Shown here one piece after another: positions 1-64,000 of a DNA stretch of 64,000 nucleotides. The stretch covers positions 1,865,245 to 1,929,244 of the forward strand of contig OZ244822.1 in NCBI GenBank assembly GCA_965220345.1. Reading direction: 5' to 3'. The translations under genes were made by a program, and so were the position numbers. This DNA comes from Candidatus Aldehydirespirator sp. (GTDB lineage Bacteria; Actinomycetota; Acidimicrobiia; Acidimicrobiales; Aldehydirespiratoraceae). Numbering within the stretch: position 1 is the stretch's first letter; every line of letters starts with the position of its first letter. Below the pieces are notes generated by a model, which was not told where the DNA came from, made no database searches, and saw nothing but the letters and a program-made list of their open reading frames with translations.

Positions 1-1
1 G

Positions 2-121
2 ATCACCGCAATGGAGGTCGCGCAACGTCTCGGCACTATTGGCTATGAGGTGTTGACATCATTGTCCGCGCGGGTGCGCCACGAAACGGTATCGCTACGC
101 TCAAAAAGTGATCTCGTGTAG
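2..121 (+). CDS. alr: alanine racemase, C-terminal fragment (gene begins upstream of window)
   Basis: Reading from nt 2 gives ITAMEVAQRLGTIGYEVLTSLSARVRHETV... ending at TAG 119-121. TIGYE-LT..L..RV resembles the conserved Alr C-terminus. alr-tsaE adjacency is the usual actinobacterial synteny. The fragment is absent from the ORF track because it has no in-window start. Confidence 0.55.
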   Translation: MTAMEVAQRLGTIGYEVLTSLSARVRHETVSLRSKSDLV

Positions 122-638
122 CACTGACAGCGTTGAACAAACACGAGCCGTTGGTGGCGCTGTTGCCTCGCTGACGGAACTCGGTGATGTGATTGTGCTT
201 GTAGGTGATTTGGGTGCCGGTAAAACAGCTTTCGTGCAGGGTTTCGCAGCTGCTTCGGGTGTGACCGCTGCGGTGACGAGTCCGACTTTCACGCTCGCCA
301 ACCGTTATGAGGGTCAAATACATGCAGGTCAAATACATGAGGGCCGAATACATGAGGGTCAAATAGTTGTCAACCACCTTGATGTCTACCGTTTCGAGAG
401 CCTTGCCGAAGTGGATGATTTGGCATTACCTGAGCTTCTGGAGCAAGGCGTGACCCTAATCGAATGGGGTGACATGATCGCTTCGGTTCTGCCCGCTGAC
501 CGTTTGACGGTGACGATCAGCTTAGGTTCGGGCGAAAACGAACGCAGCCTCGAACTGCGAGGTGACGGTGAGCTATGGCTGCGCCGTGCCGAGGGGCTGA
601 CTGCTGCTGTTAGGCCTTGGGTTGTAAGGGATTGCTGA
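108..638 (+). CDS. tsaE: tRNA threonylcarbamoyladenosine (t6A) biosynthesis ATPase TsaE
   Basis: Carries P-loop GDLGAGKT, SPTFTL and HLDVYR motifs typical of TsaE/YjeE. The GTG start overlaps the alr stop. Position ahead of tsaB and tsaD fits the t6A operon. Confidence 0.85.
   Translation: MISCSTDSVEQTRAVGGAVASLTELGDVIVLVGDLGAGKTAFVQGFAAASGVTAAVTSPTFTLANRYEGQIHAGQIHEGRIHEGQIVVNHLDVYRFESLAEVDDLALPELLEQGVTLIEWGDMIASVLPADRLTVTISLGSGENERSLELRGDGELWLRRAEGLTAAVRPWVVRDC
312..371 (+). repeat. in-frame 15-bp tandem repeat (about 4 units) inside tsaE, encoding GQIHA-GQIHE-GRIHE-GQIVV
   Basis: Direct reading: ggtcaaatacatgca / ggtcaaatacatgag / ggccgaatacatgag / ggtcaaatagttgtc. The repeat is in phase with the tsaE frame. 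Confidence 0.9.
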
Positions 639-660
639 CTTTGAGGACTGAGACAGTTTT

Positions 661-720
661 GTGACTGTGACGTTATGGCTGTGACGTTATGGCTGTGACG
701 TTGTGACTGTGATGCTGCGA
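661..720. repeat. intergenic 14-bp tandem repeat (ctgtgacgttatgg, 2 full units plus degenerate copies)
   Basis: Units read at 665-678, 679-692 and 693-706 (degenerate), with gtgactgtga-type flanks. Lies between tsaE and tsaB. Confidence 0.85.
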
Positions 721-735
721 CTGTTTTTGGGACTG

Positions 736-810
736 CAATACTGAGGCGGCGATGCTGTGACTGTAATACTGAGACGGCAATACTGAGACGGCAATACTGA
801 GACGGCAATG
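736..810. repeat. intergenic 14-bp tandem repeat (caatactgagacgg) running into the tsaB start codon
   Basis: A degenerate copy lies at 736-749. Units lie at 764-777, 778-791 and 792-805. The last, partial unit (caATGctgatactgg) contains the tsaB ATG at 808. Confidence 0.85.
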
Positions 811-1533
811 CTGATACTGGGGATCGAATCAGCGACAGGTCGAGTCGGTTGCGCTATTGGCGGCCCTGCAGGCGTGCTGGCTTGTGTGGAAGCAACACGC
901 GACCGTCATCATGCCGAACTGCTGGCACCGCAGATACAGACAGCCTGTACTCATAGCGGTATCGCGCTAAGCGATCTCAATGCGGTGGCGGTGGATGTCG
1001 GCCCGGGGCTCTACACCGGACTGCGAGTGGGTGTCGCCACGGCTGTGACCATGGCCCATGCTTTAGGGGTTCCCGTGATTGTCGTTTCCAGCCTTGATCT
1101 GCTGGCTTATCCGTTTCGCTATAGCCAGCGCAGGGTTGCAGCGATGATCGACGCCCGCCGCGGCGAAGTGTTTCATGCCGTCTACAGCTGTGCCGATGGT
1201 CATATTGAGAGATTCACCGAGCCTGCGGTCACAACGCCCGAGCAACTCCGCGAACAGTTTGTCGCTACAGATGCCTCAGCTGCCTCTCAGGCAGCTTCGG
1301 GGCTAGAAGCTGAAACACTGATCGTGGGTGACGGCATTCTGCGTTACGGCTCTCTGTTTGAGGGTCTGCCCAGCTTTGGGCAGGCTGACCCAGGTTTGGC
1401 GCATCCCTCAGCGGCATCACTAGTGCTGTTGGCACAAACTGCCGCCTCGCAACAGGAACTTCTGCGCCCCGAAGAGGTGCAACCGCTATATCTGCGCAAT
1501 CCCGATGCTCAGCCACAATCCCAGTGTTGGTAG
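808..1533 (+). CDS. tsaB: tRNA t6A biosynthesis protein TsaB (YeaZ family)
   Basis: N-terminus MLILGIESATGRVGCAIG and motif GPGLYTGLRVG are typical of TsaB. Lies between tsaE and tsaD. Confidence 0.85.
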   Translation: MLILGIESATGRVGCAIGGPAGVLACVEATRDRHHAELLAPQIQTACTHSGIALSDLNAVAVDVGPGLYTGLRVGVATAVTMAHALGVPVIVVSSLDLLAYPFRYSQRRVAAMIDARRGEVFHAVYSCADGHIERFTEPAVTTPEQLREQFVATDASAASQAASGLEAETLIVGDGILRYGSLFEGLPSFGQADPGLAHPSAASLVLLAQTAASQQELLRPEEVQPLYLRNPDAQPQSQCW

Positions 1534-1617
1534 CTTCACTGTGATGGATTGCTCGGCATTGCACTGTTGCTTGCCTGTGGGCACCATCTTGATTCGACAT
1601 CAAGATTTGAGGGCGGA

Positions 1618-2661
1618 GTGAATCCTGCTGGTTTGATACTTGGCATTGAGACTTCCTGTGATGAGACTGCTGCGGCTTTGGTGGCAGAGGGTCAGCAGGT
1701 TTTGTCGTCGATTGTGTCTAGCCAAGTTGATTTGCATGCTCGTTATGGCGGTGTTGTGCCCGAAGTGGCGGGCCGGGCTCATGTGCAGCGGATTGTGCCG
1801 GTGATAGAGCAGGCTTTCGAGGCAGCGCAGCGATCCGCTGACCAAGTCACTGCTGTAGCGGCAACTACAGGCCCAGGTCTTATTGGTGCTTTGTTGGTGG
1901 GGGTGTCGGCTGCGAAGGCTTTGTCTTTGGTGTGGGATGTGCCTTTTGTGTCTGTTAATCATCTTGAAGCTCATCTGCATGCTGCGTTTCTTGATGAGCC
2001 CGACTTGGAGTTGCCTGCTGTTGTGATGCTGGTTTCGGGAGGGCACACCATGCTTGTGTTGATGCAGGATCGTTTGCATTATCGGGTATTGGGCGCAACT
2101 GTTGATGATGCCGCTGGTGAAGCCTTCGACAAGGTAGCTCGTTTCATGGGACTCGGTTATCCAGGCGGGCCGGTAATCGACAAGCTCAGCAGCAAAGGCA
2201 ACCGTGACGCGATTGCTTTTCCTCGGGCCATGCTGCACGACGGCTGGAACTTCTCTTTCAGCGGGCTCAAGACTGCCGTTATCAACTATTTGCGCCGCCA
2301 CTCCGATGCTCCAGCAGAGGATGTGGCTGCTTCGTTTCAAGAGGCGGTAGCAGATGTTTTGGTCACCAAAGCCCGTCGAGCTGCAGCGGAGCACGGCGCT
2401 AAAGGTTTGTGCTTAGCGGGTGGTGTTGCTGCCAACAGCAGGCTGCGAGAAATGACTCGCGACACCTGCGCGGCCGACGGGTTGGCCGCATACCTGCCGA
2501 GCCGGGCCATGTGTACTGACAACGCTGCTATGGTCGCAGCCGCTGGCTGGTGGCGGCTGCAAGCCGACGGGCCTTCGCCTCTGAGCGTTGGTGGTGACCC
2601 TTCTTGGGGACTCCCCGAGACCAGTCTGAAACTTCCCCCAAAAGCTGAACTAGCGAGCTGA
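1618..2661 (+). CDS. tsaD: tRNA N6-adenosine threonylcarbamoyltransferase TsaD (Kae1/Gcp family)
   Basis: Contains ILGIETSCDETAAA, the NHLEAHL metal site and GGVAAN. The ORF opens at 1549. The in-frame GTG at 1618 gives the conventional N-terminus, but the true start is uncertain. Confidence 0.9.
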   Translation: MNPAGLILGIETSCDETAAALVAEGQQVLSSIVSSQVDLHARYGGVVPEVAGRAHVQRIVPVIEQAFEAAQRSADQVTAVAATTGPGLIGALLVGVSAAKALSLVWDVPFVSVNHLEAHLHAAFLDEPDLELPAVVMLVSGGHTMLVLMQDRLHYRVLGATVDDAAGEAFDKVARFMGLGYPGGPVIDKLSSKGNRDAIAFPRAMLHDGWNFSFSGLKTAVINYLRRHSDAPAEDVAASFQEAVADVLVTKARRAAAEHGAKGLCLAGGVAANSRLREMTRDTCAADGLAAYLPSRAMCTDNAAMVAAAGWWRLQADGPSPLSVGGDPSWGLPETSLKLPPKAELAS

Positions 2662-2723
2662 ACTAGCGAAGAGGCAGATTCAGTTGGGTCGGGTGTTGTG
2701 GCACCGCCGCTAAGCCTCTATCG

Positions 2724-2750
2724 TTAGCACTCGGCATAGGAGAGTGCTAA
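2724..2750. promoter_or_regulatory. CIRCE operator (HrcA binding site) upstream of groES-groEL
   Basis: Exact match to TTAGCACTC-N9-GAGTGCTAA: ttagcactc ggcatagga gagtgctaa. Lies about 90 nt upstream of the groES ATG. Confidence 0.92.
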
Positions 2751-2838
2751 CACCTGTGTCGTGGCTAGAGGTAAAAACAAACCGCCTCAGCCGAAACAGT
2801 CCATCATCCATCCATTCATATCCAGTCCGGGAGGACAA

Positions 2839-3129
2839 ATGAATTTGCAGCCACTCGATGACCGCATCGTTGTGCGGCCCGGCGACGCTGAGGAGACCAC
2901 CGCAAGCGGTCTCGTCATCCCCGACACCGCCAAAGAAAAGCCCCAGCAGGGCGAGGTGCTCGCGGTTGGCCCCGGTCGCCGTTCCGACGACAGCGGTGAA
3001 CTAATCCCCATGGATGTCGCCGTCGGTGACACCGTCGTCTATTCCAAGTACGGCGGTACCGAGATCACCGTCGAAGGCGAAGACCTGCTCATCCTCAACG
3101 CCCGCGATGTGCTGGCCAAAGTCGGCTGA
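2839..3129 (+). CDS. groES: co-chaperonin GroES
   Basis: [14 protein letters not shown]...[13 protein letters not shown] is canonical GroES. GGGAGGA lies immediately upstream of ATG 2839. The track ORF (2761) is an N-terminal over-extension. Confidence 0.95.
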
Positions 3130-3134
3130 GGTAG

Positions 3135-4784
<1,650 letters not shown>

Positions 4785-4867
4785 CCGCAACCGCGCTGCG
4801 ATGATCCCCAAAACATCACTGTTCGGTGATCACCGTTTGGTGCGTTGCATGCTTGCCTAAACACCTT

Positions 4868-4906
4868 GCAGTAGCTCGGGCCGGTTCACAAGGCTCGAGC
4901 TACTGC
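4868..4906 (+). terminator. hairpin downstream of groEL (putative intrinsic terminator)
   Basis: 15-bp stem gcagtagctcgggcc / ggctcgagctactgc with one G-U pair and a 9-nt loop. The trailing T-tract is weak (gcgttt). Confidence 0.5.
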
Positions 4907-4984
4907 GCGTTTAGGCTTAGCCATGGGTATTGGCACAGGTATCGGCACTGGCATGTGTTCAGCCCCAACATTCCTAGCAGTCGC

Positions 4985-5100
4985 AACATTTCCAACATTC
5001 CCAACATTGATGACTATTGATGACCTTGATGAGCTTCAGAGCAACTCACTTTGAGCGACTTACGTCAGAGCAACTTGCGCTAGGGCAACTTACTTTGGTG
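4985..5100. repeat. compound short tandem repeats in the groEL-guaB3 intergenic region
   Basis: aacattNcc occurs 3 times, (a)ttgatgacN 3 times, and gagcaact-type units about 4 times, all read directly. Confidence 0.7.
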
Positions 5101-5122
5101 CATCGCCGTTAGGCTCACGCTT

Positions 5123-5275
5123 GTGAATCGCCCTGCGCCAGACCCTCGCAAATTGTTAGATCATTGGGAAGAGTGGGAGCGCGGTGACACTCCACCTGGC
5201 CGAGTGATGAGCGATCTTAAGACCGGCGGTTTGCGTGAACTTCTCCAAGGTTTGGTCGACAATCAAGAATCCTGA
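5123..5275 (+). CDS. possible small ORF (50 aa), hypothetical
   Basis: GTG-initiated ORF VNRPAPDPRKLLDHWEEWERGDTPPGRVMSDLKTGGLRELLQGLVDNQES, below the track length cut-off. The composition looks coding-like but no family was recognised. Confidence 0.25.
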   Translation: MNRPAPDPRKLLDHWEEWERGDTPPGRVMSDLKTGGLRELLQGLVDNQES

Positions 5276-5366
5276 TACCTAACCCAGTCGTCAGTTGACT
5301 AGTTTGCAGTTGGCCTGTTTTCGGCTGGCTAGTTTGCAGCACTAAGGCAGCAAGGAAAGGCACTGC

Positions 5367-6476
5367 GTGGCTGAAATCGAAATAGGGCTAGGCAAGTCGG
5401 GGCGGCGCGCTTACCGGCTTGATGAGATTGCTATCGTGCCCAGCAGGCGCACCCGCGACATAGCCGATGTTGACATTTCCTGGCAGATCGATGCTTACCG
5501 GTTTGATCTTCCAGTGCTGGCCGCTGCTAGTGACAGCGTTACTAGTCCTGCTACAGCTATCAAACTGGGGCAACTCGGAGGCCTAGCAGTTATTGATCTC
5601 GAAGGTATGTGGACTCGCTGCGAGGATCCTGCCGCCGAACTAGCTGAGCTGGCCGAAGCATCGCTAGATGCAGCCACAAAACGGCTACGGGAGCTTTACG
5701 CCCGGCCGGTGCAACCAGAACTGGTAGCGCGCAGAGTGTCCGAAATCGCCGCCGCCGGAGTGCGAACCGCTGGCCGTGTCCGTCCGCAACGAGCCGAAGA
5801 GCTCGCTCCGCACGCCATCGCAGCTGACGTGAACCTGCTGTTCATAACCGGCACGATCGTGTCGGCTGAGCATGTTTCATCCGACGATGACCCTCTCAAT
5901 CTGAAGACTTTTATCCGGCGTATGCAAACACCGGTAGTTGTGGGAGGGTGCGTTAGCTATCAGGCGGCATTGCATCTGATGCGCACTGGTGCAGCGGGGG
6001 TGCTAGTTGGTGTGGGTTCGGGATATGCAGGCACTACCCGCCATGTGCTCGGTCTTGATGCCCCGCAGGCCACTGCCATAGCAGATGCCCGCGCTGCGCG
6101 GATGCGACACCTTGATGAGACCGGTGTTTACTGCCATGTGATCGCTGACGGCACGATGCGCACCGCTGGCGACATCGCTAAAGCAATCGTTTGTGGTGCT
6201 GATGCGGCCATGGTCGGCCTGCCTTTGGCATCAGCTACTGACTCGCCGTGCCCAGGCCGTCACTGGGACTTGTCGGCAGGTCATGCCACTCTGCCGCGTG
6301 GACGCGTCACTGATGTGACTCCGCTCGCCACGCTAGAGACGATTCTTCACGGCCCCGCAATCAGCGCAGACGGAACCACCAACATGATGGGCGCTTTGCG
6401 AACCTCAATGGCCAAATGCGGCTACACCGACGTGAAGGATTTTCAGCGGGCTGCAGCAGCAATCACCTCATCGTGA
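5367..6476 (+). CDS. guaB3: GuaB3-family IMP dehydrogenase-related protein
   Basis: [31 protein letters not shown]... matches the GuaB3 N-terminal pattern. Has a TIM-barrel IMPDH-like C-terminal part and lies next to guaA, as in mycobacteria. Confidence 0.8.
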
Positions 6477-8050
6477 CAAAACCCTCGACAGCGGCCAGTG
6501 GCGGATCCTCGGGAGAGTTCGACACCGTTCTGGTTGTTGATTTCGGGGCGCAGTATTCGCAGTTGATCGCTAGGCGGGTGCGCGAATGTCAGGTCTACAG
6601 CGAGATTGTTCCCGCTTCGATCAGCGCAGCCGAGGTCGCAGCCCGTCAGCCATGCGGTTTGATCCTCAGCGGTGGCCCTGCTTCGGTGCATGTCCAAGGA
6701 GCGGTCAGCCTTGATCCCGAGATCTATGAACTCGGCGTGCCGATATTGGGTATCTGCTACGGGGCGCAACTCATCGCCGAGCAACTAGGCGGTTCGGTCG
6801 GACGCAACGAACGTGGCGAATATGGCCGAGCCGAATTAACTATGCCCGGCGACCGAAGCCAATTGCTTGCGGGACTACCTTCGCCTTTGTCGGTGTGGAT
6901 GAGCCATTTCGATGCCATTGTCTCGCCGCCGCCGGGCGCTGAAGTCACCGCCTCAACCGCAGTTTCGCCGGTGGCCGCTTTTGAGGATGTCGAGCGCGGT
7001 CTCTATGGGTTGCAGTTTCATCCTGAGGTGGAGCACACCACCTGCGGTCGCAGAGTGTTAAGTCGTTTCTTGCTCAAAGGGTGCAATGCCGCACCGAGCT
7101 GGTCTATGGATTCGATTATCGACGCGGCTGTGGAGTCTGTGGCATCCCAAATCGGTGATGGTCGGGCTATCTGTGGCTTGTCAGGAGGCGTGGACTCTGC
7201 GGTGGCCGCGGCAGTGGTGCATCGTGCGGTGGGTTCTCGGCTCACCTGCGTGTTGGTAGACACAGGCCTTCTGCGTGAGGGTGAGGCCGACGAGGTGCAG
7301 CAGGTCTTTGAAGGGCATTTCGGCGTTGAGTTGGTGCGTGTGGACGCATCCGCTGAGTTTTTTGAGGCTTTGGCTGGTGTCACCGAGCCGGAGTCCAAGC
7401 GCAGAGTTGTGGGCGAGCAGTTCATTCGGGCTTTCGAGCGGGCACGCAGTCAGATACCCGATGCCAGTTTCTTGGTGCAGGGAACGCTGTATCCCGATGT
7501 GATCGAGTCTGGCGCGACTACCCATTCGTCCACCATCAAAAGCCATCACAATGTGGGTGGCTTGCCCGAGGATCTGGATTTCGAGCTGGTTGAGCCGTTG
7601 AGGTCGCTGTTCAAGGATGAGGTTCGGGTATTAGGCACCGAACTCGGTTTGCCGCCAGAGATCGTTAATCGTCAGCCGTTCCCTGGCCCGGGCTTAGCGG
7701 TTCGGATCATCGGCGAAGTCACTCCTGATACTGCGTCCACTTTGCGTCACGCTGACGCGATTGTGCGGGACGAGTTGAAGGCTGCGGGACTTGAGCGTGA
7801 AATCTGGCAGTCGTTCGCGGTGCTGCCCGACATCCGCACCGTGGGAGTAATGGGCGACGAGCGCACCTATGGTCGCCCAGTGGTGATCCGCGCTGTCACC
7901 AGCTCAGATGCTATGACCGCTGACTGGGCCCGGCTGCCTCACGATGTGCTTGAGGCGATTAGCAGCCGCGTGATCGCTGAGGTAGACGGAGTGAACCGCG
8001 TTGTTTATGACATCACCTCTAAGCCGCCAGCCACCATCGAATGGGAGTAA
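6473..8050 (+). CDS. guaA: GMP synthase (glutamine-hydrolysing)
   Basis: GATase domain ([13 protein letters not shown]) plus ATP-PPase SGGVDS motif and C-terminal [12 protein letters not shown] 6473 overlaps the guaB3 stop (GTGA). The track start at 6416 lies inside guaB3. Confidence 0.93.
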
Positions 8051-8083
8051 CCCAATTTTACTTGTGGATTACCTAGTGGAGTA

Positions 8084-9295
8084 TCAGGTGGCTTGGCTTG
8101 TGGCTTGGCTGGTGGCTTGATCTAGAGCTTGATCTAGGTCAGCTTTGAGATCGTCTATGTTTTCTATCCCGACTGATAGGCGGATTAGACCCCGGTCTAC
8201 TTCCAGTGGTGATTCGGCCACCGACTGATGGGTCATGGTGGCGGGCTGCTCAATCAGTGATTCCACCGCGCCGAGCGACTCAGCCAACTGGAAAACTTTG
8301 GTAGCGCTCACGGCCGCGACCGCCGTGGCTTCCCCTCCGTGCGGCACGAACGAGACCATGCCGCCGAAGCGCCGCATCTGGCGGGCGGCTACTTGATGGC
8401 TGCGATGGTTCGCCATGCCTGGATAACAGACGCGCTCCACCGCAGGATGCGCTGACAGGAACTGGGTGATGGCTTCGGCATTGTCACAGTGGCGGTCCAT
8501 GCGCACAGTCAGGGTCTTGATACCCCTCAACAACAGATAGCAGTCAAACGGGCTAGGCACAGCCCCCGCCGCGTTCTGCACGAAAGCCAAGCCTTCGGCT
8601 AAGTCGTCGTCGTTGACGGCCACGAAACCGCCGACCACATCAGAATGTCCGCCCAGGTATTTGGTGCTGGAATGAACGACTGCGTCGGCTCCTAGTAGCA
8701 GCGGGTTCTGCAAATAAGGGGTAGCGAAAGTGTTGTCCACCACAACGATGGCACCTGCTTGATGAGCCGCTTCGGTAACTGCGGCTATGTCCACCACGGT
8801 GAGGGTGGGGTTGGTGGGTGTCTCCAGCCAGACCTGGCGGGTCTCGGGTCTCAGCGCTGCCGCCAGCGAGTCGGGGTCGCTCAGATCAGCCACCGACCAG
8901 GCGATGCCGCGCTCGCCGTAGACCTTGGCGATCAGACGATAAGTGCCTCCGTAAGCATCAAGGCCCATCACCACATGATCTCCGGGCCGTAACATGGTCA
9001 AAAGAGCATTCTCAGCAGCCATGCCGCTGGCGAAAGCAAAGCCGTGTCGTGCGCCTTCAAGGGCGCTGACGCTGCGCTCAAGACAGACTCTGGTGGGGTT
9101 AGAGGTGCGGGAGTACTCATAGCCGCGGGTCTGGCCGGGCTCGGACTGCACGAATGTGGTAGCCAGATGGATAGGCACGGTTATGGCACCGGTGGTTTTG
9201 TCGGGTTCCTGTCCAGCATGGATGACCCGAGTCTCAAAACTCCAGTCAGTGTCGCCGGGGTTGTCGCCCAGGCTGCTTGTGTTGCTGCTGCTCAC
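8084..9295 (-). CDS. cystathionine gamma-synthase/gamma-lyase (Cys/Met-metabolism PLP enzyme)
   Basis: PLP-lysine motif HSSTKYLGGHSD and family-wide similarity. Start overlaps the stop of the upstream cbs by 4 nt. The C-terminus ends in a QATS-QATS-QAT repeat. Confidence 0.85.
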   Translation of the reverse strand: MSSSNTSSLGDNPGDTDWSFETRVIHAGQEPDKTTGAITVPIHLATTFVQSEPGQTRGYEYSRTSNPTRVCLERSVSALEGARHGFAFASGMAAENALLTMLRPGDHVVMGLDAYGGTYRLIAKVYGERGIAWSVADLSDPDSLAAALRPETRQVWLETPTNPTLTVVDIAAVTEAAHQAGAIVVVDNTFATPYLQNPLLLGADAVVHSSTKYLGGHSDVVGGFVAVNDDDLAEGLAFVQNAAGAVPSPFDCYLLLRGIKTLTVRMDRHCDNAEAITQFLSAHPAVERVCYPGMANHRSHQVAARQMRRFGGMVSFVPHGGEATAVAAVSATKVFQLAESLGAVESLIEQPATMTHQSVAESPLEVDRGLIRLSVGIENIDDLKADLDQALDQATSQATSQAT

Positions 9296-10689
9296 AGTGC
9301 AGGCACCGCAACCTCGGCGGTTATGGCATCGGGCATTGACGACAGGTAGCCGAGCACGTCGGTGCTGGAGATAACCGCTCGCGGTCGGCCTCCATCCAGC
9401 ACCAGCAGAGCGGGAGAGCGTTCCAGCTTGGCCACGGCTAGAGCAATTGGCTCGCCTATACCGATCTGTGCCAGCGGTGGACTCATCACGTTCTCCACCG
9501 GCTGGCTCAGCAGGTCGCCTTCAAAAGCCATAGACATCAGCCGAAGTTCGTGCAGTGATCCCATCACCTCAGCCGCTGCCAGCGGCATCTCGCCTTTAGC
9601 CACCGGGAGCTGGCTCAATCCGTTTTCGCTCATGCGGGTGACGGCCAAGCTCACCGGGTCATCGGGGTTGACGTAGATGAGCGACGGCAGCGTGTCCTGT
9701 TTGGCATCAAGCACATCCTTGATGCATGGGTGATCGCAGATCAAGAACCCGTGAGAAGCCATCCAGGCGTTGTCGAAGACTTTAGAGAGATAACCGCGCC
9801 CAGAGTCGGGCAGCAGCACCACGATCACGTCGTTGGGGTCACAGCCTTGAGCCAGTTCGGCGGCTGCACACATGGCCGTCCCACCTGATCCGCCGATCAG
9901 TAGCCCCTCGCGATGCGATACCAGCCGAGCCATGTCAAACGACGCTTGATCAGACACAGCGATCACTTGATCCACCATCTCGGGGTGATAAGTCTCGGGC
10001 CAGAAGTCCTCACCGATCCCTTCCACGAGATAAGGCCGGCCCGAGCCTCCACTGAACACTGAGCCTTCGGGGTCGGCTGCCACGATCCGCACTGAGGGTT
10101 TCTGGCTTTTGAGGTATCGACCGACACCGCTCAAGGTGCCACCGGTGCCTGCGCCTGCCACGAAGTGGGTGATCCGCCCGCTTGTCTGGTGCCACAGCTC
10201 GGGCCCGGTGGTCTGCTCGTGGGCGAGAGGGTTGGTCTGGTTGAAGTACTGGTTGGGGCGGTAGGCACCAGGGATTTCGCGCATTAAGCGCTCAGCGGTG
10301 GAGTAGTAGGAGTCAGGTTCGTCGGGAGCGACCGCGACCGGGCACACCACCACCTCGGCACCGTGAGCCCGCAGCAACTGAACCTTCTCGGCGCTGACTT
10401 TGTCGGTCATCACGAAGACGCAGCGGTAGCCGCGCTGAGCTGCCACCAAAGCCAAGCCGACACCAGTGTTGCCAGATGTGGGTTCAACAATGGTGCCGCC
10501 AGGTTTGAGCCGTCCGTCCCGCTCGGCAGCGTCAATCATTGCGATAGCCGCTCGGTCCTTGACGCTGCCGCCAGGGTTGAGCATCTCTAGTTTGGCCAGC
10601 ACCTCACAGCGGGCATCGCTGACGGCTCGCCGCATCCGCACTAGCGGCGTGTTACCTATGAGGTCGAGTACGGAGTCAGCGACCTCCAT
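9292..10689 (-). CDS. cbs: cystathionine beta-synthase (PALP domain plus tandem CBS domains)
   Basis: Contains IGNTPLVRM and NPGGSVKDRAA (PLP lysine), plus a C-terminal CBS pair. ATG at 10689 (MEVADSVLDL) was chosen. The track ORF extends 65 codons further through a low-complexity region. Confidence 0.85.
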   Translation of the reverse strand: MEVADSVLDLIGNTPLVRMRRAVSDARCEVLAKLEMLNPGGSVKDRAAIAMIDAAERDGRLKPGGTIVEPTSGNTGVGLALVAAQRGYRCVFVMTDKVSAEKVQLLRAHGAEVVVCPVAVAPDEPDSYYSTAERLMREIPGAYRPNQYFNQTNPLAHEQTTGPELWHQTSGRITHFVAGAGTGGTLSGVGRYLKSQKPSVRIVAADPEGSVFSGGSGRPYLVEGIGEDFWPETYHPEMVDQVIAVSDQASFDMARLVSHREGLLIGGSGGTAMCAAAELAQGCDPNDVIVVLLPDSGRGYLSKVFDNAWMASHGFLICDHPCIKDVLDAKQDTLPSLIYVNPDDPVSLAVTRMSENGLSQLPVAKGEMPLAAAEVMGSLHELRLMSMAFEGDLLSQPVENVMSPPLAQIGIGEPIALAVAKLERSPALLVLDGGRPRAVISSTDVLGYLSSMPDAITAEVAVPAL

Positions 10690-10844
10690 GTATTGCAGGC
10701 TATCGCTAGTGCAGGCTCTCGCCTCTCGGTTGGCCTGCCTGCCCCTGCCTGCTCTGTCCCTGCCTGTTCTGGCAATGCTGCCCCTGCCTGCCTGCCCTTG
10801 GCTTGCCTCTGGCAACGCTGCCACTAGCGCATAGGCAGCCACAC

Positions 10845-10936
10845 ACTTAGCGCTCCTACTTAGCTCAGGGATTAGCTCACCCACTTAGCACGGGGTTTAG
10901 TAGCGGCCCCATTTAGCGCAGGGACTTAGCGCGCCG
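10845..10936. repeat. about 13-bp tandem repeat array (acTTAGCnc-ggg, about 7 units) in the cbs / pcrA divergent intergenic region
   Basis: Units read: acttagcgctcct, acttagctcaggg, attagctcaccc, acttagcacgggg, tttagtagcggcccc, atttagcgcaggg, acttagcgcgccg. Confidence 0.8.
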
Positions 10937-10980
10937 AGGTATCCACTTGCTGTCGGTGAGCGGCAGTAGGGTGAGCTGCA

Positions 10981-13203
10981 ATGGCAGAGTCGGCGATACT
11001 GGAAGGTCTAAACCCTGCCCAGCACGAAGCGGTCACACATTCTGGCGGGCCGCTGCTGGTAGTAGCCGGGGCTGGGTCAGGCAAAACACGGGTGCTCACT
11101 CATCGCATCGCGCACCTGATCGACCACCACGGGCTGTCACCCTTCGAGATCTTGGCGATTACCTTCACCAACAAGGCCGCAAGCGAGATGCGCTATCGCG
11201 TCGCTGGTCTTGTTGGTTCCGTGGCTGAGAGCATGTGGGTGTCGACATTCCACGCCGCTTGTGTGCGTATCCTGCGTCGCGACGCGGCTCATATTGATTA
11301 TCCGAGCACTTTCACTATTTATGACCAGGGCGACGCAGTACGTCTCTGCGGCTATGTGCTGCGTGACCTGAACCTAGACCCCAAGAAGTTTCCGCCGCGT
11401 TCGGTTTATGCCGCCATTTCTGCTGCAAAGAACGACAACATCAGCGCCACCGACTATGCCGAAGCCGCAGGCAACATTTTTGAGCGGCGCATCGCTGACG
11501 TGTTCAGCCATTATCAGCGTCGTCTGGCCACGGCAGCGGCCATGGACTTTGATGACCTGCTGTTAAACACGGTCGAACTGTTCCGGCGATGCCCTGAGGT
11601 GCTGGAACGCTGGCGGCAGCGCTTCGCTCATGTGCTGGTGGACGAATACCAAGACACCAACCCAGTGCAGAACGATCTGGTGCTGCGTTTGGGTGCTGAG
11701 AGCCGTCAAGTCACCGTAGTGGGCGATGCCGATCAGTCGATCTACGCCTTTCGGGGTGCTGACATTCGTAACATCTTTGAGTTCGAACGGGTCTTTGACG
11801 ATGCTCGCATTGTGGTGCTTGAGCAGAACTATCGCAGCACCCAGAACATCCTTGACGCAGCCAATGCTGTGATCATCAACAATGCTGGCCGTAAGCCTAA
11901 GGATCTATGGACTGACCAGGGTTCGGGACCGGCGATCATCCGCTATCACGCTGACGATGAGACCGACGAGGCCAGATACGTGGCATCAGAGATTGTTCGC
12001 CGTTGCGAAGACGAGCAGATGAACTTGAGCGAAGTAGCCGTGTTTTATCGCACTAATGCTCAGTCCCGCGCTGTGGAAGAGCAGCTGAACGCAGCCGAAA
12101 TCCCATACCGGTTGGTTGGCGGCACTCGCTTCTATGACCGACGCGAGGTGCGTGATGCCATCGCTTATCTGAAGGCGGTGGTGAATCCAGGCGACGAAGT
12201 GAGCGTGAAACGAGCTTTGAGTGTGCCCAAGCGTGGTGTGGGTGCTACCTCGGTGTCGAAGCTTGATGCTTATGCAGCTTCGGCGGGTATCACTTTCTAT
12301 GAGGCTCTCAGCAGGTGCTCTGCTGCTGGCGTGTCGGGACGTTCGGCTGTCGGCATTTCACAATTCATAGCGTTGATCGACGATGTGGCTTCGTTGGGGG
12401 CTTCACCTGCCACGGTTCTGCAGGAACTGCTGGAACGTTGCGGGTATTTGGATGAGCTGCGTGCCGAGAAGACGGTTGAGGCCGATGGTCGGCTTGAGAA
12501 TCTGGCCGAACTGGTGGGCGCAGCCGGTGAGCATGACACAGTCGACAGTTTCTTGGAGACGGTGGCTTTAGTGGCCGACACCGATGATCTGGCCGATCCG
12601 CAAGCAGATGATTCGGCGGTGACATTGATGACGCTGCATTCTGCTAAGGGTCTTGAATACCCCGATGTCTATATGATCGGCATGGAGGACGGAGTGTTTC
12701 CCCACATTCGGGCGTTGGGTGAGCCGCATGAACTAGAAGAGGAACGTCGGCTCGCCTATGTGGGGATCACTCGGGCGATGCGTCAACTCACCTTAACCCA
12801 CGCTTGGAGTCGTCTGCTTTACGGCAGCCGGCAGTACAACCCTCCGAGCCGTTTCATCAATGAGATCCCCGACGAACTGATGCAGGCTGCCGACGGCACC
12901 CGCATGATGCGGCATCGTTACCGGCAGCACAGCGGTCATGAACGCAACCTTGACCGCCGGGCAGCTAAGCACGACGAGATCGTGGATCGGGCTCTGGATG
13001 CGGGCCAGCAGCCCTTGCCGAGCAGGTCGGGTGCCGAACTTTTGGGTTTGCGGGTGGGTGACGATGTGCGTCACGCCAAATGGGGTGAAGGAGTCATTAT
13101 TGATGTTAAGCCCACAGGCGATGACATTGAGGCAGCAGTGAGTTTCGCGAGTGTTGGCGAAAAGCAGCTGCTGTTGTCATGGGCACCTCTTGAAAAGATC
13201 TGA
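10981..13203 (+). CDS. pcrA: ATP-dependent DNA helicase PcrA/UvrD
   Basis: Walker A AGAGSGKT, VDEYQDTN and the other UvrD/Rep family motifs throughout. 740 aa. Confidence 0.9.
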   Translation: MAESAILEGLNPAQHEAVTHSGGPLLVVAGAGSGKTRVLTHRIAHLIDHHGLSPFEILAITFTNKAASEMRYRVAGLVGSVAESMWVSTFHAACVRILRRDAAHIDYPSTFTIYDQGDAVRLCGYVLRDLNLDPKKFPPRSVYAAISAAKNDNISATDYAEAAGNIFERRIADVFSHYQRRLATAAAMDFDDLLLNTVELFRRCPEVLERWRQRFAHVLVDEYQDTNPVQNDLVLRLGAESRQVTVVGDADQSIYAFRGADIRNIFEFERVFDDARIVVLEQNYRSTQNILDAANAVIINNAGRKPKDLWTDQGSGPAIIRYHADDETDEARYVASEIVRRCEDEQMNLSEVAVFYRTNAQSRAVEEQLNAAEIPYRLVGGTRFYDRREVRDAIAYLKAVVNPGDEVSVKRALSVPKRGVGATSVSKLDAYAASAGITFYEALSRCSAAGVSGRSAVGISQFIALIDDVASLGASPATVLQELLERCGYLDELRAEKTVEADGRLENLAELVGAAGEHDTVDSFLETVALVADTDDLADPQADDSAVTLMTLHSAKGLEYPDVYMIGMEDGVFPHIRALGEPHELEEERRLAYVGITRAMRQLTLTHAWSRLLYGSRQYNPPSRFINEIPDELMQAADGTRMMRHRYRQHSGHERNLDRRAAKHDEIVDRALDAGQQPLPSRSGAELLGLRVGDDVRHAKWGEGVIIDVKPTGDDIEAAVSFASVGEKQLLLSWAPLEKI

Positions 13204-13209
13204 CTGACA

Positions 13210-13277
13210 CTTGATTGGCGCTATTACTTGGTCGGCGCTAATACTTGATTGGGTCTATTACTTGATTGGGTCTAAAA
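13210..13277. repeat. 17-bp tandem repeat x4 downstream of pcrA
   Basis: cttgattggcgctatta / cttggtcggcgctaata / cttgattgggtctatta / cttgattgggtctaaaa. Confidence 0.85.
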
Positions 13278-13357
13278 CAGTCAGCTTCTCAAAAAGTTAG
13301 CTTCCAGTTCTGAGGTACCGAAGGTCTGGGAACCCAACTCGGGGCTGAGGCGTCTTT

Positions 13358-15535
13358 ATGGGCATGAACACCTACAGATCTAAAAATGACCACAGCGAAC
13401 ACGAATCCTGGGAATCCCGGATCGGTGAGGAGTTGCGTGCCTCAGTGTCCGCTCGAGCCGAAAGCTTCGGTGCAACCCCCCACAACTATCCGCTCAGCGA
13501 CGTAATGGAGCGTGTCCGGGTGAGAGCCCGTCGCCGCCAGGCACGTCGGGCCGGGGTGGCTGTGGCAGCTTGCGTGGCAACTATCGCCGCAGTAGTCGGC
13601 TACAGGATGCTTGACGACGAACCGAGCCGTGTGACGGTGGTCGCAGAGGCTGAGCAGGGTTTGAACCCTGCTGCTGCCCCGGCTGTTCCTGCTGCTCCTG
13701 CTGAGCCTGCTGCTGAGCCCGTCGATCCCGATGTCGCACCGGCTGCCGCCAATCCCGCCCCGGCTGATGCCCCTCCAGATGACATTTCGGCAATGCTGGC
13801 GGAGATCTCTTCGGGCCCGTCGCTCGACTGGTCTCCTGTTTCAACAGGTCTTTGGGATGTGGAGAAGGTGCAGAGCCTCGGCGATGGTCGGGTGCTGCTG
13901 CACGGCTCTGTCAATGTCGCTGAGCTTCCCCAAGTCGACACCCGGCCGGTGACGCTGGTCACCGCTGACGGTGAAACCTGGACCGAGGTGAGCTTTCCCC
14001 AGGAGGTGAGCCACGACCATGTGGCCGTGGACGGTGATCATTGGGTGGTCGCTGGCGTTGATATGAGCAGCGATTTCATGGCTGGGGAGTCCGGGGATCA
14101 AAGTCAAGTGGCGCATCGTGTGTTCATGTCGCGAGATGCTGGCACCACTTGGACCGAGATCAGCATTCAGGCAGCTGTTTCTGCTGAAACTTCACAGCCG
14201 GTGAAGCAGCGCAGCAGTATCGAACTGCTGATGGTGCGAGGCACCGACATCGTGATAGCAGTTGGCAGTGTCGAAGAGTTTGATGTGGTCAAACTGGCTG
14301 AAGAAAGCGGTGTCGTGCCCGAAGGCCGGACGGTGCTCGGATGGGCCTACTCTGGGCTTGATGATGACAACGAGTTGGCGCTGGTCTTGGATTCCGTTGC
14401 TGCTGACTCAGAGGTTGAATCATTCGAATCAGGAGCCACCACAGGCCCTGTTACAGACAATGATGTTACAGAAACTGATGTTACAGAAACTGATGTGACA
14501 GAAACTGATTCTGGGCTGTTCCCAGGTGCTTTGGAGGGCTTCCCTGTTAGTTTCTCAGAGCTAGGTTTGAGTCCCGAGCAGCGAGAGTCCTTGGTAGGAG
14601 GCCCAGATAATGTGACCCGCTTGCTTTACAGCGGTGGTGGCACCGCAGAAGTGACTCACACCGTTGAAGGAAGCGCGGTAGGCACCGCTACCGAGACAGG
14701 GTTTGCCGTTTATCTCACCAACAGCGAAGCGCAGGGTTCGGTGTTGATTTCATCTGATGGACGCAACTGGACCGAAACCCTTCAAGACACATGGTCTATC
14801 TACTCTGCCGGGTTTACTTCAGAAGCAGCCTGGATACCTATCGTCAATCCTGCAGGCACGACCCTGAATCGCACTGTCCATGGCCGCGAAACACAGACGG
14901 TAGCGACGCTTGACGGGGTGGTCATCGCCAGCCTTGATGTCGGTCCTGCTGGCTTGTTGGTTTCTGCTCTGCAAATTGATGGCAATGCCATGGAGTCTGT
15001 CAACGATCTCATCAATTCGGCAACCGCGACCGTCGTTAGAGATGGATACGAACTGCGCTACAACGATCCTCCTGGCGGCTTGACTCTCGTTGATCTGTCA
15101 ACAGGTGAAGAGGTAATCGTGAGCAGCTTCGATGAGTTGGCTTCTGGCAACATTGACGGGGTGCGTGAAAGCGCTGACGGTGGTCTCACTTTCGTAGACC
15201 CTGCGACAGGCGAAGACTTAGTGGCTTTCACCTCCGCTGACAGTGAAAGCATCCAGTCTCAGTTGACAGAAATCTTCAGCGAAGCCGCCGTTGCCGGTGA
15301 ACCTGAAGTTGAGGTTGAGGATTCTCCAGTTGTGATCGGCTGGTCGGCTGACGGCACCGACTGGGCCTGGCAAACCCAGCGAGACGCTTTCGGTGTTGGT
15401 GACGAAGACGCTTGGTCGCAGCTGGCGGTAGGTCAGGACTATGTGATCGCAGCGGTCCGGCAGCTGCCGAGCGTCGACTCCGAGAACAGCAGCATTGAAG
15501 GGCCGCGAGTTTTCGTGGCTCACACAGGTGGCTGA
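13358..15535 (+). CDS. membrane-anchored protein with P/A-rich linker and BNR/Asp-box-like repeats
   Basis: N-terminal cytoplasmic segment, TM helix (GVAVAACVATIAAVVGY) and PA-rich linker. Asp-box-like motifs are SRDAGTTWTE, SSDGRNWTE and SADGTDWAW. Also has an internal VTETD x3 repeat (about 14455-14510). Confidence 0.6.
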   Translation: MGMNTYRSKNDHSEHESWESRIGEELRASVSARAESFGATPHNYPLSDVMERVRVRARRRQARRAGVAVAACVATIAAVVGYRMLDDEPSRVTVVAEAEQGLNPAAAPAVPAAPAEPAAEPVDPDVAPAAANPAPADAPPDDISAMLAEISSGPSLDWSPVSTGLWDVEKVQSLGDGRVLLHGSVNVAELPQVDTRPVTLVTADGETWTEVSFPQEVSHDHVAVDGDHWVVAGVDMSSDFMAGESGDQSQVAHRVFMSRDAGTTWTEISIQAAVSAETSQPVKQRSSIELLMVRGTDIVIAVGSVEEFDVVKLAEESGVVPEGRTVLGWAYSGLDDDNELALVLDSVAADSEVESFESGATTGPVTDNDVTETDVTETDVTETDSGLFPGALEGFPVSFSELGLSPEQRESLVGGPDNVTRLLYSGGGTAEVTHTVEGSAVGTATETGFAVYLTNSEAQGSVLISSDGRNWTETLQDTWSIYSAGFTSEAAWIPIVNPAGTTLNRTVHGRETQTVATLDGVVIASLDVGPAGLLVSALQIDGNAMESVNDLINSATATVVRDGYELRYNDPPGGLTLVDLSTGEEVIVSSFDELASGNIDGVRESADGGLTFVDPATGEDLVAFTSADSESIQSQLTEIFSEAAVAGEPEVEVEDSPVVIGWSADGTDWAWQTQRDAFGVGDEDAWSQLAVGQDYVIAAVRQLPSVDSENSSIEGPRVFVAHTGG

Positions 15536-15832
15536 CACAGACTGAGCCGCCAGTGAGTGTCAATGAGCCGCCGCCGCTGGGTGTCGTCGGCTTGTTGCGG
15601 CGCTGACTTGTTGTGGCGCTGAGCAGAAGTTCTCCTCCCAGAAAACCCGGGCCCGAGGTTCACGCTAAGGGTTCGGGTTTCTCTGTTGTGCGGCCACAAG
15701 GCCTGGCCCTTACCTGGGTCTGGGTCTGAGTCTGAGCGTCGCCTGAGACTTACCAGAGTCTGAGTCTGAGCTTGACCTTTGTCCGCCTGGCTGCAGCGGC
15801 TAGCGCGGCCTGGGTTCAAACGCTGTTAGATG

Positions 15833-16813
15833 TTAGATGCGGCGGGTCTTGTGTAGATGGTGGCGGCCTTCGATCATGCGAACTGTGCCCGAGCGGCTGC
15901 GCATCACCAGCGACTGTGTATGACAGTAGCGAGAATCGAATTGCACTCCTTGCAGTAGGTCACCGTCGGTCACTCCCGTGGCAGCAAAAAAGCAGTTGTC
16001 GGTGTTGACAAGATCATCCTGGGTAAGCACACGCTCTAGGTCGTATCCCTTCTCGGTGAGCGCTTTGCGTTCGTGGTCGTTGCGAGGCCACAACCGGCCC
16101 TGCAATGCGCCACCCATGCATTTGATCGCGGCTGCGGTAATCACCCCTTCGGGGGTGCCGCCGATGCCGAACAGGATGTCGGCACCAGTGTTGGGCCATG
16201 CGGTGGATATAGCTCCGGCTACATCGCCGTCAGGAATGAGCCGGATCCGTGCTCCAGTCTCGCGGACTTCCGCTATGAGGTCTTCGTGACGATCACGATC
16301 AAGGATCACGACTGTGAGATCTCGAACCGTTTCGCCTTTGGCATCGGCAACCGCCTGAAGATTTTCTGTCGGCGATTTGGTTATGTCGATGTGGTTGGCG
16401 GCTTCGGGACCGGTGGCGATCTTTTCCATATAGACGCAAGGGCCGGGGCTGAACATCGCTCCCCGGTCGGCTACTGCGATCACCGACAGGGCGTTGCCCC
16501 TGCCCAGCGAAGTAAGGGTGGTGCCGTCGATGGGATCCACGGCCACATCGGTCAGCGGCGGGTGCCCGTTGCCCACCCGCTCACCGTTGAAGAGCATCGG
16601 TGCATCGTCTTTTTCGCCTTCGCCGATTATGACTGTGCCGTCCATGGAGATTTCGCTCAGCACAGTGCGCATGGCCTCCACGGCGGCTTCGTCGGCACCG
16701 TCCTTGTCGCCTCGACCCATCCAGCGGGAGGCTGCTATGGCAGCGCCCTCGGTGATGCGCACCATCTCGAGGGCGATATTGCGGTCGGGTTTGGGATGAG
16801 CCGTAGACACCAT
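15833..16813 (-). CDS. glpX: class II fructose-1,6-bisphosphatase GlpX
   Basis: N-terminus ...[31 protein letters not shown] and full-length GlpX-family similarity. Confidence 0.92.
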
Positions 16814-17363
16814 AAGCGCGAAGCTACCCCAAGCGCGACCAACGTCGGCACTTAGTGTTTGTTCTTAGTAGTGGCACTGAGAACATCTTAAGGATGGGCG
16901 GACTCCACCGGTGGTTGCGAATGATCGCCGCTGATGGCCGGTCACAACACAAGCAACCATCCAAATGAAAACCACCACCACCAGTTACACAAAAAATCTG
17001 ACAGTCCCTGGCACTAGGCGGAGGCGGATCTGTGCTGTCAGTTAGTAGTGCCAGCTAGTCCAGCTAGTGCTGCCAGTTAGTAGTGCTAGTTATTGTTGCC
17101 ATTGTGCGTGACGGCAAGCCTCACATCGCCCGTGGCATAGTCGACTGCGGGGACGTGACCATGTGGTTGCATTCGCCATACCTGACTCGGTGCAGGAGGT
17201 CTGTCGGCTGTTGACGTGCGACGGTTAAGGGGGTTAGGCAGTTCGGGGTGCTGCGATAGAGCGATAAACAGCGCAATCAGGCTGGCCTGAGAAATCACGC
17301 TTCTGGGTGTGCTGGTTTCTTCTGTCACGACGAGGCACGTCATAATGCGCTCTGGGTGGCAGA

Positions 17364-18824
17364 ATGGCAGCTATGGCGGCCGCGCTTCGTGACAGGTTTC
17401 GGCGTAGTGCCGCTGGTGCCAAGAGTGGCTCCGCTACCGATTCGGCTTCTGAGGAGGCTGATTCTCTGACCTCTGCTTCTCTGGCTGATGGTGCCGATCA
17501 AGACAGTGATGACGGTGATAACAGTGATGACGCGGCGGGGGAGTGGCTGGCCTATGAGCTGCATGAGTGGTCGCTTGAGAGCAGGGTGATGTTGGAGCAG
17601 TTGCTGGTGGTTGACAAGGTGGTGCATTCGTGGCAAGGCACCACGCTGATGGTCCACGAGTCGCTGGAGGCAGTAGTTGACAATCTCGTGGATGAGGTGC
17701 AAGAGACTGAGCAGTCCAAAGAGGCGGCCAATCAACCGATAGGCCCTGACGATGAGTTGACAGCCTTCGATCTGAGCGAGTGGCCCGATGAGTTGCGTTC
17801 GGAGTTGTCTGATCTTTTGGTGCAGTCCCGAGTGCCACACATCTTCGACATTAAAAGCGATACTGAGGCTGCTGATGGTAATCCTGAGCTGGCTGAAGAT
17901 CACATGGCTGATCTTGAAGATGCCAGAAGCACCGCTGCCGATGAGCTAGCCGAGCCAGCGCCAGATCTGGGTGGAGTTGACAAGCTTGAAGCCCCTGAAG
18001 CTGTTGTCGTCATTGAACCTGCTCTGGATGAGCTGGCCGTTGATCCTGTTGAACCTGCTCTAGATGAGTCAAGTTTTGACCCCGCCGAAGCTGTCGCAGT
18101 TGATCTCAGGGAAGTATCTGACGAGGCCGTCAAAGCTGATACTGGCGTGAGCGAGCACGAACCCGACGAGGATGGCCGCGACAACAACAACACCACCAAC
18201 AACTCTGCCGCCGCCGACACCAACGCTGCCACTATCTGTGATTTGTTGGTGCGTGAGTCAGACGAGGAGCGGGTCGAGTTGTTGATTGATGATTTGCTGG
18301 CGCGTGAAGAGGAAGCTCAGTTCGAGGAGCTTGACGGCCTAGAAGTTAACGATCTGTTGAGCACGCTTTTTGTGGCGTGTGACCGTCTGCGTCGTGAACC
18401 TGCTGATGTTGAGGGACTGCAGAGCGCACGAGTAGCTGCTCAGCGTATGGCAGGCGTGCGTACACCCTTTGGTTTTGCTGCGGGAAACTGGAAGAACCTA
18501 CGCAACTCGGTGGCCGAACTGCTTGTGTTGGTGGAGAGCGTTTCAGGCTTGTCGAATACAGCATCTCAGGAAGCTCCCGAAGAAGATGCAGAAGACACAG
18601 ATTCACAAACCAGCGACAGCGCCCAACACGAACCTGACACATCAAACCTTGAAGATGACATCAAAGCAAGCCTCGAAGATGACAGCACAGCAGGCTTCGA
18701 AGCAAGCCTTGAAGATCTAGCAGATTTAGATGACACAGCAGATGTAGAAGACTTCACATCAGACAGCGATGCCCTACGCGAGTCCGCAAAGCGCATGACC
18801 GAAACCCTAAGAACTCTGGTCTAA
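17364..18824 (+). CDS. highly acidic hypothetical protein (486 aa)
   Basis: Long ORF, D/E-rich throughout. Two copies of a [YF]-[ED]-L-x-E-W-x-x-E-x-R motif lie near the N-terminus. No family recognised. Confidence 0.5.
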   Translation: MAAMAAALRDRFRRSAAGAKSGSATDSASEEADSLTSASLADGADQDSDDGDNSDDAAGEWLAYELHEWSLESRVMLEQLLVVDKVVHSWQGTTLMVHESLEAVVDNLVDEVQETEQSKEAANQPIGPDDELTAFDLSEWPDELRSELSDLLVQSRVPHIFDIKSDTEAADGNPELAEDHMADLEDARSTAADELAEPAPDLGGVDKLEAPEAVVVIEPALDELAVDPVEPALDESSFDPAEAVAVDLREVSDEAVKADTGVSEHEPDEDGRDNNNTTNNSAAADTNAATICDLLVRESDEERVELLIDDLLAREEEAQFEELDGLEVNDLLSTLFVACDRLRREPADVEGLQSARVAAQRMAGVRTPFGFAAGNWKNLRNSVAELLVLVESVSGLSNTASQEAPEEDAEDTDSQTSDSAQHEPDTSNLEDDIKASLEDDSTAGFEASLEDLADLDDTADVEDFTSDSDALRESAKRMTETLRTLV

Positions 18825-18984
18825 CCGCCAAACCGCCCAACACATCTGTGTTGTGATTTGGTCACATTGTGAGTCGTGTGCATGGTCGTGTCGGCGTTGT
18901 CGTTGGACTGGCCGACAGGTCTGTTCCGTCGTGTTGCTCAGATCTTTCATGTCTCTTAGCTCTGTCGTGTTGTTGAGCCTGCGA

Positions 18985-19088
18985 TGTTGCTCGGTGATCG
19001 CTGTGGTCAGCCACACGTCGATAGGCGACCGGCTTAGAGCGGCCTGGGAACTGTCGTGTTGCTTGGTGATCGCTGCGGTCAGCCACAC
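18985..19088. repeat. 32-bp direct repeat pair (tgttgctYggtgatcgctgYggtcagccacac), period 72 bp
   Basis: Copies at 18985-19016 and 19057-19088 differ at 2 positions. Shorter ctgtcgtgttg motifs recur upstream. Confidence 0.85.
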
Positions 19089-19098
19089 CTAGTCACCG

Positions 19099-19187
19099 AG
19101 CGGCCTAGCCGTTGGCACCTGGATGCAAGCACCCCTACACGAAATCCAACTAGCCATCCCTAGAGTCATCAAGCGGCCTAGCCGTTG
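19099..19187. repeat. 16-bp direct repeat pair agcggcctagccgttg just 3' of the HNH gene
   Basis: Identical copies at 19099-19114 and 19172-19187. A related gagcggcctggg lies at about 19037. Confidence 0.8.
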
Positions 19188-19241
19188 AACTATCTAGGCC
19201 TTGGTGTGGTCTGTCCACCCGCTCCTAGCTCGGGGCAGTGT

Positions 19242-21140
19242 TCACCAGAGCATGGCTGTATCTGGGTCTCTGGCTAGTTTGCTCTTTTCTGTCCGACTGC
19301 CAGCCGGGTCTCTGGCTTGTGGGGCCGGTTTTCTGGCCTGTGGGCTCCTTTCTTTCTGGTTGCTTTTTGGGGCGCTGCTGGTTGGGTCTCTGCTTGTGAC
19401 CCCCGACTCTTGGTTTCGGGGTCTACTTACATTTTTGTCACGGCTTGGGTTGTTCTGGGTTCGTGATGGTGATCGCCCACGGCGGGCTGGCGGTTCTGGC
19501 TCATAGCGCTCAGGCTTGTGGTGCATATCTGCGTGGGCTGGCCCGTGTCGGGACTGGGTTTTTGGGTTGGTTGGCGGGTTCAGGGTGTGGTGGTTGCCAT
19601 CGTCGTGGGTTTGGATTTGCCAGTTGTTGTGGTGAATGTTGTGATGACAGTTCCAGCAGACCATGACCATGTTCTTGACGCTGGTAGCCCCACCCCGCGA
19701 ATACGGGATGATGTGGTGTGCTTGGCAGATGTTTGGTGGTGCCCCGCAGTGAAAACAGCCGCCGTAGATGGTGAGCAGTGTTTGCCATTGGGTTTCTGTG
19801 ACTGTTCGACGGGATCGACTGCGCCAGATCGCGTCACCGACACGGTCATATATCAAACCTGTCCAACGCGTGTTGCAGGACAGTTCCTCTAGCACTGCAT
19901 CAGGTAGCCGCGTGCCGTCTGAGAGTTCAGCAATCAACTCACCAGTCGCATCATCTACGTGAGCGACCAGCGTGATATCAGCGGTCCAAACCGCACCTTT
20001 TGTGCCTTTTGCGGCATCACCAGCACCGCTAACCTCGCTATTGTCAGCAGTATCAACAGCATCTACAGCACAAGCCTCACCACCATCAGCGGTGCTGGCA
20101 TCGTTGACGGTTTGAGGTGCTGTTGCTGAGAGGGCATCAACGCCATCTTCGCCATCGCCAGCACTCTCGTTACGGTTGTTGTTGGCTGTGGTGGTATTAG
20201 CGCTGATGTTCTGGTCGTTTCCGGCTCTGGCATCTTGGGTGTTGCTAGTTCTGTTGACGTGATCGGCTTGTCTGCTGGTGACGGTGTTCTCACCGCAGCC
20301 AGATACAGCATCCTGGTTGTTGCGGGTTTTGCTGGGGCTGGCGATGCCCTCATCGCTAACTCTGCGAGCAGAGCCAGCGTTTTGATTGTTTTGGTTTCTG
20401 CTGCTGGTTTCGCTGCCTGTGTTGGTGGCAGGATTGGTGGTGGCGTGTTCTAGAGCATCAGCCATGCATTGTGGGAACTCGCGGCGGCTGTCTTTGGGGA
20501 GTTTCTTGTCGTTAGTGAAGAGTTTGCCTGCGATGTGGCGTATTCGGTTGTTTATGCGGGTGCCGGTGATTTTGTCGAACTCGCCGTGCAATGCGATCAT
20601 GCCGTCGTCGGTGTCATAGAACTTCAAATACCGTTTGGCACGCTGTCGTGCATGTTCTGAAGCCCCGTTGTCGACTTGCTGGGCAGTAACCCAGCGTCGC
20701 GCGGCGGTACCGAATTGTTCAGGCCGCAAAGATGCTGCCTGCTTCAACAACTCAGCATCGCCCACTACAGCGTCGGCACTAGTTTTGGTGATCACGTCAG
20801 CCAACCGGCGAGCATTAGCCTGCGACACCTCTCCAACTTGCACAGCGTCTCGCAGCTTTGGGACTTTACGCAACATCTGAGCGGTTTTGACCTGGCTGTG
20901 GGCTTCGCTTTGTGTCAAACCAGCCGACACGGCTAGTACTTCAGCGCCACCGTCACCGTGGCGTTCTCGTGCTGCGATCAACTCAGCAGCAGCGGTCTGA
21001 AACGCTGCCCCGGCTGCCATCAACACTCGCGTCTGCTCCAACGCGGCACGCAACTCGGTAGTAGCAACACCACCGACACGCACCGCTTCGAGCATCCGCT
21101 TGACGGCGGTGACTGCTTGTTGAGCGTCTTCTAAGATCAT
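19242..21140 (-). CDS. DUF222-domain HNH endonuclease (REP13E12-like family)
   Basis: The N-terminal region (LTQSEAHSQVKTAQMLRKVPKLRDAVQVGEVS) is DUF222-like. The HNH motif is CFHCGAPPNICQAHHIIPYSRGGATSVKNMVMVCWNCHHNIHH. A long N/T/S-rich low-complexity insert sits in the middle, and a basic P/R/S-rich tail may be read-through. Confidence 0.85.
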   Translation of the reverse strand: MILEDAQQAVTAVKRMLEAVRVGGVATTELRAALEQTRVLMAAGAAFQTAAAELIAARERHGDGGAEVLAVSAGLTQSEAHSQVKTAQMLRKVPKLRDAVQVGEVSQANARRLADVITKTSADAVVGDAELLKQAASLRPEQFGTAARRWVTAQQVDNGASEHARQRAKRYLKFYDTDDGMIALHGEFDKITGTRINNRIRHIAGKLFTNDKKLPKDSRREFPQCMADALEHATTNPATNTGSETSSRNQNNQNAGSARRVSDEGIASPSKTRNNQDAVSGCGENTVTSRQADHVNRTSNTQDARAGNDQNISANTTTANNNRNESAGDGEDGVDALSATAPQTVNDASTADGGEACAVDAVDTADNSEVSGAGDAAKGTKGAVWTADITLVAHVDDATGELIAELSDGTRLPDAVLEELSCNTRWTGLIYDRVGDAIWRSRSRRTVTETQWQTLLTIYGGCFHCGAPPNICQAHHIIPYSRGGATSVKNMVMVCWNCHHNIHHNNWQIQTHDDGNHHTLNPPTNPKTQSRHGPAHADMHHKPERYEPEPPARRGRSPSRTQNNPSRDKNVSRPRNQESGVTSRDPTSSAPKSNQKERSPQARKPAPQARDPAGSRTEKSKLARDPDTAMLW

Positions 21141-21423
21141 GAACAGTAGTATAGACTATGGGTGTGACAAAGCACTCCTTTTCACACAAAAATGTTCTGC
21201 ATCACACCAAAACCTAGCCTACGGTCTGCTGGGAGGTTATCCGTGTGCTAGTGCATCATTTGCTGAAACAGCCCCCAAACGCGAAGAGCCAGGAATCTTC
21301 ATGCCTGTCCGAGTTTGACGAATAGGCACTTAGACTGCTAGACACTAGAATTTATTAGTAGGCACTTGGAAGGAGCACATCGTGAAAAATCAATTAGTGT
21401 CGTAAATCATATGCACCTGCATA

Positions 21424-21966
21424 TTGGCGATTACAGCTACAGGGTTAGCTACCGCAAGCATCTCTGATGCACAACCTCCATCATTAGTTGACGATACACC
21501 TTCACTAGAAGATATTAATCTTGGAACTAGTGGCACGCTTGGTGATGAAATGAATCCAGCTGACAGCAAAACTAGCGCACCTGAAAGCAGTAGTGCTCAA
21601 CAAAATAGTACGATACAACCGTTCGTTAGGCGAGGCTTAGGGTGTGACTTGCGACTAGACGACATTCATGCATCGCGCCATGTTCCAGGAAATATGAATG
21701 TAGTATTCACAGTCTCCTGCCCACTATCGCTTCCTGAACTCCATATTGAAGCTCAGCTTTGGGAAGTTAGATGGTGGGGATGGGACCGAATTGGAATCAG
21801 AGGAACTGAGAGTCGCTATAATGCTAGCTATGCACAGACAAACGCTAGTGATAGGTGTAGAAACAACCGTATCCGTGCAACCGCTAACGGCTATGGCATA
21901 CATTTTGGAATGCGTTATGAAGGTCCGGAACAACGCAGATATGCAAACAATCCATGTAATCTTTGA
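21424..21966 (+). CDS. hypothetical secreted protein (possibly disrupted; see finding)
   Basis: Track ORF with TTG start, in an AT-rich islet. An upstream in-frame GTG at 21382 with RBS GGAAGGAG is separated from it by a single TAA at 21403-21405. Confidence 0.5.
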   Translation: MAITATGLATASISDAQPPSLVDDTPSLEDINLGTSGTLGDEMNPADSKTSAPESSSAQQNSTIQPFVRRGLGCDLRLDDIHASRHVPGNMNVVFTVSCPLSLPELHIEAQLWEVRWWGWDRIGIRGTESRYNASYAQTNASDRCRNNRIRATANGYGIHFGMRYEGPEQRRYANNPCNL

Positions 21967-21968
21967 TA

Positions 21969-22595
21969 GTGAAAACTTATAGATTCTTACAAATGATTAC
22001 CTGCATGTTTGGAATTGTAGCGATGATTTCCGGATGCTCATCTCCTGACATGAATGGCAAACAAAGTAGAAGCTATGGCAATGAGGAATCAAAGATGCAG
22101 GAGCCTTATATCGAAATTAATGGCACCATCTTGTCTCCATTTCATTCAGACTGGCATGCTGCATCTGGTGAACCAGAACTAGGCGATATTCATGATGTTG
22201 ATATAGCAAAATCGCTGACTGTAGCACTTCATGATTATACAAATGCTGTTCGCGTGGTTGACATATGGGTCTATGATAAAATACCTTCAGAGCACGCGCG
22301 AAGAATTGCGGAAGTAACATGTTCAGATGATAATTTTGTGGATAATATGATTCTGGAAATTCAGGAAAATGAGCCTTGCACAACAGCAAATAGCGAGAAC
22401 TCTGATGAGCTGATCAAAGTGTACCCTTGGACTAGGACTGAAACTGGGATTGACTTCAATATCGACTTTAGACCGCTCTTGTCTAAGTTAAAGTCGAGGT
22501 TATATGTAATAATGCCAATAATATGGTATCCAAATTCTTCAGCGAATGCACCAAACGACTGGAAAACAGCCTCTTGGGTATACTCAGTAAAATAG
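21969..22595 (+). CDS. hypothetical lipoprotein
   Basis: VKTYRFLQMITCMFGIVAMISGC|SSPD is a lipoprotein signal with an ISGC lipobox. Start overlaps or abuts the stop of the preceding ORF. AT-rich codon usage. Confidence 0.6.
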   Translation: MKTYRFLQMITCMFGIVAMISGCSSPDMNGKQSRSYGNEESKMQEPYIEINGTILSPFHSDWHAASGEPELGDIHDVDIAKSLTVALHDYTNAVRVVDIWVYDKIPSEHARRIAEVTCSDDNFVDNMILEIQENEPCTTANSENSDELIKVYPWTRTETGIDFNIDFRPLLSKLKSRLYVIMPIIWYPNSSANAPNDWKTASWVYSVK

Positions 22596-22614
22596 TGAAG
22601 CGCACTAATATGTG

Positions 22615-22636
22615 GGCGGACTCAGCGGAGTCCGCC
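22615..22636. terminator. perfect 9-bp stem / 4-nt loop hairpin between convergent genes
   Basis: ggcggactc agcg gagtccgcc, lying between the lipoprotein stop (22595) and the ATPase stop (22667). Confidence 0.5.
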
Positions 22637-22666
22637 GTACGCGAGATCAGCGATCGGGTGTGGTTG

Positions 22667-23791
22667 TTAGGGGGTTTGGTCGGGGGAGCGCAGCCAGGAG
22701 CGGGTTGCTTGATGGGCGAAGTCAACACGGCCATAGCCAGTGCTGCGGATAAACCCAGAGCGCAGTAGTCGCGACCGGTAGATGCTGATGTAGCTGGAAC
22801 TGCGATCCAGCCGCTGTGAGAGGTCAGCGGTCAATGTCTCGTCATCGTCTTGGGCCATGGCTAGGGCGAACTGGCGGTCCACTTCTGACATGGCTCGCCA
22901 CATGGGTGCCAGAACCAGTTGCTGGAGCCGTCGTTCGGCTTCGGCTATACCCGACGACACCTCCTTGATCTGCAGATGTGGCGGGTCAGAGGCAGCAGTC
23001 CTCCATGAGTGAAAGCCGATCAGCTGCACCATGAAGGGATAGCCGTTACTGGCCTCAACGGCGCAGCGCAATGCGTCCTCGCTGATTTGGCCTCCATTTG
23101 CAGCTATCGGCTCAGCGAAGGCAGTCACAGTTGCAGCGTCGGACAGGTCTGCGATCTCATGGTGCGAGCAGCGTTGCAGGAACGTAATAGCCGAATCTTG
23201 CAGCATGGTGTCATTGATACTGGGAAGTCCTGCCCCCACGAACGCAATGGGCAGCTCCTCACGCCGCGTGACGTGTTGCAAAGTCGTTGCGAACTCGCGC
23301 AAATGCGGAGGTTCACCACCCTGCAGTTCGTCAATCGTGATGAGCAGGCCCCGACGTTCGGATGCAAGGCGTGAGCCGAGTGTTGTCAGAACGGGGCGTA
23401 GTCGTATCTCCCCAGCGGTGGCGACAACTGAGCTTGCCCGTTCAAATTCGACACCCACACCCAATGCACTGACACCAGTTAGCCGTGGCCGTCCGCTGCT
23501 TGCGTGAGCATCGCCTGACAGTTCCAATGTTGCCGCTATCAGTCTGTCGCACAGATTTCCGTGGGCGGTTTCTGCGATTACCAGCCAACCCTTGTTTTGT
23601 GCATGTTCCTGCACAGCATTGAGCGTCGCCGTTTTCCCTGCGCCGCGCACCCCGATGAGCAATGAAGTGAAGTCGGGGTGGCCCGTACCGCTGTCAAGAG
23701 CCTCCTCAAGCGAATCCAAGATCTCGCTGCGTCCTGCGAGCACGGGCGGCGAGGCTCCGAACGATGGCTTGAAGGGATTGCCGTTAGCCAT
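22667..23791 (-). CDS. AAA/ORC-Cdc6-like ATP-binding protein with C-terminal winged-helix-like region
   Basis: Opening pattern NPFKPSFGASPPVLAGRSEILDSLEEAL. Walker A GVRGAGKT and Walker B LLITIDELQ. The C-terminal ~90 aa look HTH-like. No partner genes on the same strand. Confidence 0.75.
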   Translation of the reverse strand: MANGNPFKPSFGASPPVLAGRSEILDSLEEALDSGTGHPDFTSLLIGVRGAGKTATLNAVQEHAQNKGWLVIAETAHGNLCDRLIAATLELSGDAHASSGRPRLTGVSALGVGVEFERASSVVATAGEIRLRPVLTTLGSRLASERRGLLITIDELQGGEPPHLREFATTLQHVTRREELPIAFVGAGLPSINDTMLQDSAITFLQRCSHHEIADLSDAATVTAFAEPIAANGGQISEDALRCAVEASNGYPFMVQLIGFHSWRTAASDPPHLQIKEVSSGIAEAERRLQQLVLAPMWRAMSEVDRQFALAMAQDDDETLTADLSQRLDRSSSYISIYRSRLLRSGFIRSTGYGRVDFAHQATRSWLRSPDQTP

Positions 23792-23923
23792 TCGCTAAGC
23801 CAAATGATTTGGTGTCAACTCAGACGAGTAATGGTTACGGCCTGAGGATTCTGCTCGGCTTGATTTCACTCGTATCTTGACCTTTGAGAGTGCACTGATG
23901 GTAGGAACACCTGATTGTAGCTT

Positions 23924-23995
23924 CTTTTGCGAGCTTTAGATCTTTTGCGAGTTATTGATCTTTTGCGAGCTTTAGATCTTTTGCGAGTTATTGAT
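23924..23995. repeat. 18-bp unit x4 (alternating two variants, i.e. 36 bp x2) upstream of the ProX-like gene
   Basis: cttttgcgagctttagat / cttttgcgagttattgat / cttttgcgagctttagat / cttttgcgagttattgat. Confidence 0.9.
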
Positions 23996-24177
23996 TTAGG
24001 TTGCTGGCGGCGGTGGTGCCGCCGCGAGGATCCGTGGTGCTTTCGCTCGGGTTCTTCGGTTCGGTGGCTACTCAGCGGTGTCGCTGTAGCCTGGTGTGCT
24101 GCGCGTGCGGGTTTCAATTCCTTCGGGTCGATTTCCTGTGCGCGTGGTTATGTCCACGAGGGAGGGAATCCCCGACA

Positions 24178-25497
24178 ATGAGAAAGCAACAACGAAGCCT
24201 GCTGCTCGCGTTGCTGACCATCTTGACCGCTTTGGCGATGGTCGCAGCTGCGTGCGGTGATGACGACGACTCAGACTCTGATTCTGCGGCGACGACAGTC
24301 ACGCAAGCTGCACCAGCTGAGCCTGAGCCCGCTGAGGCCGAACCGGCAGCCGCCGAACCCGCAGAGCCCGAGCCCGAACCTGCAGAGCCTGCAGAGCCTG
24401 CACCCGCAGAGCCAGCGGAGCCCGCACCCGCTGAGCCTGAGCCTGCACCCGTCGATGCTGCACTGCCCGGTGAGGGCGTTTCTGTCACAATGGCCCGAGC
24501 CGATTGGGCGACCGGCTACTTCCAGGCTCAGGTCTATAAGCAGCTGCTTGAGGAACTCGGCTACGACGTTTCTGAGCCATCAGAGAACGAACTTGGACCG
24601 TCGCTCGCCTATCTGGCCATGGCCGAGGGCGACATTGATTTTTGGACCAACAGCTGGTACCCAGGGCACGCCGCATGGTGGGAGCCCGAGCTGCCAGACG
24701 GCTCAAAGGTGGGCGACCACCTTGAGAGGGTTGGAGCTGTTTTCCGTGGGGGTGGACTACAGGGAATGCTGATCACAAAGTCCGTGGCCGACGAATACGG
24801 GATCTCCTACATCGATCAAATCAACAATGACCCCGAACTCCGCGCTTTGTTTGACTCCGACGGCGATGGAAATGCCGAAATCTACGGATGTCAAGAGAGC
24901 TACACCTGCGATGACATCATCACCAACCAGATCCTCTTCTCTGGCTGGGATTACATCGATCAGACCATCGCTGGCTATGACGCTATGTTCGCTGAAGCGG
25001 TAGCCAAAGCCGAGGCCGATGAGCCGATGGTCATCTACACCTGGACACCGAGCGCATACATCACTCAACTACGTCCTGGTGACAATGTGTATTGGATCGG
25101 CATGCGCAACACTCTCGACGACTCCAACCCGAGCGGTGTTGAGGGTGGTGAACAACATGACCAACGGTTCTATCCGAACACCACAGAAGAGGTTCGTCTT
25201 GACATTGGCCCGGATCAGTGCCCCGCCGCAGCTGAAGTTGGTTACTGCCCGATCGGCTGGGTGCCAGCCGACATTCAGGTGACCGCCAACTCGGACTGGC
25301 TGGCCGAGAACCCGGCCGCTGCCGAATTGCTGAGGCAAGCCAAGCTGTCGGTGGTTGACGTGTCAATCGCCAACGTTGAACAAGACCAAGGCAGCTATAC
25401 CGAAGCTCAGATCGCTCAAGCTGCCGGTGAGTGGATCAACAACAACCGCAGCGATGTCGATAGTTGGGTCGCTTCGGCACTGGATGTGGCTAGCTGA
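24178..25497 (+). CDS. glycine betaine/proline betaine-type ABC substrate-binding lipoprotein (ProX/OpuAC family)
   Basis: ATG 24178 follows GAGGGAGGGA. Lipoprotein signal LAMVAAAC|GDDDD, then a PAE-rich linker. ARADWATGYFQAQVYKQLLEELGY...DFWTNSWYP is ProX-like. No adjacent permease or ATPase. Confidence 0.78.
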   Translation: MRKQQRSLLLALLTILTALAMVAAACGDDDDSDSDSAATTVTQAAPAEPEPAEAEPAAAEPAEPEPEPAEPAEPAPAEPAEPAPAEPEPAPVDAALPGEGVSVTMARADWATGYFQAQVYKQLLEELGYDVSEPSENELGPSLAYLAMAEGDIDFWTNSWYPGHAAWWEPELPDGSKVGDHLERVGAVFRGGGLQGMLITKSVADEYGISYIDQINNDPELRALFDSDGDGNAEIYGCQESYTCDDIITNQILFSGWDYIDQTIAGYDAMFAEAVAKAEADEPMVIYTWTPSAYITQLRPGDNVYWIGMRNTLDDSNPSGVEGGEQHDQRFYPNTTEEVRLDIGPDQCPAAAEVGYCPIGWVPADIQVTANSDWLAENPAAAELLRQAKLSVVDVSIANVEQDQGSYTEAQIAQAAGEWINNNRSDVDSWVASALDVAS

Positions 25498-25561
25498 GGT
25501 TTCGAGCATGATCTGAGACAGATCTGACATCATCGGATCCCATTAGATCTTGGTTTTTGAT

Positions 25562-25591
25562 GAGGGGGCGGGGCTTCGGCTCCGTCCCCTC
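25562..25591 (+). terminator. intrinsic-terminator-like hairpin after the ProX-like gene
   Basis: 13-bp GC-rich stem (two G-U pairs) with a TTCG tetraloop: gagggggcggggc ttcg gctccgtcccctc. Followed by tgtcattgttgt. Confidence 0.6.
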
Positions 25592-25596
25592 TGTCA

Positions 25597-26463
25597 TTGT
25601 TGTACGGTGGGTTGTACGGTGGACTTGCTGTGACGGTGGTTTTCGGGTTGCTGGCTGCGCTGTCGGTAGGAACCTCGGATTTTCTGGGCGGGCTGGCTAG
25701 CCGACGGGCTGATCCCGTATTGGTTACCGCGGCTTCGGGGCTGCTGGGTTTCGTTTTGGCTCTGCTGGCAGGTCTGATCGTGTCCGGCGAGGTGAGGCTC
25801 GGCGACCTGGCCTGGGGAGCAACAGCCGGTATCTGCTTGGCAGCAGGTCTGGCATCAATTTACGCTGGTTATGCCCGCACTAGGGTCGCTATTGCTGCAC
25901 CAGTGGCTGGCGTGGGAGCCGCTGCGCTGCCGGTGGCCGTCACAGCAGTCATCGGTGATGAAACCTTGTCGGCTGCTTCGGCTGCTGGCGTGTTGTTGGC
26001 GTTGCCAGCAATCGCGTTGGTCAGCATGGGACGTTCAGAGCAGCAGGGCAGTGTCGGTTCCAGCCTGCTTTATGGTGCTGGCGGTGCGGTCGGGCTGGGC
26101 TTGTTCTTGTTGTTGTTGGCTCAGGCAGCCGAAGACAGCGGATTGTGGCCGCTGGTGGCGGCGCGGGCTTCAGCGGTGGTGGTGCTGGCGCTGGTCATCG
26201 CAGTCAGGCGCACCGCTTTGGCATCATGCCTGAAGCTGTGGCCTCATCTGCTGGGTATCGCTTTGCTGGTGACCGTAGGCAACGGCTTATATCTGGCTGC
26301 CACCCGGGTGGGCTCAACATCAGTTGCGGCGGTTCTTACATCACTGTTTTGTGCAGCGACAGTGTTCTGGGCGTGGTTGATATTTCGCGAACAGCTGCGA
26401 CGGGTTCAGCTGCTAGGGCTAGGGGTAGCGCTGCTGGCAGTGGCACTGATCGCTGGCGGCTGA
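25597..26463 (+). CDS. DMT-superfamily (EamA-like) transporter
   Basis: About 10 predicted TM helices with glycine/alanine-rich EamA-like halves. The start is uncertain (alternative GTG at 25630). Confidence 0.7.
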   Translation: MLYGGLYGGLAVTVVFGLLAALSVGTSDFLGGLASRRADPVLVTAASGLLGFVLALLAGLIVSGEVRLGDLAWGATAGICLAAGLASIYAGYARTRVAIAAPVAGVGAAALPVAVTAVIGDETLSAASAAGVLLALPAIALVSMGRSEQQGSVGSSLLYGAGGAVGLGLFLLLLAQAAEDSGLWPLVAARASAVVVLALVIAVRRTALASCLKLWPHLLGIALLVTVGNGLYLAATRVGSTSVAAVLTSLFCAATVFWAWLIFREQLRRVQLLGLGVALLAVALIAGG

Positions 26464-26504
26464 AAGTCCGCGCTGGCTGGTCGGATCGTGTCGGTGTCGC
26501 TGGC

Positions 26505-27668
26505 TCAGCGCATGTCAAAAGCGATTTTGACTCCACCGCGTCTGCCAGCTTCAGCGGCGTGACCCAAAGCGTCGACATAGCGATCAAGCGGGTAGAGAGC
26601 CGACACGAGACGGTCAAAAGCGACTTTTCCGGCCAGTTCCATCGCTAAGGCGAAGCTGCTGATGCGTGTGCCGTCGCTCCGCACTTCGGTGCCGTAGGCG
26701 TAGCAACCAACGAGTTCGATCTCGCGATGCCACAAACCGGTCAGTTCGGTAGTCACCACAGAAGGCATTCCCAGCAGCACTACCCGTCCGCGGGGTCGGC
26801 ACAAAGACAGAGCCTGAGTTAGCGAAGCCGCTGAGCCCACCGCGTCGATCACCACGTCGGCACCGCCCGAAAGATGATCCCCGACCATGAACGAACCCGT
26901 AGTCCGACGCACGGCTCGTTTCAGTTCGTCAGCTTCGACAGCGATGTCGGCACCTAACTCAAGCGCCAGCTTGCGCTGGGTTGAGTAGCGCGCCCCGATC
27001 AGGATTGAGTCAGCATCTGTTAGTCCCCGCAGCGCAGCTACAGCCACCAGACCCATGGTTCCAGCACCGACAACGGCAATCGTGTCGCTTGGTTGTGAAC
27101 AAGCCCGCAGCGCGGCGTGAACACCGCCAGCGACCGGTTCGATCATCACCGCCAGTTCATCGCTCATCCATTCGGGCACGTCGTGAAGCTGCGATTCGTG
27201 TGCGATTAGTTCGCTGGACCAGCCCCCTCCCGTAGAGCGGCAGAACCCGGTTTGTAGCCCAGGCTTGAGGTGACCGCAGACCAGATGCCGGTAGTCGTTG
27301 CCGTCAGCGGGGCAGGCATCAGCGAAAGGGGGTTCGAAGCCTCGTGCGGCGTGACCCAGCACCGGCTCAACCACGACCCGTCTTCCGTCTTCAGTGTCGG
27401 CGACTATTTCGTGTCCAGGGATGAACGGGAACGAGACGTAGTCTTCGAAGTAGCGGGCTGAGCGACCGTCGATGGTGGACAGGTCCGATCCGCAGATGCC
27501 GCTGAGCCGCGGGTAGATGCGCTGCCAGTCTTTGCCCGGCAGCGACGGCGGATCCGAGGAGATCAGCTTGAGAGGCCCCCAGGCTGCTCCAGCACCAGGC
27601 TGCAGCCGTGAAGCTAGCGATGCCGCTACGTAGCGGGTCGGGTTCCGTGAGAAGCGCAGCGCTTTCAA
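26505..27668 (-). CDS. zinc-dependent alcohol dehydrogenase family (MDR) oxidoreductase
   Basis: GICGSDL and GHE zinc-ligand motifs and a Rossmann motif VGAGTMG. Confidence 0.8.
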   Translation of the reverse strand: MKALRFSRNPTRYVAASLASRLQPGAGAAWGPLKLISSDPPSLPGKDWQRIYPRLSGICGSDLSTIDGRSARYFEDYVSFPFIPGHEIVADTEDGRRVVVEPVLGHAARGFEPPFADACPADGNDYRHLVCGHLKPGLQTGFCRSTGGGWSSELIAHESQLHDVPEWMSDELAVMIEPVAGGVHAALRACSQPSDTIAVVGAGTMGLVAVAALRGLTDADSILIGARYSTQRKLALELGADIAVEADELKRAVRRTTGSFMVGDHLSGGADVVIDAVGSAASLTQALSLCRPRGRVVLLGMPSVVTTELTGLWHREIELVGCYAYGTEVRSDGTRISSFALAMELAGKVAFDRLVSALYPLDRYVDALGHAAEAGRRGGVKIAFDMR

Positions 27669-27917
27669 GGTTTTCAGCGTAGCCGCGTTCGGGTCACGGC
27701 AGATTGTTCGTCAGAACCCAGTGCCGATGTGAGGAACTGGGCTCTGCTTGCGTTGTCAGCTAGGTGATCTCAGCGGGCTAACCCGAGAGCGGAGATTATC
27801 AGCATTTTGGAGATATTTCAGCATAATTCGCATATTCGGGTTGCTTTTGTCATAGGGGCATGTCATAATGTCTGAAGATAGCTGAAAAATCATAATGAAC
27901 ACGAAGTAACACGAAGC

Positions 27918-27985
27918 ATTGCGGTCAGTCTCGCGATCATGTATTGCGGTCAGTCTCGCGATCATATCGCGGTCGTTATCGCAGT
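27918..27985. repeat. 25-bp-period tandem repeat (attgcggtcagtctcgcgatcat x2 plus a degenerate third) in the AT-rich region upstream of the WXG100 gene
   Basis: Identical 23-mers at 27918-27940 and 27943-27965. A degenerate copy follows (atcgcggtcgttatcgcagtc). An adjacent aacacgaag x2 lies at 27899-27918. Confidence 0.85.
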
Positions 27986-28026
27986 CAAGATGTGCTGTGG
28001 CTATCTGAAACCAATATCCGTAGAAC

Positions 28027-28051
28027 AAATATTCGGGTAACCCGAATATTT
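28027..28051. promoter_or_regulatory. perfect 11-bp inverted repeat (candidate operator) just upstream of the WXG100 RBS
   Basis: aaatattcggg taa cccgaatattt. AAGGAGG lies at 28061-28067 and the ATG at 28073. A half-site copy atattcgggt recurs at 27833-27842. Confidence 0.55.
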
Positions 28052-28072
28052 TTAGAAACAAGGAGGAAATCA

Positions 28073-28348
28073 ATGGCAGGCGACATGCTGGTGATGTCCA
28101 AATCGCAGATGGAGCAGCTCGCGGTGATCTTCGCCCGGCAGCGAGAGACGACAGAGGGGGTGATAAGCGCCATCGGTGCTGGCATTGAGGGCACCACTTG
28201 GCAGGGAGCGAGAGCCGACCGCTTCCGTCAGCTTTGGGAGAGTGAGTTCCGACCCAATCTGCGGGCTCTGTGTGATGCTCTTGGTGAGCATTCGACTTTC
28301 ATAACCGCGGAACTGCGTGCCGGGGTCAGTGCACTTGACACTGTCTGA
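28073..28348 (+). CDS. WXG100-family (ESAT-6-like) protein, 91 aa
   Basis: About 90 aa with a central W-x-G (GTTWQGARADRF) between two helical halves and a strong RBS. Lies immediately upstream of the FtsK/SpoIIIE ATPase. The track ORF (27944) is an over-extension. Confidence 0.8.
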   Translation: MAGDMLVMSKSQMEQLAVIFARQRETTEGVISAIGAGIEGTTWQGARADRFRQLWESEFRPNLRALCDALGEHSTFITAELRAGVSALDTV

Positions 28349-28383
28349 GCGACTGGCGGGGTGTCAGTCGTGCAGATGGCTGA

Positions 28384-31300
28384 ATGCGATCAGACCTCGC
28401 CGCTGTTGTCGTGAGGGTCCGTTTCCGCTTCGGTGACAGCGAGCAGATCGTGGAGATCCGCTCGCGCTTCGATGGTTACACGGTGGCAGACCTAGCTGAA
28501 GCACTGAGCAGCCAGGCACTAAATAGCCAGGCAAAGAGCAGTCAGGTAACGGGCAGCCAGGCAACCAGAACACAACCTCATCGCACCCCGGCGGCCTCTG
28601 GCACTGCTGGGCAGTCTCAGGACGCTCAGCCAGCTGGTTGTGCAACCGAAAGCGAGAAAGGTTTGGGCTTATACATCGACGGTCGCTGGTATCACCCTGA
28701 AACCCCTCTGGCATCGGCACCGATCTGGGAGGGGACGCTGCTCGAATCCGCTGTGAGCAATAAGCAGTCATCATCACGAGCATCGAAGTCCCCGCAAACA
28801 GCTCAGTCCTCGCAGTCATCTGGTAACCCCAGAGACTCTGGCAAACCCAAAGACTCTGCCTATGCAGCAGCAGGCACAGCAGACGGCTCTGCTCAGGCCA
28901 GAGCTCGGCCGGTAGTGACGGCCGGGCTACAGGCTGGCACCCGAGTCGCTTTTCGGACTGCCGGTTCTCAGGCAGCCGCTTCTCGTGCGACTGGCTCAAA
29001 GACAAACAGCTCTCAGATGAACGGCTTGCAGTCATCACAAAGATGGCTTATCGGGCGTTCAAGCGACTGTGACCTAGTGCTCACTGATGCCACAGTCTCT
29101 CGACATCATGCCCAAGTGGAGATCGATCCTGCCAACAAAAGGCCGACAGTCACAGATCTCGGATCACGCAACGGCACGGTCTTGAACGGCCGCAGAGTGA
29201 CCGGGCCGAGCCGTATCCCAGCGGGTGCCACACTGCGGCTCGGCGCGACCTGTTTGCAGTGGCGGGCGATCCCCGCTGACGCGCCAGCGGGCGTGCAGGC
29301 GGGACTCGGTGCCAGAGCCGGACGGATCCCCTTCAACCGACCCCCGAGGCGCAGGCCGCCGACCGTAGCCACCCCGCTGAGCGTGCCAGCGGGCCCTCCA
29401 GCCCACCCCGAGGCCGAGCCACTTTCGTGGGCCGGGATTCTGCTGCCTGCAATAGCCGGGCTGGCGCTGGCTGTGGTGTGGAGCCCGTTCATGGCCGTGT
29501 TCGCAGTTTTAGGTCCGTTGATCACTGTCGGGACTTGGCTAGAGCGCCGCCGCCGAGCAGCTCGCTCACACGACCGTGTCTGCAGCGAGGTAACTCGCAG
29601 GGTTCAAGACTTCATCGCCAGACTTCCAGAAGCACAGGCCGCTGAACGTCGCCGACGACTCGCAGTAGTCCCTGATCTAGCCGAACTGGTACGACGAGCC
29701 GAGATGCCGTCACAACGCTGCTGGGAGCGTCGCCTCGGTGACCCTGACGCGATGCGCCTCGGTGTCGGCACTGCCTGCGTGCCCTATACGCCGCTGCTTG
29801 AAGTGATAGACGGAGAACTGGCTGCGCCCGAAGCTCAGCAAGCACTTGCAGGGCTTGAGCCCCTAGCGGATGTGCCGATAGCAGTGTCATTGCAGCCCGG
29901 CGAGGTGGTAGGGGTGGTCGGCTCGCTGCCAGCGGCTCGTGCCGTGGCCCGCAGTTTGGTGTTGCAGGCAGCGGTATTGCACGGCCCCGCAGACCTGGCT
30001 ATAGCAGGCTTAGCCCCCAACCTCGCCGATGAAACCGATCAAACCGATGAAGCAGAATGGGCATGGCTGCGTTGGTTGCCTCACACCACTGACATCTCCG
30101 CCGAGCCAGGAGCTTTAGTAGCCACCGCGCCGGGAGAAACAGCTTCGGCAGCTGAAGCGGCCGCAGCAAGCCTAGAAGAGCGTGCTTTGCTGGCTGTCAT
30201 TGATGGTGCCGAAACTTTAACCGGTCGCGCCGCGCCAGGTCGGATGCTTCTAGCTCTGAAGCACTGCTCCGGGATTGTGATAACTGATGACATCTGCGAG
30301 TTGCCATCAAGTTGCACCACCATTGTGCGCATTGATCACGGCGCAGGTCGGCTCAAGCTGGTGGATCCTCGTACTTCAGCGGTCAGCAGCCCCATGGTGG
30401 GATGGGGGGTTACTGCCGATACCGCCTGTGCTACAGCGGCTCGACTCGCTCGCCTAGATGACCCAGAACTGCACTCGGCACCGTCATGCCTGCCCGACTT
30501 GATGCCGCTGCTGGAACTGCTGGGAATTGATCTCAACCCTGAAACAGTTGAGCGCCGCTGGGCGGAGGTACGCGGCACAGATCAGCTGAAGGTACCGCTG
30601 GGTGTCACCAGCGAGGGACCTCTTGTGCTTGATCTAGTAGCCGACGGACCTCATCTCTTGATCGGTGGTACCACCGGTTCGGGCAAGTCCGAACTGTTGC
30701 GGTCGATGGTGGCTGGCTTAGCGCTTTCGGCTGATCCTGATCATCTGGCGTTCGTTCTGATCGACTACAAGGGTGGTGCCGCTTTTGACCGCTGCGCGGA
30801 AATGCCTCATGTAGCCGGAATGGTCACCGACCTCGACGACCGCCTAGCCGAGCGAGCGCTGCTGTGCCTAGAAGCTGAGCTGAAGCATCGCGAAGAGCGC
30901 TTGCGAGCTGTCGGCGCTGAGAATCTGGCGGCGTTTCGTGCCCAAAGCTCAAGCCGTGATGATCCACTGCCGCGGCTGGTTGTGGTAGTTGACGAGTTCG
31001 CCACGCTGGCCGCTGAACTGCCAGAGTTTCTGAGTTCGCTGGTCGGGATCGCTCAGCGGGGCCGCAGTCTCGGCGTGCATATGGTGCTGGCCACTCAACG
31101 ACCCGCCGGAGTAGTGACCGATGACATCCGAGCTAATACCTCATGTCGTATTGCTTTGCGAGTAACAGACCGGCACGACTCCAACGACGTGATCGACTCT
31201 CCCGACGCGGCACGCATTCCTAGGCAGCGTCCAGGTCGAGCCATGGCGCGTTTTGGGCCTGATGAGCTGATTACGTTCCAGTCAGCGCTGGTTAGCAGCA

Positions 31301-32979
31301 GCACTCGGCGTGTCTCTAACACTCTGCGAGTCGAGCCGTATGTGCCGTTCGGGTCCGCTGCCAGCGATGACACCACCACCGGATACTCCAGCGGCGGTCA
31401 GCAAAGCGATCTCGATTTGTTGGTGGAAGCCGTGCATCAAGCTCATCAAGGCAAAAAGCCGCGGTCGCCGTGGCCAGCGCCTCTTCCTAGCGACATCAGC
31501 ATTAACGATCTGGCTAGCACAGTGTCTGCGAGCGATGCCGCGGCTTGGCTGGTGGACGACCCAGCGCATCAACGACAGTTCGCAAGCGGCTGGCATCCCA
31601 GTGAAGGTCATCTTGTGGTGATCGGCGGCCCAGCATCAGGCACCACCACAACTCTGGCGACTGTTGCGCTCGACATTTGCCGGATGCACAGCCCCGACGA
31701 ACTGCACGTATATGTGATCGACTTGGACTCCGGCGGGCTGTCGGCACTCGAGAAACTGCCGCATGTAGGGGCTGTGGTAGCGCCAACGCAAAACGAGCGA
31801 CGCAGCAGGCTGCTACGGCTGCTTGACGACGAGATAAGCGCCCGCCGATCTGACAGTGACTCGGGGCACTCAACCGATGTAGTGCTGCTGGTGGATGACC
31901 TAGCAGGCCTAGTGCGTGCCCATGACCCGGTGCGTGAACCAGCACCCCATGATCATTTCACGCGTATCTGGGCGGACGGTCCAGCAGTGGGAGTAACGGT
32001 TGCTGTGAGCATCGGCCGCGCTGGCGATCTTCCTGCAGAGCTAGCCGCGTCAGCCGGTGTAGTGGTAGTGCATGCCACTTCTGATGCCACCGACGGTATG
32101 CGTTTCGGGCTCAAACAGCCGACCGCTGATCTTGTGACAGGCCGGGCCGTGGTCGTGGGCGAGAACTTAGAAGTGCAGCTGGCGCGCCCTGTGGACGGTG
32201 ATCTGGCTGCGGCGGTGGCTGCATCAGCCGAGCAGGCACCACCAACAAGGCAGGGGCCGGTGCCGGTGGGCTCGCTACCGCAGGTCATTAGCGCATCTGA
32301 GTTGCCGGTGAGCGCTGCCGTTGATGAACGATGTCTTCGGATTCGTTTCGCAATGAGTGACCTTGATCTTTCGGTGGCTGGTCTGACGCTTCACGACGGT
32401 GAACATGCTTTGGTGCTGGGGCCAGCGCGCACTGGGCGCACCACAGCGTTGGCGGCGATGGGTGCTGCTGCGGTAAGTGCCGGGGTGCCAGTGACGGTGG
32501 TGGGCGAGTCTCCCAGCGAAGTAGCTGCCATGCTCGGGTTAGAAACTGTGCCGACTGACAGACTCACTGAAATCATCAGCATCAGCGACGACGTAAATAA
32601 CGACGGCATCAATAACGATGGCATAAATAGCATAAATAAGGGAGACCATGTGCGGCATCTGCTGCTGGTGGATGACGCAGAGAAAGTCGCTGACCCCACG
32701 GGATTGCTAGCTCATACGGCGGCTGCCGGGAGCGGGCACCTTCATCTGGTGGCAGCCACGACCGCTGACCGGCTTCGCAACTGTTACGGAACCTGGCTGC
32801 ATGAGATGCGGGCATGTCGCACTGGTGTGTTGTTCCGTCCCGGACCGCTTGACGCTGACCTGTTGGGAGCGAACATTTCGCCGCGCCTGACCACCGCGGC
32901 AGTGCCGGGACGATGCCTTGTGATCGCTGACGGAAATGCTGCCGTAATGCAGATCGCGCATCTAGCGTCTGACGATTAG
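28384..32979 (+). CDS. FHA-domain-containing FtsK/SpoIIIE-family ATPase, type VII secretion EccC/EssC-like (1531 aa)
   Basis: FHA domain at aa 221-292 (WLIGRSSDCDLVL...SRHHAQV...GSRNGTVLNG). Two TM helices at aa ~347-386. Three P-loop domains: GGTTGSGKS with VVVDEFA, then degenerate GGPASGTTT and GPARTGRTT. The N-terminal 220 aa are S/Q-rich with possible beta-grasp segments. Confidence 0.9.
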   Translation: MRSDLAAVVVRVRFRFGDSEQIVEIRSRFDGYTVADLAEALSSQALNSQAKSSQVTGSQATRTQPHRTPAASGTAGQSQDAQPAGCATESEKGLGLYIDGRWYHPETPLASAPIWEGTLLESAVSNKQSSSRASKSPQTAQSSQSSGNPRDSGKPKDSAYAAAGTADGSAQARARPVVTAGLQAGTRVAFRTAGSQAAASRATGSKTNSSQMNGLQSSQRWLIGRSSDCDLVLTDATVSRHHAQVEIDPANKRPTVTDLGSRNGTVLNGRRVTGPSRIPAGATLRLGATCLQWRAIPADAPAGVQAGLGARAGRIPFNRPPRRRPPTVATPLSVPAGPPAHPEAEPLSWAGILLPAIAGLALAVVWSPFMAVFAVLGPLITVGTWLERRRRAARSHDRVCSEVTRRVQDFIARLPEAQAAERRRRLAVVPDLAELVRRAEMPSQRCWERRLGDPDAMRLGVGTACVPYTPLLEVIDGELAAPEAQQALAGLEPLADVPIAVSLQPGEVVGVVGSLPAARAVARSLVLQAAVLHGPADLAIAGLAPNLADETDQTDEAEWAWLRWLPHTTDISAEPGALVATAPGETASAAEAAAASLEERALLAVIDGAETLTGRAAPGRMLLALKHCSGIVITDDICELPSSCTTIVRIDHGAGRLKLVDPRTSAVSSPMVGWGVTADTACATAARLARLDDPELHSAPSCLPDLMPLLELLGIDLNPETVERRWAEVRGTDQLKVPLGVTSEGPLVLDLVADGPHLLIGGTTGSGKSELLRSMVAGLALSADPDHLAFVLIDYKGGAAFDRCAEMPHVAGMVTDLDDRLAERALLCLEAELKHREERLRAVGAENLAAFRAQSSSRDDPLPRLVVVVDEFATLAAELPEFLSSLVGIAQRGRSLGVHMVLATQRPAGVVTDDIRANTSCRIALRVTDRHDSNDVIDSPDAARIPRQRPGRAMARFGPDELITFQSALVSSSTRRVSNTLRVEPYVPFGSAASDDTTTGYSSGGQQSDLDLLVEAVHQAHQGKKPRSPWPAPLPSDISINDLASTVSASDAAAWLVDDPAHQRQFASGWHPSEGHLVVIGGPASGTTTTLATVALDICRMHSPDELHVYVIDLDSGGLSALEKLPHVGAVVAPTQNERRSRLLRLLDDEISARRSDSDSGHSTDVVLLVDDLAGLVRAHDPVREPAPHDHFTRIWADGPAVGVTVAVSIGRAGDLPAELAASAGVVVVHATSDATDGMRFGLKQPTADLVTGRAVVVGENLEVQLARPVDGDLAAAVAASAEQAPPTRQGPVPVGSLPQVISASELPVSAAVDERCLRIRFAMSDLDLSVAGLTLHDGEHALVLGPARTGRTTALAAMGAAAVSAGVPVTVVGESPSEVAAMLGLETVPTDRLTEIISISDDVNNDGINNDGINSINKGDHVRHLLLVDDAEKVADPTGLLAHTAAAGSGHLHLVAATTADRLRNCYGTWLHEMRACRTGVLFRPGPLDADLLGANISPRLTTAAVPGRCLVIADGNAAVMQIAHLASDD

Positions 32980-33095
32980 CTCCTGCTGAGAGCACCGCTG
33001 TGGCAAACGCAGCGTCTCTTGCCTAACGTTCTCACAAAGCCCGTTCGGCTAGACCCTTCAGTTATCCCAAACACCCCAAATCTTCAGGAGCACCG

Positions 33096-33890
33096 TTGCC
33101 GCATCCCAATATCCACATTGCACATGCCGATGACATCACAACTGTCACCATTGACTACCCACGGCGCAAGAATGCTTGCACAGCAGAGATGTTCGCAGCA
33201 CTGCGAGACGCTTTCCGTGACATTGCCGCTGCACCGACTCGGGTGGTGGTGCTCACAGGCGCAGGCGGCGATTTTTGTGCTGGTGCAGACGTGGGTCCCA
33301 CAGACACAGAGCAGACCGAAGAGCCGCAGCATCAGCGCCACAGGGTTGATTACATGCGTGACATCGCTGACACGGTGATGGCAATACACGACTGCCCTCG
33401 ACCTGTGATCGCCAAAGTGGATGGAGTGGCCGTGGGTGCTGGTTTCGGTATCGCCTTAGCAGCAGATCTGATCTGGTGCTCGTCACGGGCGCGGTTCTCA
33501 CTCATTTTCGCCAAGCGCGGCCTGAGCCTGGATTTCGGGACTTCATGGCTTCTTCCCAAGAGGATCGGACTGCATGAAGCCAAGCGCCTGGCTCTGACCG
33601 GTGAGATCATTAACGCAGACCGAGCAGCAGAACTCGGTTTCGTCAACGCGGTAGTCGACTCTGATGAACTTGACACTGCTGTGGCTGAGATAGCCGATCA
33701 GATCGCAGCTGGCCCGCCCATAGCGTTGGCAAGCACAAAGCGGCTGCTGAATAACGCTGCTGGCATTTCGTTATTCGGAGCGCTTGAAGCTGAAGGCCTT
33801 AGTCAGGCATTGAACTTCTCGACCGCCGACACTACAGAGGCCATGCTTGCTTTCGTGGAGAAACGAGACCCCGCATTCAAGGGCTCCTGA
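33096..33890 (+). CDS. enoyl-CoA hydratase/isomerase (crotonase) family protein
   Basis: Crotonase motifs VVVLTGAGGDFCAGADV and GVAVGAGFGIALAADL. TTG start with CAGGAGC upstream. Confidence 0.85.
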   Translation: MPHPNIHIAHADDITTVTIDYPRRKNACTAEMFAALRDAFRDIAAAPTRVVVLTGAGGDFCAGADVGPTDTEQTEEPQHQRHRVDYMRDIADTVMAIHDCPRPVIAKVDGVAVGAGFGIALAADLIWCSSRARFSLIFAKRGLSLDFGTSWLLPKRIGLHEAKRLALTGEIINADRAAELGFVNAVVDSDELDTAVAEIADQIAAGPPIALASTKRLLNNAAGISLFGALEAEGLSQALNFSTADTTEAMLAFVEKRDPAFKGS

Positions 33891-33914
33891 GTTTTAAGGG
33901 CTCCTGAAGGTCAA

Positions 33915-33951
33915 GGACTTCTGGACCAGCACCGGGCCAGCCCAGAAGTCC
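33915..33951. terminator. hairpin between convergent genes (10-bp stem, 17-nt loop)
   Basis: ggacttctgg ... ccagaagtcc. Confidence 0.4.
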
Positions 33952-33970
33952 CTTCCCTTTGGCTGGGCAG

Positions 33971-35218
33971 CTACTGAAGTATGCCGATGTCGCCTTCGGT
34001 GATGCCCAACTCTGCCCATGACGGTTCCAGCGCCGCACGCACCGCGTCGCCGAAACCGTTGACACCCGGGGGATTAGACAGATCAAAAATCGCGTTCATA
34101 GCTTCAGCATCGGCACCGACAGGAACCAGGTAGGCCTCGACAACCCGCCAGAACGCCAAGCCTTCAGCCTGATGTTCTTTGGCTTTTGCGTCGTTGCCGT
34201 CGGCTAGGTCACCTTCAATGAGGCTGGCGTAACGGATCGCAGCTTGTGAATAGGTGATCGCCACGTTGCGCAGCGCCTGATCTGCTGCGTCCGCGGCAGC
34301 GGCAGCGTCAGAGTCAAGCAGTGCATCACGGCCTGCGATCATGGCAGCCAGAATTGCTTCGTTGGCCAGCGCAGTCTCGCCGTCGCTGCCGGTGGTTGCG
34401 AAGTTAGCGGCACGTTTGTTAGCAGTGGCGTAAGGAGCGCAACCTGGCTCGATGCCGTGATAGAAAGCCCACGCCTCGTCCCAGTTATGCACAGCGCCGC
34501 TGTCTACGTTGAAATCTCCGTTGGATGCCTTGTCAAGAGCTGTGTTCAGCTCGTGAACTACCCAGGCCACCATCACTTGGTTCTGGATGCCCTTTTCGGT
34601 GCCCTGGGCACGCACCGCGTTGCTTTGCCCAGCGAAAATGCCGGTGCCTTCGAGCGCGTTTGTGACGAACTCATCAAGCACTCCCGGTGTGCCGTAGTAA
34701 GCATCAAGGCCGTGTTGGCGGTCGTCTCGGCTAGCGAACCCGGCGATGGTACGGATTGAGCCGTCGCTGTTGACCGAGTTCCCGCCGTTGCGGTAGATGT
34801 CAGCAACGGCCTGGAAGTCGGCTGCGTCAAGCAGGTCGCCTATACCGCAAATGTCGGCAACCACGCGTCGATGCGCGTCTACATTGGAGGCGTATTCGTA
34901 GCCGCCATCAGCGCCGTGATCTGTCGAAGCCTCTTCTGTGCCTGAAGCACTAGCCGAAGCAGTCGCAGAACCCGGTGTGGACGCTGAAGCCGAGGCCGAT
35001 CCCGATGCAGATCCCGAGGCCGAAGCCGATGCAGATCCTGAGGCTGAGCCGCTTGCAGATGCCGAGATTGACTCCGAGCCAGAGTTGAGCGCTCGGACTT
35101 CGGCACCATCGTCATCACTGCTGCAACTCGCAATGACTATCGCCAAAGCTACAACAGCGACTAAAGCAGTGGTCACCGCCAGACGGTTGCGCCGACTGTG
35201 GGCAAAGAAGCGTTTCAT
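33971..35218 (-). CDS. secreted lipoprotein of unknown function
   Basis: Signal LAIVIASC|SSDDD, then a long (S-A-S-G)n repeat, then a ~300-aa globular region. No family recognised. Confidence 0.6.
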   Translation of the reverse strand: MKRFFAHSRRNRLAVTTALVAVVALAIVIASCSSDDDGAEVRALNSGSESISASASGSASGSASASASGSASGSASASASTPGSATASASASGTEEASTDHGADGGYEYASNVDAHRRVVADICGIGDLLDAADFQAVADIYRNGGNSVNSDGSIRTIAGFASRDDRQHGLDAYYGTPGVLDEFVTNALEGTGIFAGQSNAVRAQGTEKGIQNQVMVAWVVHELNTALDKASNGDFNVDSGAVHNWDEAWAFYHGIEPGCAPYATANKRAANFATTGSDGETALANEAILAAMIAGRDALLDSDAAAAADAADQALRNVAITYSQAAIRYASLIEGDLADGNDAKAKEHQAEGLAFWRVVEAYLVPVGADAEAMNAIFDLSNPPGVNGFGDAVRAALEPSWAELGITEGDIGILQ

Positions 35219-35288
35219 TCAGAATCCTTTCGTTTACTCCCAGCAGGTCAGCCATATTTTGGATAACCCTTACCTAAGAACTTATGAT

Positions 35289-35300
35289 AAGTATACCTAA
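35289..35300. promoter_or_regulatory. diverged copy of the TTAGGTATACC motif upstream of the lipoprotein gene
   Basis: Reverse strand reads gTTAGGTATACtt. A second TTAGGTAagg lies 21 nt away (reverse of cccttacctaag at about 35267-35278). Confidence 0.4.
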
Positions 35301-35342
35301 CACAACTAGCGGCTGTGGGCAACCTGCACTTTGATTTCATGA

Positions 35343-37073
35343 TCATGTGGCTGAGTTGAGCTGCCGATACACCGCAGGCACAACGTTTCGCAGGTAGCAG
35401 CCCAATTTCACGAAGCTATGTCCAGTGGTGCGGAAGCTGTAACTGATGGGAACCTCTGCGTAGCGATACCCCTTAGCCAGCAGATCAAGGGTCAGCACTT
35501 GTGCATAGTTGTAGTCGTGGATGATTACAGCGTTAGCGGCAGCACTCAGCGAAAAAGCGCGATAACCCGACTGCCCGTCGCTGATGCGGTGACGTGCCAC
35601 CAGCGACAGCAACCGAGTGAGGATCAGATTCCCGAGGCGGCGATGCGGCCGCATGTGACGGATCTCGCCAATGAAGCGACTGCCCACCACATAGTCGGCC
35701 TGACCCGCGAGTATCGGTTCGATCAGGGTCTGCAGCTCTTCGGGAGGGTATTCACCGTCGGCATCACAGAAAGCCACCGCAACAGCCTTGCGTTCGACAC
35801 CCGCTGCCAGCCCTACCCTCACTGCGGCTCCCAGCCCACGATTGCAATCCAAGCTAATCACCTCGGCACCTGCTGACTTGGCCTGTGCAGCAGTGTCATC
35901 AACTGAGCCGTCGTCTATCACCAGAACTTGAACCCGATGGCCTAGCAACTCAGCAGGAGCGCGTCGCACACAGCCGCCAACAGAGTCTTCTTCGTTGTGA
36001 GCTGGCATGAACAACACGACCGGCCCGTCAAGTGGCGATCTCGCAGGGTCCCAAGGCTCTCCAGTTCTCCCAGCGCTCTCTGTGCTTTCAGATGTCTGCG
36101 TCTTCGCAGACCGCTGACGCGCAAGTCGGGGACTGCTAACAGGCTTCAAACGGAGTCGGCCCGCCAAGCTGGGACTCGGAACAAGTAGCGCCACGACACC
36201 CGCTGCTAGCGAGTAGGCGGTCTTGAGGCCGTGTGCCAAAAGCGCAGCCACTAGCGCACCACCCGCGTCGTAGCCCAGAGCTGCGTAGGCACCAACCGCA
36301 GCGGCTTCATAAGTGCCGAAACCTCCTGGAGCAATCGCTGCAAGCTGTGCCGTAACCGATACCGCTGTCACCCCCAGAGCGTGCAGGTAACTGATGTCCA
36401 GACCAGCCCAATGCGCTGCTTGCCAAACCAGAACCGCTTCCGCTGGCCAAGCAGTTGCCGACAGTAGCAACGTCGTCACGTCGGGCACTCTCACCTCGCT
36501 GCGCTGCTGAGCTAGTCGTCGCAACCACAGCCAGGCCGCCACCGCCATCACGGCAAACACCGCCAGAACCAGCTGAGCACCCCAGCCAGCGAGATGCGTC
36601 AAAGCGGCTGGCACCGCCAAAAACCCCAACCCAACCACTGCTACCAGATCGACCGAACGCAACGCCACCACCGAAGCCGTCGCAGCCTCAAGGCTCACCC
36701 CAGCACGACGCACCACACTCACGACCCTCAAAGGCTCGCCGAGACGCAGCGGTAGCAAATGATTGCCGCCCAAAGCCAAATGAATCCCGCCGAGGCTCTG
36801 TGAAAAGCTCAACCCCGGCACGATCCGCTGCCAGGCCACCGCTCGCAGCACGAACGCCAGACCGAAACAGCCCAGCGCGGCAGTCACTCCAAGCGGCTGA
36901 CCTTGAGCTGTTCGCACAGCACGCTCCAGAGCCGCAGTGTCAAGACCTGCGATCACCGCTGCTGTAGCCAAGACTGTGACTCCCACCACCAGCGCCACCG
37001 CAGCACGGCGGGACAGCCGTTTCGTCAGTGTCCGCACCGAAATCGAACGCAGCCTGCGAGCTATCAAATCCAT
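35343..37073 (-). CDS. fusion protein: flippase-like (LPG-synthase-TM/UPF0104) membrane domain plus family-2 glycosyltransferase
   Basis: The N-terminal ~300 aa are polytopic. The C-terminal part has VVLFMPAHNEEDSV...VIDDGSVDDT...DADGEY, a GT2 (DPM1-like) signature. Confidence 0.75.
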   Translation of the reverse strand: MDLIARRLRSISVRTLTKRLSRRAAVALVVGVTVLATAAVIAGLDTAALERAVRTAQGQPLGVTAALGCFGLAFVLRAVAWQRIVPGLSFSQSLGGIHLALGGNHLLPLRLGEPLRVVSVVRRAGVSLEAATASVVALRSVDLVAVVGLGFLAVPAALTHLAGWGAQLVLAVFAVMAVAAWLWLRRLAQQRSEVRVPDVTTLLLSATAWPAEAVLVWQAAHWAGLDISYLHALGVTAVSVTAQLAAIAPGGFGTYEAAAVGAYAALGYDAGGALVAALLAHGLKTAYSLAAGVVALLVPSPSLAGRLRLKPVSSPRLARQRSAKTQTSESTESAGRTGEPWDPARSPLDGPVVLFMPAHNEEDSVGGCVRRAPAELLGHRVQVLVIDDGSVDDTAAQAKSAGAEVISLDCNRGLGAAVRVGLAAGVERKAVAVAFCDADGEYPPEELQTLIEPILAGQADYVVGSRFIGEIRHMRPHRRLGNLILTRLLSLVARHRISDGQSGYRAFSLSAAANAVIIHDYNYAQVLTLDLLAKGYRYAEVPISYSFRTTGHSFVKLGCYLRNVVPAVYRQLNSAT

Positions 37074-37098
37074 AACGCCACAAGAGGATAATCGAAAG

Positions 37099-37113
37099 TT
37101 AGGTATACCTTAC
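37099..37113. promoter_or_regulatory. palindromic motif TTAGGTATACCTTAC in the divergent promoter region (GT2 fusion gene / iron-binding protein gene)
   Basis: Identical 15-mer also at 42403-42417. The core AGGTATACCT is a perfect palindrome. Confidence 0.55.
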
Positions 37114-37146
37114 GATCTTCGCAAACCTCGGCTATAGTTCTGGGTT

Positions 37147-38226
37147 ATGACAGGACGAATGATTGCCTCCAAGACGATTGCTGTGACTTTGGCTCTGCTG
37201 CTAATCGCCGGGGCCTGCGGGCAGGAGGAACGCTCTCTTGACGGCATCGCAGCCGATATCTACAGCGGCAACTGTGTCTCCTCAAATGGTCGTGAGGTGA
37301 CGGTCTACTCGGGCCGCACCGAGAACTTGATCGGCCCGACACTTGAGGCGTTCGCTTGTGAGACCGGCACCGACGTAGCGGTGCGCTGGGGGAGTTCCAC
37401 CGACCTAGCGCTGTTGATGGCCGAAGAAGGTGACCGCACAGCCGCAGACGTGTTCTTGTCGCGCTCGCCTGGTCCTGTGGGATTTTTGGAAAGCGACAAC
37501 CTGCTTGGTGTCATAGATGACTCGGTGCTTGATCTGGTTGCGCCTCAGAGCCGTTCGCAGACCGGCACTTGGGTCGGTTTCTCGGGACGCAAACGGGTTC
37601 TGGTTCACAACATCGACACTGTGACCGGTGACGACTTGCCGCAGTCGGTGTTTGATCTCACCGATGACCGTTACCGAGGACGGGTAGCCATCCCAGCCAC
37701 CAACGGCTCGTTTATCGACTGGTTCACAGTGTTTCGTGATCTCTACGGCAATGAAACAGCCGAGCAATGGCTCAACGACATGGTCGACAATGACGCTCGC
37801 TTCTATCCCAACAACCGCTCAATCGTTGAGGCTGCTGGGCGCGGTGAGATCGACATGGGCCTGGTTAACCATTACTACCAGTATCAAGCTGTAGCAGCTT
37901 CTGGCGACAGTCACCGTGCCGCCAACCACGACCTCGCCGACGACGACATCGGCTCGCTGCTGATCATCACCGCGGCCACGATCACCGCTGGCAGCGACAA
38001 CCAGCAAGCAGCCAACGAGTTGATCGCTTATCTGCTTTCGGAGCCGGTGCAGCGATATTTCAGCGAACGCACCTTCGAGTATCCGCTGGCGGCTGGGGTT
38101 GAGCCAGCCGAGATCTTGCCGCCGTTGGAGGCACTCGAGATCGGCAGCGTCGACTTCGACGCTCTCGGCGGCGGTTTCGAGCAGAGCACAATCATCATCG
38201 AACGAAGCGGGATCTACAACCAGTAG
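37147..38226 (+). CDS. iron(III)-type ABC transporter substrate-binding lipoprotein (FbpA/AfuA-like)
   Basis: Signal LLLIAGAC|GQEE. VTVYSGRTENLIGP... and the overall family-1 SBP pattern. Followed by a fused-type iron permease. Confidence 0.78.
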   Translation: MTGRMIASKTIAVTLALLLIAGACGQEERSLDGIAADIYSGNCVSSNGREVTVYSGRTENLIGPTLEAFACETGTDVAVRWGSSTDLALLMAEEGDRTAADVFLSRSPGPVGFLESDNLLGVIDDSVLDLVAPQSRSQTGTWVGFSGRKRVLVHNIDTVTGDDLPQSVFDLTDDRYRGRVAIPATNGSFIDWFTVFRDLYGNETAEQWLNDMVDNDARFYPNNRSIVEAAGRGEIDMGLVNHYYQYQAVAASGDSHRAANHDLADDDIGSLLIITAATITAGSDNQQAANELIAYLLSEPVQRYFSERTFEYPLAAGVEPAEILPPLEALEIGSVDFDALGGGFEQSTIIIERSGIYNQ

Positions 38227-38273
38227 AAGTAGGCGTAGTCCCTTCGTCGGCGCTGTGCAGTATCAGGTATGAC

Positions 38274-39926
38274 GTGGTGAGCAGTCAAACCTTGAGGCAT
38301 CCTCAAGCCGTGACCGCCGCCTCAGCCCAGATGTCTCGCCAGCCGGGTACGCCCGTCACTTTGAGGTTGCTGGGTCTGGCTTTGGCCGGAGCTTTTGCCT
38401 TCCCAGGGGCGTATCTGGTTTACCGGAACTTCGCTGCTGGTGCAGATCCTGCGGGTTTGCTCATCAGCGACCGCACCGCTGGCCCGTTGTGGCGTTCACT
38501 GCAACTGGCGGTGTCGGTGTCAGCAGCGTCGCTGCTGCTGGGCACTGCTCTGGCTTGGCTCACCAGCCGCACCGATCTCCCGTTTTTGCGGCTCTGGCGG
38601 ATCTTGATGCCTTTGCCGTTGGTGTTTCCCACTTTCGTGGGTGCCGCAGCGTTCATTCACGCTCTCAACCCTGGCGGTTTGGTCAATGACCTGCTGACCG
38701 GGATCGGAGTTGATCGAACACCGGAACTGCGCGGCTTTCGCGGGGCTTGGCTGGTTCTCACGCTGATGACCTATCCCTACGTGTATCTGCCTGTAGCAGC
38801 ACGGCTGCGGCAGTTGCCTGCCACCCTCGAAGAAAGCGCCCGAGTGCTCGGCGACACCGCGGTCAGGGTTTTCTGGCGGATTTGCCTACCGCAAACAGCT
38901 TCCGCTATGGGAGCGGGCACTTTGCTGGTTTTTCTCTACACACTCAGCGACTTCGGCGCGGTGCAGTTGATGCGCTATGACACGCTCACCCGAGCGATCG
39001 CCACCAACCAGCTGGCTAATCCTCCGGTTGCTTTGGCGCTGAGCCTGATCCTTTTGGTGCTGGCCGCTTTGGTGGTGGTTGGTGAGCGCGGCTTTTCGCA
39101 GCGACTACCTGATGCGGCCTCGGGTCGCTCTAGGCATCCGATGATCTACCGACTGGGCCGTTGGCGCGCTGTTGCGACCGGTTTCGTTGCCGTGACAGCA
39201 GCAGCCGCTGCTGGGGCACCTCTGGTGGCATTAGGGGACTGGGCAGCAAGAGGTCTCATCCGCTCCGCCACCGGCGAACGCGAACTCACCATTGATTTTC
39301 CCCAGGTGTATGAAGCCACTATTAACACTGTCGGGGTCAGCGTGGCTGCGGCGCTGGTGTCCACCGCGGCGGTGCTTCCCATAGCTTTGCTGGTTGGTCG
39401 CTACCGCTCACGAGCTGGATCATTCGCGCATGCGCTGGTGATCAGCACTTTCGCTCTTCCCGGCATTCTCATTGCGCTTTCGATGCGGTTCTGGACGTTA
39501 CGTTCCGATCTTGCTTTCGAGCTTTTGAACGACACTATGGCGCTTTTGATCTTCGCTTACATGGTGCGTTTTGGATCGCTGGCTATGGGAGTGACTTTGG
39601 TGGCGGTGCGGGGAGTGCCTCAAAGACTGCACGACTCGGCGCAGATTCTTGGTGCCGGACGGTTGCGTCGTTTCGCGGCGGTGGATTTGCCGATGATGGC
39701 ACCCGGTCTGCTTGCAGGTGTTGGCCTAGTGCTGTTGTCAGTAATGAAAGAACTGCCGATCAGCCTGTTCGTGTCGCCGCTGGGATTTTCGACTCTGGCC
39801 ACCCGAATCTTCAGTTCCTTTGAAGACGCTTTCATAGCTGAGGCTGGGATCATGGCTGTAATTTTGGTGGCGCTTTCGCTCGTGTTGACCTGGTTTCTGG
39901 TGATTCGGCGAGATCATCTGCTGTGA
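38274..39926 (+). CDS. iron ABC transporter permease (duplicated TMD, FbpB-like)
   Basis: 550 aa with about 12 TM helices and two EAA-like loops (LEESARVLGDT; LHDSAQILGAG). No ATPase gene follows. Confidence 0.85.
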   Translation: MVSSQTLRHPQAVTAASAQMSRQPGTPVTLRLLGLALAGAFAFPGAYLVYRNFAAGADPAGLLISDRTAGPLWRSLQLAVSVSAASLLLGTALAWLTSRTDLPFLRLWRILMPLPLVFPTFVGAAAFIHALNPGGLVNDLLTGIGVDRTPELRGFRGAWLVLTLMTYPYVYLPVAARLRQLPATLEESARVLGDTAVRVFWRICLPQTASAMGAGTLLVFLYTLSDFGAVQLMRYDTLTRAIATNQLANPPVALALSLILLVLAALVVVGERGFSQRLPDAASGRSRHPMIYRLGRWRAVATGFVAVTAAAAAGAPLVALGDWAARGLIRSATGERELTIDFPQVYEATINTVGVSVAAALVSTAAVLPIALLVGRYRSRAGSFAHALVISTFALPGILIALSMRFWTLRSDLAFELLNDTMALLIFAYMVRFGSLAMGVTLVAVRGVPQRLHDSAQILGAGRLRRFAAVDLPMMAPGLLAGVGLVLLSVMKELPISLFVSPLGFSTLATRIFSSFEDAFIAEAGIMAVILVALSLVLTWFLVIRRDHLL

Positions 39927-39945
39927 GGTTTCTGGTGGTTAGACC

Positions 39946-41475
39946 TTGTTGGTGAGCCAGCAACCAGAAGGGCAGACCTCGTTAGCGACTCCTGCAAAGC
40001 TTGGGTTGGCTATGGCCGCGGTGGCGCTTTGGGTCTTCGTCATAGCCCTGCCTGCTATTGGTGCCCGGGCCAGCTACGGCGCTCGGGTGACAGCCGATGA
40101 GCCCCAATATTTGATCACCGCTATCAGCATCGCTGAAGACTTCGATCTCGACATCAGTGATGAACTCGCCGAGCGGCGATTCGAGCCTTTTCACGAGATA
40201 AACCTGAACCCGCAGACGATCCCGCTTAACGAGTCTGGACGGCGCATCAGTCCACATGATCCGCTGCTGCCTGCGCTGCTAGCACTGCCGATGTTGGTAG
40301 GGGGCTGGGTCGCAGCCAAGGTCGCATTAGCAGCAACTGCCGCAGCAACAGCCGCAGCAACTGTGTGGCTAGCGGTGCGGCGCTTCGGTGTGTCCGCAGG
40401 TGTCGCCGCGCTAGTGATTGGAGCTTTCTTCGCGGCACCGCCTTTGACGAGTTACGCCACGCAGGTTTATCCAGAGATGCCCGCAGCGCTTTGCGTGACT
40501 TTGGGTCTTGCGGCAGTCACCGGGCCGTTGCGGTTTCGTGGTCGGGTTGTGGCGCTTGCTGTCATTGTGGCTCTGCCATGGCTGTCAGTAAAGTTTGTGC
40601 CGCTAGCAGCAGTGCTTACGGTTGTGATGGTGCTGCGGCTGTGGCCGGATCAGCGACAGCGACAGCAGCTTCTGTTCAACTTTGCTGTGCTGACACTCGC
40701 TGGTGTGGCATACCTGGCTTTTCATCGCAGTGTCTACGGAGGCTGGACCGCTTATGCAAGTGGCGACCATTTCGTCAACGGTGAGCTGCTGGTGTTCGGA
40801 TCAGATCCTGACTATCTGGGACGCAGCCGTCGTCTGATGGGATTGCTCATAGATCGCGGTTTCGGTTTGGCGGCTTGGAACCCTGCTTATCTGCTGGCTG
40901 TGCCAGCGCTTGTGGCTTTAGCTCGCAGGCGACCGCCCGGCTGGGCTGTTCTGCTGGGCACATTCTCAGTGGGATATGCCATGGCAACCTGGGCAGCGTT
41001 GACTATGCATGGCTGGTGGTGGCCTGGTCGACAGGTGGTGGTGATGCTGCCCATAGTGGTGACAGCAGCAGCAATGCTTGTTGAACGTTTCCGAGTTTTG
41101 CGCCTACCGCTTCTGGTGGGATGCTGTGTAGGGGTTTTCAACTGGCTGTGGCTTGTCGCCGAGGCTTCCACTGGGCGGCGCACCCTGATCGTGGATTTTG
41201 AAGAGACCGCGAACCCTCTGTATCAGGTTTGGTCGGTGCTGCTGCCAGATCATCGACGCTTTGAGGGTGCCTCTGTGGCTTTGACCCTTGCTTGGACTGC
41301 TCTGATTGCAGCAGCGGCTCTGCTGGTGTGGCTCAGACTGCGGCCGTCACCCGCTGAGGCTGCCGAAGGGTTATCGCCGGGTCATGGTCTCGACCGGCGG
41401 ATTGAGCTTGAGCCTGAGCCTTCCAGTTTTGTTGATGCCACAAAGCCTGGGCCGTCAAACCGCGGCTCAGATTAG
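39946..41475 (+). CDS. polytopic membrane protein, possibly a GT-C-type glycosyltransferase
   Basis: About 12 TM helices, with an early acidic loop (EDFDLDISDE) as in ArnT/PMT-like enzymes. Assignment is tentative. Confidence 0.5.
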   Translation: MLVSQQPEGQTSLATPAKLGLAMAAVALWVFVIALPAIGARASYGARVTADEPQYLITAISIAEDFDLDISDELAERRFEPFHEINLNPQTIPLNESGRRISPHDPLLPALLALPMLVGGWVAAKVALAATAAATAAATVWLAVRRFGVSAGVAALVIGAFFAAPPLTSYATQVYPEMPAALCVTLGLAAVTGPLRFRGRVVALAVIVALPWLSVKFVPLAAVLTVVMVLRLWPDQRQRQQLLFNFAVLTLAGVAYLAFHRSVYGGWTAYASGDHFVNGELLVFGSDPDYLGRSRRLMGLLIDRGFGLAAWNPAYLLAVPALVALARRRPPGWAVLLGTFSVGYAMATWAALTMHGWWWPGRQVVVMLPIVVTAAAMLVERFRVLRLPLLVGCCVGVFNWLWLVAEASTGRRTLIVDFEETANPLYQVWSVLLPDHRRFEGASVALTLAWTALIAAAALLVWLRLRPSPAEAAEGLSPGHGLDRRIELEPEPSSFVDATKPGPSNRGSD

Positions 41476-42403
41476 TAAGGGGTCTCCAGCCCAGAACTCG
41501 GCGAGCTTCGCCAATATCGGCGACAGTTGTCTGCGGGTCACCTGCTGGTTGCGGCACTTCACGGATGCTCGCCTGTGCGCCGCTCAGCGCTGAAACTTCG
41601 GCGATTACCTCATTGAGTGAATGGCTGCAGCCGCCGCCGATATCGAAAGTCCTGCCCGCCGCTCGCTGTTCAGTCCCCGCAGCGAGCGTCGCCGCCACAA
41701 CATCACCCACGAACGTGAACTCGCGTGTCTGCTCACCGGAGCCGCGACGACAAAAAACCGCTGCCTTTGGCCTGGTCGCCTCAAAAAGGCGATGCATGGC
41801 CATGTCGGGACGCTGACGAGGACCGAACACGGTGAAGTAGCGCAGCACCACCACTTCAAGACCACGGCGGGCATAAACATCCGCAAGTTGCTCGCAAGCT
41901 GCTTTGGCGGCACCATATGGGCTTATCGGTTTGAGGGTTCTGGTTCCGTCCAGGGTTGCGGTCTCGCCGTAGACCGACGAACTTGATGCCAGCACTAGGC
42001 GTTTCACCCCGGCTTCCAGAGCTGCCGACAGAACCGCTTGCGTGCCTGCCACATTGACATCGCATTGCTCGCAGGATTGCCATGAGTCCTGCACCCCGGC
42101 CTGAGCTGCTAGGTGATACACAGTGTCAGCCCCGCTAAACAACCCGACAAGATTGGCGCAGCGAATATCGTCAACCATCAACCGGAACCGAGGGCTTTTG
42201 ACTGCTTCGCTGAGGTTGGCCCGCTTCTGTGCAGTGCTGTATCCGCTAGCAAAAGAGTCCAATCCGGTCACCTTGTGTTGATGGCGGAGCAGCAGATCAA
42301 CAAGATGCGAACCGATGAAGCCAGCCGCTCCAGTCACTACCGTGATGCCGTCGCTTGCCTCTGCGCTAGCTTCGGTGTATTCGCCTGGCAATATAGTATG
42401 CAT
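41333..42403 (-). CDS. NAD-dependent epimerase/dehydratase (SDR-extended)
   Basis: VTGAAGFIGSHLV and YGAAK motifs. ATG at 42403 (MHTILPG) was preferred over the track start at 42451. The 3' end overlaps the convergent gene by 143 nt. Confidence 0.85.
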   Translation of the reverse strand: MHTILPGEYTEASAEASDGITVVTGAAGFIGSHLVDLLLRHQHKVTGLDSFASGYSTAQKRANLSEAVKSPRFRLMVDDIRCANLVGLFSGADTVYHLAAQAGVQDSWQSCEQCDVNVAGTQAVLSAALEAGVKRLVLASSSSVYGETATLDGTRTLKPISPYGAAKAACEQLADVYARRGLEVVVLRYFTVFGPRQRPDMAMHRLFEATRPKAAVFCRRGSGEQTREFTFVGDVVAATLAAGTEQRAAGRTFDIGGGCSHSLNEVIAEVSALSGAQASIREVPQPAGDPQTTVADIGEARRVLGWRPLTNLSRGLTAQALWHQQNWKAQAQAQSAGRDHDPAITLRQPQRVTAAV

Positions 42404-42417
42404 TAGGTATACCTTAC
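42403..42417. promoter_or_regulatory. second exact copy of TTAGGTATACCTTAC
   Basis: Overlaps the epimerase start codon and lies in the divergent region with the FAD oxidoreductase gene (start 42531). Confidence 0.55.
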
Positions 42418-42530
42418 ACATAGGTTGGCTCCTTGCGAAACCGCACCACAATCACAGGTTCAGGATTCATGACCCATCAGTGTTTCTGCACTAAGTAGCT
42501 GAGATAACTGATAGCTGACGGCTGAGATAA

Positions 42531-43943
42531 ATGGCTGAGATAGTTGTAGTTGGGGCAGGCCCGGCTGGTCTCATGGCTGCGTTGTGCAGCGCCCAAAGCG
42601 GTCATCGCGTCATTCTTTTGGAGGCGACGGACAGTGTCGGGGGAATGTCCGCCAGCTTTGAGATTGCTGGACAGCGAGTGGATTATGGATCGCATCGCCT
42701 TCATCCAGCCACTCCGCAGCGTTTCATGGAGTTGTTTGAATCACGTCTTGGCTCTGATCTGCAGGTGAGGCCGCGTCAGGGGCGGATATTCCTTAGGGGA
42801 AGCTGGATCAAATTCCCGTTGCGGGCTACAGACATGACTCGCAACCTGCCTCCAGCCTTCGCGGCGGGCGCTGCTTTTGATGTCTTGACTGCTCCGCTGC
42901 GGCGGCTCAAGGATCATCCGACCGAGAGTTTTGTTACTGAGATCAAGCATCGGCTAGGCCCCACCGTGGCCCGGGATTTCTACGAGCCCTATGCCCGCAA
43001 GCTCTACGGCTGCGACCCCAAAAACCTTGACCGTGAACTGGCTTTGCGCAGAGTGTCGGTCACCAGCATCGCCGACATCTTGAAACGAGTCTCCGGTGCC
43101 TCAAAGACAAAGACGAGCAGCTTTTGGTATCCGCGTCGTGGCTACGGCCAGCTCAGCGAAGCACTCGCCGGTGCCGCCACCGAAGCTGGTGCTGAACTGC
43201 GGCTCGGAACCCGAGTGCTAGGACTCGAAATCGGTTCAAGCACCGTGTCGGTTCATGCAGATAACAGCGGCGACAGCGGCACGAGTGACATTCTTCAAGC
43301 CGACTCGGTGCTGACGACGATGCCGTTGCCAGCTTTAGCCGCAGCTACTGATCCGTCACCACCTGATGCTGTGCTGACGGCTTTGAGTCGCTGTCGCAGC
43401 CGTGCGCTGGTGCTGGTGTATCTAGTGCTTGGTTGTGAGCAGTTCACGCCATGGGACGCTCACTATTTTCCGGGTCCCGAAACTGTGATCTCACGTTTGT
43501 CAGAGCCGAAGAACTACCGCGACGGTGATGATCCGACAGCTACCACGGTGCTTTGTGCTGAGATCCCCTGCTGGGTCGGTGATGAAATATGGCAACGCAG
43601 CGATGACAGCCTCGCTCAGCAAGTAATAGCCGAAATGGCCGCAGTCGGTCTTGAGGGTGCAGAGCCGCAACAGGTGCAGGTGAGGCGGCTGCCGTCGGTG
43701 TATCCCGTCTATGAAAAATCGTCGATGAACGCTCGAACAACCGTTGACGCGTGGCTGCGTTCGCTTGCCAGCGAAGGCATCTTGTCGTTGGGGCGTCACG
43801 GTCTTGGAGTGCTCGACAATCTGCATCATGTTCTGGCTATGGGCGAAGCAGCGGCGCAGTGCGTCAGTCTCGACGGCACGGTCGATCTTCAAGCCTGGAT
43901 CAATCATCTCGACAATTTCGCAGACCATGTAGTGGAGGACTGA
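42531..43943 (+). CDS. FAD-dependent oxidoreductase (amine oxidase / protoporphyrinogen oxidase-like fold)
   Basis: N-terminal dinucleotide-binding motif VVVGAGPAGLMAA...LLEATDSVGG. Confidence 0.75.
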   Translation: MAEIVVVGAGPAGLMAALCSAQSGHRVILLEATDSVGGMSASFEIAGQRVDYGSHRLHPATPQRFMELFESRLGSDLQVRPRQGRIFLRGSWIKFPLRATDMTRNLPPAFAAGAAFDVLTAPLRRLKDHPTESFVTEIKHRLGPTVARDFYEPYARKLYGCDPKNLDRELALRRVSVTSIADILKRVSGASKTKTSSFWYPRRGYGQLSEALAGAATEAGAELRLGTRVLGLEIGSSTVSVHADNSGDSGTSDILQADSVLTTMPLPALAAATDPSPPDAVLTALSRCRSRALVLVYLVLGCEQFTPWDAHYFPGPETVISRLSEPKNYRDGDDPTATTVLCAEIPCWVGDEIWQRSDDSLAQQVIAEMAAVGLEGAEPQQVQVRRLPSVYPVYEKSSMNARTTVDAWLRSLASEGILSLGRHGLGVLDNLHHVLAMGEAAAQCVSLDGTVDLQAWINHLDNFADHVVED

Positions 43944-43999
43944 GCCCCGAGATGCACAAGATGGTCTGCGTAGAGTCGGAATCGGTTAGGGTTGGTGCC

Positions 44000-44470
44000 A
44001 TGAAAGGTTCCCCAGAAATCATTGAGTTCCTCAACGAGGCTTTGGCCGCTGAGGTAACTGCCATCAACCAGTATTTTGTCAACTCCAAACTTTGTGAAGA
44101 TTGGGGCTGGACTCGTCTGGCTGCCAAAATGCGCGAAGAGTCCATTGAGGAGATGCATGATGCCGAGAAGTTGATGGACCGGATCCTCTACCTTGACGGG
44201 ATGCCGAAACTCGAAAGCCTTGCCAGTATGCGTGCTGGAGGCACGGTAGAAGAGCAGCTCGAGAACGACAGACAGCTTGAGACTGCCGCTATTGAGCGTT
44301 ACCGCCGTGGTGTGCTGCTAGCTACCCAACACGAAGATGTAGGTACCCGTGACTTGCTCGAAGGGCTGCTAGTCGGCGAGGAAGGTCATCTCGACTGGAT
44401 CGAGACCCAGCAGAGCGCCATAGCTGACATAGGCATCCAGAACTATCTCCAGTCCCAAATAGGCGACTAA
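44000..44470 (+). CDS. bfr: bacterioferritin
   Basis: MKGSPEIIEFLNEALAAEVTAINQYF...ESIEEMHDAEKLMDRILYLDG is canonical Bfr, including the heme Met region and ferroxidase ligands. The track ORF is over-extended 5'. Confidence 0.92.
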   Translation: MKGSPEIIEFLNEALAAEVTAINQYFVNSKLCEDWGWTRLAAKMREESIEEMHDAEKLMDRILYLDGMPKLESLASMRAGGTVEEQLENDRQLETAAIERYRRGVLLATQHEDVGTRDLLEGLLVGEEGHLDWIETQQSAIADIGIQNYLQSQIGD

Positions 44471-44483
44471 CCCCCCCCCCCCC
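44471..44483. repeat. C13 homopolymer immediately after the bfr stop codon
   Basis: taa followed by 13 consecutive C, read directly. Confidence 0.95.
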
Positions 44484-44612
44484 AAGCGCCTTCTGCGCCA
44501 CGTCCGAACTCGCAGCTGATGCTGGACGGCAGCGAATCGTTTCCTAAGCGTCAGGCGCTTACCCAGCGTTTCACGCATGGCCACCCGCTAACTAGATCGA
44601 TACGCTACCGGC

Positions 44613-44912
44613 ATGGGATCGACCGAGTATGGAGTGAGTCTGGTGGAGGTGCGTGCCCTAGAGCCTTACCGCATCTGGCTACGCTACGATGATGGAACTG
44701 AGGGTGAAGTAGACTTGGCTTACTTGGCAGGTAAGGGTGTATTCGCTGCTTGGGAAGACCATTCGTTCTTCGGGGAAGTGCGTCTCTGTTCCGCTGGGGG
44801 GGTCGTATGGGGCGATGATCTTGATATGTGTGGTGACGCTCTCTATCTAAAACTCACAGGACTCACAGAGCAGGAGGCTTTCCCAGAGAAGCGTGAACGC
44901 TTACATGCCTGA
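44613..44912 (+). CDS. DUF2442-family protein
   Basis: VEVRALEPYRIWLRYDDGTEGEVDL...VVWGDDLDMCGDALY matches the DUF2442 pattern. Overlaps the next gene. Confidence 0.75.
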   Translation: MGSTEYGVSLVEVRALEPYRIWLRYDDGTEGEVDLAYLAGKGVFAAWEDHSFFGEVRLCSAGGVVWGDDLDMCGDALYLKLTGLTEQEAFPEKRERLHA

Positions 44913-45165
44913 GATTAGTCGCTTCTATGGCATCGTGATCAGGATTTTCTACGAAGACCATATGCCGCCTCACTTCCATGCCGAGTACGGTGGCAAGAAG
45001 GCGGAAGTGCAAATTGATCCCCCCAACTTTAGAAAAGGTCATCTAACCCCTAGAGCAGAGCGAATGGTGATCGAGTGGGCTAGCAAGCATCGCCATGAAC
45101 TCCAAGAAGCCTGGAAAAAGTCCGCTATGAATCAGAATCCAGGCAAGATCTCACCTCTGGAATAA
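44905..45165 (+). CDS. DUF4160-family protein
   Basis: MPEISRFYGIVIRIFYEDHMPPHFHAEYGG is the hallmark DUF4160 N-terminus. Confidence 0.8.
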   Translation: MPEISRFYGIVIRIFYEDHMPPHFHAEYGGKKAEVQIDPPNFRKGHLTPRAERMVIEWASKHRHELQEAWKKSAMNQNPGKISPLE

Positions 45166-45227
45166 TGCCGATAAAAGCTCCTCAAGCGGGGGAGCCTCCC
45201 AGTGAAACAATGGCGTTTCAGGGTAGT

Positions 45228-45275
45228 TCAGGCGATTATGGTTAGTTCGGTGGCTTTTAGCGAAGCCCAGACCTG
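45228..45275 (-). pseudogene. orphan duplicate of the modC 3' end (last ~16 codons plus stop)
   Basis: Encodes ...QVWASLKATELTIIA*, compared with the modC C-terminus ...QVWASLKATELTVVP*. There is a 36-nt exact identity to 47591-47626. Confidence 0.65.
45240..45275. repeat. 36-bp direct repeat, copy A (ggttagttcggtggcttttagcgaagcccagacctg)
   Basis: Exact match to 47591-47626. Imperfect similarity extends about 20 nt to the left (ttcagg...). Confidence 0.95.
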
Positions 45276-45301
45276 AGTTTCGCTGCGTGACTGTGAGAGG
45301 G

Positions 45302-47206
45302 TTAGGTCATCCATTTGACACCGAGCATTGCTATTGCGCCGATCAGCAGCACAGCGCCGAGTCCTGCTGTGATTATTTGTGGGATCCTTCGATCTTCCCA
45401 GGTCACCAGTTCTAGGCGCCATCCTGGCGGCTGTTTATCTTCGATTTGTGCGGTTTCACTGACCTTACGAAAGACAGGCGTGTCAGCTTCCCTTCGCTTG
45501 TCGACAAGATCAAACCCCAAAAACAGAAACGCTGCTGCGATAGTCACCGACACCGAATCATGTATCCATCTCGCAAAAGGCACCACTGTGGCCTCAGGTC
45601 TTGCCACCACAGCTAATGCAGCGGTAACGGCAGCGAACATCGCCAGCACCGCAGGTTCGGCAAAGCCGCGACCTTGCTGGCGCAGACCAACAAGCCGCTC
45701 CACATCTACAAGAAGCCTCGACCAGCGCTGTGCCTCTGTGACACTAGTTGCGTTGGCTGTGCGGGATGCTAGCCGCCGCCGTAGATCTAGATAGGCCTCA
45801 TTGAAAGGCCTGCCCGACTTTTCGTCGACCTCGCGCAACAGCGACATGCACTTATCTGCCTCCTCAATTGTGAGAAGTGTTTGTTCATGGAGACGTATCA
45901 CATCAAACTCGTGATGCAGTCGCAGCATCAACTCGTCAGCATCGCGGCGCAGAACCTCCACACGGCTCTGTCGGAACGAGTACACCAGAATAAACACCGT
46001 TGCTAACAGTCCGAGTATGCCCCAATACTCCACAACTGACCAAACCTGCCAGTTATCAGGAAGCCAGTCGTCACGAAACAGAACCATCACCCCCGACACC
46101 CACAAAGCCAGCACCAATGCACGGTAGCCGTAGCCGCCACGACCGAGCCTGGTCGAAGCACCCTCTGGGTCAAGGTGCAAGACCATATTCACCGCCACCA
46201 CACCGGCAGCGCCCGCAATCAGACGATCGGTTCGCACGATATCGGTGTCCGCGAAAGCGGCCAAGAGCAGCAAAGCGGCTACAGGGGTCAGATAGTAGAG
46301 AGTGGTGATTCCGGCTGCTTTGTGTCCATGATCGTCGGTAGCGAGATGAAGAGCTCGCACAAAGGACCATCCAGCAACCACATGGAAAAAGCCTGCAAGT
46401 GCAGCAAGTGCTAAACCGTTGGCTGTGAACCTTCCGTCTGAGTCACCTCCTACTACCAACCCGATAGCAAGAAAAACAGGTACCCACACCAACTGCGCTG
46501 CTGCATTCCCAGATGATGAAACAGAAGTCCGGTCACGCAGCGATTTGGGATCACGCTGATCAGCGCCCATAATCGTCGCATTGGCATCAGCAGCAGCCGC
46601 TAGCGCTCCTGCTGCGAGAGCTAGAACAACCCCGAGCGCCGCCGTTAGCGTCCAGTTTGATAGTCCAACTTCTTGGTCGCTGAACACCACCAACGCCACA
46701 CCAGCAGACCCGACAATAAGCATTATTAGCATTGATCCTAAGCGGCGGTCTTCGCGCTCAGAAGCGCTGAGCATTCGATTGCGCCAGAACCCGGTCAGTG
46801 TGTACAAGCCAAAGAATACGGGCCAGAACTCAAAGACTACGGTCGCTACCGACGGGTCAGTTAAGGTCAATGCCGCGGCAAACAGTAGCCAGGTAAGATT
46901 GCCGACCACCGCAGCGGCTAGATAGCCGGGTTTAGTGGCACGCAAGTCTTCAAGCATTGCCACTCCCCGCCGATCGGCTTTAGCGTCGCCAACACCGACA
47001 CCTGCCTGCCACTGGACAAAGCCAAGATGCAACGATCCCCTTACCGCGTATTGCACTGCCACGAACAACCAGAGCGACATGTCTTGAGTTCCCGCCCAAA
47101 TAGTTAGAGGCAGCGTTGCAAAGCAGGCAACAGCGACAAGCATCCATGCCACAGACGCGCTGATGCCACTAGATCGCACGGTCACTGTGACACCAAAAAG
47201 GCGCAA
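45302..47206 (-). CDS. large polytopic membrane protein: DMT/EamA-like N-terminal half, then a coiled-coil cytoplasmic segment and extra TM helices
   Basis: 634-aa ORF with about 10 TM helices and an EamA-like pattern. A ~150-aa charged helical region follows (LRRDADELMLRLHHEFDVIRLHEQ...), then 3-4 more TM helices. The start is uncertain. Confidence 0.6.
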   Translation of the reverse strand: MRLFGVTVTVRSSGISASVAWMLVAVACFATLPLTIWAGTQDMSLWLFVAVQYAVRGSLHLGFVQWQAGVGVGDAKADRRGVAMLEDLRATKPGYLAAAVVGNLTWLLFAAALTLTDPSVATVVFEFWPVFFGLYTLTGFWRNRMLSASEREDRRLGSMLIMLIVGSAGVALVVFSDQEVGLSNWTLTAALGVVLALAAGALAAAADANATIMGADQRDPKSLRDRTSVSSSGNAAAQLVWVPVFLAIGLVVGGDSDGRFTANGLALAALAGFFHVVAGWSFVRALHLATDDHGHKAAGITTLYYLTPVAALLLLAAFADTDIVRTDRLIAGAAGVVAVNMVLHLDPEGASTRLGRGGYGYRALVLALWVSGVMVLFRDDWLPDNWQVWSVVEYWGILGLLATVFILVYSFRQSRVEVLRRDADELMLRLHHEFDVIRLHEQTLLTIEEADKCMSLLREVDEKSGRPFNEAYLDLRRRLASRTANATSVTEAQRWSRLLVDVERLVGLRQQGRGFAEPAVLAMFAAVTAALAVVARPEATVVPFARWIHDSVSVTIAAAFLFLGFDLVDKRREADTPVFRKVSETAQIEDKQPPGWRLELVTWEDRRIPQIITAGLGAVLLIGAIAMLGVKWMT

Positions 47207-47466
47207 ACATCAGCTAAATCTTCGGGAACGTCCCGGTGATTTTCTGAGAGAATGCCGAGGCATCTAGTTACTGACATCTTGGCTGGGAGGGACACGTATC
47301 CCGCCATATGGTCAGGCACTTCCATCGTATCGGAGACTGTGAGAGCGACCCTTTGAGTGATTTGCTGCATGTATGTCACAGGAGCGTGATTAGCAGTTTC
47401 AGCACAACCTTTAACACTATCGACCTTGGGACTCTCAGAAGTCACGCAGTTAGACAGATATGGCAT
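47182..47466 (-). CDS. hypothetical 94-aa ORF
   Basis: ORF only; it overlaps the start of the downstream membrane-protein ORF by 25 nt. No recognisable motifs. Confidence 0.3.
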   Translation of the reverse strand: MPYLSNCVTSESPKVDSVKGCAETANHAPVTYMQQITQRVALTVSDTMEVPDHMAGYVSLPAKMSVTRCLGILSENHRDVPEDLADVCAFLVSQ

Positions 47467-47578
47467 GCTTCAGCTTTGCCTCACGGTCTTGAGTGCTCCC
47501 CAATCCAGTGCATCTCTCGCTGAAGAAGGCAGCGAATCAGGCGACTAACCGCTTGCCCAAAAGAAGGTTTCATGGGGT

Positions 47579-48634
47579 TCAGGGAACTACGGTTAGTTCG
47601 GTGGCTTTTAGCGAAGCCCAGACCTGTAAACCAGGTCGCAAGCCGAGTTCGTCTGCGGATCGGCGGGTCACTTCGGCAAGAACGTCTGCTGGACCCGTCA
47701 GATGCACGCGGGCTCTCTCCCCATCGGTGTCAACCCGCTGCACTACACCCTGCCAGGTGTTGCGGGCGCTGCCCGCTGGCTGGGAATCATGCAAGGTCAC
47801 AGCGTGCGCGGCAAAGGTCACTATGACATCGCCGGATGCTTCCTCAGCGATGGTCAACACCAGTCCCGCAGCGGTGGTGACTGAAGTTCCCTTAGCGTGT
47901 CCGGTCATCACGTTGGCACCCAAAAACGCGGCCGCCCATTCGCAGCCGGGTGCTGCGGTCACCTCGGCTAATGATCCCTGGCTGACCACACTGCCCGCAT
48001 CTAGAACCACCACAGTCTGAGCCAGCGTGGCGACATCCACAGGATCATGAGTAATCAGGATCGTGTGCCTCGCCGCCGACTCGCCCAGCAAGCCACGCAA
48101 CTGCGCCCGACCCGAAGAATCCACCGCTGCGAGCGGCTCATCCACGATCAGCACATCGGGTTCGACTGCTAAAGCTCGGGCTAGTGCCACCCGCTGGCAT
48201 TGCCCCCCAGACAAAACATCAGGCCGCTTCTGCCAGGCACTCGGATCCAAGCCCACCCGCTCCAGTGTTTCCGATGCTCGGCTGCGAGCGCGGCGACGAT
48301 CAACCCCATAGCGCCGCAAACCGAAAGCCACGTTGTCGATCGCTTTAAGATGCCCGAAGAGCCGGTAGTCCTGAAACACCATGCCTACTGAACGCGACTC
48401 GGCAGGCACAAACACACCTGCTTCAGGATCATCAACGACAGTCCCGTCTATGAGCAGACGACCTCGGCGCAGACGATCAAGCCCAGCCAATGCTCGCCCC
48501 AAGCTGGTCTTGCCAGCACCGTTAGCTCCGATCACAGCAGTAACGCCTTCGCCGATTTCTACCCGCTCGGCTAGCAGTGCCCAGCCTGGGCGTGCCAGCT
48601 CGCCGTCAAGTTCGACGGTCATCTTGGTGTCCAA
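47579..48634 (-). CDS. modC: molybdate ABC transporter ATP-binding protein with C-terminal TOBE/Mop domain
   Basis: Walker A GANGAGKT, signature LSGGQCQRVALARAL, Walker B LIVDEP and a C-terminal TOBE-like segment. Follows modA and modB. Confidence 0.88.
   Translation of the reverse strand: MDTKMTVELDGELARPGWALLAERVEIGEGVTAVIGANGAGKTSLGRALAGLDRLRRGRLLIDGTVVDDPEAGVFVPAESRSVGMVFQDYRLFGHLKAIDNVAFGLRRYGVDRRRARSRASETLERVGLDPSAWQKRPDVLSGGQCQRVALARALAVEPDVLIVDEPLAAVDSSGRAQLRGLLGESAARHTILITHDPVDVATLAQTVVVLDAGSVVSQGSLAEVTAAPGCEWAAAFLGANVMTGHAKGTSVTTAAGLVLTIAEEASGDVIVTFAAHAVTLHDSQPAGSARNTWQGVVQRVDTDGERARVHLTGPADVLAEVTRRSADELGLRPGLQVWASLKATELTVVP
47591..47626. repeat. 36-bp direct repeat, copy B (inside the modC 3' end)
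   Basis: Exact match to 45240-45275. Confidence 0.95.
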
Positions 48635-49500
48635 CGATCTCGCAAAGTCACTAGCACAGCCAGCGCTACTGCCATCAAGATCAGGCTGACCGCCACAGCG
48701 GCTTCTGGGTCACGCTCCAAAGCCAGATAAGTCTCTAACGGCAGGGTGCGGGTGCGGCCACCGAAAGACCCTGCGAATGTGAGCGTGGCACCGAACTCCC
48801 CTAAAGCTCGTGCCCAGGCTAGCGCAATACCAGCAAACAGTGCTGGACGGATCGTCGGCAGTGTTACATGCAGGATCCGAGCCCAGGCACCCGCTCCGAG
48901 AGTTGCTGCCGCCTCATCGAGTTCGTTACCAGCTTGGCGTAGGGCAGCTTCGACAGTGATCACAAAAAATGGCAGCGCCACAAAGGCTGCTGCGACCACC
49001 GCCCCGGCTGTGGTGAACGGCAAGCTCACCCCGAACCAAGAGTCAAGCCATTGACCCACCAAGCCGCGCCGTCCCAGCGCGAACAGTAGAGCCGTGCCAG
49101 CCACCACCGGAGGTAGCACCATCGGTAGCATCACCACAGCACGAACCAGCCGCGGGAACCGCAGCCGTCGACGAGCTAGTACGAACGCCAATGGCAGTCC
49201 CAGCACCAGGCAGGCTGCGGCGGCGGCCACGCTAACAATCAATGAAACCCTTAAAGCCTGTAGCACATCGGAACTACGCAAGATTGACAGCAGAGCTGAC
49301 CAGGGCGCTCGCTGCAGAAGCCCCGCAATCGGCAGAGCCAGCAGAGCGAACGCTATGAAACCCACCCAGGTGAGAGTCGCAGGCAGTTTGCTGCCTAGAG
49401 GCTGTTGTTCGACTTCTGAGACACGCTTGCTTGCAGTGGCGGCGTTGCCGCTGGCAGGAGTGCTGCCGGTTTTAGAGTCGTTCTCGGTGACGGCTTTCAT
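48619..49500 (-). CDS. modB: molybdate ABC transporter permease
   Basis: Has the EAA loop LDEAAATLGAG and about 5-6 TM helices. Shows ATGA overlap with the modA stop. Confidence 0.88.
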   Translation of the reverse strand: MKAVTENDSKTGSTPASGNAATASKRVSEVEQQPLGSKLPATLTWVGFIAFALLALPIAGLLQRAPWSALLSILRSSDVLQALRVSLIVSVAAAAACLVLGLPLAFVLARRRLRFPRLVRAVVMLPMVLPPVVAGTALLFALGRRGLVGQWLDSWFGVSLPFTTAGAVVAAAFVALPFFVITVEAALRQAGNELDEAAATLGAGAWARILHVTLPTIRPALFAGIALAWARALGEFGATLTFAGSFGGRTRTLPLETYLALERDPEAAVAVSLILMAVALAVLVTLRDRWTPR

Positions 49501-50264
49501 GGTGGCCCGAAACCTTGATCAGCAAAGATCATGGCAGCCTTGCCGTCGCTGTCGGTGAAATCATCAAGCAAAGCTTGCACTCTCAGCGAGGGTTGTGCCG
49601 ACACGGCAGCAATGTGGTAGCGGTTGCTGAGCCCTTCAAGCTGCGGTGCATCCACCATCGGCAAGTCTGCGGCTAAAGCGTCGCTGCGATAAATCAAGCC
49701 AGCGTCAAGTTCACCCAGCGAGAGCTTGGCCGCAAGAGCACGCACGTTCAGCTCCAGCGTGTCGGCAGCGGCTTCTATCTGAGCATCCGCTAATGCCTGC
49801 TGTGACAAGGCTCCACACGGCACGGCTTCAGCGCACAGCCCGATCAGCAGCTCACTGCGGGACAGATCGGCCAGTGCGGTTACTCCGCCGGGATTGCCCG
49901 GCGCGGTTGCTAGCACCAGCGAGTTGCTGGCGATCACAGTCGTGTCACCTTGCACCGAACCGTCCGCGACAGCTTGGGTCATAGTGGCGGCATCCGCAGT
50001 GATCAAAATGTCGGCGGACGCACCCGCCGCCAGTTGAGCAACCAAAGTGGAGCTTCCCGCGAACACGGCGTTCACGTTGTTGTGTTCAGCGATCACCGCT
50101 TCGACAGCATCAGTCAACGACGAGGCAGCCATCACCACGTTTTCGTCGTCGTTGCCGCCAGCGCATCCGACACCCAATAGCAACAATGCCGAAGCTCCAG
50201 CTAGAAGGCCACCCAGCAGTCGATGCGGTCGCATCTTCGGGCCAGTGTCGCGTGCCGACACCAT
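49497..50264 (-). CDS. modA: molybdate ABC transporter substrate-binding protein
   Basis: Signal with GVGC lipobox and ModA-like family pattern (VFAGSSTL...ADILITAD). Operon context. Confidence 0.85.
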   Translation of the reverse strand: MVSARDTGPKMRPHRLLGGLLAGASALLLLGVGCAGGNDDENVVMAASSLTDAVEAVIAEHNNVNAVFAGSSTLVAQLAAGASADILITADAATMTQAVADGSVQGDTTVIASNSLVLATAPGNPGGVTALADLSRSELLIGLCAEAVPCGALSQQALADAQIEAAADTLELNVRALAAKLSLGELDAGLIYRSDALAADLPMVDAPQLEGLSNRYHIAAVSAQPSLRVQALLDDFTDSDGKAAMIFADQGFGPP

Positions 50265-50352
50265 ACAGACCCGTAAATCTAGCCTCGCTCGGCGGCGGCC
50301 ACACGAAGGCTCAGACAGTTCGACTGTTAGGCCGGTGGGAGGCGTGATGCCG

Positions 50353-51156
50353 CTATGAGCAGATGCCGGGTTGTCGCACTATCACTTGAAGAGCGGTGAT
50401 CGCATTCATGATCGTGCCGGGTTCGGCGACAGCACCAGCAGCGGTTACGAGTTCCGTAGCGATCTGTTTTGCCTCAGAGCCACCAAAGGGCGAGACATTG
50501 CATGCCCGATCAAGCATTGTTCTCCATTCAGCGAGCGCTGTCACCCCTAGTAGTCCCGTCATTTGATTCCAGGTCAATACGGTGCTTGCCAGTGGCGGAT
50601 ACGGAAAAGTTTCTGGGCAGCCTTGAGGTGATGAGTAGGCGAGTCTCCACAGCACCCACACTCCAGCATCTATGAGTGTGGCATCTTGCATCAAAGGACT
50701 GAAATCGTCAGGGTTTCCTCCATCGGAGCGGATCAACTCAGCAGCTAGCGCCTCTGCTGGGCTGCGCTCCCAGATCGGCGCATCACAAGCTCGCTGCACA
50801 CGCTCTACCCAGACTTCCTCTTGTGGGTCTGCCAAACCCGTAAAAGACTGCCATAGCTGGGTATGCATACCGACAAATGCAGGACTTTCTATAGACACAG
50901 GGCGTTCTGGAACTGGCATAACAGCAGGATAGGCTGCGACTTCAGGTAGCTCTAGAGAGCTTTCTATATCTGGTGTGGTTTCATTCTCGGCAGATAAAAG
51001 CGGAACCGTCACAGTCACCGTTTCAGACGCAGCAGCGATGCTTCCGTTCGGCGGCAGCCCTCTCACAGCTACGGTTTCAGAGTCGCTGGAGCATCCGCTG
51101 GCACAAAGAGCCAGCCCCACCAAGACGGCCAGCCCCCAATACATAGAAAAGCTCAT
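50353..51156 (-). CDS. hypothetical lipoprotein
   Basis: Signal GLAVLVGLALCASGC|SSDSE. No family recognised. Lies immediately downstream of the secreted-protein gene. Confidence 0.55.
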   Translation of the reverse strand: MSFSMYWGLAVLVGLALCASGCSSDSETVAVRGLPPNGSIAAASETVTVTVPLLSAENETTPDIESSLELPEVAAYPAVMPVPERPVSIESPAFVGMHTQLWQSFTGLADPQEEVWVERVQRACDAPIWERSPAEALAAELIRSDGGNPDDFSPLMQDATLIDAGVWVLWRLAYSSPQGCPETFPYPPLASTVLTWNQMTGLLGVTALAEWRTMLDRACNVSPFGGSEAKQIATELVTAAGAVAEPGTIMNAITALQVIVRQPGICS

Positions 51157-51195
51157 TATCCCGCCTCCCTCACATCTCCATTATCGTCGTAATGA

Positions 51196-52374
51196 TTACC
51201 CAGCAATAGCGGCTGAAAGATGGTATCCAGTTACATGTGGCACCCAGTATCTGTCCCATGCAGAATGTGATGAGCAAGCTGCAACTCGATTGCCACGCGC
51301 TTCCTGCCAATCACTATTGTTAATTGTGCCTGCCCAGCTACTGTAATATGTAGCAACTGCACCTTGACCTGCCCAGTCATAGATACACCATCCGTTCAAA
51401 TAGCCATATGCCCACGCAGCAACGTGTACCCACATGCATGCAAATTCACGAGAAAGATCCGATGTCCGCCTTGATGATGCGCCGAAGTAGTTTGTAGATG
51501 TGTTTCGATGATTTCGCGTCTCCATGCATGGTTGAGAATATAGGTCTGTGATGACCTGTGTCCGTGATGCAGTGTGTGCAGTTGAACCTTGAGATAGAGC
51601 ATCTATATGTCCTTCAAGTTCGGTTTTGCCCTCAAGTTCTTGCTGAGTGCCGACCTTAGTTCCTTCAGGAACAACAACCGAGAGCATGGATGGGTCACCC
51701 TTCTGTTGCGTAACCGAGCCAGATGTGAACCGAGCAGAGTGGATGCCTGCTGTCATACCAGAACTCTTCAGTATGAGTTTGTCGTATGCAGTGCCGCTGT
51801 AACGCTCATGGGTTCCAGTCGTTGCAGGCGTAACAGCAAAATGTTTATCGTTCTTTACGGAGTAAAATGATGGGTCTGCTTCAGTTCCAGCCACTATCTT
51901 TATTAGCTGGTTACCTTCTCCATCGTAAGCTATTTCTTCGTAGGCCCCCGATCCATCCAGAGAGGTTGACATAACTCGATAGCGGCCGTCAGAAGCTGTC
52001 CAAACTTCTATATGTCGGTAAGAGGTGCCAACTGTCGATTTGATTACTTGAGAGCCCTTTGTGTAATACCACTCGGTTACATTATCATCCGATGTTTGAG
52101 TTGCTGTGTTGTGGCTACTTCCTTGAGTCTCCGTCGCTACCTGGGTCTCAGTTGAAGGAACAGGATCAGATTTTGTTTGCTGAGCATAAGCGATAGAACC
52201 GCCAGTCAAACTCCAGCCGACAACTATTGTAACCAAAGCTTTTCGACTTAATGTTGAAGAGTGCGTTCTGTCTATCTTGAGAATTTTACGGGCGCGCTTA
52301 GATTGAACTCTTTCGAAGGGGTGTCCTTGATCAGTCATGGTGGTTGCTAATAACCTTTCAATTGGCACTTGCAC
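51196..52374 (-). CDS. hypothetical secreted protein (W/C-rich C-terminal region)
   Basis: Basic N-region plus hydrophobic segment KALVTIVVGWSLTGGSIAYA|QQ. The start may be the internal M at 52338. AT-richer codon usage. No family recognised. Confidence 0.5.
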   Translation of the reverse strand: MQVPIERLLATTMTDQGHPFERVQSKRARKILKIDRTHSSTLSRKALVTIVVGWSLTGGSIAYAQQTKSDPVPSTETQVATETQGSSHNTATQTSDDNVTEWYYTKGSQVIKSTVGTSYRHIEVWTASDGRYRVMSTSLDGSGAYEEIAYDGEGNQLIKIVAGTEADPSFYSVKNDKHFAVTPATTGTHERYSGTAYDKLILKSSGMTAGIHSARFTSGSVTQQKGDPSMLSVVVPEGTKVGTQQELEGKTELEGHIDALSQGSTAHTASRTQVITDLYSQPCMETRNHRNTSTNYFGASSRRTSDLSREFACMWVHVAAWAYGYLNGWCIYDWAGQGAVATYYSSWAGTINNSDWQEARGNRVAACSSHSAWDRYWVPHVTGYHLSAAIAG

Positions 52375-52487
52375 TAACAGATCATACAGGCCATGGGATG
52401 GCTTGTCAAGGTAGGGATAGTCGCTAGTTGTAGTGGTTATAGAGGTTGGTAGCTCAGTCTTACTTATGAATCAGCTAATATTGGGAG

Positions 52488-53585
52488 ATGAACATTTTTG
52501 CTCAGGTATCGCCGTCGCAGGGGCTCGCTGAAGCCTGCGGGGAATCCAACCGCGGTTTCGTGTGCGAGCGGGTCTTTGACTGGACTGGCAACGACAGTCT
52601 GGCTACCGCAGCTGAATGGTTGCTTGACCGCCCGATCCGTATAGCCCTGATCTTGGTAGCAGCTTGGATCGCTACCCGCATCGTTAGACGCGCCATAGTG
52701 CGCTTCACCAAGCGCATCGCCACCGCTCCGAGCAGCGACCGGCTGAAGAAGCTGCGTGAGAAGGGGCCGGTGAAAAGTCTCGCTGATGCTGACGCTCGCT
52801 CCCGCGCCGAGTCACGAGCCGAGACCCTAGGTCATGTGCTGCGCAGCGTGACTGTGGCCTTGATTTGGATTTTTGCGCTGCTGATCGTGCTGGGCGAGAT
52901 CGGCGTAAACCTAGGCCCGCTGATTGCCGGGGCTGGTATTGGCGGTGTGGCACTGGGTTTTGGTGCCCAGTCGATCGTCAAGGATTTCTTGTCGGGCTTG
53001 TTCATGCTGATCGAAGATCATTACGGCGTGGGTGATGTCGTAGACCTCGGTTACGCCACCGGAATAGTCGAGGAAGTGTCGCTGCGGTCGACAACCATCC
53101 GCGATGTTAAGGGCACCGTCTGGCATGTGCCCAACGGCGAGATCGCTCGTGTCGGCAACTTCTCGCAGCTCTGGTCACGCGCCTTGATCGACGTTGAAGT
53201 GGCGTATGACACCGATTTGCGCATGGCCATGGGCTTGATCCACAAGGTGGCGCAAGAGTTCTGGGAAGACCCCGAATGGGGTGGCGACGAACTGGCGGAA
53301 TGCCCCGACGTGTGGGGTGTGCAATATCTGGGCGCGTCAGGCATCGCTTTGCGTGTGGCTGTCAAGACGGAGCCGTCGATGCAGTGGAGTGTCGAACGCG
53401 AACTGCGACTACGGCTCAAGGAAGCCTTCGACGAGGCTGGCATCGAGATCCCGTTCCCTCAGCAAACGCTGTGGTTCCGTAACGACGACGAAGCCACCGA
53501 CTCTGGCCTGTCCGAACCTACGAGAGCCGCTCTGCGAGCCATATACGACGAGAAGCACGCCCCCAAAGCCGTCGAGGATTCCTGA
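52488..53585 (+). CDS. mscS: small-conductance mechanosensitive channel (MscS family)
   Basis: TM3/beta-domain signature GAQSIVKDFLSGLFMLIEDHYGVGDVV...VPNGEI. Confidence 0.85.
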   Translation: MNIFAQVSPSQGLAEACGESNRGFVCERVFDWTGNDSLATAAEWLLDRPIRIALILVAAWIATRIVRRAIVRFTKRIATAPSSDRLKKLREKGPVKSLADADARSRAESRAETLGHVLRSVTVALIWIFALLIVLGEIGVNLGPLIAGAGIGGVALGFGAQSIVKDFLSGLFMLIEDHYGVGDVVDLGYATGIVEEVSLRSTTIRDVKGTVWHVPNGEIARVGNFSQLWSRALIDVEVAYDTDLRMAMGLIHKVAQEFWEDPEWGGDELAECPDVWGVQYLGASGIALRVAVKTEPSMQWSVERELRLRLKEAFDEAGIEIPFPQQTLWFRNDDEATDSGLSEPTRAALRAIYDEKHAPKAVEDS

Positions 53586-53764
53586 CGCATCTCTTGCAGA
53601 AAAGGCGAGACCTTGGTTTGAGGGTGGTTGCGTGAGTGGTATTGGTCTGCTACTATGTCGCGTAAATATTCTTGTCCCCGAAATTGTTAGGAGCTGGTCA
53701 TGAAAGTTTCTGGGTTGTCTGGTGGTGTGGGTTTGTCGTCGCCTGACGCGTCCGTGACCCGCGC

Positions 53765-53774
53765 GGGGGGGGGG
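53765..53774. repeat. G10 homopolymer between an RBS+ATG (53700) and the long Calx-beta ORF
   Basis: Ten consecutive G read directly. The ATG at 53700 is in frame 0 and the long ORF is in frame 1. Confidence 0.95.
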
Positions 53775-53811
53775 TGGCTGCCTTCTGCTTCGGTTTGGGT
53801 GGTCGCGTGCG

Positions 53812-56800
53812 GTGGTCGTGTTGTTGGTGGCGGTGTTGCTTGTCGCTGGGTTGGGGGTTGTTGATTCTGGGCGTGTAGTTGCTCAGTCGACTCCGCCTGC
53901 TGCGGTTTCGGTTCCGGTTGTTAATGCTGATGGCACGGTTACGGTGCCGTTTAGGTGGTCGTTGAATCCTGCTGGTAGTCGTGCGGGTGATAAGTTCCGT
54001 TTGTTTTTTGTTACTTCTACAGTGCGTGATGCTCAAGCGACTGATATTGCTACGTATAACAGTTTTGTGCAGGATCGCGCGGCTGCGGGTCATCGTGCTA
54101 TTCGGGGGCATTCGGAGACGTTTCGGGTGGTGGGTTCTACGTCGTCGGTGGATGCTCGTGTGAATGCGAAGCTGGGGTCTTCTGATGTGGTGGCTCCGAT
54201 CTATTGGTTGGATGGGTCGCGTTTGGCGCGGAATTATGGGAATACGGCTGGGGAGGGTTTTTGGTCGCCTAGCTTGGAGGTTTCAGGTGTTGATGCTGTG
54301 CGTGATGAGCGGGGACGCCTATCAAGTCGCAGCAGCCTCGCAGGCACCAAATTTATGTCTGCTGGTGCTTTGGTATGGACGGGCAGCAACGCTGACGGCA
54401 CGAAATGTTCTGATTGTGCTTTGGGTGATAGTGGGACTGTGTCGGTAGCGGAGTATGATGCTTTGTCGGTGGTGGGCACAGTACTTAATGCTTCAAATGA
54501 TACAGAATTGCCTTTTTATGGTATTTCGCCGGTGTATGTGATTGCTGCTAATGCGTATGATTGTGATGATGGTGATGGTGACGCGACGACGTTGAGGTTG
54601 TTTGAGACTGCTGTTGCGGATTCGTATTGTGATTTTGTGGCTCCTGCGGGTACGGTTTGGCGGAGTGTGGATTCTGTTACGGTGACGAAACTGGAGTTGG
54701 CGCCTGAGGTGGCTCCTGAGGCGGTGTTTGGGGATCCGAGGGTTGTGACTGCTGATATGGATATCACTGATACTGCTTTACATGATGAACGTATTTTTCA
54801 TGATAAAACATTTTTTGCTGATAGAACCGGTGATCCCCCGGCTCCAGGTAGTCCCCCGAGTCGTGATTATGTAGCGTATTTCAATCAAAATGCTGCGTCT
54901 AATACTGTTGGGGGTTACAGGGTTATCGATATGTTGGTTGCTACTTTGGATTCCGGTGGTCGTCCTACTAGTAATGTTGATGCTGCGTTGATGAAGAAGC
55001 TGGCGGATTCGTTGGTGACGGTTGATTTAGCGAGTTTTGATGGTGAGACGGGTAATGAGACTGCTTCTTTGAGGTTTAGGGATGGTCCGTTGTGCGCGTC
55101 CGCGCATCAGCTTGGCGAGGTGCGCGCGGTTGCTGCTAGGGATGCGGTAGTTGATGACCCGAACACGCCTCGTGATGAGACGAGGCCGGCTGTTGAGGCT
55201 GTAGCGCATGAGCCGGGTTTGTTTCCGTATGGTGTGTTCGGGTATTTTTGGGGTAAATATCCGGGTTCGGGTGTTGAGGGGCGTACTGCTGCGTGTGTGC
55301 AGTTTGAGGTGGAGGTTACTTTGAGACCGGCTGATGATAGTACTCCTAAAAAGATCAAGGTTCGTGTGAAAGATAATCAGAATGGTCGTCATTCTGTGTT
55401 TAGTGAGGAGTATCCGAAGCATACTGTGCAACAACAAGAAACCAGCAGCAGTGATGCTGTGTCAGCGCAGTTGTTGGCTGATGTGAAAGCGTATGCGGCT
55501 GAGGCTTTTCATGGCAGTGAGCATGTGAGTCGTTGGAGGCGTGTGCTTGTGGCTTTTGGTGAGAGCGTGTCTGGGTTCACGGGCACACCAATGACCGCTA
55601 GCGAAGCGCAAACCTATGCTGATAAAGGCTGGAGTCGTTGGGATCCAGTCGTCACCGCGCTCACAGCGTTAGAGGCACAAGCCAGCACAGACACCACCAG
55701 CAGCGACCAAACCGACACTACTGAGACTGAGTCTGAGACTAGCGAGTCTGGTTATGTGGTGCCTGCATCGCTGGTTGCGAACGTGCAGGGTTACGCAGCT
55801 GAAACTGGTAATGGTGCCGCGCATGTGAATCGTTGGAAGCGTGTGCTGTTGGCGTTTGGTGAGTCTGTGCCTGGGTTCACTGGCAGCTCAATGACGGTTA
55901 GCGAAGCGCAACAAAACGCGCAAACGTTCTGGAGTGTTCGCTGGGATCCGGTAGTTACTGCGCTCAAAGCATTAGAAGCAAACCAACAACAGCAACAATC
56001 CCAGCAACAACAGCAGGTTCAGCCACCACCACCAACAACAACCACAACACTACCACCGCCACCACCGGTTCCTGAGGTCAGTATCACTGCTGGTAGCACG
56101 GTCACTGAGGGCAGCAACGCAACGTTCACGCTTAGCGCGTCTCCGGTGCCGTCAGCCGCGTTGCAGGTCAATGTGAATGTCGCTTCTAGTGGTGATTATG
56201 GTGTGACCGCAGGCTCTCAGACAGTCTCGATCCCTACTAGCGGGTCTGCTACGTTCACTGTTGCTACATCGGGTGACTCTACTGATGAGCCGGACGGGTC
56301 TGTGACCGTCACGTTGGCTACCGGCAGCGGTTATGACCTGGATTCGTCTACATCTTCAGCAACAGTTGCTATTGCTGATGATGACGACCCGCTACCGCTG
56401 CTGACTCCTGAGGTCAGTATTACTGCTGGTAGCACGGTCACTGAGGGCAGCAACGCAACGTTCACGCTTGCTGCGTCTCCGGTGCCGTCAGCATCTTTGG
56501 GTGTGTCTGTGAATGTCACCTCTAGGGGTAGTTATGGTGTGACCACAGGCTCACAGACAGTCACGATCGGAACCAGCGGCACAACTACGTTCACGGTCGC
56601 TACTACGGGTGACAGCATTGATGAGCCTGACGGGTCTGTGACTGTGACGTTGGCTACCGGCTCTGGTTATGACCTGGATTCATCTGCGTCAGCAGCAACC
56701 GTTGCTATCTCTGATGATGACGATCCGCTACCGCCTCCGCCGCCGCTTGTGGATGTGGTTACGATTTCTGTGCAGGACAGTATCTATGTTGAGGGTCGGA

Positions 56801-57099
56801 GTCCGTTTTATCTTGTTCGTTTCAAGCTCAACAAGCCTGCTAGTGAGCGGGTGACGGTTAAGTACACTCCTGGGATACTTGGTACCGGTGCTGGGTATGC
56901 GACAGCAGGCGAGGATTTCGTGGTGCGGACTTCGTCTATTAGTTTCAGACCGGGTGTGACTTCCAATATTGGTTTGATTTACGCGTTGAATGATCGCGTC
57001 AAAGAGCCTGATGAAACGTTCACGATCGTGTTATCAGAACCCCAAGGCGCACAAATCGCTGACAGTCAACCCGTCTTAACCATCAAAGACAACGACTAA
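53812..57099 (+). CDS. large secreted/surface protein with three C-terminal Calx-beta-type domains
   Basis: Hydrophobic N-terminus VVVLLVAVLLVAGLGVV..VVA|QS. Two near-duplicate domains precede a canonical Calx-beta domain (YATAGEDFV...DRVKEPDETFTIVL). Poly-Q and P/T linkers. T/G-rich codon usage unlike neighbouring genes. Confidence 0.8.
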   Translation: MVVLLVAVLLVAGLGVVDSGRVVAQSTPPAAVSVPVVNADGTVTVPFRWSLNPAGSRAGDKFRLFFVTSTVRDAQATDIATYNSFVQDRAAAGHRAIRGHSETFRVVGSTSSVDARVNAKLGSSDVVAPIYWLDGSRLARNYGNTAGEGFWSPSLEVSGVDAVRDERGRLSSRSSLAGTKFMSAGALVWTGSNADGTKCSDCALGDSGTVSVAEYDALSVVGTVLNASNDTELPFYGISPVYVIAANAYDCDDGDGDATTLRLFETAVADSYCDFVAPAGTVWRSVDSVTVTKLELAPEVAPEAVFGDPRVVTADMDITDTALHDERIFHDKTFFADRTGDPPAPGSPPSRDYVAYFNQNAASNTVGGYRVIDMLVATLDSGGRPTSNVDAALMKKLADSLVTVDLASFDGETGNETASLRFRDGPLCASAHQLGEVRAVAARDAVVDDPNTPRDETRPAVEAVAHEPGLFPYGVFGYFWGKYPGSGVEGRTAACVQFEVEVTLRPADDSTPKKIKVRVKDNQNGRHSVFSEEYPKHTVQQQETSSSDAVSAQLLADVKAYAAEAFHGSEHVSRWRRVLVAFGESVSGFTGTPMTASEAQTYADKGWSRWDPVVTALTALEAQASTDTTSSDQTDTTETESETSESGYVVPASLVANVQGYAAETGNGAAHVNRWKRVLLAFGESVPGFTGSSMTVSEAQQNAQTFWSVRWDPVVTALKALEANQQQQQSQQQQQVQPPPPTTTTTLPPPPPVPEVSITAGSTVTEGSNATFTLSASPVPSAALQVNVNVASSGDYGVTAGSQTVSIPTSGSATFTVATSGDSTDEPDGSVTVTLATGSGYDLDSSTSSATVAIADDDDPLPLLTPEVSITAGSTVTEGSNATFTLAASPVPSASLGVSVNVTSRGSYGVTTGSQTVTIGTSGTTTFTVATTGDSIDEPDGSVTVTLATGSGYDLDSSASAATVAISDDDDPLPPPPPLVDVVTISVQDSIYVEGRSPFYLVRFKLNKPASERVTVKYTPGILGTGAGYATAGEDFVVRTSSISFRPGVTSNIGLIYALNDRVKEPDETFTIVLSEPQGAQIADSQPVLTIKDND
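55465..55983 (+). repeat. two copies (period 300 nt) of a ~72-aa domain of unknown function inside the large protein
   Basis: AQLLADVKAYAAEAFHGSEHVSRWRRVLVAFGESVSGFTGTPMTASEAQ...WDPVVTALTALEAQ compared with ASLVANVQGYAAETGNGAAHVNRWKRVLLAFGESVPGFTGSSMTVSEAQ...WDPVVTALKALEAN. Confidence 0.85.
56071..56733 (+). repeat. tandem 336-nt (112-aa) duplication encoding Calx-beta-like domains
   Basis: Units at 56071-56397 and 56407-56733. The first ~85 nt are nearly identical, including a 48-nt exact run actgctggtagcacggtcactgagggcagcaacgcaacgttcacgctt. Confidence 0.9.
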
Positions 57100-57197
57100 G
57101 CATTCCGTTCTTGATGTAGTTGACCGCATATAGCACGTCAACTACGTCAAAAACAGCCTGAGAGCGGCTTTACATGCGGTAGTGCTGGAGGTGAGGG

Positions 57198-57686
57198 TCA
57201 GTCGAAGGCTTGGTCTAGGGCATCCACCAGAGTGTTCCACGACAATGTGGCGCACTTGATGCGCACTGGGAACTTCACTACGCCGCGCAGCGCCTCTAGG
57301 TCACCGAGTTTCACATCGTCGGGCTCTTCGCCTTCGGTCTCGTCCTCATCAAGGTCATCACCGCTGCCGCCGATGCCGCTGCCGTGGATCGACATCATGT
57401 GCTTGAAAGCTCGCACCAGCTTCTGCGCTTCTACCACACTGCGACCCTTCACCGCCGTGGACATCATCGAAGCCGACGACTGGCTTATTGAGCATCCCTG
57501 ACCACCGGTAGAAACATCGGCGATGACACCGTCTCTTACCTCCACATAGATGATGATCTCATCGCCGCAAAGCGGGTTGAAACCCACTGCCTGCACAGCT
57601 GGCGGCACCTCCAGTTCGCCGCGGTTGCGCGGGTTGCGGTAATGGTCGAGGATGATCTCGCGGTAGAGGTCTTCTAGTCCGGCCAC
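57198..57686 (-). CDS. sufU: SUF-system Fe-S cluster scaffold/sulfur acceptor SufU
   Basis: HYRNPRNRG, NPLCGDEI and GCSISQSSASMM motifs. GTG at 57686 with a GAGGGGA RBS. The track ORF is over-extended into sufS. Confidence 0.88.
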   Translation of the reverse strand: MAGLEDLYREIILDHYRNPRNRGELEVPPAVQAVGFNPLCGDEIIIYVEVRDGVIADVSTGGQGCSISQSSASMMSTAVKGRSVVEAQKLVRAFKHMMSIHGSGIGGSGDDLDEDETEGEEPDDVKLGDLEALRGVVKFPVRIKCATLSWNTLVDALDQAFD

Positions 57687-57705
57687 AGCGCTCCCCTCAG
57701 CTAGC

Positions 57706-58958
<1,253 letters not shown>

Positions 58959-58962
<4 letters not shown>

Positions 58963-59771
58963 GACGTGTGAGCCGTGCCAGCCGCTGCTGGCTGGTGAAG
59001 CTCGTGAAGCTCTTGACGTTCGTAGCGTTCGTAGCCTTCGCGTTCTAGTCGGTCGGCTAGCTCCGGACCGCCGCTGTCGACGATGCGTCCGTCCATCAGC
59101 ACATGCACTCGGTCGGGTTGCAGTCCTGAGGTGAGGATCCGCTGAAAGTGCGTGATTGCCAGCACCCCCAGTTCGGGGCGTTCGGCGCGCACCTCCTGCA
59201 CGCCGCCAGCCACGATGCGCAGCGCGTCAATGTCAAGTCCCGTGTCGGTTTCATCAAGGATCGCCATGTCGGGCTCAAGCACCGCCATCTGCAGAATTTC
59301 GTTGCGTTTCTTTTCGCCGCCAGAGAATTTTTCGTTGAGGTGGCGATCCATCAAAGCGGAATCGATCGAGAGCCGCTCCATCCATTCGACCATGGTCATG
59401 TAAGTCTCAATGGAGCTGACTTCGGTGCTCTTGCGGGCTTGCAGAGCCTGAGTCAAAAAGTTGCGCACCGACACTCCAGGTATCTCTTGGGGATATTGAA
59501 AAGCTAGGAACATGCCCGCCTGGCCACGAACCTCCGGCGGCCAGTCAGTGACATCTTCGCCTTTGAAACGGATCGACCCCTGGGTGACCTCAAACTCGGG
59601 GCTTCCTAGCAGCGCCGCGGCCAAAGTGGACTTGCCCGAGCCGTTGGGCCCCATCAAAGCGTGGGTCTCACCGGCTTCGACCACCAAGTCAACACCGCGC
59701 AGGATCTGCACCTCGCCGTCAGCGGTGCCGACATGCAGACCTTCGATCTCAAAGAGCGGCGCTTCAGGCAC
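58959..59771 (-). CDS. sufC: Fe-S cluster assembly ATPase SufC
   Basis: Walker A GPNGSGKST, signature FSGGEKKRNEILQ and Walker B ILDETDTGLD. A short C-terminal extension is present. Confidence 0.92.
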
Positions 59772-59901
59772 GCAACGAATCCTACGGCGCGCAAAGGCAA
59801 CTACGGCGTGGCCGAGCCTCTTGCTTGCGGTAGCTTGTCAGCAGCATTGGATAAGCCATCGGATTCGTGATTGACTCCGCGTTCGATCTTGGAGGTTTCG
59901 A

Positions 59902-61017
59902 GTGAATTTTACTTTCACAGATGAGCAGGAGCAGCTCAGAGAGTTCGTGCGCGGCTTCTTGGCGGACAAATCGCCCGAATCCGAGGTGCGTCGCCAGATG
60001 GACACCACCGAAGGTTTCGATCCCGAGGTCTGGTCTCAGCTTTGTGAGCAGCTCGGTTTGGCCGCTTTGACGATCCCCGAGGAATACGGCGGCCAGGGTT
60101 TCAGCTGCGTTGAGCAGGTAGTGGCGCTTGAAGAGATGGGCAAGTCGCTACTTTGCGCGCCCTACTTCTCGTCGGTGGTGCTAGCTGCCAACACGTTGCT
60201 GCACAGCGGAGACGAGGAAGCCAAGCAGTCCCATCTGCCTGCCATCGCCTCTGGTGAGACTCGAGCGTCTTTGGCCTTCACCGAGCAGAACGGTCGCTGG
60301 GACGAGTCCGGCATTGCTATGACAGCGGTGCCCGAAGGCGATTCTTGGCACCTAGACGGGGTGAAGATGTATGTGCTTGACGGGCACACCGCCAACCTGA
60401 TACTGGCAGCGGCACGCACTTCCAGCGGTGTGTCGCTGTTTAGCGTGGACGCAGATGCCGAGGGACTCACCCGCAGCGCCTTATCGACCATGGACCAGAC
60501 CCGCAAGCAGGCCAAGCTCACCTTCGACGGGGTGCCCGCAAAGTTGATCGGCACCGAGGGGCAGGGCTGGCCAGTGCTGGAAACTGTGCTTGATTTAGCT
60601 GCAGTGGCTCTGGCGGCCGAGCAGGTCGGTGGTGCCCAGCAGTGCCTGGACATGTCGGTGGACTATGCCAAAGTTCGTGTGCAGTTCGGGCGCCCGATCG
60701 GTTCGTTTCAAGCGATCAAACATAAGTGCGCCGACATGCTCTTGGGGGTCGAGTCCGCCAAATCCGCTGCCTATTACGCGGCTTGGTGTGCTGCTGAGAT
60801 GAACGACGAGTTGCCGCAAGCGGCTTCGCTGGCCAAGAGCTATTGCTCAGAGGCGTATTTCCATGCTGCAGCTGAGAACATACAGATCCACGGCGGCATC
60901 GGCTTCACTTGGGAGCATCCAGCGCATCTGTATTACAAGCGTGCCAAGAGTTCAGAGCTGCTGTTCGGTGATCCCACCTATCACCGTGAACTGCTGGCAC
61001 AACGTATCGGTTTGTGA
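59902..61017 (+). CDS. acyl-CoA dehydrogenase
   Basis: Full-length ACAD pattern (FTDEQEQLREFVRGF...; IHGGIGFTWEHPAHLYYKRAK). Confidence 0.9.
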   Translation: MNFTFTDEQEQLREFVRGFLADKSPESEVRRQMDTTEGFDPEVWSQLCEQLGLAALTIPEEYGGQGFSCVEQVVALEEMGKSLLCAPYFSSVVLAANTLLHSGDEEAKQSHLPAIASGETRASLAFTEQNGRWDESGIAMTAVPEGDSWHLDGVKMYVLDGHTANLILAAARTSSGVSLFSVDADAEGLTRSALSTMDQTRKQAKLTFDGVPAKLIGTEGQGWPVLETVLDLAAVALAAEQVGGAQQCLDMSVDYAKVRVQFGRPIGSFQAIKHKCADMLLGVESAKSAAYYAAWCAAEMNDELPQAASLAKSYCSEAYFHAAAENIQIHGGIGFTWEHPAHLYYKRAKSSELLFGDPTYHRELLAQRIGL

Positions 61018-61050
61018 TCACACGGTTCACTAACCTCAGGGATAACGGGT

Positions 61051-61503
61051 GTGATCTGGCTGTTCGCAGCCGTCGGGTTGATCGCAGTGGTGGCGATCGC
61101 TTTCGTGTCGGTGGGGATCGCTGTCGGCGGCCTTGAAGCCGAAACCGCGCCAGCGGTGTATCGTCATTCCGACGCAGTGGATTTTGTTGCTGAGCAGCTG
61201 CCTATTGAAGTAACCGCCAGAGTCAGCCACAGCGATGTGGGCAAAGTGCTGCGCTGGCACCTTGACTGGTTCTCCGAGGTGGGTCTTGCCACCGACTACG
61301 GCACCGAACTGGGTGACCCGGCGGTTGCCATCGGTGAAGTGGCTGTAGTTGATACTGACGCTGCCTGCGACGCAGTAGTGGCACGCTCGCTTCGGGAGTC
61401 AGGCCCTGAACCAGTGGATGTGGTCTGCATCTTGGAGGCGCAGCTCGCGTATCTGTCACAGATCGGAGCGCTCAGCACCGGCAATCCCCCTCCCGCAACC
61501 TGA
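61051..61503 (+). CDS. hypothetical membrane-anchored protein
   Basis: GTG start and a single N-terminal TM helix (IWLFAAVGLIAVVAIAFVSVGIAV). No family recognised. Confidence 0.4.
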   Translation: MIWLFAAVGLIAVVAIAFVSVGIAVGGLEAETAPAVYRHSDAVDFVAEQLPIEVTARVSHSDVGKVLRWHLDWFSEVGLATDYGTELGDPAVAIGEVAVVDTDAACDAVVARSLRESGPEPVDVVCILEAQLAYLSQIGALSTGNPPPAT

Positions 61504-61526
61504 TGCGATGATGTTATGATGTTGCG

Positions 61527-61748
61527 ATGCGAACAACTTTGGAACTCGACGAAGATGTGCTCGCAGTGGCACGTTCGCTGGCTGTTGAGCGGCGCATGTC
61601 GCTCGGCGCGGCGGTGTCCGAACTGGCCCGCCGCGGCTGGAGGCAGCGTCCCGTAGACACTCGCAGAGCCGTGCCCGGGTTCACGGTCGGGCCCGAGAGC
61701 GGTCCGATCACTGCCGAGATGGTGCGGGCGGCAAGCGAGGAGTGGTGA
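61527..61748 (+). CDS. vapB: type II antitoxin, VapB-like (ribbon-helix-helix type)
   Basis: MRTTLELDEDVLAVARSLAVERRMSLGAAVSELARRG is a typical VapB/DUF2191-type N-terminus. Its stop overlaps a GTG that opens a PIN-like stub. Confidence 0.7.
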   Translation: MRTTLELDEDVLAVARSLAVERRMSLGAAVSELARRGWRQRPVDTRRAVPGFTVGPESGPITAEMVRAASEEW

Positions 61749-61789
61749 CTCCGCTACTTGATGTCAACGTTCTCATCGCATTGGCCTGA
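61745..61789 (+). pseudogene. truncated vapC (PIN-domain toxin) remnant, 14 codons
   Basis: VTPLLDVNVLIALA* gives the canonical PIN N-terminus (LLDxNVLIAL, first catalytic Asp) followed by a premature stop. The GTGA overlap with vapB is as in intact vapBC pairs. Confidence 0.55.
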
Positions 61790-62100
61790 CGGACGCGCTT
61801 GAAATCTGGAGATGCGAAATCTGAGGGTGCTTGGATTGTTGCGCCGAGTGTGGTTAACTGTTGTCACCAAGAGAAAGGAGGTGGTCCAACTGAGTGATAA
61901 ACGCTTTGTGACCTTGGAGGTGGCTGGCCGCTAGCTACGGCAAGCTGGACCGACTGGCGAATCCCCGTCAGCTCCACCCCTGGATTGAGTCGCTGGACTT
62001 GTCACATCTGGCACGACTGCTGCTCTTGTCAGCGCAAAAATTGTTGACAATTTTGCGGTAGTCACAAAGGCTCGCCCGGGATATCCGGCAATAATCTATT

Positions 62101-62133
62101 CAGCGGGGCGAGTTCTTGCAGCTCGCCCCGCTG
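62101..62133. terminator. perfect 12-bp GC-rich hairpin
   Basis: cagcggggcgag ttcttgcag ctcgccccgctg. No clear U-tract on the + strand, and only a modest A/T run on the - strand side. Confidence 0.4.
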
Positions 62134-62137
62134 TCGC

Positions 62138-62215
62138 GTCGCCGGTATGTGTCGCCGGTATGTGCCGCCGGTATGTGTCGCCGGTATGTGCCGCCGGTAT
62201 GTGCCGCCGGTACAT
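62138..62215. repeat. 13-bp tandem repeat x6 (gYcgccggtatgt) upstream of the hydrolase gene
   Basis: Units at 62138, 62151, 62164, 62177, 62190 and 62203. The unit length is not a multiple of 3. Confidence 0.9.
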
Positions 62216-62300
62216 ATCGCCTAGTGGCGCATACTGTGCTGGCGGCTTATTTTGGGATAGCGCGAACCCGCTAGCAGGTAAGGCGACTACCGTGCAAGTA

Positions 62301-63086
62301 ATGGACAGAAGCTTTGTTGTTGACTCCAACGAGCTAACCGCTCATCTCGCTCGCCCGCTGCAAGCACCAGCTCTGCGCCCCGCAGTGGTGATAGTTCACG
62401 GCTTTCCTTCCGAACCCGGCGGAGGCATCAACTCCACCATGACGTTGCCTGCTTTGGCGGATCAGATAGTTCAGGAGACCGGTTTTACCGCTATGGCCTA
62501 CGCCTCCAGAGGAGTGGCCGGTTCACAAGGCGATTTCTCGCTTGACGGCTGGCGGCGGGATCTTGTCGGTGCTATCGACTTCCTTGAGACCGAAGTGGAC
62601 TGCGATGGCATCTGGCTCGTCGGTTTCGGTACCGGCGGCGCTCTGGCCGTGGTGGTAGCCAGCCGTGATCAGCGGGTGCGAGGCGTGGCCGCAATGGCCG
62701 CGCCCGCCGATTTTGAGGACTGGGCACGCAACCCTCGCAAACTGCTGTTGTGGGCGCGAGAAGTCGGTGTAGTGCGCGACCCGGACTTTCCGTCCAGCTT
62801 CGACCGCTGGGCTGCTGAGTTGCGCAGCTTGCGAGCTGTGCAGGCCGCCGAGTCTTTGAGGGACTGCTCGTTGCTGGTGCTGCACGGCAGCGACGACGAA
62901 ACCGTTCCAGTGTTTGATGCGCGTGTCATTGCTGACGCTCACCCGGGTGCCGATCTGCGTATCATCGCTGGAGCTTCGCATCACTTGCGCCATGACCCTC
63001 GTGCCGTGGCGGTGTTACTGGGATGGCTCGAACGTCAACGCCCTTCGTTGCGGGTAGCAGCTAGCTCTGCGGAAGAGTCAACCTGA
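62301..63086 (+). CDS. alpha/beta hydrolase
   Basis: VVIVHGFPSE..., nucleophile-elbow-like GFGTGG, and C-terminal LVLHGSDDETVP...GASHHL. ATG 62301 (or GTG 62292) was preferred. The track start at 62160 lies in the 13-bp repeat. Confidence 0.75.
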   Translation: MDRSFVVDSNELTAHLARPLQAPALRPAVVIVHGFPSEPGGGINSTMTLPALADQIVQETGFTAMAYASRGVAGSQGDFSLDGWRRDLVGAIDFLETEVDCDGIWLVGFGTGGALAVVVASRDQRVRGVAAMAAPADFEDWARNPRKLLLWAREVGVVRDPDFPSSFDRWAAELRSLRAVQAAESLRDCSLLVLHGSDDETVPVFDARVIADAHPGADLRIIAGASHHLRHDPRAVAVLLGWLERQRPSLRVAASSAEEST

Positions 63087-64000
63087 ACTCCGAGCCGAAA
63101 CCTTCACGCGAGGTCACGCTCACGTCACCTCCGTGGTTGAGTGCTACATGGCGCACGATCGACAACCCCAGCCCAGTGCCACCCGTGCTGCGGCTGCGTG
63201 CGCGGTCAGTGCGGTAGAAACGCTCGAAAATACGGCTCTGCTCTGCTGCGGGAATGCCGATGCCTTCGTCGCGTACTGCTACCGTCAAGTTCTGCGGCCC
63301 GGATGTCACTGTCACATCAATTCGGCCTCCAGGTTCGCTGAACTTGACGGCATTGTCGAGCAGGTTGAAGATCGCTGACTCAAGATGGCGTCGTGAGCCG
63401 TTGATCGGCATCAGATCATCAGGAACTGCGGCGGTCACCTTGACCTGTCGCTGTTCGGCGCTCTCGGTGATGCGGTCAACGGCCGCGGCGACAACTTCAG
63501 CGATTTCAAGCGGTGCAGCGTGATGGCCGCTTTCGTCTTCAAGCAGCGAGAGAGTCAGCAGATCTTCGATGGTGTTAGCCACCCGCTGAATCTCAATCTG
63601 CATCCGCGATATGAGCTGTTGCGAAACCTGCGGATCCGAGTCGGTGCTCAGCGTGTCGGCTAGCAGGCTGAGTGCACCTATCGGGGTTTTAAGTTCGTGG
63701 CTGACGTTGGCCACGAAGTCTTTGCGCACCGACTCAATGCGCTGCGATTCGGTGGTGTCACGCACCAGAGCCACCGCGCCAAGCAGTTCACCGCTGTTTT
63801 GTAAGGGGCAGGCCCGCACCTCATAGCTCTTGCGAGGCTCGGCATGTAGTTCGATATTGCTGGTGACTTCTTCACCGTTGTGGGCCCGTTCAAGCAGTTC
63901 CTTTACCGTGGCAGCTACGAGGGCTTCCCCGTGGCGGGCTTGCAGCACCGAGTCAGCCGCCGTGTTGGAGGCCACTATTTTGCCTGAACTGTCACAGACC
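63061..64000 (-). CDS. two-component sensor histidine kinase (partial; N-terminus beyond the window end)
   Basis: HisKA H-box FVANVSHELKTPI, HATPase_c N/G boxes (LLDNAVKFS, DEGIGI, GGTGLGLSIV), and a PAS-like segment upstream. The reading frame stays open to nt 64000. Confidence 0.85.
   Translation of the reverse strand, partial: VCDSSGKIVASNTAADSVLQARHGEALVAATVKELLERAHNGEEVTSNIELHAEPRKSYEVRACPLQNSGELLGAVALVRDTTESQRIESVRKDFVANVSHELKTPIGALSLLADTLSTDSDPQVSQQLISRMQIEIQRVANTIEDLLTLSLLEDESGHHAAPLEIAEVVAAAVDRITESAEQRQVKVTAAVPDDLMPINGSRRHLESAIFNLLDNAVKFSEPGGRIDVTVTSGPQNLTVAVRDEGIGIPAAEQSRIFERFYRTDRARSRSTGGTGLGLSIVRHVALNHGGDVSVTSREGFGSEFRLTLPQS

Follow-up and report, generated by a model that had tools for sequence, protein, structure and literature searches.

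The window analysed here, a 64-kb stretch of DNA taken in its whole length, carries a cluster of iron-uptake and glycan genes in which three promoter regions contain the same type of short inverted repeat. The genes and promoter features of this cluster are listed below by position, and the three repeats are named operators A, B and C as putative assignments.

33971–35218, minus strand: gene of an FEA1-related lipoprotein (low-iron-inducible periplasmic protein family; Pfam Fea1, E = 4e-24)
35273–35277, minus strand: extra TTAGG pentamer, 23 bp downstream of the TTAGG of operator C
35286–35301, minus strand: putative operator C, GTTAGGTATACTTATC, upstream of the FEA1-related lipoprotein gene
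35343–37073, minus strand: gene of a flippase-like LPG_synthase_TM and GT2 fusion, polyprenyl-phosphate-sugar-synthase-like by profile matches
37098–37113, no strand assigned: putative operator A, GTTAGGTATACCTTAC, within the 73 bp that separate the divergent GT2-flippase and ferric-binding-protein genes
37109–37114, plus strand: CTTACG, a -35-like hexamer for the binding-protein gene, coinciding with operator A positions 12–17
37133–37138, plus strand: -10 hexamer TATAGT, 8 nt before the binding-protein ATG at 37147
37147–38226, plus strand: gene of the ferric-iron-binding protein of an ABC importer (FbpA/HitA/SfuA type; Tyr-Tyr motif, Pfam)
38274–39926, plus strand: gene of a fused two-domain ABC permease (profile families)
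40012–41475, plus strand: gene of a polytopic membrane protein of predicted GT-C fold, inside the transporter operon (AlphaFold and Foldseek)
41333–42403, minus strand: gene of an NAD-dependent sugar epimerase/dehydratase (GalE-like; profile families), apparently leaderless
42402–42417, no strand assigned: putative operator B, ATTAGGTATACCTTAC, at the epimerase start; the minus strand reads GTAAGGTATACCTAAT-G
42531–43943, plus strand: gene of an FAD-dependent oxidoreductase, divergent from the epimerase (amine-oxidase fold, weak UDP-galactopyranose-mutase likeness)

The iron context proposed for this region by the first-pass annotation was borne out, and its description of the genes around the first two sites and of the bacterioferritin gene, which starts at 44000, agrees with ours in the coordinates. 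Judged by its sequence, the product of 37147–38226 is a clear ferric-iron-binding-protein homologue; all 28 of its 28 PDB hits were iron-binding proteins, with 7w3w as the best (E = 2e-59). In addition, the FEA1-related lipoprotein reached 572.9 bits with NCBIfam NF038033, for which the cut-off is 250.

Among the glycan genes, the GT2 fusion matched AglJ, dolichyl-P-hexose transferase and PpgS, in each case below the cut-off. The membrane protein encoded inside the transporter operon gave no family match in Pfam or NCBIfam, and it carries an invariant D-E-P-Q-Y motif in its first loop. When its AlphaFold model (pLDDT 82.9, pTM 0.86) was compared with the PDB by Foldseek, the top 24 matches were GT-C enzymes, ArnT being the best (E = 3e-4, TM 0.50), and the predicted structure is thus a GT-C glycosyltransferase fold. 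This set of genes resembles polyprenyl-phosphate-sugar glycosylation modules of the ArnC/ArnT type, which pair a GT2 lipid-sugar synthase with a GT-C transferase, in combining a UDP-sugar epimerase, a GT2-flippase fusion and a GT-C transferase that is structurally nearest to ArnT. It differs from them in three respects: the GT-C protein matches no sequence family, its gene lies within the operon of an iron ABC importer, and control appears to be exerted through a DtxR-type operator instead of a two-component system.

The exact 15-mer repeat TTAGGTATACCTTAC reported by the first-pass annotation is real, with two copies in the 64-kb window at 37099–37113 and 42403–42417. The identity shared by the two copies ends at 15 bp, the flanks being aaagT...Cgatc and tgcaT...Cacat. 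A third, degenerate copy lies on the minus strand at 35286–35301 and reads GTTAGGTATACTTATC; the copies previously described at this third promoter are therefore present, with coordinates that had been about 1 nt off. Allowing up to 3 mismatches, the 15-mer gave 6 strand-hits at 3 places in the 64 kb, where 0.24 were expected from shuffled sequences, and none of 100 shuffles reached 6; beyond these three places, the 64 kb contained no further copies. The additional element cTTAGGTAagg also exists, at 35268–35278 on the minus strand, yet the distance between the two TTAGG starts is 23 nt and not 21. Its TTAGG pentamer is kept in relatives as CTTAGG or CTTAAG, and it may mark the transcription-start region or add a half-site.

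Conservation of the sites was followed in 68 orthologous loci of Acidimicrobiia, all uncultured and for the most part associated with sponges. The conserved unit is GTTAGG-N4-CCTTAC, that is two inverted pentamers 4 bp apart, in which the central TATA varies freely. In the logo of the 68 binding-protein promoters, positions 1–6 (GTTAGG) and 11–16 (C[T/C]T[T/G]AC) carry 1.0–2.0 bits each, against 0.10–0.75 bits for the 4 bp of the centre, and the flanks are mostly uninformative, with at most 0.93 bits. Thus, of the palindrome AGGTATACCT that had been pointed out earlier, the outer hexamers are conserved, but the central 4 bp vary across the 68 orthologous sites. The orthologue of operator A is present in 67 of the 68 loci in addition to the window. 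The operator B class, ATTAGG-N4-CCTTAC, is kept in 20 loci and the window, and about 15 loci share the operator C class, GTTAGG-N4-CCTACT or CCTATT. Both the epimerase and the FEA1 classes have variable centres and lie in the opposite orientation relative to their gene, as would be expected for the site of a symmetric dimer.

At each of the three genes, the repeat coincides with promoter elements. The right half of operator A overlaps the -35 of the binding-protein promoter, and at the position of CTTACG relatives have TTGACA, TTTACA or TTTACG with a spacer of 17–18 bp; in locus L030 the promoter reads TTGACA-17-TATAGT, with 11 of 12 consensus matches. The window's own CTTACG is a weak -35 with 3 of 6 matches, and a consensus promoter scan left this -35 as well as the FEA1 and epimerase promoters uncalled, so that the three assignments rest on alignment with the relatives. 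Of the 68 binding-protein sites, 67 have a TANNNT hexamer, which is TATAGT in 49 of them, and in 63 of 67 the distance from this -10 to the ATG is 7–8 nt. In the window, the -10 TATAGT stands 8 nt before the ATG, which implies a leaderless binding-protein mRNA. Operator B overlaps the epimerase ATG (42403–42401) and stands 113 nt ahead of the FAD oxidoreductase gene; on its minus strand a -10-like TAAGGT is found 7 nt ahead of that ATG, and position 10 of the site, which supplies the last T of TAAGGT, is always A. The right half of operator C overlaps a -10-like TATCAT (TACTAT or TATTAT in relatives) and probably forms the -10 of the FEA1-lipoprotein promoter. The sites sit in the promoter region in every case: at the binding-protein gene on the -35, at the epimerase gene on the -10 together with the start codon, and at the FEA1 gene on the predicted -10. 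Overlap with -35 or -10 hexamers would account for the non-palindromic T in CCTTAC (position 14). Moreover, as a half-site is at the same time a promoter hexamer, each site lies where a repressor would occlude RNA polymerase.

The classical DtxR/IdeR iron box is the 19-bp sequence TTAGGTTAGSCTAACCTAA, composed of four CCTAA-type repeats and bound by two dimers on opposite faces. With up to 3 mismatches allowed, no such box was found in the window, nor in 1.54 Mb comprising the window and 75 loci; the logo holds no signature of a second dimer, since the positions of repeats 2 and 4 are unconserved. On these two grounds a two-dimer 19-bp iron box was rejected. What the sites do resemble is the half binding site described for the IdeR of Saccharopolyspora erythraea by Marcos-Torres et al. 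(2021), a 14-bp sequence TTAGGNNNNCCTAA to which a single IdeR dimer binds in vitro (KD about 78 nM; PMC8464063). Both window sites, 37099 and 42403, match this half site at 9 of its 10 specified positions with a single mismatch, which upholds the likeness to DtxR/IdeR half-sites seen in the first-pass annotation, and several relatives match at 10 of 10. Two inverted CCTAA repeats around a free 4-bp spacer are found at the window sites and at the 68 orthologues, even though the right half deviates from CCTAA in the window's lineage, to CCTTA and, at the FEA1 site, to CTTAT. The "altered half-site spacing" of the earlier interpretation has to be abandoned: within the 19-bp box an IdeR dimer contacts repeats 1 and 3 or 2 and 4 (PMC8464063; PMC10317159), and TTAGG-N4-CCTAA has exactly this one-dimer spacing. 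What the window motif lacks relative to the iron box is, as read from its sequence, the second, overlapping dimer site.

The likeness to the S. erythraea half site lies in the inverted CCTAA/TTAGG pentamers and the non-specific 4-bp spacer of both, and a natural bound target in that study varies from A to T at repeat position 4, which fits the CCTTA found here (PMC8464063). In S. erythraea, however, half sites are exceptional beside full 19-bp boxes, with the nuo promoter as the natural example (PMC8464063), whereas in the present loci no form other than the half site was seen, clade-wide, on -35 and -10 elements of iron-uptake genes. The site here is also longer than that of S. erythraea, a conserved G and C on the flanks bringing it to 16 bp, and its presumed binder belongs to a divergent DtxR subfamily rather than being IdeR. 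With the classical iron box it shares the pentamers, the iron-uptake targets, the overlap with promoters and, as predicted, the family of the regulator; it differs in its unconstrained central 4 bp.

Proteins of the DtxR family consist of an N-terminal winged-helix DNA-binding domain and a metal-binding dimerisation domain, with an optional SH3-like domain. The 64-kb window contains no DtxR-family gene and no regulator gene of any kind adjacent to the sites, and a regulator for the window's genome was searched for and not located. In five relatives, a DtxR-family gene lies in the same cluster and is the sole transcription-factor gene seen there. In distant relatives the epimerase gene is followed by the DtxR-family gene in one operon; the gene arrangement of L065–L067 indicates co-transcription with the epimerase from a motif-bearing promoter, and in L070 and L071 the regulator gene lies within the same operon. 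The linked gene encodes Pfam Fe_dep_repress, Fe_dep_repr_C and FeoA domains (in the L067 protein PF01325 2.7e-12, PF02742 2.1e-28 and FeoA 1.6e-4), and the best PDB matches of the L067 protein are IdeR and DtxR. The connection to this family drawn in the first-pass annotation thus gains a physical basis, DtxR-family homologues having been found in the clusters of relatives, though not in the window. An independent set of 80 metagenome loci (474 kb), picked solely by a DtxR-like gene, contained 35 copies of the 14-mer with up to 1 mismatch against 7.75 expected, 14 of them perfect, an enrichment of about 4.5-fold around DtxR-like genes. These copies lie at binding-protein/GT2 promoters in 7 loci, at epimerase/FAD-oxidoreductase promoters in 6, and 34–89 bp upstream of the regulator gene itself in 4; lineages other than the window's have a fully palindromic site, placed upstream of the regulator gene.

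The linked subfamily is divergent from IdeR. In IdeR numbering, all 123 members have Glu in place of Met10, Gly in place of Cys102, Glu in place of Gln43 and Ala in place of Thr40, and Glu stands at the position of Arg13; Glu105, His106, His79, Glu83 and His98 are kept. Of the DNA-contacting residues of the recognition helix, which are Ser37, Pro39, Thr40 and Gln43, the first two are invariant in 122–123 of the 123. IdeR in the strict sense, with Met10 and Cys102 as metal ligands, is therefore not what these proteins are, and as equivalogs of IdeR/DtxR they were rejected, given the replaced ligands and a score of 163.7 bits with the NCBIfam DtxR equivalog NF053665 against a cut-off of 290. With Met10, Cys102, Gln43 and Thr40 replaced, metal selectivity and base contacts may differ from those of IdeR. 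However, the IdeR variant Q43A binds normally in vitro (PMC8464063), so the changes at Thr40 and Gln43 need not alter specificity. The roles of the IdeR metal ligands have been described, and the sulfur ligands raise the selectivity for Fe2+ (PMC10317159); as the family is without the Met10 and Cys102 ligands, Fe2+ can be named only as the probable metal sensed.

Taken together, the motif is quite probably the single-dimer operator of a DtxR/IdeR-family metal-dependent repressor, and most likely a natural example of the IdeR half site. The same architecture could serve an MntR-like sensor of Mn2+ or another divalent metal, which we consider unlikely, if deserving of some weight. The Glu residues at the Met10 and Arg13 positions, present in 123 of 123 members, correspond to Asp8 and Glu11 of MntR, for which we take the reference sequence with the ligands Asp8, Glu11, His77, Glu99, Glu102 and His103; both sulfur ligands that confer Fe2+ selectivity are absent (PMC10317159), and JGI labels many members "Mn-dependent", a generic label. 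Yet the residue at the Cys102 position is Gly rather than the Glu (Glu99) typical of MntR, NCBIfam MntR models gave 42–94 bits against cut-offs of 138–350, and the linked protein is in sequence far nearer to IdeR/DtxR, with an E of about 1e-37, than to MntR, with one of about 1e-8, and has, like IdeR and unlike MntR, a C-terminal SH3/FeoA-like domain. The retained His79, Glu83 and His98 are ligands of the ancillary site, the one reported to have the higher affinity for Fe2+ in IdeR. The transporter is moreover of the ferric-iron type, its binding protein being a Tyr-Tyr homologue and not of the TroA/MntC type, and the FEA1-related lipoprotein and the neighbouring bacterioferritin suggest iron. 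It is improbable that the binder is a protein of another family (TetR, MarR, GntR, ArsR or similar) whose site resembles that of IdeR by coincidence. Many dimeric helix-turn-helix proteins do use short palindromes with a 4-bp spacer, and the window has no regulator gene beside its sites, but the pentamers and their spacing are those of the experimentally defined IdeR half-site, the five relatives have only the DtxR-family gene as regulator in the cluster, and the metagenome enrichment arose near blindly chosen DtxR-like genes, autoregulatory positions included.

Activation at the binding-protein promoter is likewise improbable, and slightly more so. Operator A (37098–37113) has its centre 41.5 bp ahead of the ATG at 37147, a class-II position of about -41.5 if the ATG is +1, where the weak -35 of the window might call for an activator. 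Many relatives nonetheless carry a near-consensus TTGACA-17-TATAGT, with which an activator would be unneeded, and the sites on the -10 and start codon of the epimerase and on the -10 of FEA1 are repressor positions. Holo-DtxR/IdeR classically represses iron-uptake genes, and this pattern too argues for repression, even though IdeR activates some genes such as bfrB (PMC10317159). Very improbable is a set of mere -35 and -10 elements without a dedicated regulator, the identity of the 15-mers being coincidental. The right half at binding-protein promoters, as TTGACA, TTTACA or CTTACG, could indeed be kept merely as a -35, the other two sites coincide with -10-like hexamers, and upstream of bacterioferritin a GTTAGG-containing -10 (TAGGGT) is conserved where the full site is absent. 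Against this, GTTAGG is 97–100% invariant although it lies 5 bp upstream of the -35, outside the sigma-70 elements; the inverted pair recurs at three promoters in different -35/-10 registers and in both orientations, and the regulator gene of other lineages has a fully palindromic site upstream. That the motif is a dispersed repeat or a mobile-element remnant, as three copies inside 7 kb might suggest, has a negligible probability. The shared part is just 15–16 bp between unrelated flanks, the 64 kb is otherwise free of copies, no Rfam family matches the region, and the copies occupy orthologous promoter positions across 68 genomes, in line with the earlier view of an operator-like site.

Returning to the single-dimer operator, the functional unit would be a 16-bp imperfect palindrome, GTTAGG-N4-CCT(T/A)AC, with the geometry of one IdeR dimer, placed on core promoter elements. 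In the leaderless operon for binding protein, permease and GT-C protein it would fall on the -35, in the leaderless epimerase gene on the -10 together with the start codon, and in the FEA1 lipoprotein gene on the -10. When metal, most likely Fe2+, is plentiful, the loaded dimer would occupy the sites, block RNA polymerase and keep the cluster off; when metal is scarce, the dimer would leave, and iron uptake would be expressed together with genes for polyprenyl-phosphate-sugar glycosylation. The sequence of the sites, their conservation, their position in promoters, their half-site match and their linkage to DtxR-family genes are observed; from them we infer that the sites are bound, that one dimer does so, that the effect is repression and not activation, and which metal is sensed. 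The co-regulation of iron uptake and envelope glycans proposed in the first-pass annotation agrees with the presence of the same site type at the epimerase, the GT2-flippase fusion and the GT-C glycosyltransferase of the transporter operon. Perhaps, and this we regard as a doubtful possibility, an Acidimicrobiia-wide DtxR subfamily marked by Glu10, Glu13, Gly102 and Glu43 acts exclusively through single-dimer half sites on the -35 or -10 of leaderless genes, one dimer being enough to repress, and its regulon couples ferric import to a dedicated lipid-linked glycosylation (epimerase, GT2-flippase, unclassified GT-C), perhaps of iron-binding lipoproteins under iron starvation.

A review of IdeR from 2023 asked if other species have half sites too and what role IdeR plays at one-dimer sites (PMC10317159). 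Here the half site is a conserved operator form, apparently the only one, across dozens of uncultured Acidimicrobiia species. It is found at iron-uptake promoters in places where a bound protein would obstruct RNA polymerase, which speaks for one dimer as a working unit of repression, and the one-dimer question can be put to the test on specific sequences with a specific family of proteins. In addition, a DtxR subfamily with unusual metal ligands is brought to notice, and an unannotated glycosyltransferase of predicted GT-C fold is revealed to travel with a ferric ABC importer. The cluster as a whole gives a first sketch of an iron-control regulon for sponge-symbiont and marine Acidimicrobiia. 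If the exclusive half-site regulon is true, IdeR-type half sites would gain their first physiological role, and metal limitation would be newly connected with the glycosylation of the envelope or of lipoproteins.

Both exact copies of the 15-mer described in the first-pass annotation, TTAGGTATACCTTAC, were confirmed by a window search at 37099-37113 and 42403-42417, and a degenerate third copy, GTTAGGTATACTTATC, was found on the minus strand at 35286-35301. Allowing up to three mismatches to the 15-mer, six strand-hits at three places were obtained where 0.24 were expected, a number attained in 0 of 100 shuffles. The gene calls agree with the earlier descriptions of the genes around the motif.

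Genes around the motif in the window
33971-35218, minus strand: FEA1-related lipoprotein (NCBIfam score 573 bits, cut-off 250)
35343-37073, minus strand: flippase-like membrane domain fused to a GT2 glycosyltransferase domain (gene call and domains)
37147-38226, plus strand: ferric-iron-binding protein (28 of 28 PDB relatives are ferric-iron-binding, best E = 2e-59, Tyr-Tyr motif aligned)
38274-39926, plus strand: fused ABC permease (gene call and domains)
40012-41475, plus strand: GT-C-fold membrane protein, 487 aa (called gene; predicted structure)
41333-42403, minus strand: GalE-like epimerase, whose ATG overlaps the second site
42531-43943, plus strand: FAD oxidoreductase (gene call and domains)
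44000-44470, plus strand: bacterioferritin (gene call and domains)

Beyond the 15-mer the copies share no sequence, their flanks being unrelated, so that a dispersed repeat was rejected. An Rfam search gave no match to an RNA element. Candidate sites at 624 and 21625, the latter within an ORF, carry 2 mismatches each and apparently arose by chance. Inside the FEA1 gene, four tandem 12-nt repeats at 34985-35043 (minus strand) form a short repetitive linker near the lipoprotein N-terminus. An ATPase gene was not seen among the called genes of the motif-bearing cluster (35343-44470); distant relatives have an ABC ATPase (ABC_tran + TOBE_2) within the cluster (L067 2425-3498, L070 17896-18981). 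The sole nearby ATPase of the window, at 47579-48634 (ABC_tran + TOBE), overlaps an adjacent permease gene and is thus probably part of another transporter.

Scanning species-representative genomes with the binding protein gave 68 loci (65–90% identity), most with the binding-protein gene at position 10001 and 10-kb flanks, all from uncultured Acidimicrobiia and many of them sponge-associated (Candidatus Aldehydirespirator, Candidatus Poriferisodalis); in total, about 2 Mb of related sequence was scanned, as loci rather than whole genomes. The orthologous site lies 5′ of the binding-protein gene in the window and in 67/68 loci. In the logo of the 68 loci, positions 1-6 read GTTAGG (1.6–2.0 bits each) and positions 11-16 read C(T/C)T(T/G)AC (1.0–2.0 bits), while the central four positions reach 0.10–0.75 bits and the flanking positions are mostly free. 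Of the palindromic core AGGTATACCT proposed at first, the outer hexamers are therefore conserved and the TATA centre is not, the latter being, as judged from this alignment, a feature of the window species; it is their common possession of this centre that makes the two window sites identical, and in close relatives the two sites have differing centres. Two more classes of site were recognized, namely ATTAGG-N4-CCTTAC over the epimerase start codon (20 loci and the window) and GTTAGG-N4-CCTA(C/T)T upstream of the FEA1 gene (~15 loci), the FEA1-class site being found also between the FEA1 and ATPase genes in L065 and L067. In 1.4 Mb, 118 matches with up to 2 mismatches were counted, and since ~104 of them fall within the three classes, the background is low. 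At one binding-protein promoter (L106 9392-9423), two half sites directly abut, GTTAGGCTTGCTTAAT then ATTAAGCATGCCTAAC, which suggests that some lineages may use two adjacent dimers.

These sites overlap predicted promoter elements. At the binding-protein gene, site positions 12-17 are the -35 hexamer (TTTACA at 17 sites, TTGACA at 14, TTTACG at 13 and CTTACA at 8), followed by a 17–18 bp spacer and a TANNNT -10 (TATAGT in 49/67), with the ATG 7–8 nt past the -10 in 63/67, a leaderless architecture. In L030, this promoter (TTGACA-17-TATAGT) scores 11/12 with a consensus scanner. A strict consensus promoter scan called none of the window's three promoters, which are too weak for it, so that the promoter assignments rest on alignment with relatives. 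Across the epimerase start, the minus-strand sequence is GTAAGGT-ATACCTA-ATG, in which the half-site supplies a TAAGGT -10 located 7 nt 5′ of the start codon; position 10 is invariably A in this class and thus provides the final T of TAAGGT. At the FEA1 gene, the right half-site merges into TACTAT, TATTAT or TATCAT, which we infer to be the -10. Each operator would then pair a "pure" half-site (GTTAGG) with one that doubles as an RNA-polymerase recognition element, a sharing that would account for the non-palindromic T of CCTTAC. With a half-site overlapping a promoter element, a bound protein would be positioned to block the polymerase.

Leaderless starts seem to prevail among the genes of this cluster; a TANNNT hexamer stands 7–8 nt before the ATG of the binding-protein (37147), epimerase (42403) and bacterioferritin (44000) genes, and of dtxR in relatives (L074 10001). 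A full operator 5′ of bacterioferritin was rejected, the only conserved sequence there being GGTTAGGGTGG, best read as a -10 (TAGGGT) of a leaderless bfr. At 43984-43994, GGTTAGGGT(T/G)G, containing a GTTAGG half-site, is kept ~7 nt before the bacterioferritin ATG (44000) in more than 30 loci, and a fuller palindrome occurs near this position in L012 and L013. Another conserved element, G(C/G)AAAC (e.g. TCGCAAAC), lies in the spacer between the -35 and -10 of the binding-protein promoter at 37120-37126 and at the same position in L001-L068, the binding-protein loci of the relatives, where the G at logo position 24 has 1.5 bits; a similar GCGAAAC is found ~18 nt past the epimerase-start operator (42434-42440). 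Between this operator and the FAD-oxidoreductase start, three copies of GCTGAGATA(A) occupy 42498-42542, the last inside the ATG GCT GAG ATA start. The spacer measures 113 nt in the window versus ~38 nt in close relatives (e.g. L010), suggesting a local duplication or insertion.

For IdeR of Saccharopolyspora erythraea, crystal structures were reported on the 19-bp box, which has four CCTAA repeats; a single IdeR dimer was also shown to bind a "half binding site" (KD ~78 nM), a natural example was found at the nuo promoter, and a 14-bp consensus, TTAGGNNNNCCTAA, was proposed (PMC8464063). Of the five positions in a repeat, IdeR contacts just three base-specifically, and a natural target with T for A at repeat position 4 was still bound (PMC8464063). 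Our window motif differs from this half-site consensus at one position, perfect versions exist in relatives, and the tolerance of T at repeat position 4 fits the CCTTA half of the window sites. What the first-pass annotation described, iron-box outer heptamers joined directly with the central pentamer left out, is geometrically the same object as the half site. Its idea of an altered half-site spacing was mistaken, for the spacing is native for one dimer and it is the second, overlapping dimer site that is missing. In the logo, the places that repeats 2 and 4 of the 19-bp box would occupy are not conserved, and a search for this box with up to 3 mismatches found none, either in the window or across 1.54 Mb of related sequence. 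The half site is apparently the exclusive operator form in the clade sampled here.

Which protein might bind it? A tblastn search with an IdeR query that agrees with PDB 1fx7 found no DtxR-, IdeR- or Fur-like gene in the window, and a DtxR-like homologue was not among the database matches listed for the 2,818,185-bp contig bearing the window's GT-C protein. A local regulator of another family was considered and rejected, as no transcription-factor domain was found among ~20 neighbouring window ORFs scanned. A DtxR-family gene is part of the cluster in L065-L067, the three most distant loci, and its protein has the Pfam domains Fe_dep_repress, Fe_dep_repr_C and FeoA. The L067 cluster includes all genes of the window's cluster plus the ABC ATPase, in the order FEA1, site, ATPase-FAD oxidoreductase, GT2, site, binding protein-permease-475-aa protein, DtxR-epimerase, site; here the DtxR-family gene overlaps the epimerase stop codon, and the epimerase promoter contains GTTAGGCATTCCTTAC. 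An epimerase-dtxR operon adjoining the transporter is found also in Tara Oceans contigs (L070/L071). Other lineages have dtxR after secY-adk within the ribosomal-protein gene cluster; in L072-L075 (9371-10672) it comes straight after secY-adk, with a two-component system next to it downstream. For this secY-adk-dtxR gene order, autoregulation was rejected, since the motif is absent upstream of the regulator; it is absent there in L069 as well.

An independent set of 80 metagenome loci (474 kb), chosen solely by the DtxR-like protein, held 35 occurrences of the 14-mer with up to 1 mismatch versus 7.75 in shuffles, 14 of them perfect. Matches lie in the binding-protein/GT2 (7 loci) and epimerase/FAD-oxidoreductase (6 loci) divergent promoters, 34–89 bp upstream of the regulator gene (4 loci) and upstream of an uncharacterised ~195-aa protein in marine lineages (10 loci). 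This enrichment, together with the match positions, links the motif with this regulator family and with a recurring regulon. The ~195-aa protein, without a Pfam match, is a candidate new regulon member; beside dtxR, a perfect ATTAGG-N4-CCTAAC stands ~90–155 nt 5′ of its gene (L099 7277-7420; likewise L100, L112, L115, L116, L121, L123, L125, L130 and L144). In L135 and L140, a ~160-aa lipoprotein without a family match is found in the same role.

By sequence, the regulator family is nearest to IdeR/DtxR (PDB 1fx7, E = 7e-37), with MntR much farther (~1e-8), and it falls short of the NCBIfam DtxR equivalog cut-off (163.7 bits versus 290). The residue comparison used an MntR and an IdeR reference sequence, the latter checked against the PDB match. 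In 123/123 aligned members, IdeR Met10 is replaced by Glu, Arg13 by Glu, Cys102 by Gly, Thr40 by Ala and Gln43 by Glu, while Ser37, Pro39, His79, Glu83, His98, Glu105 and His106 are kept. As the effector, iron is favoured by the predicted targets, i.e. the ferric-binding protein, the FEA1 lipoprotein and the neighbouring bacterioferritin; manganese or another metal is a less probable but live alternative.

The cluster also holds glycan-type genes. The 509-aa ORF of the transporter operon (called gene of 487 aa, 40012-41475; matched at 100% identity by a database protein from a 2.8-Mb contig) encodes a protein with ~11 membrane segments and an invariant D-E-P-Q-Y motif in its first loop, for which Pfam and NCBIfam searches gave no family match. 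In its AlphaFold model (pLDDT 82.9, pTM 0.86), the best 24 PDB fold matches are all GT-C glycosyltransferases, with ArnT at the top (E = 3e-4, TM 0.50), followed by ALG9, AglB, EmbA/B, AftB, PimE, Pmt4 and PglB; the fold search thus resolves the ORF as a predicted GT-C glycosyltransferase fold. The protein has more than 2000 homologues, none with a family assignment, and its C-terminal tail (residues ~449-487) is predicted to be disordered. The GT-C and convergent epimerase ORFs overlap at their 3′ ends by ~143 bp (41333-41475). Weak likeness to AglJ, dolichyl-P-hexose-transferase and PpgS was detected in the GT2 domain, and a faint one to UDP-galactopyranose mutase in the FAD enzyme. The epimerase, GT2/flippase-like fusion and FAD oxidoreductase accompany the iron transporter across Acidimicrobiia. 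Epimerase, GT2/flippase, FAD enzyme and GT-C protein together resemble a complete polyprenyl-phosphate-sugar glycosylation pathway inside the iron regulon and under the same operator, with the FEA1 or binding-protein lipoproteins as possible acceptors. The co-regulation of iron uptake and envelope glycans suggested at the outset gains support from such predicted glycosylation genes embedded in the iron regulon.

Our model builds on direct observations: the sequence, the conservation pattern, the promoter overlap in relatives, the published half-site match, and the genomic linkage and enrichment. A metal-loaded dimer, presumably a single one carrying iron, would bind GTTAGG-N4-CCTWAC and, by occluding the -35 or -10, would repress the cluster; upon metal limitation, the dimer would be released. 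DtxR/IdeR operators and the half site itself were already known, and what is mildly new is the half site as the conserved operator form at iron-uptake promoters clade-wide. Such a half site bears on two questions left open in a 2023 review, namely whether other species, too, have half sites and what role IdeR plays at them (PMC10317159).
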